The position numbers and the translations under genes were made by a program. From assembly GCA_004022145.1 (NCBI GenBank), contig RCNU01000001.1: a stretch of 64,000 bases of DNA, one strand, 5' to 3'. Of the stretch, positions 1 to 64,000 are shown in pieces. The stretch comes from Paecilomyces variotii (taxonomy: Eukaryota). Positions within the stretch are counted from its first letter, which is position 1, and every line of letters starts with the position of its first letter. The notes below the pieces were generated by a model. It had not been told where the DNA came from. It did not search any database and saw nothing but the letters and a program-made list of their open reading frames with translations.

Positions 1-872
1 AAAATAGTAAAACAAAAAAAAGACCCCCGGCGACGATCGATGTATGCACAAGTGGCGCGGGACGGCCCGAAAGAAGCACCTACGTTAGCCCCGGGATGTT
101 TGGACCGGGTTATAGTTACAGGAGTCAGGTGTATTTGTTTGTTGGCAGTGGGACCAAAATAGTCCCAGTTACCACAGATAGAATAGTGCACGACCTGAAG
201 TATATGTGGTATATGTCTGCGTGTGGTGTCCTTTTTTTGACGGAGCTCAGGAGCTCATGCATATTGCCTTGAGGGGGAAAGCTCGGCGTAACGGTAACGT
301 CCGTTGTGCTGATCATGTATTGTTCACGTTGTATTGGAATAGGATGTATAGGAATTGGATACTATAATGGTCTTTCAAAATCCTTTCCTAGTTCCCTCCC
401 TACCTTCATTCTTCAGCTCATTGGATTGAATAGAATTCAAGCGACGCAGCGTGGGTGATATGTAGTTTTGGAAATGATATGAAAGATCATTAATTGTGTG
501 TATATTCCTTCTGTTTCTTTGGCGTCAGCTAAGAAGCCCTCTGCTGCACAGACTAGATTCAGGATTCGTGAGGTTCACTCCGATCTCCGCGCGTACTCTG
601 TAGAGTTAGTACCACGGAACATTGTTTTCTATAAAGAACGGGGTTTTTTTTTTCCCGATGAAGAATGAAAGATAGAAAAAAACGGATCTAGGAAATGACA
701 GATACAGTCTCAATTTCCGTCGGTCGAGAGCCATGCTAGAAATCCAAGTGATAAATAACGCCGAATACAACATTTATATGCATACAGAGTGATGAGACGG
801 AAAGGAGAAGACCTCCCATGAGGTGGGAAGGTCGGAGCAGAAGAGACAGGACCAGATTTCAGAGGGCCCCAA

Positions 873-2147
873 TCAAGCTGCAGCTCCGTCTGCGATCACA
901 TTCTCGACTCCAACGGTTTGTTCGTCCGCCTTGCCAGCGCCACCGCGCCTTTTCTTCAGTACGTTCTCGATGAACGCCTCTCCGGCCTTGTAGCTGCTTC
1001 GGACCAAGGGTCCTGAAGCGCAGTATAAGAAGCCCATATCGAGAGCGCGCTGGCGCCAGAGCTCGAATCGGTCCGGAGTGACGTACTCGTGTACGGCCAT
1101 GTGTCGTTTCGTGGGACGCATGTATTGGCCAAAGGTGACGACGTCGACATCGACGGATCGCAGTTGGCGCAGAGCATCCCAGAGCTGTTCATCGGTCTCA
1201 CCGAGACCCAGCATGATAGAGGTCTTGGTAATCAGTTCTGGCCTAGTCTTCTTGGCAGCCTGAAGAACGCGGAGTGATTGCTGGAAGTTGGCACGGCGGT
1301 CTCGAACCTGGGGCGTCAGGGCTTCGACCGTCTCGACATTGTGAGCGTATACATCCAAGCCGGAGCGGGCGACCAGCGCCACCATGTCCAGATCTCCTGC
1401 ATAGTCACCCGTCAAGCATTCCACCAGAATACTAGGAGCTCTCTGCTTGATCTTGATAACCGTTTCGGCAAAATGTCTAGCACCACCATCCGCCAGGTCA
1501 TCGCGGTCGACACTAGTCAATACGACGTATCCAAGACCCCACCGCTTCAGGGCCTCCGCAGTCTTTTCTGGCTCGTGCGGGTCAAGCGGAGGCGGAGCTC
1601 GCGACGTTTTAACACTGCAGAAACGGCATCCTCTCGTGCAGGTATCACCCATCAGCATGATCGTCGCCGTGGCCGCCGACTTGGAGCTACCGCCCCAGCA
1701 GTCCGAGATATTAGGACATCGGGCCTCTTCACAGACGGTGTGAAGATTCAGACCACGCAGATCCTTCTTGATGCGCTTGAAATTCTCGCCTTCAGGAATT
1801 GGCGTCTTCAACCACGAGGGCAAGCGCGTCATCTCCTTCTTGCGGCCAGCGGGACCGACAAGAGCTGTCTTGAGAGCATATGCATCTTCCGGGGTAAGAG
1901 GCTCCTTGTCCTTCGCCCCTCCAGAAACGAAATCCGCAAACGAGGGTCCGGCGTTCAGTTTATCTCGGAAGGTGGTGGTAGGTCTGCGAGTAGGTGATCG
2001 GGACTTGTCGGATATATTCGAGGTTGCGGAGTCTGATGAAGTTGTGGCATAGTGTCGGGATGTAAGGGGGATGGAGAACAGAGATTGAGATATCTTCCTT
2101 GATGAGGAAGCCTGCAGGCATCTGAAACTCTGTGTAGAGGCTGCCAT
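873..2147 (-). CDS. LIP5: Mitochondrial lipoyl synthase (radical SAM)
   Basis: Intronless 424-aa ORF with the LipA motifs [12 protein letters not shown] (auxiliary cluster), CTRGCRFC (CxxxCxxC) and C-terminal VRSSYKA; the Arg/Ser-rich N-terminus resembles a mitochondrial presequence. Confidence 0.97.
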
Positions 2148-2839
2148 TGTGGTCTGGTTGTGACAAGAGAGTCACCAGAGATGATGTCGGGAAACTCGAT
2201 AAAGCGATCTCTCTCTCCGGCGCTTACACTTCCCGCGGCGAACCCTCACCGGCGGAACATCGATAGTCCGGCCAATGGCGCAACTGGCTTATCTAAATCG
2301 GACGGTTTAACCTGTTTATGATCTACGGAGTACATCAGATCAGACTAACATACTATTATTATTCATAGTACCCTTGCTGTTTCCTAGCTACTTCTGGAGA
2401 GATCATCCGATCAAGAATGCATGCAGTGTACCATATATGAAATCCAGTAAACTTGTAGCCTTACGAAAAGAGAAATTTATGCGTCAATAGTGTAGATTAA
2501 TCAGACACAAGATATAAGTTAAGTAAAATCGTTAGACCCGCCTTCAAGGCAGTAAAAATACATGACAACGACATACAACAAAGCCAAAGAAGAAACTGGT
2601 TTTGAGAAGACCACGTCTAAGAATATGCGCAGTGGAGGTATTTTAAGAAAGAACACCGAAAAGAGATGAGAGATATGGACGTGCAACGACTGTGTGCGCC
2701 AGGCAGCGAATGAAAAGAGTATCGCTCAAGAAAATCACTAAAGTCAGAAGAAGAGACAACAGTAGGCAATAAAATGCGAAAGAAGGCCAGACACGACGGT
2801 CATGGACTAGTACAGGCTAAAGAGAACTGTCAAAAGGAA

Positions 2840-4849
2840 TCATGCCTTCGTTTCGAGGACCTGCGTTAGGACAGTAACGGATGTCTTCAAAGTCTCGTCG
2901 GACCGGCCGCAGATCTTCAAGAACAAGTGATCAATAATACGATCGAGGCCCTTACGAACCTCGATGCTGCGCGAGCTTATGAGCCGTCCAGAGAAGCGCC
3001 CGTGAGAGGGGTTTTGGAATTGGAGTCCCAGGGTAGCTCGCGCCTTTTCCGGCACACTATCTAGGCGGGATAGTGTAGTGGTTCCCGCGGACAGAGAGCT
3101 GTTGCGGCGATGTGAGCCAGCCATAGATACAAGATAGTTCCGTGCGATCAAGGTAGCACAAAGAGACCCAAGGAGAGGTTCCTTAATTCCCGGAAAGATC
3201 TTTCGGAAAGGTCTGAGCAACGCTTTCTCGTCGTTTTGTCTCAGGAGGATAATCACCGGTGAGGTGAGAGTCAATGGAGAGGCGGGGAAATTCTTCACCG
3301 ACAGCTCAAGCTGGTCGAGTGTCCATTCGTAGTCCCACCACTTTTCGAGTGTTTCCTGATCGCACAGATCCTGGTGGGTTGATATAAGCGGAGGGCTTTG
3401 AAGTTTGGGACTTGGGGGCTTCGGGCTCTGGTCCTCAGCCGGGGAGCGAGGGTAGTTATCATAGGATGAAGTGGCCGGGGCTTTTACTGCCCATGGTTTC
3501 GTGATAGCAGTGGGCGACTGTGTATTTAGATCAAGGTCAAAAGTACCGATTATGTCGGTCTCTGCGATATCGCTCAATGCATCGTCGTCCTCGGTGGCAC
3601 GACTATTTTCAGACGAGCGATTCGATTGAATGATGTATCCGCTATCAGGAATCTCAGGCGGTGTATCCGGGCTGAAAGCGGATATCTCGTAAGGCCGCTG
3701 GTTGGGAGTCGACGGTCTCCGGGCAGATAATGCCATGTGAATTGGCACTGAATAACTTGTGGCGGAGGAGGAGCGCCTGGAGATGTCTACTAATTTTGGT
3801 TTCGTCTTGCTGGCAAGAGTAGCGTATCTCTATCATCATGTGAGCACCAATCTGAAAAGCGGAAGAGAAGAATAACGTACCACCGGTTGCTGGTTAGCAA
3901 TCTGAGTGTCAATCCGTAGGTTAACAGGCTTGCGACCCTGCTGCACTATTTGACACTTGCGCCGATTCATTTCCTTGGTCTTCCCATCAAGACGATCTGG
4001 TGTCGATAGTGGTACGCCTTGGAGCCAAGTTTCACAGTAAGATAGATTGGCTGGAACCCAGCTTGCTTCACTCGAGAAAGTATCGTTCCGAGTTCGTGTC
4101 TTGGTATCACCGGAGGTCCCAGGAGAAGTGTCATATTCAGTGGACTCAGCAGGCGGAGAGGCTACTTTGGCAGTCACTTCCGGTGCAATGTCATCGGTCA
4201 TCTCATTTCCATCCTCTCGCTTGATATCAGACTGCTGATGCTCCACAACGGTTGGTGTTTCCATTTCCATTTCCACGTCCGATACTGCCTTGCTTGTTGC
4301 TAGCTGTTCTTGTTTTGGTTCGTAAGTGCTATCAGCACTGCCGACGCAGCTCTTTCCATCACTCGAATAGCTCTGGATAATTATGGGAGAACTTCGGTCA
4401 CTCTTTACATCAAACTCGAATTCTGAACGCTCGACCGGCGACGACGGACCCAGCATCCGTGAGTCTGACAGACTAGGACTCGGAAGTAGACCAAATGACT
4501 CGAGAGCTCCCACTACCAGATGCTGATCTGAATGACATGCGCGCAGGGTCGGAAACCTGTTCGGGGGGCTCTCTTTCCTGCTCCCTTTCCTACTGCACCG
4601 GGTGCTTTCGAGAGACGGAGAAGTCGGCAGGACCAGCTGGAATGGTTCCTTCATTTTCCGCACTGAACGAAATGGAGATACCCAGATGTTTCCTCGATAT
4701 GATGGGTGCCTGACCTGTGAGCTGGGATATTCTCGTTGTTCTGAGCGGTACACTGTTGAAGGGAGAAACGAGAGTGAGCCTTGTGATTGTTTACTCCGCC
4801 GTGAGTAAGTGGAAGATATTGAATATGTCGGACTGCTATCGTGCGCCAT
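2840..4849 (-). CDS. Hypothetical Ser/Pro-rich fungal protein, two exons
   Basis: The 337-aa and 302-aa ORFs join in frame through a GTACGT...TAG intron at about 3830-3880 (…QQPV|RYATLASKTKPKLVDISR…VPIHMAL…). No domain recognised. Confidence 0.7.
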
Positions 4850-6013
4850 GGTGGATTGTGTGGCTGTCTAGCATGGCTGGGTTAGATTCACGTGGGAAGT
4901 GCTGGGACGAATCGAATCTTGCATTCGAGTATGGTTCTCAACGTCTATGGACGGTATATCGTACAAACGACAACAGAAAAGAAGCAAAGATGCAGTATGG
5001 ACAAGGCAAGCAAGAAGTGTAAGTTCAGGTGGCTACCTAAGGGGGATAAAACACCCTTATACACGCGTTCCACGAGCCCCTGGCCTTGTCAAGGGCGGAC
5101 GATCTGGACGTACATGGTATCCCTTTGGTAGCGAATCCATATACTTCAGCAATGAGGGAAGGGGACCATCTTGGCAAGCTAAAACGCATGTCCTTGCATT
5201 CCTGGAGGAGTGTCACGGCCAGGTGTACCGAGCCATTGGCCAGGCCAGGCTGAAGCACTGCCCGGAGGGGGGCACAACTATGTCGATAGTTGACTATTCC
5301 ATCTTCGACGGTTCGTCTCGGTTGCTGGCACACCTCCTCGAGTGACGCAGAGACGGGCCAGAGTAAGGGCGTGCTGAGTGTCACGCTGCCTAGTCAAACG
5401 ATCCGATGCAAGATGAGCTGATATCACTAGAGACACCCCTTGCTTCCTGCCGCCATCATACTCGGAGGGGGCAGCGCGTCCATCCACGCGCCCGATCTCT
5501 CAAACGGGCGTTCCCGCGTCGATTCCAACGTGATGGCAGAAGGTCCATGCGGCTCGTCAGATTCACAGTGAGACTCTGAGATGCTTTCTGGCTGCTCGTG
5601 GCAGTTGAGTGTTTACTGGAGGCAGATGGTATGTTTGAGATGTCGACAATCTCACCGGGATGACTAAGCTCTATAGAGAGCTCCTAGTTAGTTAGTTAGG
5701 TAGTTAGGGCTGAGCAGCTGGAGAAACGACACACAACCAGGGACCGTCGAACCCCTCCATACATCCAACATAGAGTTCGATCTCTGCAGTAGATCGCAGG
5801 CTGGTTCAAACTTATTCTCCGCTGTCAATGGTTCGGTGATGTATACTACACTTAGTGGTCTCTGAAGCTTGCGATCTATCACCGCGCGAGCAAACATTGC
5901 AAACACCGCCTTATCGCAGCATCGCATTATCGTCTCCGCTAAAAAATTCCCGACGAACTGGGAGATATTATTCACGTCCTTTCGAGAGCCGCCACGCGCT
6001 ACAGGAGCCCTCG

Positions 6014-7835
6014 ATGCTATCTGAGAGCTTCTTCGCGGCGACCTTGGCGTCCTCCAAGACGCCAGGCTCATCGACACTCAAAGATGTGGGGGTCTCAATC
6101 CATGAGCTCCAGCCGTCGCCCGCCTTCCGCTCCGGCTTCAAGAAAAGCTCCTCTTCGCCCAATTGCCTGGCTGTGAGCCCATCACACGTGTTTGCTGCGC
6201 AGGCGGAGAAGGCCGTGGTGCATGTCTACAGTAGGGAGCGTGGTGGTCAGGAAGCTACCATTGCATTTCCGGAGCGGATACGCAGTCTCGCGATTGCAGG
6301 AGCGCAGGGAAGGGAAGTACTGATCTTGGGAACGGAGGGAGGACGGCTGATCTTGTGGGAGGTAAGATAAGACACCAACTTGATAGATCATGATCGGGGT
6401 GAAAAATCTGACTGAGCAGTAGACTTGCACGGGACGCCAAGTATCAACCTCCGCATCGCATCTCCAACCGGTCACGGCTCTAGTTGTAGATGCAACGTCC
6501 AACTTTATCCTGTCGGGTTCCTCAGACGCCAATATCCATGTCTGGTCCATATCGCGGCTTCTCTCCTTTTCTAAACCTTCTGCCACAGGCCGAAGCAAAC
6601 AGCCGGCCAATGGTCCTTTCCGAACCTTTTTGAACCACCGCGCCCCCATCACCTCTCTCGCAGTTGGTCACGGCAGCGGTAGAGCTAGCATTGCCATCTC
6701 TGCTGCCAAGGATAATACTGCCATAGTATGGGATTACCAGACTGGACAGACATTGAGGACATTCCTTCTGCCGTCTGTAGCTCAATCTCTGGCAGTTGAT
6801 CCCGCGGACCGCGCCTTCTACGCCGGTTACGAGGATGGCAGTATTCAGATAATCGATTTCTACAAGAATGCATCCATACAGCATCCCCTGCATGATGCAA
6901 GCCTCCAGTCGACACCCGCGCAGCTATCAGCTGAAGAGCGATGGCTGCCACCCTCAGGGGATTCTGGCGCCGCGGAATGTCTGACTCTTTCCTACGACGG
7001 GATGACTCTCCTGTCCGGACACCGTAGTGGAAAGGTCCTGTCCTGGAATATCGCCAAGGGGAAATATGCTTCAACGGTCACGGACCTGACGCACCCAGTG
7101 ACGAACCTGCTTATGCTTCCACCAAGTGGTCTGCAGGGCGCCTCCACAGAACCGAAGGTTGCGACTCATAACATCGTCAAACCCCGGTATGACCCTAGCC
7201 TGGCTGATTCCACATCGACAGCCGGCATAGTCCCAGCAGACTATACGTTCAACACACACATCTTATCTTCGTCTTCACCATCAATAATATCTAGTGCGGG
7301 CGACAAAACCACACAGCTGGACCTCTTCTCTGAAGCCCTCACACATCCCTCTTTTCCCGCGTCTTTGATAGAAGAGGGCCTGGCAGAGCTCTCCTTTTTC
7401 GAGAAAGCCGGCAGCAACACTTCTCAGCCACAGAACTATACCTCCTCTGTTTCCGCTGAAGGCACCTCCACCGTTAGCGATGCCGCTCAATCTTCCCGTA
7501 TCCAGTCTCTGGAATCCGAACTTGCTGCAGTAAAACAGAAGCTTCTCACTAGTGAAACTGCCCGTCGCTCCACATCGTCTGAGCTCCTTCAGTTGCAATC
7601 CGACCTCACGCGCTTGAAAGATCACAGCAGTGCGCTACAGCAAAGACAGGAACGGAGCGAGAAAAATAAATTAGCGCGGCGAGCGCGGAAAGAAGAGCGG
7701 GAGCGGGAACGCCGCGAGGCATGGTTCGCGGCGGAGAAGAATGGTAAAAACGGCGATCGAGCAATGCGAAAGACGGAGATAGATAACGGCGCAGAGACCA
7801 GTGACACGGGAGACCTGAGCAGTGAGAATGAATGA
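6014..7835 (+). CDS. IPI3: WD40 pre-rRNA processing protein of the Rix1 complex
   Basis: ATG 6014 (MLSESFFAAT); intron 6362-6422 (GTAAGA...TAG); WD-type segments (LILGTEGGRLILWE|TCTGR, HLQPVTAL, ILSGSSDANIHVW) and a C-terminal coiled coil. Confidence 0.85.
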
Positions 7836-8866
7836 TTGAAATGATAATCTCATTTAGTTTGAGCTGCAGCTCTGATTAGGGCATGGTCGTTCCTGGTTCT
7901 ACAAAACGCATATGATCATCACATTGGTGTCAGTTTCGAGATCTACATTACTTTGGCTTTGTTATGCACTAGACACTGAGAAAGAGGAGAAAAATGAAAG
8001 GCGGCTACGGATTCTGGAAAAGTTGGTGCTGTTGGAGTTTTCCATTTTGTTTCATTTTTCTCGTTTTATTCAAATCTTATTTCCACTTTTGTATAGATAT
8101 ACCAAGTGTATAGATCTCGCGGCCCTCATACCTCAATAGATTAATGATCTGTCAAGCAATCTCCCAATCCAATCAGAACAACAGCTTCATGGTATCTTAT
8201 CTTTGAGCAATTTGCTAGTCCATACTTTTAGCATCGCAGATCCTCCCATCCAAACAATAATACCAGACGGAAGAAACAATGTCATTATACCAACACTACT
8301 TAATGCCCATTCCGCCTTGTTTCACATTTCACAACTTCAACGCTTAATAAATTTCACAAACAGGTCGAGCAAGCGAGCAAGTTTCAAACCTTACTGTTTA
8401 GACTCGTTTCAATTCCTGAAAAGCTAATTTATTTCACAAAATGGAAATTTCGAGACGATGGTCCAATGGCCAGTGGAGACTGTTACGCGAGGGGGGGAAT
8501 CTGATATAGCAAGCAAGCAAGCATATATAAAAAGAAACTTTTTCGGCATGTGGGAAAACGTTAACACGCCTTCCTCCCTTCTTGGAAGAAAAAGAAGAGA
8601 CAATTTTTGCCGGCAGAGGCGCGAGGAACGTTGAGTGGCAAAGAAAAAAAAAATCAAGTCGTGCCACGCGATAGACAAAGTGACATTTTGTTGCTTTTCC
8701 ACGCGAGGACAGGTGAAGCATACCGAACCCCCCTGGCTGGAATGTCGGGAATAATGCCTCGCTCCCTTGGAATGGAAGCAAAGAAAGCTACCGCGTCTCC
8801 CGCTGTCATTTGCATCCAATGTACGGAGTAAAATGCCTAGAGTGAAGAGCTGGGGAATAGGGTTTT

Positions 8867-10113
8867 CTAACGCTGTCCGTTGTTGACAACAAACGGTCGT
8901 AGACCCATCAAGCCTAGCCAGAGGGCTTCCTCCGTGCGGATGGTGCGACTGCCCTGGCCTGGGAGGATGTTGATCCAGTAATCGAACAATTTCTCAGCGT
9001 CCGCGGGCATGATTCCTTTGTCTAGGAGCTCTTTGTCGGCTCGAACTGCCTCTTCGATGCCTGCTACGCCGCCGAATAGTACGAGGAGATGTTCGTATTT
9101 CGCTAAGGACGGCTCCGCCAGGACATCTGCGATGGATGCACCGCGCTCGGAGGTTCCGAACGAGAGGTCATAACCTCCATCGAACGGACACTCCGTGAAG
9201 ACTCCAGAGAGTGTGTGTGTTCGTCGAACGCTGTAGCCCCAGTAGTATCCGGCCTCCTCTCGCGGTGCGTTCGGGTCGACGGGCTCAGCGTCCTCGGGGG
9301 TATCTTTCGATGGAAACTTGACAGTCACGCGTGCCAGCTCTGGAATTTCCATCTCGTGCAGAACAACGGGCTGAGAGAGTCCTGTCTCGATGATGGTTGG
9401 TTTGGATACACCATCTATTTCACGCCCTCCCCCTCCCGGTTCGGGACTTCCTCCTCCTCCTCCCCCATCGTCGTCACTTTCTGGTACAACGACACCTTCA
9501 CGATATTCGCACCACTCATTGGCACGCAGGTGATGCGGCATATCCAAACTAGGAAGCACACCAGCCAGTTTCAGGTTCGGATGCATTGGAAAGAGGTGTT
9601 TGCGAAGGTAGGGTGGAGTCTCGAGATAGGCGAGAATGTGGGAGAGAAAATGGGACGGGTCCGTAAAGGCCGTGAATTGCTCTGTATGGAGATCATCGAC
9701 ACGAGTCTTGAAAGCTTTCGGGTCGTCGTCAAAGACAATAACTTCGTCGACACAGAAGACTGCGAGGGCACGTGCTATCATACCCGCCAGGTGTGTCTTC
9801 GTCTCCTGGGATTTCGCACTATTCAACTCATTAGAAACAGCTCGTATCCAAACGGGATTATATAGAAATCCAACTCTAAATCTATATATCCAACTCACTT
9901 GGCGATAATGCTGCCTGGTATCGCGACGCTCAGCGTATGCTTCCTTCCGCCGGTAGGGACAAAGAGCGCGGTCGGCTTCGCGGTGTGAAGATCCCCATTG
10001 CCCGAATCAATGGAGGTCTTGCGACGCTATGAAAAGAACACAATAATATTAGCAATTGACTCGAAGATAATATCCTCTAGCTGTTCGCATACCTTCGTTT
10101 TCGGAATAGCCAT
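8867..10113 (-). CDS. SPOUT-class RNA methyltransferase, DUF171 family (SPOUT1/C9orf114-like)
   Basis: Exons 10113-10093, 10026-9899 and 9818-8867; motifs TLSVAIPGSII, IARALAVFCVDEVIVF, YLETPPYLRK, GYYWGYSVR and PGQGSRTIRTEEA. Confidence 0.9.
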
Positions 10114-10689
10114 GGGTAAAAACTGGTAATAATATGCGGTAGTTGATCGACTGTAAATTCTTTAACAAAACCTTTAACTAGAAAGGCCGTTAAAAGCTCC
10201 ACCCTCTCCACCCTTAGCGGCGGCCCCCACGGTTCGCTCGCGGGAGTGGCTTAAGAGGCGTTTTATTAGTGTCATCGTGACCGCTACAGTCACCTCAATC
10301 ATAATGATCAATGGTTATTGTAATCTGTCAGTTTATGTCGGTGGTCTAGCGATGGAGAACAGTCTAGGTAATGTGCTCTTCAGGTTTAAATCTAGACCTG
10401 CAGGTGCTAGTCTTATTGAGCTTTCAACTATATGACATTTGCGGGCTGTTGAGCAGACAAATCTGGTGCAAAGGGTCTGGATGAATCTTCAAGCATAGAA
10501 TATTTACATCTACATCGTATAAGTCGGATGAACTGAGATCGAAGATAGGTTTGGAATATGTAAGTCTTGTGTCGAGGATATATTTAACTTTAACACCTTA
10601 CTAGAGATCTCTAGAAATGCGTTTCAAGAATTCGCTTGCTGTTTATAACAAGAGTGGCCAGATACTTATGGATATACTCCAGCTTGGTC

Positions 10690-11493
10690 TTAATATGCCC
10701 CAACGGCAGTCGATCCCTCGATGCTTGTCTCTCCCGCCAGTTGCTTTGCGATCTTTACTCCGGCACTAGCTCCGATCCTATCCGCACCGGCTTGAAGCAT
10801 CCGTACACAGTCCTCTGCCGTACGCACTCCTCCACTAGCTTTGACCTTGCAGCCCTTTCCAAGTGCATCCACCGTAGCTCGCATGAGAGACACATTCTCA
10901 ACGCTAGCTCCAGAGCCATTAAATCCAGTGCTCGTTTTGACAAAATCTGCACCGGCAAGACAACTAATCACCGATCCAGCTATGATCTGATCTCTGTCCA
11001 GCTGGGACGTTTCGAGGATGACCTTGAGCCTGATAGGCGAAGGAGCCGCCTTGCGTACAGCGAGGATGTCTTCATAGACATCGACAAACTTCCCTTCCTT
11101 GAGAAGCGGATAGTTGAGTACCATGTCTAGTTCTGAAGCTCCCTGTCTCACAGCCTCGAGGGCCTCGTCCACTTTCTCTGCTGTCCTGTATGTCCCCTCA
11201 TGGAAACCGACAACTGCCGCGACGCACACCTCGGGCGTGTCTTTGAGGTTCTCTACGGCGCGGCGGACATGGTTGACGCGGACGCAAACAGAAGCGAATT
11301 TGTATTCTTTTGCCTCTTCGCAAAGAGTATCTATTTCAGACTCTGTTGCTGACAGGCCTAGGAGCGTGTGGTCAATAGTCCCAGGGATGGAAGATGGAGA
11401 AGGAGCAGGTCGGTTGGTGAATGTTGCTGGGAGGGAGTCCTTGATAGATGAAATCGTGGCAGCCCACTCTGCATTTGTCGTGGGAATCGACAT
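10690..11493 (-). CDS. deoC: Deoxyribose-phosphate aldolase (DERA/DeoC)
   Basis: Intronless ORF with IDHTLL, ELDMV, LKVILET, ADFVKTSTGF (Schiff-base Lys) and VKASGGVRT motifs. Confidence 0.95.
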   Translation of the reverse strand: MSIPTTNAEWAATISSIKDSLPATFTNRPAPSPSSIPGTIDHTLLGLSATESEIDTLCEEAKEYKFASVCVRVNHVRRAVENLKDTPEVCVAAVVGFHEGTYRTAEKVDEALEAVRQGASELDMVLNYPLLKEGKFVDVYEDILAVRKAAPSPIRLKVILETSQLDRDQIIAGSVISCLAGADFVKTSTGFNGSGASVENVSLMRATVDALGKGCKVKASGGVRTAEDCVRMLQAGADRIGASAGVKIAKQLAGETSIEGSTAVGAY

Positions 11494-12198
11494 TTCTTCG
11501 CGGTGTTATACTGAATTATGTCAGAAGTTGGAAAAGGATATAGAGGTTCAAGCGGTAGCTAGGCAAGACTGCATTGAATCACAAGGGGCCCGTGTAAGAC
11601 CAATGGCCACGGCAGGAAATAGGCGATCAATTATACATGCATAACATTGAATATAAACATAGCAGGATGTCATATATATACGACAAAAGAAAAGAATGGT
11701 ACAATAAGAACTGTGTCAACAGCATCAAAAATTGCGGGGAACCGACAACCTAGACCAACAATCCATGTACAGAACGTTGTGAAGACCCAACTGAGAGGAC
11801 TTACGAACCTAAAGTCTTCCGAGAAAAGTGCCCTGATGGCTAGTTCCTCTATTCATTCGAATTATGCTTCTTGCTCTGCGGTGTTGTTCCGTCCTGTTTG
11901 GTTTTGGTTCGCGTCTTCGAGTCCAGTTTGTCCCGCGCGAAGGTTGTCTGCGTGCCCCACACTTTCTCCCCGGTTCCTGAGAATCTCGGTCTATATATAC
12001 GCCAGATCAGACTGCCTCTATATTTTTGTGCTATAGATGAAATCGCAATGATAAGCGATTACGTTCCTAGTAAATACCTTAATGAAATTTATGATAGATG
12101 GTATCGATATGACTATTGTGTCTGCCGTTACTGTCTGTATAATCTCTGTATCAAATGACTCTTAGATACAAGGCAAACCTAGTCGACACAACTGGCGA

Positions 12199-13899
12199 CT
12201 ATATCTTTTGGGCCCTGCTGTTTCGGGATCCCCTCCCCAAAACAAATTCATACAACCCTTCTTCCAGCTCGATTAGTAGATCCACCACAATCGCATCCAT
12301 AGTTGGCAGGAGTTGTGTGAATAAAGTAGCGGCTATGCCACTTTCACGGTCAATCCACTGCGCACAAGCAATCGTTAGAATAACATCATGGCCTACATAT
12401 ATGATTTGCGACGAAGGCAGTGAAAGGTTATACTAACCCAATGAAGATTTGGCAATCCAGCCCAGCTGACTGTCCCTTTTCTCCTTCGACCTGGGATATC
12501 TCGCAGGGTAACGGTCCCAGCTAAGCAGTGATCCGCCTGGTCAACATCATCTGTACCCCTCGCTCCAAGAACTCGCCTCATTTGTCTCCCAGCGCCCACA
12601 AGCATAGATGAGCGAATAACGCGTGTCAATTGAGGTTGAAATAATACGTGCACACTGCGTTCAGTAAGAAGTCCCTTCCCTCCTTGGAGCAGTATGGTCA
12701 AGAGTTTGATGTAGTCGTCTGCTGTGCCGAAAAGGCCAATACCACCTAGGTCGTTCTTCCGTGGATACTCGAGCGTAACCCGACCTGGGCCAATGTAACT
12801 GTCGCCACTCTCTGTACGGATCCGCGCTCCCATTTCGAGTTGGGGAGGTAGTTTATGACGGTTCTTTTCGGGGTGGAATGTGGTGCACGTAGCACCTATT
12901 TTAGACCATATATTCGCCTTCATGTACTCTTCAAGAGTGGTATTTGTCTTCCGTTCGATCTGATAAGATTAGTTGAGTGCAATTATGTAAATGATAAGTG
13001 CATGGTATACTAACAATCACTCCTGCCCAGTCCAATCCACCTCCATATGCCCAAGATGTCCCCGGTTCGAAAATAAGAGGATGGTAATAACCGTCCTAGA
13101 TCCAGAATGACTTGTCATGACAAGAGCTGAATAAGTCACAGTAGGAGAATGAGGGAAGACATACCATGCTTCCGCAGAATGTGTGAGATTTCCGTTTGTT
13201 CGACTTAGACCATTGTTGCAAAAGAGGGCTTGAGTGATCATAACAAAGGCCTGAAGTGTGGCAGAGTAAATCCCTATATACGACCGGTAACATTATTAGC
13301 TCATGCTAAGCCATTCACTTGGAAACATATGCATGTAGCTTCTCATCTCCATGGTCTAATTACTTGATTGTTATTTCCGTCTTGGCTTTCTCCGTCCTGA
13401 AGCCAGGATATGGCTTCCCTCCTCCATTGGATCTGGATGATGGGACCCCATCGGAGCCCTCAGGGGCAGATCCACTAGAGGTGTCCTGGTCATAAAGCAA
13501 GATGTCGATGTCCCTCAACTCAGGAAGCGTATCGCAGACATTTTCATCTAAACTAGCAAGACCCTTTTCAACCAATTGCATCATCGCGACCGCAGTGACA
13601 AGTTTCGTCAGAGATGCTATCCAACATAGTGACGTTGGATGTACTGGGGTGTCATTTTTAGGATCGAGCTTTGACTTTCCAGCGGCGCGGCGGTATATGA
13701 TCTTTCCTGTTTATGATTAGCCGTTAAGCATATGATAGCCTACTATTCAGTAAGAACTGAAGACCACAGTCGAAGCCTTATGTTTTAGGAAGAAGGGGAA
13801 AGGGTTACCAGAATGATCCACGGCTATAAACACCGCTGCGTGAAGCGAACCAGTCGTGGGGTTTGTAAATTTATCCAATGTCGCGTCTAATCTCTCCAT
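12199..13899 (-). CDS. Beta-lactamase-family serine hydrolase / LovD-like transesterase, six exons
   Basis: The spliced frame is intact from ATG 13899 (MERLDATL) to TAG 12199. It carries SxxK (WIASLTK), LLCHTSG, FEPGTSWAYGGGLDWAG, SWAGLPNLHW|WIDR, and all introns are GT-AG. Confidence 0.88.
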
Positions 13900-14771
13900 T
13901 ATTTCGAAATGTATGTATGTTGTATGTTGGATGTATGTACCTCGCTTCAAGGATAATGACTCGTCGGTAGTAGTCCACCAGATTATATGATAGTGTTTAT
14001 TTTAATGTAACAACGCGCGAGAGTATACCATAGCAATGGTTTTCTTTGCGCTATTGAACTCGGCACTAGTTAACTAGGGTGCGGGCGCATCACAGATGTG
14101 CCTCGGTTATTACTTATAGACTGTGTTATCAGACTGGAGTGCTGATATTCAGCGTTGCTTTTATTCTGTCAGAGAGGTGCCTACAATACTATCGAACCAT
14201 ATTTCATGATATCAGCACACCGCCGACTTATCTTCCCTGTATCTTATTTTATGCTACCTCAGAAAACACTCTGTGATGCGATGCAGAAACAGAAGACCAA
14301 GGCCGTCGGTTTTTCTTGTGACTGTTACATATGCCAAGCTCGAGGGGAAGATATCATTTGGACAACTACAGTTTCGTATTTTTACAAAGCATCTGATCTT
14401 GACCCATGCATTGAGTAACTACCGCAAGACAAACAAACATCCTAACATATCTATTACAGGATGTTGTATTATATCAACGGTGCTCCTTCCAGTAGCTCTT
14501 GGGTTACATCGTTGAGACTAGGTAAATCCGAGCTTTTAATCTAGATAAAACAAACGAAGACAAGGAAACAGGATGCAGAAAAGTTCTCTCATGGCTTACT
14601 CGCTGGTTCACTCACTTCCATAGTCAGTACTTTCGGTCTGCAAAGTAGAAAGAATCAAATAGGACAATTTATAATAACTAAACGCATGGTATCCGTAACG
14701 TAGCCTTTCGCATGGAAAGATCAAACCCCCGCAGTATCCCCAACATGCCACATAATAGTTGCATTTCCCTC

Positions 14772-15328
14772 TTATCCACAGCTCTTGCACTCAGGGCCTC
14801 TGATATCATCAACTCTTCCAATTCTCCTGGGACCACCACCGCCACCACCAGGACCGCCGGGACCGCCTCCTCCAGAACTACCACCCCATCGCGGTCTGTT
14901 ATTGTAGGAATTGCCTGATCTTCGAATATTGAATTTCGACTCCTCTGCTGCTTTCAGGGGATCAAGCTAACACCAAACAAAACAAAGCGTCAGCTAATCA
15001 TTATCCCGGACATAACTATAAGACAAGACACGACAGGTATGTCGCTCGGAATTCACCACCGGATATCAAACTTACCGAAAACAACGTCACGAAATACAGT
15101 CCGAAGAAGAAGTAGACATCATCGATCCAACGGATAATGCGAGTAGTGAGCGGAGGACTGCGCAGTATATCGTTAGCTGTAAACTGTCCTACTATTCTCT
15201 GCGATGGGACCGCGCTTAGATGCGGTTTCTAGGCGACGATCCCGAGGAAAGCCAGCGGGGAGTCCGTACCTTTCTAGGACTTGTCCGTTGGAGATGTAGG
15301 GTTTTCCGGGTTTTCCGGGGGTCGACAT
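14772..15328 (-). CDS. Selenoprotein K (SelK/SelG family) cysteine homologue, 111 aa, three exons
   Basis: Exons 15328-15270, 15157-15076 and 14966-14772 with canonical splice sites give MSTPGKPGKPYISNGQVLESPPLTTRIIRWIDDVYFFFGLYFVTLFSLDPLKAAEESKFNIRRSGNSYNNRPRWGGSSGGGGPGGPGGGGGGPRRIGRVDDIRGPECKSCG*. The YISNGQVL start, hydrophobic helix and Gly-rich PRRxGR tail match SelK architecture. Confidence 0.9.
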
Positions 15329-15845
15329 CGTCGCGAAGACTATCTATGTTGATTTGGTAAAGAGATGAAGAGTATCCTGTTAGGATGTGTCTTGGGCGTT
15401 ATCTGGGGAAGGCGATGCAGGAGCCTGGCCAGCGGCGGACCCTCTTTGTTAAGGCATCATCAAAGGCCAAGCCTATTTGGGTTAGTCTGTTTTATTTCAG
15501 TACCAAGAGCTGCAGGGCCGGATTTCTTGATAGTGTTATTTTCTCTGAATTAGGAGATGACCTCGTAGGAGGAAAGATTACAATCTTGCAGCTATATCTG
15601 ATGTAATACCGGGGTGATGTGCCATTGACATTACACAGAGTTCATAATGAGCATTAGGTAGGTAGTTACAACTACTGGTATGGCGCCAGATAACCCGAGC
15701 TGACAATTCAGTGGGCGCCTTGCATGACATCTCAATTCATTAACTGACATTGTAGCAATAAGAACTCCACTTAATTCTGCGAATAAATACGCCTCAGATC
15801 AAATGAGATTCCAATACCTGATGGTAGAGTAGTAGACTCCCAGAA

Positions 15846-15857
15846 GATCACGTGATC
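15846..15857. promoter_or_regulatory. Perfect 12-bp palindrome GATCACGTGATC (E-box/bHLH-type site) in the SelK-RPN5 divergent promoter
   Basis: Seen directly; CACGTG core about 260 bp upstream of the RPN5 ATG. The binding factor is inferred. Confidence 0.45.
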
Positions 15858-16116
15858 ATACGCGCTTACCGCCCTGGACTGTTGCCGCCCGCCAGCTGGA
15901 GCTTACCCAGCAGGCAGTGCTGCCGACGTACCTGAACAGACGCCGTAAACCTCCCTTCGAGCTCTCGAATTGCAACCCCTCCACAAGCAGGCAACCGCCA
16001 AATCTCACACCATCATCGCAGTTGGGATACACGGCCCTCATCAATATTAGATACCTCTATCACCCCAAGCTGCAAGTGATCTCGACTGAACAGGTGACGT
16101 ATCGACTCTCGTCACC

Positions 16117-17822
16117 ATGTCGGAAGGCCCTCTCTTCAAGCCGGAGAAGGACTTCTCCAAGGATGCCGACAAGCTCATTCCAGAGGCGGAGGCGCTTGCA
16201 AAGGTGTGAAAAGCTTCTTCAGCTTCGAAGTCGTCCCCATACTGACCAGCCATGATCGGCAGACGGACGTGCAAGCAGCCATCGACAAGCTCTTGGTGTT
16301 GGAGAAGCAGGCAAGACAGGTAGGCTCTCTGAGAGCTGGTATAAACTGTAGAACAGTGGCTGACTATGCGACACGACAGGCTTCGGATCTTGCGACTACC
16401 TCTAGAATCCTCCTCACCATTGTTACGCTAAGCAAGGACTCGGGCGACTGGGGCTTATTAAACGACCAGGTTCTCTTGCTGTCCAAGAAGCATGGACAAC
16501 TCAAGCAGGCCATCACGAAGATGGTGCAGAAAGTGATGAGCTTCCTGGATGAGACACCTAATATGGAAGTGAAATTGTCCGTGATTGAAACCTTGCGGAC
16601 GGTGACGGAAGGAAAGGTTGGTTTACAGCTGCGGATCGGCGAAAGATCTCATGTCGCTAACAAGGATGATAGATTTTCGTTGAGGTCGAGAGAGCTCGAG
16701 TTACGCGTATCTTGTCCGACATTAAGAAGGCTCAAGGCGATTTGAATGCCGCTGCGGATATCCTTTGCGAGCTGCAGGTGGAGACCTTCGGGTCCATGAG
16801 CAGGAGAGAAAAGACGGAGTTCATCCTAGAGCAAGTGTCACTTTGCATTGAGCGAGGAGATTGGACACAGGCTGGAATCCTGAGTCGCAAGATCAACAAC
16901 AAGAAATATTTTGCCCGCAAACCCAAGAAGTCTCCCGAGCAGCTCGAGAAGGAAAAGAAGGAGGCTGAGGAAAAGGAAAAGACTCGCGAGCCTGATGAGC
17001 CGCCAGCAGAGGTTGACGAGGATGTAACGGATCTGAAGCTGCGTTACTATGAGCAGCAGATTATCCTTGCCAACCACGACCACAAGTACCTGGAGGTTTG
17101 CAAGCACTACCGGGAGGTTCTGGACACCGAGTCTGTCGAGAACAACCCGGAGCAGCTCCGTGCCGTAAGATTTCCCGCACTCTTGGGGTGACTTTCTCTC
17201 CGCTAACCATGGACCACAGGTTCTTGCGAGAATCATCTACTACATTGTGCTGTCTCCCTACGATAACGAGCAGTCCGATCTGCTGCACCGTATCCAACAA
17301 GATAGCCGCATCTCTGCGGTACCGGTCGAAGCCCGTCTGATCAAGCTGTTCACCATTTCTGAGCTGATGCGCTGGCCCATGGTTGCTGAACAGTTTGGTC
17401 CCCACCTGACCAGCACCGACGTCTTCAGCGCCCAGCCGAGTGGCACTTCCGATGACCAGGCCTACACGAGATGGCAGGACCTGCGGAAACGCGTGATCGA
17501 GCACAACGTGCGTGTAGTGGCCAAGTATTACACTCGCATCCAGATGGGTCGTCTGACGGAGCTTCTGGATCTGAACGAGGACGAGACGGAGAAGTACATC
17601 AGCGACCTGGTTACCTCCAAGACAATATACGCCAAGATCGACCGTCCTGCACGAGTGATCAACTTTGCCAAGCCCCGTGATGCGGATGATGTGCTGAACG
17701 AATGGAGCAGCGACATGAAGAACCTGCTGGATCTTCTGGAGCGCATCGACCACTTGATCACCAAGGAGGAGATGATGGCGCGGATTTTACCGACTCGAAG
17801 TGAGAAGGCGCGGGCTCACTAG
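16117..17822 (+). CDS. RPN5: 26S proteasome lid subunit Rpn5 (PCI domain)
   Basis: ATG 16117 (MSEGPLFKPEKDFS), four introns; motifs LEKQARQASD, KKHGQLKQAI, VTEGKIFVEVERAR, ELQVETFGSM, RVIEHNVRVVAKYYTRI and AKIDRPA. Confidence 0.96.
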
Positions 17823-18025
17823 GGCTTTTGATGAATGGATGAGGGCGGAATGCGGGCATGTAAAATAATCGCATTGTCGGGCAGTCAGGGGGTTGTAGCC
17901 AGACGCTATTAAAGTAAGACCATGCGACAAATTTTATGATGAATTCCAATGTCTATTCGATTCTGTATGGTGTGCCATCTAAGCATCACCCCGTAACCGT
18001 AACAAACAGTAGTTATGGATGGATA

Positions 18026-18907
18026 CTAAAAGGGAACATCCATATCCTCGACCCTCTCCTCCGCCTGCGGGCCCTTCTCCGTCTGTCCCTCCAGAGACTT
18101 CCGAATAAACAACACCGCGGCGTCCAGATACGTCCTCTGACTCGGCAGAAAATGACCACCAGGATGCCAAACAACCTTCCCTTCCTTCTCCGGCTCTCCC
18201 GCACACGCCTCGATCAGCGACCTACTCCGACCCTCATCCACGACACTATCCAACGAACCCAACACATGCAACACCGGCGTCTGAATAGCCGGACGTTCAT
18301 AAAACCCACGATACCTCGGCCCCGGCGCGCGAAACCCACTATAACACAGCGCAAACTTCAACGGCGGATGCGACACGTTCTCCGACACAAAGGACTCTGG
18401 AAACGGAATCCCAGCCACATTCTCCTGTAACCCCAACCCATCAGACGCGATCTTCGCATCAGTAAAATACTCAAATGCCTCTTTTCTCCCGGGTTCCAGC
18501 AGACTCGCCACCATGGCAGCTAAAGCTGCGCCTTGCGAAAAGCCAATCACGCCATCAAACGGCCCTTCTGTCCGAAGCACTTTGGCGACAGTCTCTAGGC
18601 CGTTTTCTAGACCGATGTATTCGGGTGGATTGGAGGCCCGCGAGATCCGCCACCAGCTGTACGCTTCGGGTTTGTCTTGCTCTTGCTCTTGGTTCTGGTC
18701 GTTGTTGTTGTTGGTGCTGTCGTAGCCGGGGATGTCGTCGGGGTTGAGACGGCGAGGACCAGTGGGGTAGGAGAAGGAGACGTCGTGTAAGGGGAAGGAT
18801 TTCTGGAGATGTTTGGTGAGAGCGCGGGTTTTGTTGTAGAATAATGTCCCGGATTGGGTGTAGCCGTGGAGCATGAGGATCTTGAGAGGTGGTTTGGGGG
18901 GTGTCAT
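18026..18907 (-). CDS. FSH1/OVCA2-type serine hydrolase
   Basis: KILMLHGYTQSG, nucleophile GFSQG, LHVLGSLD and HPGGHFLP motifs. Confidence 0.92.
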   Translation of the reverse strand: MTPPKPPLKILMLHGYTQSGTLFYNKTRALTKHLQKSFPLHDVSFSYPTGPRRLNPDDIPGYDSTNNNNDQNQEQEQDKPEAYSWWRISRASNPPEYIGLENGLETVAKVLRTEGPFDGVIGFSQGAALAAMVASLLEPGRKEAFEYFTDAKIASDGLGLQENVAGIPFPESFVSENVSHPPLKFALCYSGFRAPGPRYRGFYERPAIQTPVLHVLGSLDSVVDEGRSRSLIEACAGEPEKEGKVVWHPGGHFLPSQRTYLDAAVLFIRKSLEGQTEKGPQAEERVEDMDVPF

Positions 18908-19357
18908 GGTGAGTGGTGATGATTTGAGGATCGAGTTTAGGATAGTTCTGTATATAAATGAAATAAAGATAACCCTCTCGTGTATTCTAAAAGAATGCCT
19001 TGAAACGAATGAACGTGTAGTTAGTTGTCGAAACAGCCAGCTATAGGAGAGAAATAGTCAAGTCGTACCAATGCAATAACTAGTTAAATTAGTTAATAAT
19101 AATTCCCGCTGGGAGTTTTAACTAGTTCAACCAACTGAACTAACCAACTAACTAACCCCGATAAGATAAGACTCCCTCCATCTCCCAACGAGAAAGAGAG
19201 AACGAGAAAGTTGAAAATAGCGTCATAAGTTTCAACCGTCGTCATCGCCATCTTTGGTTCTCTTCCTTTTTTTCTCCTTTCATTCCACATTCTCTCTGTT
19301 CTTGTTTATTTCTTATCTGTCCACATACATAAAAAAAGAAAAGAAAAGAAAAACACC

Positions 19358-20076
19358 ATGAGCGAGGAACTTCTTGACTTTAACGCAGAGCGCGTGGATC
19401 GCCAAATGGCAGACTTGTTAGAGTATGTTTTTTTCTTGTTTTATTCCCCTTCCCCCCTCTTCTTCCCCTCTTCAATGCTGGATGGATGGATGGATGGGGG
19501 ACTATGTCATACTTTCCATGCCATTCAGTATACTTCCTTTTCACTCACACAACATACCTATTGAACATACCACTCATAAACAGCTCTTTCTTTCTTTTTG
19601 TCTTCAAAACCCCCCTCCCCCCAATAAAACATCCCTAACAGAAAACCCTTAAAAACAATAGCCAGCCAGCTAACCAACTCACCCCCAAAACACTCCCCCT
19701 CCCCCCTTCCCAGGGTAGGCACCAGGGATCGGGGCCCGGGGGAGCGTTTTAACGGGTATTATTGAACACCAACAGCTCCTTCGAATCCCACCCACGCATG
19801 CAACCACCAAACGTAAACCCAACCATCTTCTTCCTCTTCGACTTCGTCCGCAACACCCACCGACAGCTGAAGACGATCGATTTGGAAAGCGTCCGTGCGG
19901 GAGACACGACCGCGCGCCAGCAGGTGACTGAGGTGTTGGCGCGGAATCGGTTCGCGAATGAATTGATTAATGATAAGACGGGCAAGTTGGCCATGATGAC
20001 GGGTGATGATCCGAGGAATCCGGTCGATTTGGGTCCGGATATTAAGGCGAAGGCGCAGGCTTTGTTGCAGGTTTGA
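19358..20076 (+). CDS. Small hypothetical protein (about 121 aa), two exons
   Basis: Exon 1 19358-19422 (MSEELLDFNAERVDRQMADLL) splices via GTATGT...CAG (19423-19775) in frame to DSFESHPRMQPP…AQALLQV*. Confidence 0.65.
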
Positions 20077-21655
20077 ATGAAGTATTGTTATATTCGATTT
20101 ATGCAGAACGGACCAAAAAAGATTGGGGGAGGGGGGGAAAGATGAAGACAGACAATCCTCCCCAGTATATGCTTGTATTGTCATGTTATGTCATGTCATG
20201 CTTCCGACTGAAAATGGATCTTCAGGTCGTGGATTGACAGAAGCAGAACAGAAGCAAAGGAAGAAGAAGAAGCTTCTTTTTGATAATCGCTGAGCGCTAG
20301 CCAAACGATATATCATACTATAGTAGTTACCACGAACAAGTCCAGGAAGAGCGGGCTGCTCAGAGCCAGACAATGTAGATACATAAACTATCAGTTTTCG
20401 TCTACGTCTAAAATGCCTTTCATCTTGTCATGCAGTATCGATCGATACTCAGGCCAGTCCTTCATTCCTAAGGAATATCCATTCTGATCTCGCCTCCTCC
20501 CCGACCGGGTGTTGGGTTAGACTCCCCATGGATTATACTCACTCATGTAGCATGATCCGTAAGTATGCGTTTCTCAGTTTGATCCAGATACATATAGATA
20601 TCTATAACTATAACTATATCCATAGTTAGATCCATGTCTTATTATACAAGATAAGCCCAGTTAAGTCGAGGTATAGGTTCTGCATGAGCTGAATTATATG
20701 CTCGGGGTGATGCGTATCAAAATGGAGATGGCAGGTCCGTAGTTCTTTATTTTGGCGGGGAAGTGGGCTCTGCTGTGTCTGTCGGAGGGGTCTAGCTTAT
20801 CCCAATCCATTCTAGCATGTCTATACATACCATATCTGGGCATAGGGAGGACTGTGCATACGGGCAATGCTACAGCATTAATTACATCATGGTAGATGGG
20901 TCAGGCCTGGGTCGAAACAATTTACGCTATCTACTCTTACAACGGCAGGCATCGGGAGACTACAGACAAGACGACAGAGGACAGGTCGCTTGATTCATCC
21001 CATCGAACAATACCTAACTAGCGTACAGATACATCCTTGCTGAAACGGACAGACGGACCCAATGGCAGAAAAACATGTATCCTTGATGGACGCCCATCTC
21101 CACTACAAAATGTCTTTTGCCAATGGTTGTCTGTCCACTTGCACCGCCGAAGGATTCCTCTGCGGCCTCCGAAAGCCATACGCCATCCTCTCTTCCTTAT
21201 CCAATACCGCGGAAGATCCGTCCCCCGGTGTATCAGACACTGGCAGAACGAGAAAGGGAACAGACGTACAACGGCTGCAAGAGCGCATGAGAGAAAAAAA
21301 GATCTGGGCAAGATATTGGGGGTAAAAAAAGGAAAACACGCAAGTCGATATTAGATTGAACCCGGTTGACTCGCCAGATATCCGGAACCTTCATTCTCTC
21401 TTTCTCCGTGAGAAACAGTTTTAACATTTTTTTCTTTCATGATTCATCCGATAAAGTATTTGGTATTTTGGGAGGAAAAAAGTTTTGCTTTCGTTTTCTC
21501 GGGTGAAGCTTTGGGGCGATGATTCCATCTTCTATCTGGATTCGGTGACACAGACATCAAGGAACACGCAAATCAATCATCGAGGAAGGAAAAACTGTGT
21601 TTTAACGCCATGGTTGCTTTTCATCGCAGGGGGTCCGTAACATTTGCAAAACAGT

Positions 21656-22149
21656 TTACTTCCTCCGGAAAGAGCATCCCTCAGTGAGTCTGGCCTTGCC
21701 ACCGGTGGGCTGGCACAGGACGGTCGAGCATCCAGCGCAGATGACGACGGTCTGGGCGTGCGAGAAGACGGTGGTGATGGTGAAGCAACCGGGGCACTTG
21801 ACGTCCATGAAGAAGGAGCGAGGAGCAGGCACAAGAGTCTGTTGAGGAGAAATTATTTCCATGTCAGCCAGCCGTTCTGTCTTTGAGTCGTGTCTTTGGA
21901 TCGAAACTATCGGGTAGATCGCACCTTGAGCTTGTGCTTGCGGGCCTCAGTCTGAGGGTTGGGGTTGAGGAGATCGACCGCGAGAACCTGTAGATGGAAG
22001 CAAAACCTGTCAGTCACAAATTCCTCCTGGATGCAATATTTCATGATGGTGGCCACATCGCCACGGTCGGCTGGTAGAGGCCCTAGCAGGGGCGCAACCA
22101 TCGAACCTGGTATGGTCAAGGGTCAACGAGGCCGGACAGCACCTACCAT
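21656..22149 (-). CDS. RPS27: 40S ribosomal protein S27 (eS27)
   Basis: ATG-only first coding exon (22147-22149), then VLAVDLLNP…[24 protein letters not shown]…[27 protein letters not shown]. Confidence 0.98.
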
Positions 22150-22824
22150 CTTGGCAAGACTTGATTATTATCAGCGAGGAGAGTTGATAATGGCGCTGAT
22201 GCAGATGGCCTGGTGAGGGTAGGGAACGGAAGAGGTGGTCTCGTGGTGATGGAGATCGAGAAGTCGAAATCAGTCAGTGGAGCCGCTCAGCACGCCCAAA
22301 GTGAGCGCGCATAGGGTTTGTGCCCTCGCTTAGTTGACTTTTTCCAGCGACCCGCGTTGCCACCCGCGCCGCAGCTGATGAGGACCTTCTAGGCCTTCGA
22401 ACTGGCCTCTACAGATACAAATACAAATCATACAGTTTCATTAACAGTTTAACTAACGAGAGATCCTACGTCCAGTTGAACCAATTATGATCACTGCGAA
22501 GAGCTTCCAAGAAATGAAACAAGCTTCTCATTAAAACAATTCAGAATAGATAGATCACATGAAGTATACAAGTTGGTCTATATGACGATAAGTTAATCGG
22601 GTCTGCTCATCAAATGGACATCATACTCTGTCTCGGCCCTGCCAGACCCTCTATAGTCTAATACGCTTACCACGCGTTCTTAGTCTGTACAATTCGCCCT
22701 CCACTTCTCGATGGTAATGCGGCATCTCGACATCTTTTCGTGGTCATGTAATGAAGTGTTGCCGGTAATAATATAGGGATCCAACCGTTGCTCACGTCGT
22801 GACAGACGAAACATTGCTCGTCGA

Positions 22825-24511
22825 TCATTTCGTCTTCTTTGTGACGGCCTCGGCGTGGCCGACCTGGATCTGCTTCTCTTCAACATGCGGGTGCTTGATG
22901 GTCAGGCACCAGATGTCAATGTAGTCGCAGATCGTGGTAATGACATCGTGCTAGATAGAGTCAGCCGCATCCTAGAACTAGTTGTTTGCTGGGAGGACAT
23001 ACCACAAAGCTACCGTACACGCCCAGCGCAAGACCCAGGCAGAGGAACACGAAGGGAACCTGGTAGGGTCCATCACCGAGAATGCTGGGCCACAGACCGA
23101 AACGGGGCGCAAGGCTGTCGAGGACACCAACCGCAAGAGGCAGCAGGAGGATGTTGAAGTACGGGAAGTCGGTCTTGACCAGGTGCGCAACGATCATCCT
23201 ACCCACCGAATAGGCGTTGATGAGACCCACGTACAGGACAAACGGAATCAGATGGTTCTCCAGTATCGTCGGTTGGAGGTACAGATATCCCGGCACCAGG
23301 GTCCATGTAGCAACAAGAGGCAACAGACCGAGGAGAGGCTGGTACGGATCCAGACCGCGTGCCCGGCGACTGTTGATAACATGCACAATGCTAGACCCCG
23401 TTGCGAAGAAGAGCATCACAGCGCCATAAATGATGTACCACTGGGTGAAAGGCATGTTGTAAATCTGCTCCGGAATGATATCCGTCTTGGAGACACCTAT
23501 GGTCTCGAACATGGAGCGGTGCCAGAAGCTAGCACCACCTTGGTAGGCCGTAAAGGCGAAGACAATGCAAAGGGTCAAGACACCCTCAACGGGCCCCGAG
23601 ACGATACCCAGCGTCAGGACATGCGTGTAGTACTCGTCCCAGGTCTGGACGTAGAACGTCATGGTAGCTGCAGGCGGTCAGCAACATGGAACCACTTCCT
23701 GGAGGGAGAGACATACATCCAAACAATGTCAACACGGTAGCCCATGTCTGGCCGAGATTCATCGCGGCGCTGAAGATCAGAACACCCAAGGCGGTATTGC
23801 AGGCATCCACACCTACAAACAATCGTCAACCTACGTCCTGCGCGTCATACACGACCACATCGCAAACCTACCATGATCGAAAAGCTCGCCCAGCGGACCA
23901 CTCTGCTTCGTTCTCCGGCTATTGAAACCAAATCAGCAAGACCGGCATACCAAACACCAATACCAGTCCAGATGACCGCTTACGCTTGCATCCCATCCAC
24001 CGCATCAAAGGTCTGATACAACCACAGGCCCAGGGCCCAGCTGGCATAGACCCACGGGGGACAATCCTGATCCAGAGTCGGATTATACCAGAGCATGGTC
24101 AAGAAGTTGGCGACGACGAACATAAAGCCCGTAAGAGTGATCTAGAAAGCCATTGGATCGGATTACTATCTATGTTGACTGCAGGTGGGCATATCATAAT
24201 GCACTCGACGGGGAGACGAGACGAAAAGGCGCGTCAGGGTGGAAGGACTTACGGCGTTGGGTCTACGCGAAGGAATCGTCCACTTCCATCAGCAAACAAG
24301 TTCCTCTCTCTATCATAAATCTCCAGACCAGGGGGGGAGCTTTTTGATCAGGGGATAGGAGATCTACATACGCCATACTCATGGGAAAACATTTTATCAC
24401 AAAGTTCGAGTAGAACGGTTTGAGTATATACCGACTGACGAGGGAATGGTCGACACCAGCATATTTATACTCCCGCAGCGCGGACAATTGATATTGGCGA
24501 ATATAAACCAT
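22825..24511 (-). CDS. EPT1: Choline/ethanolamine phosphotransferase (CDP-alcohol phosphatidyltransferase)
   Basis: Multi-exon; the spliced product contains [27 protein letters not shown] (the CDP-alcohol motif), FYVQTWDEYYTHVL and ICDYIDIWCLTIK. It could equally be named CPT1. Confidence 0.92.
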
Positions 24512-25739
24512 TTTCTGCGTGATTCGCGTCCACTTCCTGGCGCGTTGGAGAGTTTCCGGTCAAGACAGGAGCGGAGGATCCGGGCGGGATCTGTCTTCAA
24601 CCCGAGACGAGGACCCTGTAGGAAAGAATTCCAAGAAACAGAATGGACCTGGAGCGGCAGAACTCCGCTGTCGTCGCCAGAAGACCAGATGCGCTGGGAG
24701 ATCAATGGGACACCTGGTCACTCGCAACGAGATCTTTTTTTTGTAGACTATTTTTTTGCCGGGGTGTTCTTTTTCTGCCCGGCGGAGAGCCAAGCACGAG
24801 ACGGCGGGACGTCATCGGTTCCTGGGCCGGGTCGATGGGCTTTCGTATCCTATTGGCTGCTGCACGTGCGCGCGGAAGGCTTCAGAAACATCCAGAGCGT
24901 CGTTGTTGATCGACTGCATCTTTCCAGTGGGACTATCGATATTTATCCACCATTCTCTTCATTTTATCATATCATCAATTTGGCAACGAGTGACTGCACC
25001 TTTGTCACGATGAACTATTAACTACTCCGTATTATTGTTGATGTTTCGAGAACTCAACAACGCCTATCGCTGCTGCTTATGGCCTAGCTGTTCTCCAGCC
25101 CGCATGTCTTAGTTCTCCCTTATTCCCGTTCGGGTAATAACCTTCGCAGGCGGATTTGGATGTCTTAGAACTTAGAAGTAGATTCCAATGTCAGGGTCAG
25201 AACAATGACTGTTATGCTCACGAGTCGACGCGTGTCATTGAGTTATCAACTGGAATATGATAGCTGAACGGCCTCAAGGATGATCACGTTTGGATAGCGA
25301 AGAACGTTAATCTCAACGTCTTAACTAGTACCAGGAACGCGTCGAATCCCCAAGTTCTAGGCTCAATAGAACCGCAAGAAGCAAGGCACTGTTTCCTGTG
25401 GAAAATCTCGATTCATACTCAAGGACGGCGCTACTATTTCACCCATGATTGATAAATACTACCGATTCATTCTGACTATGATGACGGCATGCTATGCTAT
25501 GCTATTCACATATGCTTCCGAGACATGAAAAGATGACACGAATGTCGGCTGCAAAATCGACTCGTCCATCACATGCAATCCGTGGGTTAGATAGATGGCC
25601 GCAACCGAGGCGTCTCTGCTAATATCCCTCATACCCAGTCCGGTCTGGAGAGGTGTCCACGGTGCAGGCTCTGTCCAATGTCCATGTTGAGTGTCAGGTG
25701 CGAAGGGGGCGGTCAAGCTTCTGTGAACGAGCTAGGCAT

Positions 25740-26974
25740 TTAGCCGACAGGACTCCATGGCAGGGCGATCAGGACTCTGCTCTTCATGTTCTGAATGAGC
25801 GGGACGGTCTTGTGGACGGTCTCCGCCCAGCCTTCGACATTCCAGGACTGCTCACGGCGAACTTTGCGTTCCTCCAGGTTCGCAAACTGCCACAGATGAT
25901 GCACAGTGTTCAGATCGCCGATTTGGACGAACCACGCGCCAACCCCTTCCATGACTTCCCGGCGCGCCTTGAGGCCACGGCGCCAATGAGTCTCCCACTC
26001 CAACAGGTTTCCGGGGTGAAGAGTATACGATCGCAGCTCGAAGACGCCTCCGAGGCGGCGCGGAGGGGTCGTTGGCCAGAAGGAAAACTCCTGCATGAGC
26101 GAGGTACTCTTGCTCTTAATCATAGTTCTCAGCTTGCTGTCGAACTCGTCGTATCCGGGCAGCTGAGAAATGGCGTTTAGAGAGCCATGGTAGCCGCTGT
26201 AGCGTTGGTATTCCCAAATGTGCACTGTCAAATAAGTTAGTTATCAGACAATGACCACCCAAGGTTATGAAGGGCCCAGATGTCGCTCCTACCGAATGTG
26301 TCGTTGTCACCGACTTCTGTCCGCCAGCTGCCAACCAGATTGACCTTGTTCTCTTTCATGCCCGCGATTTTCGGATACCAGTTCCCCACGAGGTCTACAT
26401 ACTCGTCCACCTTCTCGGGTTTGACCTCATGGAAGACGATCGAGTGCACGTATTTTCCGCGCGCAAGCACCTGGGAGAAGGAGCGCTCGATCTCCTTGTC
26501 GAGCTGCTGGCCCTCCTTGGTGCCGTAGAGAAGCGACGAGAGGGGGCCTCGCTTGGAGGCTTGTTCAGTGTGCTGTTCTCCTACAATACGATGGGTGGCC
26601 AGTGAGCCCAAGGCATGATGATCGAGGGATTCAGCTGCGTCAGGAACAGAAGAAACATCACCGCTCGCATTGCTCACGCTCGGAGCAGTGGGAGGCTCGG
26701 TGGTTTCTTCAAGACGATCACGGGGGTAAGTGCTAGGGGAAGAAGAAAAAGAAGCAGAAGCAGAAGCATCGGCCAACTGACTCTCTTGCTGCAACTTTCT
26801 CTGACGAGCTGCCTCGAGATTCTCTCGAAACTCTCTCTGTCGGGCATTGAACTGATCAGCAGAATCGGGCGTGAGGTCCCTGATCGAGGGGGCACGCTGC
26901 TGGATGGAAGAGGTCGAGAAGGACCGCAGGGATACGCTCAAGCGCGGGAGGCGGAGAGCACGTGTTGACAGCAT
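25740..26974 (-). CDS. NIPSNAP-family mitochondrial protein
   Basis: ATG 26974 (MLSTRALRLPRL, presequence-like); intron 26225-26292; motifs SFSQVLARGKYVH, LVGSWRTEVGD..FVHIWEY, FELRSYTLHPGNLLEW and IGDLNTVHHLW. Confidence 0.93.
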
Positions 26975-28145
26975 GGTGGGATATGGATGACAAGATGAAC
27001 CGATCCAGGCAAGCAAACAAAGCAAGCAGGCAACGCGGTGCCGGCCTCACAGTGGCCGTGTGTGTTGCGATCTCCGGGGAATAGTAAATGTTGGCTCTCC
27101 TCGGGCACGATAAGAGTCTCCCTCGAGATAGATATCCTGGGTCCTGTCCTTTGGGGTCTAGCTAAGACTCGGAGGATTCGCGTGCCACGAGACGACGATC
27201 GTGAGGAGAAGCCTGGAGGGTGCCGTCTTGGGGGTCTGCGTGAAGACTGACTGTGAGACTCGAAGACTGGGCGAGAGAGTTGATTGGGGGGGCTTGGAAA
27301 TGGTAGAGCGGGAATTGGCTGCAATCGCTGTCGATGGTAGTAGTAGTCTTCGCAGATCGGTAGCTGGTCGACTTGCAGTAACCGGGGGAGCACGAGTGTG
27401 TATAATTCCCCCAGGGATGCAGTGACCGTGCTAGTTGCAAGTAATCGTGCTTGCTAGTAGTTGGAAGAGAGAGCCAAGGGAGGAGAGATGGGTAGCAGCG
27501 CGAGGGGAAGGAGAGTCGAGAGCGAACAAGACGATCCGGTTGGGTTGCGACGCATGCGGACCGAGAGCGAAAGCTGGGGAAAGCACGGAAACGCGGGGGG
27601 AGAAGCTAGATTGATCTGTGGCGTTGGTTGTCTCGGGATTTATTGAGTCGTGTTGTTTGTCGCACAGAGACAAAAGAGCGTCTACTTATGGAGTCCAGCA
27701 TAGCTCGAATAGGTCATATTTCGATCTTAAATACCTCTTCCTTTGCTCTCCCTTGGCCCGTTGCATCCAGCTTTCTGATCTCCATAGCATGACGTCGATT
27801 ATTATTGTTGCGAGGAGTCAGTGGAGCTCAGACGGCGTGCGATTTACCGCTAGCAGCTGGAGTAGTTTAGTTAGTTAGTTATCATACGAGTATGTATGAT
27901 TATTACTTGCAAGTCTTGGGTGATTTAACTTACAGAGGAGAGTAACTAAATACCAAGTAAGTTAGCTGGGTAACTAAAGCTTCCAGTGCTTCCGTTCTTG
28001 GCTGGACCCCGCCAAAAAAGAACCAGAACCAGAACCTCAAGAGCTCAACTGCTTCACCTGCCATCTATCACACTGCCCTCCCTCGTCTGCTGGTGATCGA
28101 TCACTGCTGACAGCTCTTCTTGAGTAATTCACTAGCACAACTACA

Positions 28146-28174
28146 TCTCTCTCCCTCTCTCTCTCTCTCTCTCT
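28146..28174 (+). repeat. (CT)n microsatellite in the 5' leader of the PNPOx-like gene
   Basis: TCTCTCTCCCTCTCTCTCTCTCTCTCTCT lies immediately upstream of ATG 28186. Confidence 0.85.
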
Positions 28175-28185
28175 ATATCGCAACC

Positions 28186-28998
28186 ATGGCAGACACGCGC
28201 AATCCGCCCCTCACCTACGAGGCGTCCGCAACCACCACCCACCCACACATCGCGACTTCTCTCCCGTCTGAAGTGGTCTCATGCCTGAAGAATGCGCGCT
28301 TCGTATGTTCTGGACGCATTATACTGACATTGACTTCATCCACCGGGCATCTCACTGACGTGTGAACTGTTCTGCAGCTCCATCTCGCAACATGCGACGA
28401 CCTCACCCCTCATATCTCTCTCATGTCCTACACCTATCTTCCCTCGACGCCATTCTCCTCTGAGCCCACGATTATCATGACCACCAACCCGTCGTCCCGT
28501 AAAACTCTGCATCTGCTCTCGAATCCACGAGTCTCCCTCCTGGTCCATGACTGGGTCTCCCATCGCCCGCCCACTCGCGGTCCAAATCCCGCCGGTGCCC
28601 GTGACGGCTCCCCGCCGCCTGCGGCCACCCGCTCCTCTCTGGCCAGTCTACTGCTGAGCATCAACACGAGCGCTCTCTCCAGTATCTCTACTACCATCAC
28701 GGGCACTGCACGTTTCCTCGAGCCTGGCTCCGAGGAGGAACGTTGGGCCAAGGAACGCCATCTGGAGAACAACACCTTTGCGTCCGGTGAGGAGACCGCA
28801 CTCTTCGGGCAGCAGCAGGGCGAGCCGCAGATGGACCCTGCCACCGTGATGGATGAGTCGGTGCGGGTGGTCGTGGTGCCTATAAAGGAGGGCCGCATAG
28901 CAGACTGGAAAGGTGGGGTGCGCGATTGGAAGGTCGTCGCGGAAGGAGAGGAGCAGCACGGGTTAGTCAACGGAGTATCTCCGTCGGCTGCATCATGA
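28186..28998 (+). CDS. Pyridoxamine 5'-phosphate oxidase-like FMN-binding split-barrel protein
   Basis: Intron 28303-28377; LPSEVVSCLKNARF|LHLATC…PHISLMSYTY…RKTLHLLSNPRVSLLVHDW is typical of the fungal PNPOx-like family. Confidence 0.85.
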
Positions 28999-29824
28999 TA
29001 GCGTTCAGAGCAGAGGACGATAAGTTCTGACTTGCTATTATCAAGTTCATACGAACTTGGACTTCCAGTCGCTGATCTAGATTGGTTCCTCTGGGAAACG
29101 GACGAACATGGAAATCGGTCCTGATGTCGCTATCTTCCAAATATGTCATTCCGTACACAGCTTGCAGAGTCTGGAGTTTTCAGGGCTATGGCGTCTAGTG
29201 ACTTGGACTAAGTATGAAAATCTCCACGTATCTAAAAATCGGATACAATAAATCCATTCAAATGACGGTCGAAATAGAGAAACAGAAATACAGACCATGT
29301 TCATATAGAATCCATAATCTATCCTCTAGCACACAATAAAACCTACATTCATCTTCTACGGATCTAACTCGTAAGAACAAAGTAATAACTAGCAATTGAA
29401 TCCTGCCAGTACCCGCAAAAGTGTAATAACGCATCCATCGTATCGACCCTGTATTTGATCACGTGACATTTTATATCCGCGTAACTCCGCATCTGTAATG
29501 AACATTTCCGCCGGTCTTGTTTGCGGAGACTTGTCCAGCTTTCCAAGTTCGAGTCTCCATCCAAGCTCATAGCTATCCACATTGCACGAAGTATTGTGCT
29601 ACTGATATAGCAATTGATTGCTTTGCGGTGCAATAAGTTATTTCTTCCTTGGATTTGCGTTTCTTCCGGAAAGGGTTCTTTGTTTGGGAAATCAACGAAC
29701 TCTCTAAATAATTGCTCTCTCATTCTCTCTCTGTGTCTATCTATTCGAATCGAATCCTGATACCCTCGAACCACTCGCAATCACGAAAAGAAAATAAATA
29801 AAAAATAGACACCTCTCACACACA

Positions 29825-30685
29825 ATGAGACTCGCACACATCCACTTCCCGAACATCACGCCCTTTTCGCGCGTTTCGCATCTCCAACAAACCCTCGCTG
29901 CGCGATTATTAGCTTATAAAAAAGCATCTTCTCCCCCTGCCACTTCGACAGCAACAAGTCAAGATTCCACAACTACACCTACACCTCCCGACCCAACCAT
30001 AATCACATTCAGTCCCAATCCCGTCTACACGACCGGACGCCGCGACCTTCCTCCATCCAACACATATCCCGAAAAAGAAGACGGTCCACTATCCCTCCCT
30101 CCGCCCCTGGAACCAATTCGATCCCTCCTCACGTCCGCCAAAGATGGTTCGGCGCCCATAGCTGAATATCATCCTACGCTTCGCGGGGGACAGACGACGT
30201 ATCATGGTCCCGGGCAGTTGGTCGGATATACGGTCCTCGATCTACGACGGATGGGACTCACGCCAAGGTGTCATATTCGGTTGTTGGAAAATAGCGTCAT
30301 TGATGTGTTGGATGGGTTTGGAGTGAAGGGTTTCACGACGGAGGATCCGGGGGTGTGGGTTTCTGATGGGGGGAATGCCCTGCCGAAGAAGATTACTGCG
30401 GTCGGAGTGCATCTGCGGAGGAATATAAGCAGTTATGGAATCGGGTTGAATGTGACGGAGGAGCCGATGTGGTTCTTTAAACAGATCGTTGCGTGTGGAT
30501 TGGAAGGGAGGGAGGCGACCAGTTTGGAAGGATTGGGTGTTCGGGACGTGACGATGGAGGATGTCGCGAGGCGGTTTGTTGCTGCGTTTGTGAATAGGCA
30601 TAATAAAGATTATTGTGGGACGGGGAGTCATGGGGAGAAGATTGAGGAGGTCTATACGGTTCGGGAGGATGAGTTGTTAGATTAG
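29825..30685 (+). CDS. LIP2: Octanoyltransferase (lipoate-protein ligase B)
   Basis: PVYTTGRR, RGGQTTYHGPGQLV, PGVWV, KITAVGVHL, YGIGLNV and IVACGL are LipB motifs. Confidence 0.95.
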   Translation: MRLAHIHFPNITPFSRVSHLQQTLAARLLAYKKASSPPATSTATSQDSTTTPTPPDPTIITFSPNPVYTTGRRDLPPSNTYPEKEDGPLSLPPPLEPIRSLLTSAKDGSAPIAEYHPTLRGGQTTYHGPGQLVGYTVLDLRRMGLTPRCHIRLLENSVIDVLDGFGVKGFTTEDPGVWVSDGGNALPKKITAVGVHLRRNISSYGIGLNVTEEPMWFFKQIVACGLEGREATSLEGLGVRDVTMEDVARRFVAAFVNRHNKDYCGTGSHGEKIEEVYTVREDELLD

Positions 30686-31438
30686 ATTAGGGGGGGTAGT
30701 TGTGGGATGTCTGGATCTATCTCAGGAAAAGCTACGGGGATTATATCTATTAGCTGGGGAAATAATAGCTACAGCTGCTCCTTTCCTAAAAGGAATGCCA
30801 TCCATGAATTATAGGATACAACACTGCTGCTCCACATGGAGCTTTCCAATTAATGGAAAGATATCTTTCTCCCCGAATCATTAGATAGTATTGATTTTTC
30901 AAGAAAGACTAGGTATAAAAGTAATAAAAGTAGTAATAATAAAAAGTGCCCGGTGATCCAAACACTAGAAAAGGAATTGATGAAATGAATAGGGTACATC
31001 TCGCACCCTCACTTGCCAGAACCAACAGTCTCTCACCTATCACCGTAGCATGTGAGCATTTTTCGCGAAGTCTCTCCAAAGAGGATGCGGGGTCCCGGCA
31101 AGACGAAGTCCAAAGGTATGTATAAAAGACGATAAAGAAAAAAAGATTTTCCTGAAATCTTTCGCCTGTGCTTTCCGGATATCATAAGAGGACAGTGAAA
31201 ATCCCAAATTTGTCGTCATCAAATGTCGTGCAAAATCAGAGGGATCTCCAGTGGATCACACCAGGGAATAAGAAAAAAAAAAAAGTGGCCGCGAGGACAC
31301 GATCAGACCCAAGCCTCCGTCGAGACGCATTGGGGCGGGGAAGAAAAATCATGAGATCAAATAGAGCATGCAGATGGCGGTGGAGATGGTACGGTCGAAC
31401 TAACGAGATCTCCGGACAGAGGGCCGACATCTAGACTC

Positions 31439-32456
31439 TTACTGAATAATGCATTGCGAGCCGCCTCCTTTCGATCCCGAAGCCTTGACCTCGAGCGCAA
31501 CCTTGGCCGCTTCGTAGAAGCTCTCTCGAATCCCCCGGTTTTGAACGGCAGAGCACTCTGTGAGCAGTTAGCTAGACTGGTATCGTGCCAAAAGATCGCA
31601 ACCGTACCGAGATACTTGACAGCGCCAATCTCCTTTGCCTTGCTCAGTCCCTCCTCGAAGCTTATCGCGTTCGGGTTCTCATTCTGCTCTTCGTCCTTTC
31701 GCAGATCACACTTGAGCGCAGTCAGGACAATCTTCACTCCGGGGCAGTTTTCTTGGATCTCGGCCATCCATTTTGACGACACGTTCTCGAACGAATCTTT
31801 GTTATCAATCTATATTTGGATGCATATATTAGCCGCGACTGCCACCAGGGGGGCGTTTTTCAGTAGACTGTACGCACGCTGAAACAAAGCATTATGACGT
31901 GCGTGTCTTCGTAGGAAAGGGCGCGTAACCGGTCGAATTCTTCCTGACCTGCCGTATCCCACAGAGATAATTCCATGTGTACGTTGTCGACGAAGATATC
32001 TTGCCGGTCGATAAGCATCTGCACGTATTCAAATAAGGGCTGCGATATTTACCGTGTACATAGTTCTCTGGGAAGGTCGAGAGTGTTAGCCTGTGACATG
32101 CGACAATAGGTTTCAGGGGCTTGATTCCGTACCGAAAACAGTAGGTTCGCTGTTGAGACGCGATAGAAGGACGGTTAACACTGCTCAACAATGCGATCTA
32201 TCTGGACAGGTTCATCTTACTAGACAGTTGGGAAGAAACTGAATACGATCCGTTAGCAGGCTCGAAAGCGACGGCAGGAGCGCATACTCACCCCCTCGTG
32301 AAGACGTTCAGCGCTGATGTCTTTCCACAGGCACCATCTCCTCTATCTCTCAGGTTAGAAATGCACAATATATCCAGCCAGATCGCATGAGACTGACAGA
32401 AGCACCATCTTGCGCTGGACGACCTTCTGTCGTCCGCACAGAGCCAGCGAGACCAT
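31439..32456 (-). CDS. RHO3: Rho-family small GTPase Rho3
   Basis: Eight-exon reconstruction: [54 protein letters not shown]…[14 protein letters not shown]…LKCDLR…ECSA…CIIQ*. It has the P-loop, the Rho3-type effector loop and a CaaX box. Confidence 0.92.
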
Positions 32457-34143
32457 TGTCGGCTTTAGTGACGCGAAAGCGGAGACTGGGAGCGTAGTAT
32501 AGTCGCGAGGGAGGGGAGCTAGTCAATTGATCGGGCGAGGTCTCGTGTGTCGCAGGTTCTGGGGTCGTTGTTCAGAATCACTCTGGCAGCCTGTCAGTGA
32601 ACGAAGGCGAAGATCAGTTCCTTGATGATGTCCAGGTCGATGGCATTGAGCAGCTGGGCGTTCTCGGCGAATAAGCGATCTCAGGGACCTAGCGATCTAC
32701 AACGTGTAATGAAGCACGGGCTGGACAGCCGAGCCGCAGACTTGCTGGACAGCACATCAAAGCTTATCGTCGAACCCAATCTCGTAACTATTTTCCTTGC
32801 CGTTATTACTATTGATCGCCCGCGTGATTCTGACAGGTAACGAATGTCCTTGTTCAAAAAAAGCGTGGCTGGAGGTCAGATATTGTTACTTTTTCTCAGA
32901 TGATTGCATCCTGCGCTTCTCCTTTTCGCCAGCCACCTATAATTCCATATCTTAACGGCGAGTCAACATTGCCAGGGGTTCTGTGAGACAGTGGCATTCT
33001 TAATTACGTTGACGCGCGGCGAAGAGCCTATGGCATTGCTGATGTCTCATGGTAATCATTATTCATGGATCGAATATCTGACTTTACTATTCTGGAACTT
33101 GAGCTATGCTGCGCCGATGGAAGCTAGCAATGAAGATCTGCAAACCAGCACCGCTATCCTTTCCTGATCCGAGAAATATCTTCAGGGTTGTCTATTTTCG
33201 CGTTGCTTTTGTTAGAATATGTAGTCCTTTCTTTGAATTCTTAGAAAGACGCGAGGCAATTAAGTACCATAGGATTGCGATGCCAGAAATCCGACATTAG
33301 GTCTCAAACGGTCACCTTTCCGATAGAGTCAGTACAGGGAATGTGCAGTACCTTCACTGGTAGCATGGACGCGTAGACATCGCTACATAGTCAAGAACTT
33401 AATAGCCTATGCTACAGTATTGTAGGATCTTCCATGTCGACCCCGACTATATTGCAAGGCAAAACAGGGTCGAATGGAGCTCCGCTATAGAAACTAAGGC
33501 CAAAATGCATCAGGGATGAAGGCCAGATAATTATCGAAGTAGCGCGCAAATTCGACATAACGACGCCAATATTTCAAGTATTCATATGGGGCAATTCGCA
33601 GACTAATATCGTTGGGGAAATATCTAATTCATAAATCATTGGTTCTAGAAGCAGTTCCATGGCCAGAGAGACGGATATCTAGTCGATTGAAAAATGCGCC
33701 TGGAGGAAGTCGACGGTGGAACTCAACACTGCTCAGTTATAATGTGCAGCCGCTTAGATAACAGTGAAAATCTCACTGTAGGCTTAAACAGTGTTACCTA
33801 GCTGAGACATTGATACTGTCCCCCGTTAAGTCTATCAGATTTCTTGTATAGTAGTGCCCAGTTTTAGAGTGCCGTCCATCGAGATCGTGTTCGGCGCAGG
33901 CCACACAGATGCTGGTATACTGCCTTGGAGAACCCTCAGCTATTGCACTAGTTATGTGTCTACAGAAGAATTGAAGGGCAAATGTGAAGCTGTATACTGT
34001 GATCAGAATAAAAGTTCAATTCCTCAGGAGTTCCCTAAACCTAACGCCATATCGATAATAGTGCTGTCCCATCGATCCATAATAAACCATGCGAGGAAAA
34101 TTTGTAAACACCAAATATAATATAGCAATCATTTGCCATCCAT

Positions 34144-35438
34144 TTAGAAGGCTGCCTGTTCCCTTTCGATGTTCCCCCGGCCTCTGCGTAGTCTCTCCGA
34201 AAGATCCAGGTTGCCCGCGCGGCGATTGAGGTCGCCGACGAAAGCACCCTTGCCTCCGAGTTTGCTGGATTGAGCACGAGCTGCTTCTTCCGCTTCCCTT
34301 TCGGCCTTCTCTCGTTCTTCCGCGGCTGCTAGTCTTTCCAAGCGCTGCCGGTCGAGCTCATTTGCATCCTGCTGCATGGCCGCCAATCGAGCTGCTCTCT
34401 CGGCATCAGCATTGGCAGAAGCAGAAGCAGAAGCTGCAGGTGCAGGAGCCCTGCCAGAACCCCTGTCGGAATCCCTATATCTGTCCGGAGAACGTCTGCC
34501 ATAGTTTCGTTGGCGGGGTGACTCCGCTGGCTTGCGGTACGGTGAGCGCGATCTGGACCGGGACCGTCGCTCATAAGGTCGGTTTCGAGAATATGGAGAC
34601 GGATCGCGGGTTGTTCTCTCTTTATACGGGGACGGAGATCTTCGTGATCGATGTCTTCGCTCATCAGAGCGTCTGCTGGATCTCTCGTAATCAGGCGAAC
34701 GTGACCGGGACCGGGCAGCACTTCGGGAACGGTGTCGACGACGATGACTAGATCGGCGATCATCCTCTTCATCGTACCGGCTGCTCCTATGTCGCGAACG
34801 CCGGCTCTCATCATCCCTATGGTGGTGGCGGTGTCTGCGATGCTTGTGTTCCCTCTCTGACTTGTCATCGGCTCCCGCGGCCTTAAGCAGCTGTCTCCTT
34901 CGAACAGGGTCGTTCATCATCGCTTCGTATGCTGCTTGTTCCTGTTTCTTGATAGCAAGCATTGGATCTTCACGGATTTTCGCAGCCGTATCTCTCAGGG
35001 TGTTCGCATTCTGCGCCGTCAGGAAAGACTCCTCCTTGGCCGACTTCTCCAGCTTTTGGTTGTCTGTTCCTTTGATCAATGCGTCAATGCGTCTCTTTCC
35101 CAAGAGATAGCCTTCCATTTCTTCCGTAGTTCCAAGTTGTCCATCTGTTGGCCCACTATACATCCAGTCGACTCTGTTCTGACGCTTTTTGCCACCAGCA
35201 GCTTCTTGTAACTCCTGAAGTTCCTGTATCTGTCTCTCTTCCTGGCGTTCCCTCATCATCTGGTCGATGCGCTTGCGCTCCTCGAGCGCCTTCTTTTCTG
35301 CCAGCCATCGCTTCTCCTGGTTCTTCTGGAGAACGGGATGCCAACTTTTCTTGAGGTTCTATTTCATTCACCATGGTTAGCTTCTATCTCAGCTAGGAAT
35401 ATTGAAGATTTCCAACTTACCAGGTCACCACCACCCAT
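34144..35438 (-). CDS. CWC25: Pre-mRNA splicing factor Cwc25
   Basis: [14 protein letters not shown] start across an intron; [17 protein letters not shown] and [15 protein letters not shown] motifs; RS-rich tail. Confidence 0.95.
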
Positions 35439-35821
35439 TTTGGGCTAGTATTATGCGCAGCTAATCGAAAGCTGCTGGGTTAGGCTCGATAATGGACCAG
35501 AGGTTGGTTGTGTGCAGGTTGGCGATGTCTGCGAGAGAGTTGGATGTCCGCGACCAGCTATTATTGTAACGGGCGGCAATTGTTGTAGGCGGTGCACTAG
35601 CGGCTAAACCAGCCACTAGCGCGGGGAACGCCTTAAGTGCCCCAGATCCCGATGCCTGCGGAGCTCCAGGCTGAAATACTGGGCCAAAGACAACACCGCA
35701 GTTACAAGCAAACTTGAATCGATTTACCTTGACGCGTTCACGAAACAACTTCCCATCGACATCGAAATCTACATTAAGCTTGTTGTGAAGAGCTCTTTCT
35801 GCGGTTCGCACTATCACCACG

Positions 35822-37463
35822 ATGTCGGACGACGATGATTTCATGCAAGAGTCCGGTGACGAGGAGTACGTCTTCCCAGATATCGTGCTCCGTGGATCTA
35901 CGTTAACCAGGGCCATAGCTATGACTTCGAATACGAGGATGCCGACGACGATGAATCTGCGGATGTCGGTATCGAGAACAAATACTACAATGCCAAGCAG
36001 ATGAAGGCAGACAACCCAGAAGAGGCCATCGATGAGTTCCTGGGGGTGCCAGCTCTCGAGGAAGAGAAAGGAGAATGGTTAGCTTCCTAGCTTACACGTT
36101 GGAATAACGGACACCTGACGTGACTTGACAGGGGATTCAAAGGGTTAAAACAGGCTATAAAACTAGAATTCAAGCTCGGGAGATATAGTGATGTAAGTTA
36201 AGAGACGTCTATTCGCTACGCTCATATCTGACTTGTTCCAAGGCCATCGAACACTACCGGGAGCTCCTCACCTACGTCAAGTCCGCTGTGACACGAAACT
36301 ACTCTGAGAAATCGATCAACAACATGCTAGACTACATTGAGAAGGGCTCCGACGATGAGAAAGCCTACCACTGCATGGAAGAATTCTACCGACTCACCCT
36401 GAACTCCTTTCAAAGCACAAATAACGAACGGCTGTGGCTGAAGACAAATATCAAACTGGCCCGACTTTGGTTGGACCGCAAGGAGTACGGTCAGTTAAGC
36501 AAGAAGCTCCGGGAGCTACATCGTGCATGCCAGCGGGAGGATGGGACCGATGATCCTAGCAAGGGTACCTATTCCCTCGAGGTTTATGCGCTGGAGATAC
36601 AGATGTATGCAGAGACAAAGAACAATAAGCGACTTAAGGCGCTATATCAGCGAGCTCTGCGGGTCCGATCTGCTGTACCACATCCCAAGATCATGGGTAT
36701 CATCCGCGAATGTGGCGGCAAGATGCATATGAGCGAGGAGAACTGGGAGCAGGCACAGAGCGACTTCTTCGAGTCATTCCGCAACTATGACGAGGCTGGT
36801 TCGATGCAGCGCATCCAGGTGCTGAAGTACCTTGTCTTGACCACCATGTTGATGAAATCCGATATCAACCCGTTCGATTCGCAGGAGACGAAGCCATACC
36901 GGAACGACCCCCGCATTTCAGCCATGACCGACCTCGTTGATGCCTTTCAAAGGGACGATATCCACACGTACGAAGCAATCCTGAGCAAGAACCAGGATCT
37001 GCTCGCGGATCCGTTCATTGCTGAAAACATCGACGAAGTCAGTCGGAATATGCGCACTAAGGCTGTTCTTAAACTCATCGCTCCATACACACGGTTCAAC
37101 ATGGTGTTCATCTCCAAGCAGATCAAGATCTCCGTGTCTGAAGTGCAGGAGATTTTAAGCTTCCTCATCATGGACCGGAAACTGAATGCAAAGATCGACC
37201 AGGAGAATGGAACAGTGGTAGTGGAGAGTCTAAGCGACGTGGAGCGGCTCCGATCCCTCCAGGAATGGTCATCATCCCTGGAAGCCCTGTGGCGTACGGT
37301 GCTCAAAGACGGCGAAGGGTTCAAGGCGGAAGACAGCTCCCAGATCCTTGGTGCACCTCCTAGCGCGATGCTACCTTCAGACACGACGGACAGCTTGCAC
37401 GCAGCCAGCGCCAAGCTCCGGAGTGGATGGAAGGGGAAATCCAGCATGGGAAAAGCATTTTGA
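35822..37463 (+). CDS. csnB: COP9 signalosome subunit 2 (PCI domain)
   Basis: MSDDDDFMQES start, three 5' introns; ENKYYNAK, GEWGFKGLKQ, VTRNYSEKSINN, NERLWLKTNIKL and IRECGGKMH motifs. Confidence 0.96.
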
Positions 37464-40332
37464 ACGGTCTTCTCAGGAGAAACATGAATTTCTTTTTCTA
37501 GCTTACGATGATGCAGCGGCCTGTCTAGATAGATACGTGGGTAATTTACACTGGAATATTTCATGCAGACATTGTTCTTTTGTCTGGCCAGCAATTTGTG
37601 CTTTTGCTTTGCCCGCCCATGACTAGCAACGTAGCTGAGCTGCGGGCCTCGAATCGAAAAAATACCCGCCCAGACTAGGACGACTATCTGCCGGCGGCAA
37701 TGCCAGATACTAGAGGGGCGAGGTGGTTTCGTCAAAAGACCGGGAAGTTGCATCACAGTCTCCTCGAGTCAATTGCATGTCCCTTTTGTAATTGTCCTTC
37801 AAACGAATCGGAGTGCCCCCGTAAGCGACAAAGTTAACCAGGGCAGTCGGTCCGTCCTCCAAGTCTCTGTTCAGCTAAGCTAGCTTAGCACTTTGTACTC
37901 AAGGATGGTGAAGCATCGAATACCCTAGTTCGAGTAATTAACAGTTAGTGCAGGGCGAGATCGAGATAGGCTCCAACGATCTCCGGGGAGCTGAGAAGGC
38001 CAGTGCCCATGTCATCCATAAGTATAACCATTAACCACGAACCATGACCATTAGTACCGTACTCTCGCAAGGCCACAAATCACAGCGGGAGCGGCCGGCG
38101 CTAGGCAGGACGTCTAACAGCGGAAAGGAAACTCTAAGAGCGCAGTTTGGGTCTTTTTGCCTGGATAGATAGATGTACCGGTAGTAGTTAATTGATGTAG
38201 TTAGTAATTATTAAATAGATGTTCCTTGCAACGAGTCCCCTATCTCGCGTTAACCATCATAAATCAGGTAGGGATCGGTCTAGAGGTGCAAAAAAATTTT
38301 GAAAGCGAGCAAAACTAGCAATGCTGTGGACACAACGTCGCTCCAATAATGTCATCTGTTGCGGGCGTTATTGGCAATTGGGCGGCATGAACGGGATATT
38401 GCAGGGAGCTTTCGGTCACTAGCAATGAGTTGGAAGTTGGAGAACATGTGGCCGGCCCCCAGTGCATCTAGCAATGGGTCATCAACCGGGGGACGGGTCC
38501 CAGATCACATCGAGACTATCCGTCTTCCGGGGGAGTTCGGTGCGTGCAGAGTGCAGAGAGAGAGTCAGCAAAATAAATCCGTTTCTTTTCCTGCTTCCCC
38601 CCGTACGACATTGTGGCCGTTTCTCCTTGATCCGATAGGAGTACGATAGCGAAGAGCTTGGCCGGTTCGACCTCGGCGCTTTCATGGACAAGGTAGGCCA
38701 GTAGAATGCCAGCCCCGATGGAAATAGTTATGCCGCGGACGTAGAGAGATAACGGTACTCCGTACTGGTTAGTTAGTTATTCTTAGCTGGAGACGCAAGC
38801 TGCTAGGCCTCGTCTCGGCGAGCCTTGTGCAGAGACGGCGACGAATTCGGGGGCGTAAGCAAGCGGCCAAGATGATGCGCGAGGAATGACCATCTTGCCC
38901 GGTAATAATCAGCCTGATTCCCTGGAGAAAACCCCCCCGATGCGCTCACCATCACCGACTTCCTATCTCATCGTCGTGTCTCCGTTCTCTAGACGGGAAT
39001 CTAGAGTACTTAGCTCTGATCCACCAGGCGGGGATTCAACGACTCTTCGGCCGAGTTGCGATCCCTGCGCCCTAAGTACAGAGCGCGGAGCGAAACACCA
39101 ACGGCCTGCTGAGAATCTTGAAAGCGAATTCACATCGTCGGTGTCCCTGGGGACCGAGATACACTCGCAGCTATCCCGCTCGCCTTAACCGGGGGCCTGG
39201 CACTTTCTCTCCCAGTTTATCACGTTCTGGGCCAGTGGCTTTCGTCTCACACTTTGCCAGAGAGAAAAAGGTATTATTATTGCTCCCCCGGTCATCTGCT
39301 ATCGTGTGGATTGTCATCACAAGCGACCCCGCACTCTCCCGATCTTAGACTTCCATCTTTCTCTTCGGGCTTCTGCCCATCCTGGTCTATTTTATCCAAC
39401 TATGCCTATCAGTCGCGTCCAGTGGAAGATATATTCCTTTTTTTGACTTACATCTCTTCATCAGTTGTGGCACTGCTGGTGGTGTAGAACTTGACCGCTG
39501 ATCTGTCGGTTGGGGTTGCTAAGCTTCCCGAGCTTTGCTTGTTTAGCAGTCGGTCTGTCGACCCGAACTGGGGCGCATGGTCCTCGAGTAGGACAATCTA
39601 GTTTTATTTATTTTTTTTATTTCTTTTCTGACTGCCTTTTTTTCTCTCTCTCTCTTCTCGACCTTGCGCACAATTGAGAATTGGCCGGGTTTTGGTTGAG
39701 TTTTCCACTTTGTAAGGTCCATGAGCCGAAGCCTGCCCCAATATCATCCTGTACTGTTCTCTCCAGAAGCTTCCGCACCATTAAGTCGTGTCTACGTCAA
39801 TCCAGACTCTTTCGCGTGTATAAACGCCTAACGTTTACGCTTGTTCTATCAACAGGAAAAAGTGTCCAAAGGTGTCCCGTTATCTCTGGCGCAGGCCCGT
39901 TCTCGAGCTTCGCGTCGTTCTCGGAGTCGCTCCTCTGACAGGTCGGAGAAGACGACGAGTTCTCGGTTACCGCAACAGTATACCTTTAAGCAAGAGAGGT
40001 GGAAATAATCACTCACACGAATATTCGACATCATCTTTCGGGTGCCAACGCTGGATGTGGCGGTGGAAAGTGTCTTGTTTTGGCCTCTCGATCTGGAATC
40101 AAATCACACGCTACGGTCTCCGAACCAAGCTATATCACATTCGAGACAGATAAGACACAAAGGGAATAAGGGAAAATACCATTGAACGTGCGTAAGACTG
40201 ACTGCCATTTCTCTCTCGCGCAAGTCGTCCGCCCGAAGTCTCCGTGCTGATGTCCGTTTGATTGTGTCTTCAGTTGCCCAGACGAATGCAATTCCAATCG
40301 CATCGCGAAGTCCGCTGACTGTTCGTCGTGTC

Positions 40333-42182
40333 ATGTCATTATCAGATATCTCGTGGAGCAACTTTGGACCGTACAGTCACCCATCTCACGGTGATCCTCT
40401 CTCCCCGCACTCTGTTCCTCAAAGCTACTATTCCGACGCCGCCCCACTCGCCCTGCAACTTTCTCAATTCACCACTCTTCTCTCGCGGGGGAACCTCAAT
40501 CCCGCCATCATGGAGCTCTCGCCAGAGGAGATGGAGCGTTTTCAGAAGCTCTCAAATGAATATGAACCGGACATACAGGTGAGGAGTTCCGTTTTGTCTA
40601 TCGGACCACGCACTCACAGGCCTTGGGACAATTAGGGACCTCTTGTCTCGCAGAAACAGCAAAGCCAGAATATCACCCTCGAATATGCTAACGCTGATCC
40701 TACCCTTGCTACGAAAACCAGAGTACGTTGTAGGACATGTGACACTTTTTTTTCTGTTCCTCTGAGATATCTGACGTCGACAGGCCCTTGCCATCACACA
40801 TCCTTACTCCCGGACTATGAAAGGGGACGGCAACTGTGGTTGGAGAGGTATGGTTCGGACGTCTATACTACACACATGATACGATCAATTGACTTATAAT
40901 CTCTAGCTGTCGCATTTGGCTATTTCGAAAATCTCTTTGCCCTTCGCGACACGGTGCGTGTCGAGCAGGAACTGTTGCGGATCAAGAGCCTAAGCCGGCT
41001 GCTTGATCAAGTGGGACAATCGGAACACCTCTACGAGATATTTGTTGATGCTACGGAGTCTCTTCTGACGAACTTGATAAGCGAGATCCATAAAGGCATT
41101 CAGAGTAATTCCTTTGACGAATCTTTCCTGTTAGAGGCATTTAACAATGAGTATGAGTCGAGCGCCATAATCACCCATTTCAGGGTCAGTAGGATACTCT
41201 AGATACCTTCCCCCCGCCCCGTACTGCTGTTCCTTCCATCTACAACTCCGTTCATGTTCTATCGAAGCTGACATCTTTCTATCGTGCAGTTGCTGACTAG
41301 CGCATGGATGAAATTAAATCCCCACCGATATCAAGCATTCCTCTCCATGCCTCTCGACTCGTACTGTGCTACCAGGGTCGAAACTGTCAAGACGGAGATT
41401 GATGAAGTCGGTCTCCAGGCACTCGTGGACGGAGTCATCGAAGGCTCGGGATTCGCAGTCGAGATTTTGTATCTTGATCGAAGCGAAGGAGATGCGGTCA
41501 CGCCCCATGTCCTAACTCCGAACAGACCTAGTCCTGCCACAATCAGGCTCCTATACCGACCGTGAGTGCTTGCTATCCAGTAATTCTGGATTATTATCCC
41601 AATTAACCGATCTTCTTCAGGGGCCACTACGATCTCATCTACCGAGCCGAACCGACGGTCAACATGGCTCCTATAGTCAACTTTCAATATGGGATGACGA
41701 CCAATTATTCTCCGTGGGACCAAGGGGCCCTGTCCTTCGACGTCAACCCTCATCTGATGGCAGTGCCGAATCTGATGATGGATCCTTCCTTCGCCTTTGG
41801 AGCGAACACGATGCCGCCAGCACCTCCAAGTCCATATGTCGTATCTCCACCGAACAATTTCTATCCTCCACCTGTCTCCGCCCAACCACCGCCTCCACCT
41901 CTGCCACCTCCTGTGATGCCATCCTCTCCGCCACCCGGTCTGCCCGTGGTGAGCCGATCATCTGATGGACCGCAGATAAGACTGAACCCGCTTGTGATGA
42001 AGCCCAACTTGAGCCATTCGCTTCCTGTGACGACCCCGTTCAAGAAGTAGGTTGTTTCTTGGTGGAGAGCTGGATCCATCTTTTGCTGACTGCTAAGTTC
42101 TAGTTCACCGTACAATCAAGCTCACTTCCAGAACTCGGACTTCGAACCGATACACTGGGAGCCAAGTGAACACCGTAAATGA
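40333..42182 (+). CDS. Otubain-like ubiquitin thioesterase (peptidase C65)
   Basis: Multi-exon; catalytic KGDGNCGWRA (about 40820-40847) and LLYRP|GHYDLIY; Pro-rich tail ending PYNQAHFQNSDFEPIHWEP. The start may be ATG 40333 or the in-frame ATG 40510. Confidence 0.88.
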
Positions 42183-43236
42183 AACCTTTATACAGCGGTG
42201 ACCGTTTCGAGGCAGAACGGCCGCTCCACCACAAATGCCTCAACTAAATTCCACGACGAAACACGAATGTCTCCCAAAAAGCCCCCTAGACAGAATGATG
42301 AACTTTACCGGACGCTGGGACTGTTGTCAGCGTCAATGCGCCCTCGCTTACTCCAAACACCCTCTTTATGACTGCTTGTGAACGAACGTCCCTTCTACGA
42401 CATTTTGATATCTTCTTCTCTTGTCGATGTTTCAGCGACTGTCAATGCATGGCGTTTCTATGTAGCTAGCTCGCTGGGCGTTGCATCTTGCCCGGGACTT
42501 TCAATTGGAATCCCCCTTTTTCTTTTTCTTTCTTCGGGTGTACCATCTTCACTGTGTGGTGTGGTTTACTTTTCCGGGTTGATTTATTACTACCCTCTAG
42601 CCAGTTCGTTGATCAGGCGGTTGTCTTTGGTTTCTTCCCTGCCAGATGGCGGTTTGAGATGCTCGTACGAATCTTTACCTAACGACCATACTATGATACT
42701 GGTTCCTTGGGCTTAATTTTCAATGAATGTCATCCATTACCTTTCGATATGTTCATTCTAGTCAGTAACATCATAGTAGCCGCTACGATAGCTCGAGCTA
42801 GTTGACATTCTAGCAAGATAGGATGAAGGAGAAGCAACTCGCGCAGATACATACTGATAATTACCGGAGATAACCGTGGCGCGTGTATCTCCGGGCGGCA
42901 ACGAAGCTTAAGTTAGTTAAGGTAATTATACGTCCATGGATGGATAATAATAATAATTATTATTACTACCTACATTAATTATAAGTTAACTAAGCTATTT
43001 AACTAACTAATTAAAATAGTTTTACTAATTAGTTGGTTTAGTTCAGTGAAGCGTAATAAGGAGTAGTAAGTTATCGATAGTGTCAATTACAGTAATAATT
43101 TCATTCCTGTTTACCCCAGATTTCTCTCCCCTGAGACTCAGACCTGCCAGCGATCATCAGCCACCATGCTGGCCCTTCCATCCTAGATTGCACAACCACC
43201 TTCGTCCACCCAGCAGTTGTGACCATTATCGAAAGT

Positions 43237-44446
43237 ATGATGACGGAATGTATGTTTTGTTCGCCCTTCTTCCCTTGCCTTTCCTATTTTTGCATTCGTC
43301 TGTGTTACTGCTGCTGCGTAATGTGCTGGCTCTGCTCTCCGCTAATCCGGGTGTAAACAATCTCCAGGGTCGAACTGCCAGTGCCAGTGCGTCTTCGACG
43401 GGCAATTGTCCTCAACGATGTCTTGCTGGTCAAGCGCATAATCAGGAACAATTTGGCTTATTTGTATAATCCGGATTTCGCCGATAAGAGCAATACCTCG
43501 TTGCATCTCGCGGCCCTTCATGGACATGTTGATATCGTTGTATGTTGTTGCCCTTTTCCTTGTACTTCCCCTTTTTCTTTTCTTTCTTTTCTTCACTGCT
43601 GCTCTCTCCAGATGGAGAGAACCCTTGCTTATAGATAACAAAAAATTAATATACACTATGATTTAGAGACTCCTCATCGCCCTCGGTCACGACTCCTGCA
43701 CCCCCATCCTCCTCAAAACAGGCGACGACTCCGCTCCAGGAATCAGCCTAAACACCGACTCCGAAACACCTCTCCATCTCGCCGCCGCCAACGCCCACCC
43801 TGCCTGCGTCCATTACCTCTGCCATGCCTTCCCACACGCAATTGACTGGCCCGACCGAAACGGCATGACTCCGCTGATGCTAGCCGCGCAGAGCTCGAAT
43901 CCCGCAAATATCATTCCGCACGACCCATCGCTCATCGAGCCACGCTCATCGCGGGCCCGCGCTGCTTCGTCTGCGTCGGCCGCTGAAGACACATCCACGC
44001 TGAGCGTGTTACTCTCGCATCGCGCGTCTGTGACATGTGTTGATTTTGCCGGGAACACAGCCCTGCATCATGCGAGTGCGTGGGGGAACTTGAAAGCCGT
44101 AAGGGTGCTTTTGGCATCCGGAGCGCAGCCGTTGGCGCTGAACAAGGCGAGTTATACGCCGCTCGATTACTCCATTTCGGGGCAAGCAGCGCAGTATTAT
44201 AAGAATTTGATTGTGTGGAGAGAGGAAGATGAGATTGAGGACGAAGTATCTGGAGAGGAAGGAGAAAGAAAAGAAGATGATGATGATGAAGAAGAGGACG
44301 ATGATGATGACAACGACGATGAGGAAGAAGAAGAAGAACCGCGTCAACATGTCCCGGTCGCGAAACCGGTTATAAATGGTGCTGTGCCGAAGACTTCTAC
44401 ACAGACGTTCCCGGGTATCAGACTCGTTACTGAAGATGACGAGTGA
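43237..44446 (+). CDS. Ankyrin-repeat protein, TORC2 subunit Avo2-like
   Basis: The spliced start MMTELPVRLRRAIVLNDVLLVKRII…TSLHLAALHGHVDIV|RLLIALGHD resembles the Avo2 N-terminus; further ankyrin repeats (TPLHLAA, TPLMLAA, GNTALHHASAWG). Confidence 0.75.
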
Positions 44447-45445
44447 GAAAAGGATATATATATACGCACACATTCACAGGACAAGAAAAAGGCAGCCAAA
44501 GCTGTCTGTCCCTGTTCGATAGCCATCCCCCGCTTTCTTCCCCCTGGCGTCTATTTCTTTTCTTGCTGAATTATATAGATCGGACTTACAGCACAAGCCC
44601 CCTGGCGTCTCAACATCTATCAAGCATCGCATCTGCAGGAGTTGTATTTTTGAATTCAGTTCTATATTTTGCTTTCTGTCTTTTTTTTTTCTCTCTTCCC
44701 TTATTTTTGTCATACATGTTTTCAGCGACGGTTCAAATTTTTGTCTTTGGTATTGCATGCATGGGTTTTCCATTCTGTATATAATTAGAACTTAGAAATG
44801 TCAATAGACTCCTAGGAGTTGGAGTGTTAAGAGTAACTCTTTAGTTCTAGTTAGTTTATTTGTCCCGGTGTGTTTGTAATAAAGTGATCTAGTTATTTGG
44901 GGTTTCATTAATAATTAATTTATCTTCGACAGGACTACTTAGTATATGGTCGTATGTACAGTGCAGTATCTTCAGTGAATTTCCACTTCTATAATTGCAG
45001 CTCAATACATTCTAGCAGCTTACATTTTTTCTTTAGGAATGTCCTGGTTAGAGATGTACGCACTTACTCTTTAGAAAGTCTTTTAACAGGTCGTTATCTT
45101 CTGCTTGGAACTTGTCCAGTCATGACTCGGTCGAGGGTTATTATTTCTATAAGTACAAGAGATTAACCTAGTAAAGCTTCTGGGACTCTAGTTATAAAGT
45201 CTCCAATTTCAAAGCACAAATTCAGATAATTAGACCATTATCTTGCTGTAAGAGATATTGTAATAAAGATGTATATATAGTTTTAAGTTTAGAAATTATC
45301 TATTCAAGTTTCTTTTCGAGTAGAAGTAAATGTCTTCGAATAACTGTAGATTGTATTATATTATTATCATTAAGGAGAATATTCTGAAATCATCTGACCA
45401 CAAGACCACCCATGTAACTAACTACCTACCTAATGGAGGAATATT

Positions 45446-46426
45446 CTACATATAATCCATAATATACTTATTACAATACCTCACAAATCCATCCGCTACT
45501 CCAGACCCCCCCTCTTCCTTCGTCTTCATCGCTCCTAGCAGGTCTCCCCGCGGACTTGGATGCAATCGTCCCCACGGCAGGACATACTTCCCACCATCCT
45601 CCAAGGTCAGCTCATTCGATAATCCTGCCCAGAGGGCAGTATACGCACCATACCGAGCATGATGCAGCAGCGGCGCCACAACCAAAGGGAGAATGGCAGG
45701 GAAATGACGGATTAGATTAGTCTTTAAATTCCCTGGATTCTGCACCAGGCTTAGGATACCGCGATCTGAGCTGCCGGCTTGGACTGCTAGCTCGTGAGCC
45801 AGAAACCAATTTCCCAGCTTGGTATTGAGATAACTCCGCTGCTGGTCGGGTGGTGGGTGCTCGACTTCATCCAGAAACGAGGGTACGTCTCGCGGCGTGG
45901 TGAGATCGACGACGATCGAGGATGTCCAGATAACGCGAACACTAGCAGATGGTGCTTCCTGTGCTGTCTGTTGAAGGATCGGGAGTAATAATTGGGTTAG
46001 AAGGTGCGGACCCAGACAGTTCGTTGCCATCTGTAGCTCGTGGCCTTGTGGGGAGATAGAGCCTCTCGGCGGATTAGAGACGCCAGCGTTGTTGAACAAG
46101 ACATCAAGTCGTGATTCGGCTGCTGTGAACTTTTCCACTGCTGGCTTGATGGTCGTCAGGTCATCGAGGGACAGTGGCAGGAAGATAACTTCTCCGCCTG
46201 CATTACCGGGCAGAGCCTCGATCGTAGCGATTGCGTTTCGCGCTTTCTCTTCAGAGCGTCCTGCAAGATAGACCTTTCCACCCGCCTGATAGAGCAATTT
46301 GCACAGCTCCAGTCCGACGCCCGAATAGCCTCCTGTGACGATGAAGACTTTGCCCCGTTGACTGGGTAGGTTGTTCTCAGTCAGGGTGGGTTTAGGAGGG
46401 AAGAACTGGGACCAGGTGGTTCCCAT
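45446..46426 (-). CDS. Short-chain dehydrogenase/reductase (retinol dehydrogenase/WWOX-like)
   Basis: Intronless; TGGYSGVG, NNAG and YLNTK (YxxxK) motifs; MGTTWS N-terminus. Confidence 0.93.
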   Translation of the reverse strand: MGTTWSQFFPPKPTLTENNLPSQRGKVFIVTGGYSGVGLELCKLLYQAGGKVYLAGRSEEKARNAIATIEALPGNAGGEVIFLPLSLDDLTTIKPAVEKFTAAESRLDVLFNNAGVSNPPRGSISPQGHELQMATNCLGPHLLTQLLLPILQQTAQEAPSASVRVIWTSSIVVDLTTPRDVPSFLDEVEHPPPDQQRSYLNTKLGNWFLAHELAVQAGSSDRGILSLVQNPGNLKTNLIRHFPAILPLVVAPLLHHARYGAYTALWAGLSNELTLEDGGKYVLPWGRLHPSPRGDLLGAMKTKEEGGSGVADGFVRYCNKYIMDYM

Positions 46427-47471
46427 GGTCAGAAAAGATCAGTATAGAGTGTGATAGATTAACTGTTTTATTCGGCCTCGAAGCTGAAAACAAACTTGGA
46501 ATCCACCGCCCTTTTGTAGTTGCTGGCTTGTGGAAGTTACTGACTCGCAATATAATATAAGTGCCAAACTAGGTATCTCAAGACCCTTGGGCAGCCCTTG
46601 GCCCCCAACCCTTGGCCCCCAACCTTTGATTCGTAAGTGCTTCCTTCTTGCGGAAAATTAACCCCTAGACTCAGATTATACGAGGGGGCTGCTGTATAAT
46701 GGGAATAGTATAGTTACTTAGTTTAAGCTCCAATTCGTCCCGAAAAGACGTTTTTCCTAATAAGGAAATCAAATTATACATTGTTTTGACGTTAAAGGAA
46801 AGCCCTAGGAAAAACCGCAGAGGAGCAGTCGAGCCATCTAAGTCACTGCTGTTTCTCTTTCTCACTTCGATTCGGGGCATTAATAATACTCCGTACTCTG
46901 CTATTACTTTAGGAGATATTCGCGTATTTTATTTATCCCGTTGCTTCTTTTCTTTTTCCGCTTTCTTTTTTCTCATCTACCGTACAAAAAACAATAGGCA
47001 AAAAAAGAGATGGAGCAACTCTTTAGAAAAACACATATTCTACATGGCGCAGGATGAGACATCGCACACGAGGGAGGGGGAAACGAGGCAAGAGAGGAAT
47101 TCCACATGGATAATCCCATTATACAGCAAGGACGATATGATGCCGCTTCTCGTACCAGTACTCACACAGCACAGGGCCGACGTCAAGTAATCGCAGGAGT
47201 TCATCCCCGTATATAGTGCAGCTACCATCTGGCAGAAAGGATTGGTATGGATCAGAGTAGTAAGACAATGAGGAAGGATGCAATGTAGGACAAAAGAGGG
47301 GAGTTGTCGGTGGCTGCTCTGTCGTTGCGGATCTGTTTCGACATGCGGTAGCCTAGAAAAAGAAAAAGAGCAACCTGGAACAACGTGATCTTCATCCGTT
47401 CTGTTCCTGTTGTCTTTTTCCCCGACCACTAATACATACACATCTTGGAAATTCTATATGCCTGGCGTCGT

Positions 47472-48895
47472 CTATCTCCTGCGGTTCATCGTCTTTTGGC
47501 ACATTTCGACGAGGCCGGCCTTGGCTTCGCTCTCGGGGAAGTCCTTGATGGCATCGACCGCCTTGTCGGCGAAGTCTTGGGCCAGGGCACGCGTCTTCTC
47601 GACACCATCATAGCGAGCAACCAGCTCACGGGCCTGCGTGGGATCTGTCAGCATTCATCCTCGATCGCATATTGACTCGTTCTCAGCCAAAGGAAAAGTA
47701 AACTCACCCTCTCTACATCGCCCTCGCGTGAGAACTTGCGACCAACAAGGGCTCCCAGTTCGGGGTCTTCCTTCCATGCAAACAGCAATGGCGCCGTCGC
47801 GAGTCCAAGTTCCAAATCCGCTCCCGCGGGCTTACCCAATTCGGCACCGCTCACAGTGTAATCCAGCATGTCATCGACCAGCTGGAATGCCAGTCCCAGG
47901 TTACGTCCGTACGAGTAGGCAGCTTCCACAACCTCTGGGGCGCTGTTTCCAAGAAGAGCAGCTCCACGGCAAGATTTGCTGATCAGACTGGCGGATTTCA
48001 GGTACGTCTTCTGCAGGTAGTAGGAAATCGTATCCTCAGTAAACGCCGGGTTGGAGTCGTCCTGGGCAGTGTTTTTCAACTGCATGAACTCTCCTTCAAC
48101 CAAGTTGGCAATCACAGTGGACAGCAGCTCGATCACCTCCGGGTCCCGCAGACGCGCCAGGGCCACGGACGCCCGTCCCAGCATGAAATCACCAGCGAGG
48201 ACAGCCATCTTGTTACCAAACTCCAGATTCGCAGACGTAAAAGAGCGGCGGGTGACAGCATTGTCGATGACATCGTCGTGAAGCAAGGAGGCCGTGTGGA
48301 TCAGCTCGGTGATCTCAGCAAGTCGTCTCTGAGAAGGAAGGACGTTGGCATCGTCCGCTAGGTCATATTTCGACGGAGCGGTGAGAGGACTCGTATCGGG
48401 GTTGGAGTCTGCTAGAACCAGCGGCGAGCTGATCGGATCACTGACTGTATCGGGATTCACAGCAGGGGGCTTGGGATTTCTTGGTGCCAATGCAGTGGCC
48501 TGGGACATGAGCAGCACGAGTAGCGGCCGTATTTGCTTCCCTTCACTTCTGGTGTAGTACTTGGCGACCTTATCCAGCATAGGATGTCCTGAACCCACAA
48601 GCTGTCGAATGTTCTTGGTGAGGAATTTCAATTCCTTGCCCACGATTCGCAATGGGTCAACTGAGATGCCCGGTGGAGCTTTCGGCAGGCCCTTGGAGAT
48701 GATATTCTGCGCCGCAGTGACGGCTGCACCCAGCGGAGAGATCTCCTTTCGCCGGGAAGGACGATATCCACGCGCATTGAACTGTATCCGGGGCGGGAAA
48801 ATATTATGAGGTATGGATTGTGAGCATGTCGAGCTGGAAGATGGAGCTCGTGACGAAAGTATCAGCCCGGAGGCTCGGACGGGTCGAGCTCGCAT
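47472..48895 (-). CDS. COQ1: Polyprenyl diphosphate synthase of ubiquinone biosynthesis
   Basis: GKQIRP, ELIHTASLLHDDVID (FARM), YLKSASL and LAFQLVDDMLD (SARM); one 3' intron at about 47634-47707. Confidence 0.95.
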
Positions 48896-49483
48896 GCTCG
48901 AGACTTCGAGGGTGTTGAATCAGAGTCTGAGCATGTAGAATAATCGAATAGGACGTGACTCCAAAGCCTGCGAGGTCAGGACCTGGATAAAGTGGCCCAG
49001 GGCGGACGTTGTGGGTTGGTCGAGTCGTTGAATTTGCTTGCCAGGTACAGCCGGAGATCTCGACGAGCTCCCAACTCGGGCCGGAACAACTCTGGCACGG
49101 CCCAGTCCGCAACAAACCCACGGCCACGCGGAACTCTACAGGGCAATTTCACCCATGGATGCGAACGTTACAGAGACCAAAGAGAAAAGCTGGTGGCTTT
49201 TTGTCTAATGCATGGAAGATTACAAGTCGCTCGGCCAGAAGGCAACCCTGCTGGACTGTACAGACACACCCAAACCATCCCATCCACCCGGGAGAAAAAG
49301 CGAACCATTGAAAAAGAAGAAGCCATGATGAGACATAACGCAAAGCCAATTCCATCAACATTGTACCGTGTGTAGCGGGATGACAGAATAGTAAACATAT
49401 GCATCTCTCCTCGTTCCAGCCCGCATCATACATGAGAAAGCCGGTGACGGGGACAGAGCAGCAAATTCATATAATCCCAACCA

Positions 49484-51551
49484 TTAGATTCCATCAAAGT
49501 CACCACCCGCGTCATCATCATCTATATCTCCTTCCTGGATCTCCTTGACCAGCTCCCTCTCCCTTTCACGAGCCTCCTGCGCGTTCTTCAGCTCCAGACG
49601 ATGTTGGTTCATGGGGAATCTCATAGCCTACAAAAAAAAGTTTCAATCAGTATCTAATGCTGCAAGCAAGTTTTGCGCTCGAGTAACATACCTTGACGTT
49701 TTCATCGTGGAGAGCCAGACAAGCACGGATTCGCTCGTGGAAGACTTCACCGGGTTCTCGGGTGGCGTAGATGTCGCCGACATCCTTGCTCTTCATGAAG
49801 CCCTGCTCATGGTCAAGGGTTGCCTCAATGACACCGTCCCGAATGGCCTTGGCAACAATGTACTCGGCAGACTCCTCACTCTCCAAGCCCAGACGGACAC
49901 AGATGTCACGCAGAGAGATTCGGGAGTACGACAGCGACATCATCCGAATACCCGTCTTGATCACGTTCTGGCGAAGACGCAGGATCAAGGTGTATGTGTT
50001 GTCCTTCCGGAACACCTCGCTGTAGTTGTTTACAATATCCAGGAATCCATCGAGGTCACCCGCGCTCACGGCCTGCACAAGCAGGAAGTAAGGGTGCAGT
50101 GCACGCTCAAGGGCTGGCTGACGGAAGAGCGAACGGTCGGGGATATCACCCATCAGGAGCTCAACGACGACAAGGAGCTTGGTGGAGGCCTGGTAGAAGC
50201 CGCCGGCAGTGGGAGTGGTCGGCGACTTACGCGTGGCTCCAACAAGATGTCCATGAGCGTCCGTGTACTGCAGTTGGATGGCGCGAAGTCTGCCCAGGTA
50301 GTACAGATAACGTGCGATCTGGTTATTCGAGGCAGTGGCGGGGAATTGGTTGTGAGAGATGAGTAGATCGGCTTGGGAGATATGAGACGTTGACAGGTAA
50401 TTGCGGAGGAGCAGCGTCGTCACACTAGCCTGAGTGTCGACATCTTTTCGGAGAACCGCTGTTCGGAGCGCTGCGAGCAGGGTAGGGCGGATCGAGATGA
50501 CGGCAGCTGCTGGTGACGGAGGAAGAGGCGACAGTTGTTCGAAGAAGAGGAAGTAGTAGAAATACACGCGAGCTGCAAGGGAGTCCAAGGTCCTCCGGTT
50601 CAGCGTCCGCAGTCGCTCGACCAGGCCCTGCGAGAATCGGGCGCCAGCCTGAACCTCTTTCTTGTCGTAGAGAGAAATCTGGACGAGGATGGAGAGATAG
50701 ACATCAACTTCTGGGAGGATTTCTCGAATGGCCGGCTTTGGCTTGTCGGAATCGAGCTCCATCTTCGAGGTGGGCACAGCATACTTGTAGGCGTCCGCCT
50801 TGCCGATGGCCTCCAGCAGAAACGAGGCTGTCGAACTCGAGCTAGGATATGTGTCCACCACAACCTCTGCCAGCACATCCGGGGTGAGGTATTTCCGCAT
50901 CGAAGAGATCGACCGCAAGACCCGGAGGGTAAATCTGGGGTCAAAGTGGGTCACCGCACGCTCCAGGAGAACGAAGTTGGTCTTGATATCTGTGAGTGAA
51001 AGGAGATAGCATTAGCATGATCTAGTCCATCAGGTATCGCAGAGGATCTGCGCAGGCCTACCTTGCACCGTCTTCTCGTATGGATCGACTTCAGGCTCTT
51101 TCGCCTCCTCCTCCTCAGCGCCTTCCATCGCGACGTCTTCTTCCTTGTCCTGGCCCGGTTGTCCGGATAATCTAGAACCCTTCGAGGGGGGCACTACAAC
51201 AGTCATCTTCTCGTCACCATCGCGATTCGTGCTGTTGGAGCTTGACGATGTAGGCCCACCTGCCGTATCCTCTTCCATAACCACGTCTTCCGAACCGTTC
51301 ACGCCATTCTCTACACGCTCAGAGCCATTGGCATGCGGCTGCTCGTTCCCACTCATCTCGGAGTTTGCGTTGCTCTTCGCGCCCTTCTTGGCTGGGGCCG
51401 CTTTGGCCTTGTTCGCCGCAGATCGGGTTGTCGGGGTGGCCTTGTCCTTGGAGCTCGAACTCTGGGATCCGGAGCGTGTTTTCTCACCGTTGGCCGACGA
51501 CGAAGGGTCGGCCTTGCTGTTTGACCTTAGAGAACGTCTCTCGGCCGGCAT
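49484..51551 (-). CDS. RPN3: 26S proteasome lid subunit Rpn3 (PCI domain)
   Basis: Three exons; FDPRFTLRVLR, LNRRTLD, ARYLYYLGR, LRQNVIKTGIR, AEYIVAKAIRDGVIEA and FHERIRACL motifs; acidic C-terminus. Confidence 0.96.
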
Positions 51552-52210
51552 CTTTCCAGCTGGGAGCTCAGTTCACACGACGGGGTCCAACAGCACCAGC
51601 GAGGAAGGGGAAGACCGAGGTCCAAGACGGAACGAAAAGCTTCCAGGAACAAGCCAAGAAGCCTCTGATCCGAAGGGCGGCTGAAAAAGGAAAAATGATA
51701 AAATAGATGCGCTTGTTGAGGTGAAGACAGAGTCGATGGGAGGAGGTTGATGGTGAGGTGATGTCAAGGCAGAGGTCGAGAGGTTCCCGTCAGCTCAGGT
51801 TGAAGGGGCGGGCTTACTCAGCGCTTCGCTGCCTGCTGCTTGCGACAGCACAGCACAGCTCCAACGCAGCACGACCCCGCGCTATCCAGCAGGGCCAGCA
51901 GGGAGAGTTGTTGCTTAGAGGCCCAGATGGTCTACTCTAGTTCTTTTTTTTAATTTTGGTGCTGGAGCAGATCAGAATGGTCCACGACCGCTGGTGACTG
52001 CAATCTCGTGCCAGGGAGCTCTTGGTTCCTGAGGCAGAAACAGCTGCACGCGGATAGCTTGGCGCTGTCTTTGTTGACAGAAGCACTTCGTGATATTTAA
52101 TTTATACTCTCTTCAACTTGAAGACTATCTGGCCGCATTTCATTTACTGGCGACGTGCGCATGGTTAAATCTCCTTCTACTCCAACACAGCCTCTCAGTC
52201 AATTGCAGCC

Positions 52211-53018
52211 ATGTCTCTCCTCGAGAACCATATAGAGCAGATAGCTCTCTCTTCCGCTGCCATCGCGGAGCTACCGTGCGAATTCCCCGCCATGGCTCGT
52301 ATACTCGACAGGACGCGATGCTGACAGAACATTGTATTGTAGTTTCCCTCCCCCCAGGATGTTCACAACTGCTTTGCTCAGTCCCCACGAGATCACCGCT
52401 CTCATCCGTGACACAGAGGCTCATGAACGGGCCCTCTTTTCCATCGACCCCGCCGCAAAGCCCCTCAAGTCGGGTCAGCGACGAATGACACGAAGGGGGA
52501 CGATGTTCCCTGGGGAGGGCGAGGGGGAGTCCATGGCGAGTCGCATCTATGCTGCAAGAAACAACAGGAATCAGTCTGCTGTCGCGAGGGTACTGGGTAC
52601 GGATATGATGGAGGAGATCAAGAGATCGACCGGGACATCTACGCGAGCTCCTCGTGGTGAGGTCAACGTAGAGGTGCTCCTGCGGGGTGCTGAGATCTTG
52701 TGCAATGTGTACCCCATTCCTGGTGCCTTTGACAAGATCTCGACCCTTCGATACCGTCACGACCAGATCAATGCATCAATCGCCCAGCTCGAAGACCGGG
52801 TGGCCGACAATTCGGCACAGCTGGAGCAGATGAGCCGCGATGACGGGGACTACTACAACCATGCTGAGGCGGTCGAGAGCCAACCAGAAGTGCCGGACGT
52901 CTCAGATGAAGATATCCAACGCGAACTTGAGGAGATCAGGGAACTAGAACGGCGGAAGAGGAAGCTGGAGGACCGTGTCAGCGGCATGGAAAGAGATCTG
53001 GGCGGCCTCATGCGATGA
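52211..53018 (+). CDS. SPC34: DASH/Dam1 complex subunit Spc34
   Basis: MSLLENHIEQIALSSAAIAELP|FPPPRMFTTALL…ITALIRDTEAHERALF…VEVLLRGAEILCNVYP followed by a coiled coil. Confidence 0.9.
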
Positions 53019-54469
53019 GTATTCTACTTATCGGATTCAGCGTGGACTGTGCGAACAAACTATTTCTCGAAACGCACCATTCTCCATGATAATCAGACGA
53101 AACCAGATACGGGAATTACTTCCACCGTATCAGCACCGCTTGACTGCGATCGGCAGGTCTATACTGTTCAGAGCACCAGGCGTGGAACTTGCAAATACTT
53201 CTCTGCAGTCAGAGGGCACCATTTCGGCCACATGGGACAGATGGCCAGTTTCCGGAATGAAGGCTCTTTGAACGTGCATTATAGTTACTACGTGCACAGC
53301 AGCATATATCCGATAGGTTCACCGCCTTCATGGCCACCTATCTAGAAAGCGCTGTGTGAGTATATAATGCAGTTACCTATCGTCCGGAGAGATATTGCTC
53401 TCCATGCATATCTCTCCAGTGGGACTATCCTCTATCATCAGCAAAGAGCAAAGCAGACAGGGAACAGCATGCATCTTCTTGTTCCACAAGTTATTCCCGA
53501 CTTCGATCACGGAGAATATCCCACGGTAGCGATCCCTCAAGGGCAGCAATCTCCCTGCTCCCGTTTCTGGAAATCCACTGGCTGTTCTGTTGTCAAGTCA
53601 GTTTCAGCAACCGGAAAATTGACCAAATAACCCCGATGATCTGTTCTGCTTGCCGATTAGATGGTGCCCATGTGGTTATTTCTCAAACATACTTTCACCC
53701 TTTAGTGAAATCATGTCCAGCTAGGGATGCCATTACAGTTAAAGTGTACAACGCGGATACTATTTATACCGTACTATTATTGGGGACAATAGAGATTTTC
53801 ATTAACGCCTATTCAATTCAATGCGAGATTCTCTACTTCTGATCTGCTTACAGCTTAGGTAACCAGTAACTGTCCAGCGTAGCTCCCCTCAGAATATCTT
53901 GCTCGCTTCTATAGATAATAGAGCAAGATTAATACCCGTGAAGATCAGGGTTAAAATCATGTCAACCTTGATAGTAGTGTCTGTATTGACGATACCCAAT
54001 CTATTGATCGTAGTTCTTTGTTCTATAATCCAGCACAGCGGTTACTGTGCACATCTGCCTTGTCACCGCCGGTTATTCACCGAACGCAACTTATTGAAGG
54101 ACACCTACGACACGTACATTAGTAGAATAGCCTCCAAAAAACCGCCAGGTATAGAGTGTTATCAAACGCTGACCTGCAGACCCCCTTTTGGAGCCTGAGG
54201 TCGCGCCAAGACTCCTCCCGACGTCGAACCTCCGCGGATCGATATCCAACACCATCCCGCCGCAGCCTCAGCGCCTTCGCCTCCGTCACGTCGGGCCGTG
54301 CAACTTTCTGCTGCTCCATCGTCTGTTCCTAGTTGATACGCTTCTTTCATCCTTTCTCGAGACTCGACGGCGCTGAATCGGTCAATCGTCCGGCGGCGTC
54401 TTTATCCGATAAGAACAGGAGACCAACCCATCGCGAGAACCAACAGCTTTTTACAAAGCCGTCCACACC

Positions 54470-56450
54470 ATGGACGGCTCTGGCGCTGCTACGGGCCAGC
54501 CCATTGTTCCCCCTCAGCAGCAGGCACAGCTGATTCGGACTGATCAAGTGCAGAAGCTGCCGCATCTCAACGATCAGCAGAAGGCCCAGCATGCGCAGCT
54601 GGTCCGCAACCTCTGGGAGATACTCAACAGCCGTGACCCGCAGAGTCCAGAGTATCAAAATGCGCAGCTGAAGCTCACGCAGCTATCGCAGAATCTGATG
54701 AAAGGCATGCGGCTCTTTCAGCAGAACCGCCAACAGCAGGCCCTGCAGCAGCAGCAGGCCCAAGCCGCCGCTGCAGCTCAGCAGGGCCAGCCAGTTCAAC
54801 GCCCGCAAGCTGCGAATCCCCAGTCGTTCAACCAGCTTCTGCCTCAGATCCAGCAGAAGGTCAACACCTTACACTTCTTTCTTCCCCCGAACATCAGCAA
54901 GGAGCAGACGCAGACATGGCTGCCGGAGGCGAGGTTGAGATATGGAATCGCGCTGCAGAAGCAGGAGATCGGAAGGGCGCGTATGAATGAGCTGCGACAG
55001 CAGTTTGCGCAGCGACAGAGCGCGGGAAACGTGACGCAGGAGGAAATGCAGGAGTTCAAGAATCGACAGGTGGCGGCGGAGAAACTCTTTCGTGAAGGGA
55101 GTGACTTCCTCAACAAGTTCAAGGAACAGCAGGAAAGCTTCAAGACTCAGCAACAGAATCAAACTCAAACCCTCAACCGGCCTACAGTGCCAAATGCGCC
55201 AACTCAGGGACAGCCACAGCAGGCTGGCCCTGACCAGGCTCAAGCTGCTGCTGCTGCTGAAGCTCAAGCCCAGGCGCAGGCTCAGGCGCAAGCACAGGCT
55301 CAAGCCCAAGCTCAAGCCCAAGCCCAAGCACAAGCACAGGCGCAGGCGCAGGCACAGGCTCAAGCTCAGGCAGCTCAAGCTCAAGCTCGTCCAGCGAATG
55401 CTCCTGCTCAGATGCATCCAGGTCAGGCTCAGCCTCCAGCGGCGCACACAATCAACTCTGCTGTAACTGCCGCCCGCCATCAGGCCGGGCAGGCGGCGAT
55501 GTCGCCTTCGACTTCCCAGCCTGGGCAGACACCGACATCGCAAGGCCAGGCGCAGACGGCGACACCTCAGCCAGGGCAGATGGGCGCGCAAGCTGGATTT
55601 CACCAAACACCAAGTCAGCCGGCGGAGAACACACCGACACCTGGGGGCGTTCCTCAGCAACCTCCAACCCAGCAAGGCCCGCCCCGTCCATTGTCACATA
55701 AAGCCGCCATGGCACAAGCCGCTCAAAACTACACCAACTATAACAACCAGCAGCAACAACAACAAAACGTTGCTCAGCCAGCTGCCAACACCCACGCGCA
55801 TCCTCAGTACATTAATAACCGGCCTCCTGAGACCAACACTCGCAACGTCAACATGGCTATTCCGAAGAATCTGAATGTCCCTCCACCAGAGCCTGTCTCT
55901 ATGGGTCCTGCTCGCCCTACCTTGTCCGGTGGACCCAGCCACGGCGCGATGGGCATGATGGGCCAGCCCGCCATCCAGAAGCACCCGGGATACGTTCTTG
56001 AGGGCGAGGGTCAGCGCGTTCTGAGCAAGAAGATGCTCGATACCCTGGTTCGTCAGGTCACTGGCGGTGGTGAAGGTGAAGGACTCACTCCTGACGCTGA
56101 AGAGGTAAGAATTTGATATCCCCCTGATGCGCTGTGGATATTAGCGAGGACATCATATTTTTTTTTTCCTTGTATCTTTAACTAACTCACCCTAGTTCGT
56201 TCTTCAAATGGCGGACGACTTTGTTGACGACGTGATCACCGCTGCTTGTCGCTTGGCCAAGCTTCGTCCCTCCTCCACCCTGGAGATTCGCGACATCCAA
56301 CTGGTGCTCGAGCGCAACTACAACATGCGCATCTCTGGTTTCTCGACTGACGACCTGCGCACCGTGAAGAAGCCGCAACCGTCCCAGGGATGGATGCAAA
56401 AGATGTCCGCTGTCCAAGCCGCCAAGGTCACCCAGGGCAAGGTCGAGTGA
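54470..56450 (+). CDS. TAF12: TFIID/SAGA subunit Taf12
   Basis: Long Gln-rich N-terminus; histone fold [14 protein letters not shown]…[27 protein letters not shown]…[17 protein letters not shown]; intron at about 56105-56195. Confidence 0.95.
55262..55369 (+). repeat. Coding (Ala-Gln)18 dipeptide repeat in TAF12
   Basis: 18 consecutive GCN-CAR units with mixed synonymous codons. Confidence 0.9.
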
Positions 56451-58395
56451 TTTGTTCCATGCGGTATCGACAAGCCTCGACATCTGCCTCCGCACAGCGG
56501 TCCACACTTGTGGTTTTCACGAAAAAAACAAAACAAAAACAACCTGTATCATTGGCGTTCTCAGGGAGGATCATCCGAAAGGGTTACAGCATGGAGTCTT
56601 GTCTTTATGTGGCGTCAGACGGCTATGTTGTGCTTAGTCCTTGGAGTTTCTGTTGTGGTGGGAAGATGGCGCTCATTATGGGAGTAGTATCAGGACGAGG
56701 ATGTTCAAACAGCGAAAATAAATAATTCTCAGTCCAATCTTGCTACAATACTTTCTCACTTGCCTTTCTCTTGTAAATGATAATATCAAGATAATGGTAG
56801 CTTATCACCCTCTACATCGCCAACTCTTTTCTACAAAGATATTATCTCTAACCACACCACCATCAACCCTAACTTCCCATCATGATCCTTTCAAATCTCC
56901 TCATGTCTCCCGGTAAATAAACCAAAAACACACTCTTCATTTGAAGCTCACCATATCGTACGTAATACATCCCACTACCGCACCCAACTCAACTCAGCAC
57001 AACACAACACACATAAAACAAAATCCTCATCTCAGATTTCACTCACTATTAAACTCAAGTTCCCAAATTTCCATAACCCGTATTATGTTTCACTCGTCAA
57101 CTCGTCTTCTCTTTCGGAATAAGAAATCTCCCACAACATCGAAGTTAGATATTGGATGGAGTTCTATTATGAGTAACTGATTCTTATCTTCATTCTCATT
57201 CCTCGTTTTCGTGAGCGTATATCCAATTTCTGCTTTATGTCGTACCTTTGTTTTAGGAGGAGCAGTTTCGGCAAGATACTTCTCTCTACTCGCTCATGAC
57301 TCGGATGTTGGACTTAACTTTTACTGTCGGGATGAGGGTAGTTGTATTATCTAGATTCACGGGACTGAGCATGCAAGGTATATACGTATCTTGAGATATC
57401 CAACATTATACTTCCATATCAATCATATCTACAGATCCTTCCTTCTAGTCAACTCTACACCTCTACCAGGACAAGCTGCATAATCGAATCGCATAATATT
57501 GGTATCATTTTAGTTAGCTGACCTTGCTATGTTCTATTTTCTTTCGACTGAATGGTTTGCGCTGAAAAGGGACACCCAATAAGGCACGTCTCGCGAACGC
57601 TTCAGATTCGAACAAAGGAGACGCAAAACAACCCGATGATGGAATCCACAGACGAAAAAAAAAAAAAAAAAAAAAAGACAATACCAAGAAAAGACAAGGA
57701 AAAGCGAGATGGAATTACATGAGAGACTCCGCGATGCAATATGTAGAACTTGTTATGTGATACAGTAGGAAAAAAGAAAAGAGATTGAAAGGAAAAAGAC
57801 TGCTAGCAGGGGCTTTCCAAGCCGGTCTATAACGTGATCGGGTAGGGATCTCATACCCAAACTGGAGTAGACGAGAATCGTGGGAAAAAAAACAGGAAAA
57901 GAGAAGAAAAGAAAAAGGGAATATTTTGCTGTACGCCGTAGATTGCAACCGGCGGACGGGTATGTGGTCTCGATCCGGACATTCAAACGAGCCTTAAAAG
58001 AATGATTAACAGGCCGCTCAAATGCGCAACTGGGCGCTGGCCAAGCTCGAAAATCTCTTGATGACCGGTCACACTTTGTAAATGAAAGACGATAAGTAGG
58101 AGTAAAGAGATACAACAGATGCCAGAGAGCCAGAGAGTATAAGGCATGCAGACAAGGAGCGCCGATCGTGACAACATCAACCCGACGCCTAAGCCTGCTG
58201 AACGTTGCGAACGCAGTGCAACTGCACGGCTAACACAGCAGAGCGAATTAGGATATGCCACATCTGGATATGACATGAGCCAAAGCGGAAATGGTCTTTT
58301 GATGAAGGAATAAGCTTTATTGCCCAGGAAAGCTTTGTCGAGCAATGATTCAATGGCGCGAAATGATCGAGTCAAACAGGTCATTATGAGGGAAC

Positions 58396-61133
58396 TCATC
58401 GTTCCGCTTGGAGTCGACCATTGGCATAGTCAGCCCCGTCGCCCTTTTCAGTCAAAGTGCCTCGCCGTCCACGCGGTAGGAAGCCATTTGCTTGGCCTTG
58501 CCCATCTTTTTCTGGCACGGGCGGGGGAACATCCACTTGGCTGCGCTCATGCTCATGCTGGCCGGCGCCCGCTTCGCCGTCTTCCTGGACAACGGGCAAC
58601 GTCGATGGCCCGCCGGTACTCGATGCGTCCGTGGGATCTCGCATGGTGGTCAGAGTTCGTGTTTGCGGCTCTGGCCCATCTTTAACCGCCTGTTTCTCCG
58701 CTGCTCGCATCGTCCTTTCAACGGCCGGCTCATGGAAGCCTTGGCCTCGTGCTGGATCCACGTTAGGTTCGCCCGATGCGCGAGCCACGCTTTGCCGTTC
58801 CGCTTCTTCCTTGGACATGGTAATGCCCGTGATGAAGTTGATGAAACGCTCTCCATAACTCTCCGGTGGAACGGGCGATATTTGCGTCCTGTTATGCGAG
58901 AGACCTTTCCAGAAATTCTCTGCCTTCTTCACCATCCCGTACTACATGGAGTCAGTCTGCTGCACAGGTATCTAGGGGTCTAATCTGCAACTTACGTGAG
59001 TCAGACAGTCTATAATTCCAAGATAATAGATCTCATCCCCCGGCTGGCCATTCTCGTGGGTGGCTCTGAAACCACCGTCGTCGGAGTAGAAAACGAGATT
59101 CTTCCTCTCGTCGAGAATCTCATCCGGCATCCGCGCTGCAGTCTGTTCTAACGGTACAGGTCGTTCCCGCTGGAGTGTCATCCTCAGCTCTCGAGCTTTT
59201 CGCGCGCTCTCGAGCTTGGATGGTGTCCGCGTCAACATGCTATGGCTCTCATCATCATCGCGGTCGCCGCCAGGTTGGAAAACCTGTAATGTCTTATCAC
59301 GGAGTTTCTCCTCGTTCCCCTTCTGCAGGTCATGAATCCCCACTAATAGCGAGTAATCCATGATCTTGAGTCTCTGTAGTAAGCGCACATCTCTCTTCAA
59401 CTGGGCGATGAAGATTTCCTTCTTCATCGGGCCGCACTCAAGATGTCGATTTCTCCGGAGCCAGTTGAGGTCCTTCATTGTCGCCCTCGGATTCTTCTCC
59501 AGATCCTCCTCGCGCAAATCACGACCGATGGTCGAGCCCTTCAAATCGTACATCTGATGGATATCTCGATGTGGCGGGAAGAGGTTGTTCATGACGACGA
59601 AATGGATCTTTCGACCGTAGGCCATCTTGACCCGATGCAAGCCGTAGAACTGAGAGATTAAGGTATTAGGGTTGTTCATGATGTGGTGGTAATAGTCGCG
59701 GAGGATTCTCCGTAGCAACTTGTGCTCGGAGTGGTGTATCGTCTTGATGATGTACTTGTAGTCTCTGGAGAAGTAGAAGAAGCTCCCACTCTTGCCGGGG
59801 GAACCCAATTCCGAAAGAATGTATTTACTCGTGAGGGACATGAGATAGTCAGCAGGGTCGAGCTTGAACTGAGCTCGTAGCCGCCTAAACACCCAAGGTG
59901 CATAGTCTTTGAATTTGAAATCGTATTTGGCAGACGGTGTCAACTCGTTGCCAGTTCTGCTTGGGTTAGACTCGCGACCCAAAATGCTCACAAAAGGACT
60001 GCAACTTACATATCGAAGGAAAACTTCTGCTTCGCTTCAAAATCCGCATCTGTCAACTCCCGGTCCATCTTTGCATTTATCCGCGACACGGTGAACCGGA
60101 TTCCCGTCAACATGTTGTACGCAGTCACCCAGTTCACATGGTTCTGGTCCACTTTCGTGCCCACAATCACCCGATCGTCATCTTCCTCCTCGCGACGCTT
60201 CTTCTTCGCTCTCTTCTGCTTGATAGCTTCCGCCCATCGCGCAGCATCCTCGTCTGGGGGCACTTCCTCGGCGGGGAGATCCGACTGGAGTGATCTCGTC
60301 GTCCGCCTGGCCAGGCTCATCGACGTCCTTCGCATACCTGCCGTGGGAGAAAAGCGACCGCTGGTGGTAGCCGTGTCCTCAGACACTTCCCTGCTGTTCC
60401 TGCGGCCAGTACTCGTTCGGGGAACCTGAAGGGTATGTCGATATGCGAGCCCTTGATTCGGGGCTGCTTGGCTATTGTCTGAGAGCGACGGTGCCGGCGG
60501 TGACGAATATCGATGGGCCGTTCCCGCTCGACTTCCCGGGGCCAGTCTGTCAGGCTCAAATGATGAGCGCCCAGGGTCCGGGGCAGAAGTCGACACGGGG
60601 ATGGCCGTACTCTTGGGGTCGATCTCCTCAGAATATCGGTGGTAGTAGTCGCCATTAGCAGTCGGTTTGGAACCGGCCGATCGATAACTGGACGATTCTC
60701 CATTCACCTGCGGCGTGGCTGGCAGCTGTTTTGACGTTGAAGCGGTGCCATTCGGCATGTCCGTCGATCTCCTCGTGGTCTGTCCATCCAGCGTTGTTGA
60801 CCCCCTTCTCGTCTCCTTGCTCTCGCGCACCGCACCACCCGCCAAGGAGTGCGTACTGCTATCCTTCGACTGGAGCAGGTCGCGATTATGGGACCCGATA
60901 CTGGATCGGGGACCGTTCAGCGAATATGCGCTGCCATTCTTCAGATTGCTGAAAATCGGATGGGGATCGGATTGATTGGGGTCGAAGTGGCCCGAATCAC
61001 CATTGGGGGTGTACAGGAAGGTATTCCCGACGGGGGCCTTGTCGTGGGATTTGCGATGCTGCTGATCGAACGGATGGGGGGGATTTGTCGTCGCGGTCGG
61101 GTATTGACTCTCACTCGCGGCGAAAGATGGCAT
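58396..61133 (-). CDS. MSS4: Phosphatidylinositol-4-phosphate 5-kinase
   Basis: Three exons; [50 protein letters not shown] and [10 protein letters not shown] motifs. Confidence 0.97.
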
Positions 61134-61595
61134 GGTGACTCGGACGACGAACCAGGGTCAGTGAGTGACGTGAGGCCTGCGTGGGACCTCCAGTCTCAGG
61201 GACCTCAGAACCTCTCTCGAGCAGACGCCACAAACGAGACGATGGAAACAAGCAACCACAAAAGTATCCCAAGAATCTGGGGGAGGGAGGTTGTCCCAAA
61301 CGAAAGAAGGGGGTTGGAGAGAGGAGATGCGGCGTGGTCGGGGATCGAGTTGGAAGCACCGAGCCGGGAGGGCCTGGCAAAGCGGTTCAGCGACCGATAA
61401 GCATGTTAGAGTTGACTGGGACTGCCAAGTAGGAACGACAGCAGATGAACGGCCAACAAGCAGATCGAGAGGCTGTCTGTGATCGTCGTTGTCGTCGGGG
61501 TATCAGGCTGAAAGGGGGAAAGTTGAATCAATTTCCTGACCGTTTCCACGATGGGGGGGGTTAAGAGAGGCGGGCAGGGGAAGACAAAGACAAAG

Positions 61596-61640
61596 ACCAG
61601 ATCAGATCAGACCAGACCAGACCAGACCAGACCAGACCAG
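61596..61640 (+). repeat. (ACCAG)n pentanucleotide microsatellite upstream of MSS4
   Basis: ACCAG ATCAG ATCAG followed by (ACCAG)6, then a GA-rich tract at about 61674-61715. Confidence 0.9.
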
Positions 61641-63611
61641 ACAAGGCAGGGCAGGGCACAGCACAACACACACAGAGAGGGAGAGAGAGAGAGTAGAAGA
61701 GAGAGAGAAGAGAGAAAAGACTCCGTCTCGCTCAGGGCCCGATTATTGATGGGGGGAACAATAATTCTGGCAAAAGGTTGGAGTAAACTTGCGCCAAGCA
61801 GGCGGCCCCGGTCGCTCACGCCTTCGCTCCACCAGCCGTACAACACAACGGATTGGCAACCCGGTTGATTGTCCGTCTGGATGGGCTTATTTGGCAGTGG
61901 TTAATAATATGAATTAATTGGAGTCTTTTTGTTCTTGGCTGGTTCGTGGTTCTGGTGACTGTGACGTATCCGGTTCCCCTGTTGATTGTTGATTTGTCCG
62001 CAGAGCCCGTCGGGAATAATGGACGAAGTGTCAGAACCAGGGGCAGATGCTTAACTAAGTTAACTGTTTCATATATTCATATTTTATTATTATTATTATC
62101 TTGATATGGCGGACGGTTGGACAAGTGGAATATCTAGAGCGATATCAGATTGAGCATCGAACTCTAATCCTAATATCTCAGCTACATTATCATGAATATA
62201 ATAACTAAAATCGATTTACAGTACTACTGCTAGAGTACCATACTGTTGACTACCTAGGTAGTCAGTAGTAGTCACTGCTATACCATACTCGACTAACTAG
62301 CTAGTTATAACTAATAACTATGTACTCTACTGGAATAGTAATCCTCCATCCTCCATTACGAGCCCGTTGCCCTCCGGGACCGGCTTCTGGGCCTTCCGGG
62401 CGTCTTGTACGGAGTAGTCTTCGATCTGTTCTCCTCTAGCTGATTATGGGTCCGTTCAGTTCTATCTGGTTAGTCTAGTTGAATCTAGTCAGTCCAGACT
62501 CCAGGCACGGCGGGATACAAGCTGGGTGCGTTACGTGTTGCGCCCCCCGTCACGTGGAGGATGGGTCATCAGGGTCAATACCAGAACATCATCAGAAATA
62601 TAACCAGCGTTGAGTAATTATATTCCAGGAGAATTCAAGTGCTGCTAGAATAATTTATCTGGTGCAGTTTATTAGTTGATAACCATTAACGCAACTAGAG
62701 TATCTACTCGAATTATGCAGTGTTGCTGTCGCGACCTGGTAATAATAATTGACACTCCACATCCCAGGGATATATAAATAGTTAACACACACACCCCGGA
62801 GTAGTGGAGACCAAATGTATATCATTATGCGAACTTCCTGACAGGGCAACACCCTTCCATTCTCCCCCCATCTTATACAATCGCTAATCCTTTATACTCA
62901 CGAACCATACCCTGCTGATCAATGCGGCAATTTCCTGGTCACGTCATACCTGCCTCGACCTGGTTAGAAGGTCGGAGGCCCTCTATCTGATCGTAGTGGA
63001 AGATAAACTAGACCACCCAGAACTGCGCAGCGACGACGATAAAGTAACCCGTAACTGACAAGTACAGAGTTATGGTACAGTACAAACACCCTCAGCCATT
63101 ATTCAGATACATGAACTCACGGGAACGGCCAAAGTTCGGCCTCCACCAACGACGAGATCTACACTACACCAACCCCCTACTATTTCTGGGTTGATAGTCA
63201 TACTTACCTGCAATTCTCGATACTCACTACTGAATCAAAAAAAAAAAAAACACTCTACTGGAACTTAAGAAGAGAACAAAATTGAACGGAAAAAAGAGAG
63301 AATTCCCATTTCGCATCCTACAGCTTCTGCTCCAGAGAGAGTACCAAGCTGACCAACACAATAGACATGTCCCGTTGCAAGACCCACCACATGACGCCGC
63401 CCATACCAACTTTGTCAAAAAACACAAACTAATCACACTGACATCCCAGAAGTAGCCGCAGCATTATAATAAGCACGAGAGAAAAAAAAAGAAAAAGAAC
63501 AAGGACCAAAAAAAAAGTTACAAGCCGAAGGAGACAGCAGCAAAACACGCCGCGGACGAGACATTAAAACCAAGTCAAATCAAAGACACATCATGAACGA
63601 CGGTGGCATCT

Positions 63612-64000
63612 TCATGCCTCCTTCTTCTCGGTCGATGCGGCCTTCTTCCTGGGCGCAGCCTTCTGAGCCGCGGGCTTAGCAGTCGTCTTCGTGACGCGGC
63701 CGGACTTGGTCTTGCCAAGCACCTTGGGCTGCTCAACAACGGCGGGAGCCTACTTCGATGTCAGTTAGTGATCCAAAACGGCGTGGGTATCGCAATGGCA
63801 ACATACCGCGGTAGAAGCCTTGCGAGGCTTAGCAGTGTTGGCCTTGGGCTTCGCGGCAGCCTTCTTCGGTGCACCGGCCTTCTTGGTCGTCGACTTGGCA
63901 GGCTTCTCGGCCTTCTCAGTCTTCTCGGTCTTCTCAGTCTTCTTGGTGCTGGCCTTCTTAGCAGCAGGCTTGGCGGCAGTCGCCTTCTGGCCATGCATGA
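63612..64000 (-). CDS. Linker histone H1, 3' part (gene continues beyond the window)
   Basis: Lys/Ala/Pro-rich KATAAKPAAKKAS…KPRKASTA|APAVVEQPKVLGKTKSGRVTKTTAKPAAQKAAPRKKAASTEKKEA*, with an intron at about 63750-63805. The globular domain is not in the window. Confidence 0.85.

What the first reader, a model, noticed from the sequence alone, without database searches (positions are those of the whole stretch)
14772..15328. Hidden selenoprotein K homologue with a C-terminal CxxC in place of selenocysteine
Seen: a three-exon 111-aa gene missed by the ORF track, with all splice sites canonical and the frame conserved. Known: animal SelK begins MVYISNGQVL, has one membrane helix, a Gly/Pro/Arg-rich tail (PRRMGR..RGP) and Sec near the C-terminus, and acts in ERAD and palmitoylation; ascomycetes generally lack Sec machinery. 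Here YISNGQVL and PRRIGR..IRGP are retained, but the end is ECKSCG* (TGC/TGT codons, TAA stop). Inference: a Sec-free ER redox protein in which a CxxC pair may replace Sec. I know of little functional work on such proteins in filamentous fungi.
Basis: partly seen in the sequence, partly recalled or inferred. Interest (0 to 1): 0.72.

Follow-up and report, generated by a model that had tools for sequence, protein, structure and literature searches.

The report
Fungal selenoprotein K cysteine homologue
A small, expressed three-exon gene of the mould Paecilomyces variotii encodes an already catalogued, selenium-free relative of selenoprotein K that ends in two conserved cysteines; it is an ordinary family member whose chemistry nobody seems to have tested in fungi.

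Summary
On the minus strand, exons 15328-15270, 15157-15076 and 14966-14772 splice through two GT..AG introns into a 111-aa protein. It is identical to a public Paecilomyces variotii entry that UniRef names 'Selenoprotein K'. Transcript contigs from two studies carry both junctions, and a metatranscriptome carries one.

The protein scores 35.7 bits on Pfam SelK_SelG against a cut-off of 23.3. A profile of fungal relatives matches plant and insect SelK at 99.5% probability.

It has no in-frame TGA, stops at TAA, and no Rfam family, SECIS included, matches the locus. Its only cysteines are C107 and C110.

All 22 close relatives keep a C-terminal C-x-x-C. Of 110 fungal relatives without a thioredoxin domain, 104 keep at least two terminal cysteines. 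Land plants end in a similar motif, PACGSCC.

So this is the usual selenium-free form of a known, annotated family, not a hidden gene. A redox role for the cysteine pair is plausible but untested.

One side lead: other ascomycete classes fuse a thioredoxin domain to this module, and most of those fusions have lost the cysteine pair.

The parts
15329..15393 (-). 5' untranslated region (minimum extent)
   Evidence: The X1 contig reaches 15393. There is an in-frame stop upstream of the ATG.
15270..15328 (-). Exon 1 coding part, residues 1-19 plus two bases of codon 20. It holds the family's N-terminal motif YISNGQVL (residues 11-18, 15275-15298).
   Evidence: The motif aligns with the N-terminus of insect and plant SelK.
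15158..15269 (-). Intron 1, 112 nt, GT..AG with a CTAAC branch-point-like site
   Evidence: Skipped exactly in contigs of X1, X3 and X7.
15076..15157 (-). Exon 2, residues 20-47. It encodes the hydrophobic membrane helix (residues 23-47, 15076-15150).
   Evidence: AlphaFold2 helix 23-47 with pLDDT 82-89. Best 19-residue Kyte-Doolittle window 30-48, mean 1.36. Pfam profile positions 13-44.
14967..15075 (-). Intron 2, 109 nt, GT..AG with a CTGAC branch-point-like site
   Evidence: Skipped in contigs of X1 and X3, retained in one X7 contig.
14772..14966 (-). Exon 3 coding part, residues 48-111 plus the TAA stop. It encodes a Gly/Pro/Arg-rich tail predicted to be disordered.
   Evidence: 18 of 63 tail residues are Gly and pLDDT is mostly under 55.
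14775..14831 (-). Most conserved stretch of the protein: PRRIGRVDDIRGPECKSCG (residues 93-111). C107 is TGC at 14789-14787 and C110 is TGT at 14780-14778.
   Evidence: Invariant columns G97, V99, D100, D101, R103, G104, E106, C107 and C110 in 15 fungal sequences.
14400..14771 (-). 3' untranslated region. It is at least 372 nt and the X3 contig runs on beyond 14400.
   Evidence: No SECIS or any other Rfam match in 13800-15800 at E up to 10.

Best explanation
The locus is the Paecilomyces variotii gene for the cysteine form of the SelK/SelG family (Pfam PF10961). The protein is small and membrane-anchored. It has a short N-terminal YISNGQVL segment, one hydrophobic helix (residues 23-47) and a disordered Gly/Pro/Arg-rich tail. 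The tail ends in a conserved short linear motif, R-V-D-D-I-R-G-P-E-C-x-S-C.

Shown: the gene structure, its transcription, family membership, the absence of Sec decoding signals, and conservation of the terminal Cys pair.

Inferred: as for animal SELENOK, the helix holds the protein on the ER (possibly lipid-droplet) membrane with the tail in the cytosol. There the tail acts as a flexible, thiol-active arm in ER protein quality control or a related membrane process.

In this selenium-free lineage the reactive selenol is replaced by a vicinal dithiol. C110 lies at about the Sec position and C107 acts as the resolving partner. The pair can cycle between dithiol and intramolecular disulfide and be re-reduced by the thioredoxin system. 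I put identity at about 0.95 and this mechanism at about 0.45; the confidence given for this field is for the two taken together.
For: Gene and expression: the spliced product equals P0001, and both junctions are in transcript contigs of two studies. In the related strain of X7, the 3 differences inside the CDS (14955, 14958, 15314) are all third-position and synonymous by my reading. Against these stand 6 substitutions and one 1-base deletion in the 3'UTR, and 3 substitutions in intron 2.

Family: Pfam SelK_SelG scores 35.7 bits against a cut-off of 23.3, residues 10-104 on profile positions 1-80 of 86. 5 of 7 fungal relatives scanned also pass. hhalign of the fungal profile against the plant-plus-insect SelK profile gives 99.5%, E 1.2e-22, over 97 columns including the C-terminus.

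Architecture: one confident helix at 23-47 with the rest at low confidence. The tail is two-thirds G, P, S, R and N.

No Sec: Cys codons TGC and TGT, stop TAA, and no Rfam hit at all. Dikarya lost Sec (10.1101/314781, passages).

Cys pair: these are the only two Cys in the protein. They are invariant in 15 of 15 aligned relatives. C-x-x-C is at the end of 22 of 22 hits. Of 110 fungal relatives without Trx whose tail is present, 104 have at least 2 Cys in the last 14 residues, and 75 of those are [PA]-E-C-x-x-C. Land plants (9 of 9 fetched) end in P-A-C-G-S-C-C-G, and Pneumocystis ends in P-P-C-G-S/T-C-C.

Thiol-redox hint: 16 of 70 relatives scanned carry a true thioredoxin domain (PF00085, 52-102 bits) next to the SelK-like module. 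15 carry it N-terminal; in P0055 it lies after the module. Of the 13 with the Trx domain N-terminal and intact ends, 10 have lost the terminal Cys pair.

Animal precedent: SELENOK has Sec third from the C-terminus, forms a diselenide dimer, faces the cytosol and binds Derlin-1 and p97 (PMC9344019, passages).
Against: Nothing here measures localisation, topology, redox potential or partners.

The C-x-x-C lies in a disordered tail, not in a thioredoxin fold, and mammalian SELENOK is described as lacking a CXXU redox motif (PMC9344019).

In a cell-free DHHC6 assay a Cys at position 92 of SELENOK was no better than Ala (PMC5789314). A simple Sec-to-Cys swap is therefore not known to keep function.

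The spacing of the two Cys varies between lineages: C-x-x-C, C-x-x-x-x-C, C-x-x-x-C and CC. That is looser than a classical redox motif.

The hydrophobic window is marginal for a transmembrane helix (Kyte-Doolittle mean 1.36). A preprint argues the human helix is amphipathic and monotopic (10.1101/2021.05.15.444318), so the topology is open.

The thioredoxin-fusion argument rests on about two independent losses of the Cys pair: one in the Leotiomycetes+Sordariomycetes clade and one in Morchella. If the helix does span the membrane, the thioredoxin domain and the tail would lie on opposite sides.
Confidence: 0.5

Rival explanations
1. The terminal cysteines are lipid-acceptor (S-acylation) or acyl-relay sites rather than a redox pair. 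Acylation would pin the end of the tail to the membrane. Alternatively the pair would take part in acyl transfer with a DHHC enzyme, echoing the SELENOK-DHHC6 partnership.
For: Two or three clustered Cys at the extreme C-terminus next to a membrane anchor, with loose spacing (C-x-x-C, CC, C-C-G), are typical of S-acylated tails (general knowledge). Animal SELENOK acts with DHHC6, and its Sec is proposed to stabilise the acyl-enzyme intermediate (PMC5789314, abstract and passages).
Against: DHHC6 is described as the only human DHHC with an SH3 domain, and that domain mediates SELENOK binding (PMC5789314). I did not test whether any fungal DHHC has one. P0001 has only one P-x-x-P in its tail, at residues 83-86. 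The invariant acidic and basic context (V-D-D-I-R-G-P-E) is not needed for acylation. Thioredoxin-fused relatives that drop the Cys pair fit a redox exchange better.
Confidence: 0.2
2. The Cys pair is half of a metal site. Two copies of the protein would contribute four thiolates to bind Zn, Cu or an Fe-S cluster, so the motif would be structural or metal-sensing rather than redox-cycling.
For: Mammalian SELENOK is reported as a homodimer (PMC9344019, passage). C-x-x-C pairs in disordered tails often become ordered only on binding a metal (general knowledge).
Against: The spacing of the two Cys varies between lineages, which a fixed tetrahedral site would tolerate poorly. Nothing here gives evidence for a metal.
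Confidence: 0.1
3. The function lies in the helix and in the conserved R-x-G-R-V-D-D-I-R-G-P docking motif, as a pure adaptor or scaffold. The cysteines would be dispensable relics of the ancestral Sec site.
For: 10 of 13 thioredoxin-fused relatives, and 5 of 110 relatives without Trx, lack any terminal Cys yet keep the helix and a G-T-L-A-D-L-like remnant of the motif. The helix is the most conserved part of mammalian SELENOK (10.1101/2021.05.15.444318, passage).
Against: C107 and C110 are invariant across Eurotiomycetes, Lecanoromycetes, Dothideomycetes and Orbiliomycetes. A similar pair is kept in land plants. That would not be expected for relics after hundreds of millions of years.
Confidence: 0.15
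4. There is no real gene, and the three pieces are a chance in-frame arrangement or an annotation artefact.
For: No single ORF covers it. The exon pieces alone are below the Pfam threshold.
Against: Spliced transcript contigs exist in two studies plus one metatranscriptome. Relatives with 58-68% identity to exon 3 occur in nine named Eurotiales species. The full product scores above the Pfam cut-off.
Confidence: 0.01

Closest known systems
Animal selenoprotein K (SELENOK; Drosophila SelK/G-rich)
   Same: Same Pfam family. The profile-profile match to insect and plant members is 99.5%. It shares the same order of parts: an N-terminal Y-[IV]-x-N-G-x-V-L motif, one hydrophobic helix, a Gly/Pro/Arg-rich disordered tail, a basic R-x-G-R motif, and a reactive chalcogen residue two or three positions from the C-terminus (PMC9344019).
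   Different: It has Cys instead of Sec, and two of them. Human SELENOK has U92 in 94 residues and no Cys at all (PMC5789314; 10.1101/2021.05.15.444318). The fungal protein has a 9-residue N-terminal extension before the motif. Its stretch between the R-G-P motif and the end is only six residues, shorter than in the insect and plant sequences aligned. No SECIS is present. The SH3-dependent DHHC6 partnership was not tested, and fungal DHHC enzymes were not examined.
Land-plant SelK-like 'glycine-rich proteins' (the AT4G08230 group)
   Same: This is also a Sec-free lineage. The overall architecture is the same, and the end is nearly the same: L-P-A-C-G-S-C-C-G in plants against G-P-E-C-K-S-C-G here.
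   Different: Plants carry a third Cys (C-G-S-C-C), lack the V-D-D-I-R-G block in that exact form, and start directly with M-A-Y-V-E. In the papers my searches listed I saw no functional work on these proteins.
Cys homologues of SelK in insects and nematodes that lost Sec
   Same: Loss of Sec with retention of the gene as a Cys form is documented for D. willistoni, Tribolium and Bombyx (PMC2500217) and for nematodes (PMC2375036). The leaf beetle protein P0084 also ends with two Cys, G-G-C-A-G-G-S-C-G-M.
   Different: These are different lineages with a different spacing of the cysteines. In Drosophila a single Sec-to-Cys replacement is described.
Thioredoxin-SelK-like fusion proteins of Pezizomycetes, Leotiomycetes and Sordariomycetes (e.g. 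Tuber, Morchella, Hymenoscyphus, Lasiosphaeria; annotated 'thioredoxin-like protein')
   Same: Their C-terminal halves match the fungal SelK-like profile nearly end to end, with E 1e-20 to 1e-6. They share the helix core motif G-L-Y-F-x-S-L-F-S-L-D.
   Different: They carry an N-terminal W-C-G-P-C thioredoxin domain (PF00085), and 10 of 13 lack the terminal Cys pair. The P. variotii gene stands alone: tblastn finds no thioredoxin-coding sequence anywhere in the 64-kb window.
Selenoprotein S (SELENOS/VIMP)
   Same: It is described as the same organisational class: one membrane helix, a disordered Gly-rich cytosolic tail, and Sec second or third from the end, with a role in ERAD (PMC9344019).
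   Different: No sequence match was seen here. SELENOS has a coiled coil and a p97-binding VIM motif, which I did not look for and which the 111-aa protein has little room for.

Membership tests
SelK/SelG family (Pfam PF10961) | Whole-protein score above the curated Pfam gathering threshold | tested here: met
   35.7 bits against a cut-off of 23.3, E 1.4e-8, residues 10-104 on profile positions 1-80 of 86.
SelK/SelG family (Pfam PF10961) | Homology to bona fide animal and plant members, beyond the low-complexity Gly tail | tested here: met
   hhalign of the fungal profile against the plant-plus-insect profile gives 99.5%, E 1.2e-22, over 97 columns that start at the N-terminal motif and run through the helix.
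SelK/SelG family (Pfam PF10961) | N-terminal Y-[IV]-x-N-G-x-V-L motif followed by one hydrophobic helix | tested here: met
   YISNGQVL at residues 11-18. Helix 23-47 with pLDDT 82-89. The motif is not at the very N-terminus as in animals; 9 residues precede it.
SelK/SelG family (Pfam PF10961) | Gly/Pro/Arg-rich intrinsically disordered C-terminal tail | tested here: met
   In tail residues 49-111 there are 18 G, 8 R and 6 P among 63 residues. pLDDT is about 38-54.
Selenoproteins proper (Sec-containing SELENOK) | In-frame UGA decoded as Sec near the C-terminus, plus a SECIS element in the 3'UTR | tested here: not met
   There is no in-frame TGA. Cys is coded by TGC and TGT and the stop is TAA. 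No Rfam match of any family in 13800-15800 at E up to 10. It is a Cys homologue, not a selenoprotein.
Selenoproteins proper (Sec-containing SELENOK) | Positional equivalence of C110 (or C107) with Sec | tested here: inconclusive
   No Sec-bearing sequence was returned by any tool. The scarab and tephritid entries end in P-G-G-G, presumably cut at the UGA (inference). Anchored on the conserved Pro, C110 falls at or within one residue of that point.
SELENOK functional module (ERAD / DHHC6 cofactor) | ER membrane localisation with a cytosolic tail; binding to Derlin, p97/Cdc48 and SELENOS; SH3-mediated binding to DHHC6 | not testable with these tools
   Known only from the animal literature (PMC9344019, PMC5789314). 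Fungal partners were not examined.
Thioredoxin-fold C-x-x-C oxidoreductases | C-x-x-C at the N-terminus of a helix inside a thioredoxin fold | tested here: not met
   P0001 has no Pfam thioredoxin hit, and the motif lies in a low-confidence coil. Only the relatives of other classes have a separate thioredoxin domain.

The most novel reading that the evidence does not exclude
The terminal dithiol of Sec-free SelK proteins is a thioredoxin-coupled redox site, shared by ascomycetes and land plants as P-x-C-x-S-C. In Pezizomycetes, Leotiomycetes and Sordariomycetes the reductant was fused onto the same polypeptide. After that fusion the tail cysteines became dispensable and were lost.

If this is right, it has two consequences. 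First, the SelK helix must be monotopic, or the N-terminus cytosolic, so that thioredoxin domain and tail share a compartment. Second, tractable moulds (Aspergillus, Neurospora) would offer a selenium-free system in which to work out what the reactive residue of SelK does. That question is still open for the animal protein.
Probability: 0.3. Interest if true: 0.6.

Novelty: already known. Interest (0 to 1): 0.3.

Why it matters
Selenoprotein K is described as among the most widespread eukaryotic selenoproteins (PMC2375036) and one whose role is poorly understood (PMC9344019). Its Sec sits in a disordered tail with no recognisable active site.

This window adds no new kind of gene. The protein is already in public databases under the family's name. 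It does show that the selenium-free form in moulds keeps two cysteines under strong constraint, and that land plants keep almost the same ending. It also shows that other ascomycete classes fuse the module to thioredoxin.

Together these give a cheap genetic route to ask what the reactive residue does: C-to-S alleles and redox trapping in Aspergillus or Neurospora. My literature searches found no functional study of the fungal proteins. The library lacks many subscription papers, and Shchedrina et al. 2011, which defined the family, could not be read.

Tried and rejected
(1) A whole-genome search for PF10961 and Sec machinery was not possible, because no genome is held for this window. Absence of Sec machinery therefore rests on the literature for Dikarya.

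(2) A profile search of solved structures gave only Gly-linker noise, with a best E of 0.013 to a TFIID subunit's low-complexity stretch. There is no solved relative.

(3) A homodimer prediction (two copies) returned 'no answer', score 0.00. This is neither for nor against dimerisation.

(4) I looked for a thioredoxin or Rsm22 gene beside the P. variotii gene, as a possible relic of a fission. tblastn with 10 queries found only the SelK-like, DeoC and RNA-methyltransferase parts in the window.

(5) I looked for a proteasome-type promoter element (GGTGGCAAA, recalled) in the promoter shared with RPN5. There is none between 15329 and 16117. The window holds 6 matches at up to 1 mismatch, against 13 expected by chance.

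(6) Earlier findings of this scan, searched by words, sequence and place, gave nothing.

(7) A tree of the SelK-like module used 37 named rows that I picked out of 254 stored proteins. The thioredoxin-fused forms fall on one side of a branch, but that branch has a support of only 10. It cannot decide between one fusion and several, or between orthology and old paralogy.

(8) X6 contigs did not cover the gene. This says nothing about expression.

(9) Literature: PMC6627142 has no mention of SelK. PMC5364179 mentions only the mammalian protein. PMC7539508 gives no detail on SelK termini.

Full report
1. What is there

Reading the minus strand and splicing by coordinates gives three exons: 15328-15270, 15157-15076 and 14966-14772. 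The two introns are 112 and 109 nt. Both are GT..AG, with CTAAC and CTGAC sites 12-25 nt before the acceptor. The 336-nt CDS encodes 111 residues and stops at TAA. An in-frame stop lies upstream of the ATG.

The product is letter for letter P0001. NCBI lists that protein as a hypothetical protein of Paecilomyces variotii, and UniRef names it 'Selenoprotein K' of Byssochlamys spectabilis. Pfam PF10961 is precomputed for it. The gene is therefore not hidden from public annotation. It is invisible only to a stop-to-stop ORF list, where its pieces are 56-70 aa and individually below the Pfam threshold, at 15.7 and 7.9 bits.

2. Is it transcribed and spliced as proposed?

Four runs were laid on 14400-15700.
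- X1 and X3 come from two studies of the same organism label. Their label 'RNA' is a guess, but the contigs omit both introns exactly, which genomic DNA cannot do. Both carry joints 14966|15076 and 15157|15270 with 0 other letters.
- X7 is on record as a metatranscriptome and comes from a slightly different strain. It carries 15157|15270, plus one contig that reads through intron 2.
- X6 only covers 15502-15700.

The transcript starts at or beyond 15393. Its 3'UTR runs past 14400.

In the X7 strain the three differences inside the CDS (14955, 14958, 15314) are all synonymous third positions by my reading. The 3'UTR shows six substitutions and a 1-base deletion, and intron 2 shows three substitutions. 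This is a small but consistent sign of purifying selection.

3. Family

The full protein scores 35.7 bits on Pfam SelK_SelG (cut-off 23.3, E 1.4e-8). Of 7 fungal relatives scanned, 5 pass.

A profile of 15 fungal sequences (A1) matches a profile of 18 insect and plant SelK proteins (A2) with 99.5% probability and E 1.2e-22. The match runs over 97 columns, from the N-terminal motif through the helix to the C-terminus. The match therefore does not depend on the Gly-rich low-complexity region.

AlphaFold2 on A1 gives one confident helix (residues 23-47, pLDDT 82-89) and a tiny helix at 50-55. Everything else has low confidence. The tail (residues 49-111) is two-thirds G, P, S, R and N. No solved structure is related.

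The best 19-residue hydrophobic window (30-48) has a Kyte-Doolittle mean of only 1.36. This is marginal for a membrane-spanning helix. A preprint on human SELENOK argues that its helix (residues 20-42) is amphipathic and sits in one leaflet, and notes a lipid-droplet pool (10.1101/2021.05.15.444318, passages). A review gives the conventional picture of one transmembrane helix with the tail in the cytosol (PMC9344019, passages).

4. No selenocysteine

C107 is TGC, C110 is TGT, the stop is TAA, and there is no in-frame TGA. No Rfam family, SECIS included, matches 13800-15800 on either strand at E up to 10. No genome is held for this window, so I could not look for tRNA-Sec or the Sec factors. 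Published surveys place the loss of Sec at the base of Dikarya (10.1101/314781, passages; PMC2375036, passages).

5. The cysteine pair

C107 and C110 are the only cysteines in the protein.
- In A1 the invariant columns cluster at the end: G97, V99, D100, D101, R103, G104, E106, C107 and C110.
- All 22 hits of the exon-3 search end in C-x-x-C with 1-4 residues after it.
- A profile search of 1.84 billion representatives found 190 proteins at E up to 1e-3, of which 150 were listed.
- Among all stored proteins, 238 of 254 match the fungal profile. I set aside the plant and insect rows and 85 rows whose tail is missing or not reached. That left 110 proteins without a thioredoxin signature.
- Of these 110, 75 end in [PA]-E-C-x-x-C, 29 have another arrangement with at least 2 Cys, 1 has one Cys, and 5 have none. 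The other arrangements are C-x-x-x-x-C in Onygenales such as Blastomyces and Histoplasma, C-G-A-C-M-T, C-G-G-G-C-G and C-C-G.
- Named members span Eurotiomycetes, Lecanoromycetes, Dothideomycetes and Orbiliomycetes, plus Pneumocystis.

So 'two cysteines at the very end' is the conserved feature. The C-x-x-C spacing is the commonest form of it.

6. The same ending outside fungi

A search from a beetle SelK returned land-plant proteins named 'glycine-rich protein' or 'selenoprotein K'. All 9 that I fetched end in L/V-P-A-C-G-S-C-C-G. This is almost the fungal G-P-E-C-K-S-C-G, and like the Pneumocystis P-P-C-G-S/T-C-C.

Scarab and tephritid entries end in P-G-G-G. I infer, but did not verify, that they are cut at the Sec UGA. 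A leaf-beetle protein ends G-G-C-A-G-G-S-C-G-M.

Cys forms of SelK in Sec-less insects and nematodes are in print (PMC2500217; PMC2375036). Human SELENOK has U92 in 94 residues and no Cys (PMC5789314; 10.1101/2021.05.15.444318). No tool gave me a sequence with U written out. The statement that C110 stands at the Sec position is therefore good to about one residue only.

7. Thioredoxin fusions (outside the finding, but bearing on function)

16 of 70 relatives scanned with Pfam carry a genuine thioredoxin domain (PF00085, 52-102 bits) together with the SelK-like module. In 15 it is N-terminal, with W-C-G-P-C near residue 30 in the full-length ones. Two of the 16 are >1000-aa models merged with Rsm22. 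One (P0055) has the reverse order, with the thioredoxin domain after the module.

Of the other 13, 3 keep a terminal Cys pair: Rhizina, Tuber and one unnamed. The other 10 do not: Morchella, Hymenoscyphus, Niveomyces, Zalerion, Magnaporthiopsis, a xylariaceous species, Apiospora, Lasiosphaeria and two unnamed. These end in T-L-A-D-L-G-G-like sequences.

A quick tree of 37 named rows puts all fused forms on one side of a weakly supported branch (support 10). The Cys-less Leotiomycetes+Sordariomycetes group is well supported (96). The loss of the pair therefore amounts to about two events, not ten, and the association is suggestive only.

The fused proteins have no signal peptide-like start, so their thioredoxin domain should be cytosolic. 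That fits a shared compartment with the tail only if the helix does not span the membrane, or if it spans with the N-terminus inside the cytosol.

The P. variotii gene stands alone. tblastn with the fused proteins finds no thioredoxin or Rsm22 part anywhere in the window.

8. Surroundings

Upstream and divergent, about 725 bp from the transcript start, is RPN5, a 26S proteasome lid subunit (ATG at 16118; PSMD12/CSN4_N, PCI and RPN5_C domains).

Downstream on the same strand lie three genes: a beta-lactamase-family gene (12396-13710), a DeoC-type aldolase (10693-11505) and an RNA methyltransferase (8870-10006).

Merged gene models from other fungi join a SelK-like N-terminus to DeoC (P0039, P0040). 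One Pneumocystis entry joins it to a protein that matches the methyltransferase region (P0210). This suggests conserved neighbourhood.

9. Mechanism

Shown: an expressed gene for a Cys-form SelK-family protein with a strongly conserved terminal motif.

Inferred, at about 0.45: a membrane-anchored, disordered, thiol-active arm on the cytosolic face of the ER. Its C107/C110 pair would cycle between dithiol and disulfide in place of the selenol, and would be kept reduced by thioredoxin.

Rivals:
- S-acylation or acyl relay (0.2).
- A metal site formed by a dimer (0.1).
- A pure adaptor with dispensable cysteines (0.15).
- An artefact (0.01).

Against the favoured reading: Cys92 SELENOK behaved like Ala92 in a cell-free DHHC6 assay (PMC5789314), the Cys spacing varies, and the topology is unsettled. 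A homodimer prediction gave no verdict.

10. Verdict

It is wrong that the gene is hidden, and its claim about function is untested.

The protein is a catalogued member of a known family, and its ending is the common Sec-free form, shared with land plants. Interest is modest. The thioredoxin-fusion pattern and the plant-fungus shared tail are the parts worth a follow-up.

I found no functional study of the fungal proteins. These searches cover only the held library. Shchedrina et al. 2011, which defined the family, was not readable and may already describe the Cys forms.

Noticed in passing
relatives P0044, P0048, P0060, P0071, P0083, P0086, P0087, P0092, P0095, P0126, P0139, P0142, P0146 (no window coordinates): Pezizomycetes, Leotiomycetes and Sordariomycetes encode proteins of 160-265 aa in which a true thioredoxin domain is fused N-terminally to the SelK-like helix and tail. 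10 of these 13 have lost the terminal cysteine pair.
   Followed up: partly
relatives P0219-P0241 (land plants), P0088 and P0129 (Pneumocystis): Land-plant SelK-like 'glycine-rich proteins' end in P-A-C-G-S-C-C-G, and Pneumocystis proteins end in P-P-C-G-S/T-C-C-G-G. This is nearly the same ending as the P. variotii protein.
   Followed up: partly
window 14646-15099 (X7 contig) and protein P0081: One metatranscriptome contig reads through intron 2. A public 103-aa predicted protein (P0081) is the matching read-through product, which ends shortly after the helix and lacks the tail. This may be intron retention, pre-mRNA or DNA carry-over.
   Followed up: no
window 16118-17819 (+): The 26S proteasome lid subunit RPN5 is transcribed divergently from the SelK-like gene. 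About 725 bp lie between the SelK-like transcript start and the RPN5 ATG. No GGTGGCAAA-type element lies in that interval.
   Followed up: partly
window 10693-11505 (-) and 8870-10006 (-); proteins P0039, P0040, P0210: Gene models from other fungi merge a SelK-like N-terminus with a DeoC aldolase. One Pneumocystis entry merges it with a protein matching the RNA-methyltransferase region. This hints that the neighbourhood is conserved and that the small gene is often mis-merged.
   Followed up: no
window 12396-13710 (-): A beta-lactamase-family (PF00144) gene is split over at least two stop-to-stop ORFs, presumably by introns. It lies downstream of the SelK-like 3'UTR on the same strand.
   Followed up: no
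window 15502-15700: Metatranscriptome run X6 has two short contigs here, in the space between the SelK-like gene and RPN5. One of them has 5 mismatches. Their origin and strand are unknown.
   Followed up: no
relatives P0185, P0186, P0197, P0201 (Onygenales): Blastomyces, Helicocarpus, Paracoccidioides and Histoplasma keep the P-E-C but place the second Cys four residues on (C-G-S-G-G/S-C). The pair is kept while its spacing changes.
   Followed up: no
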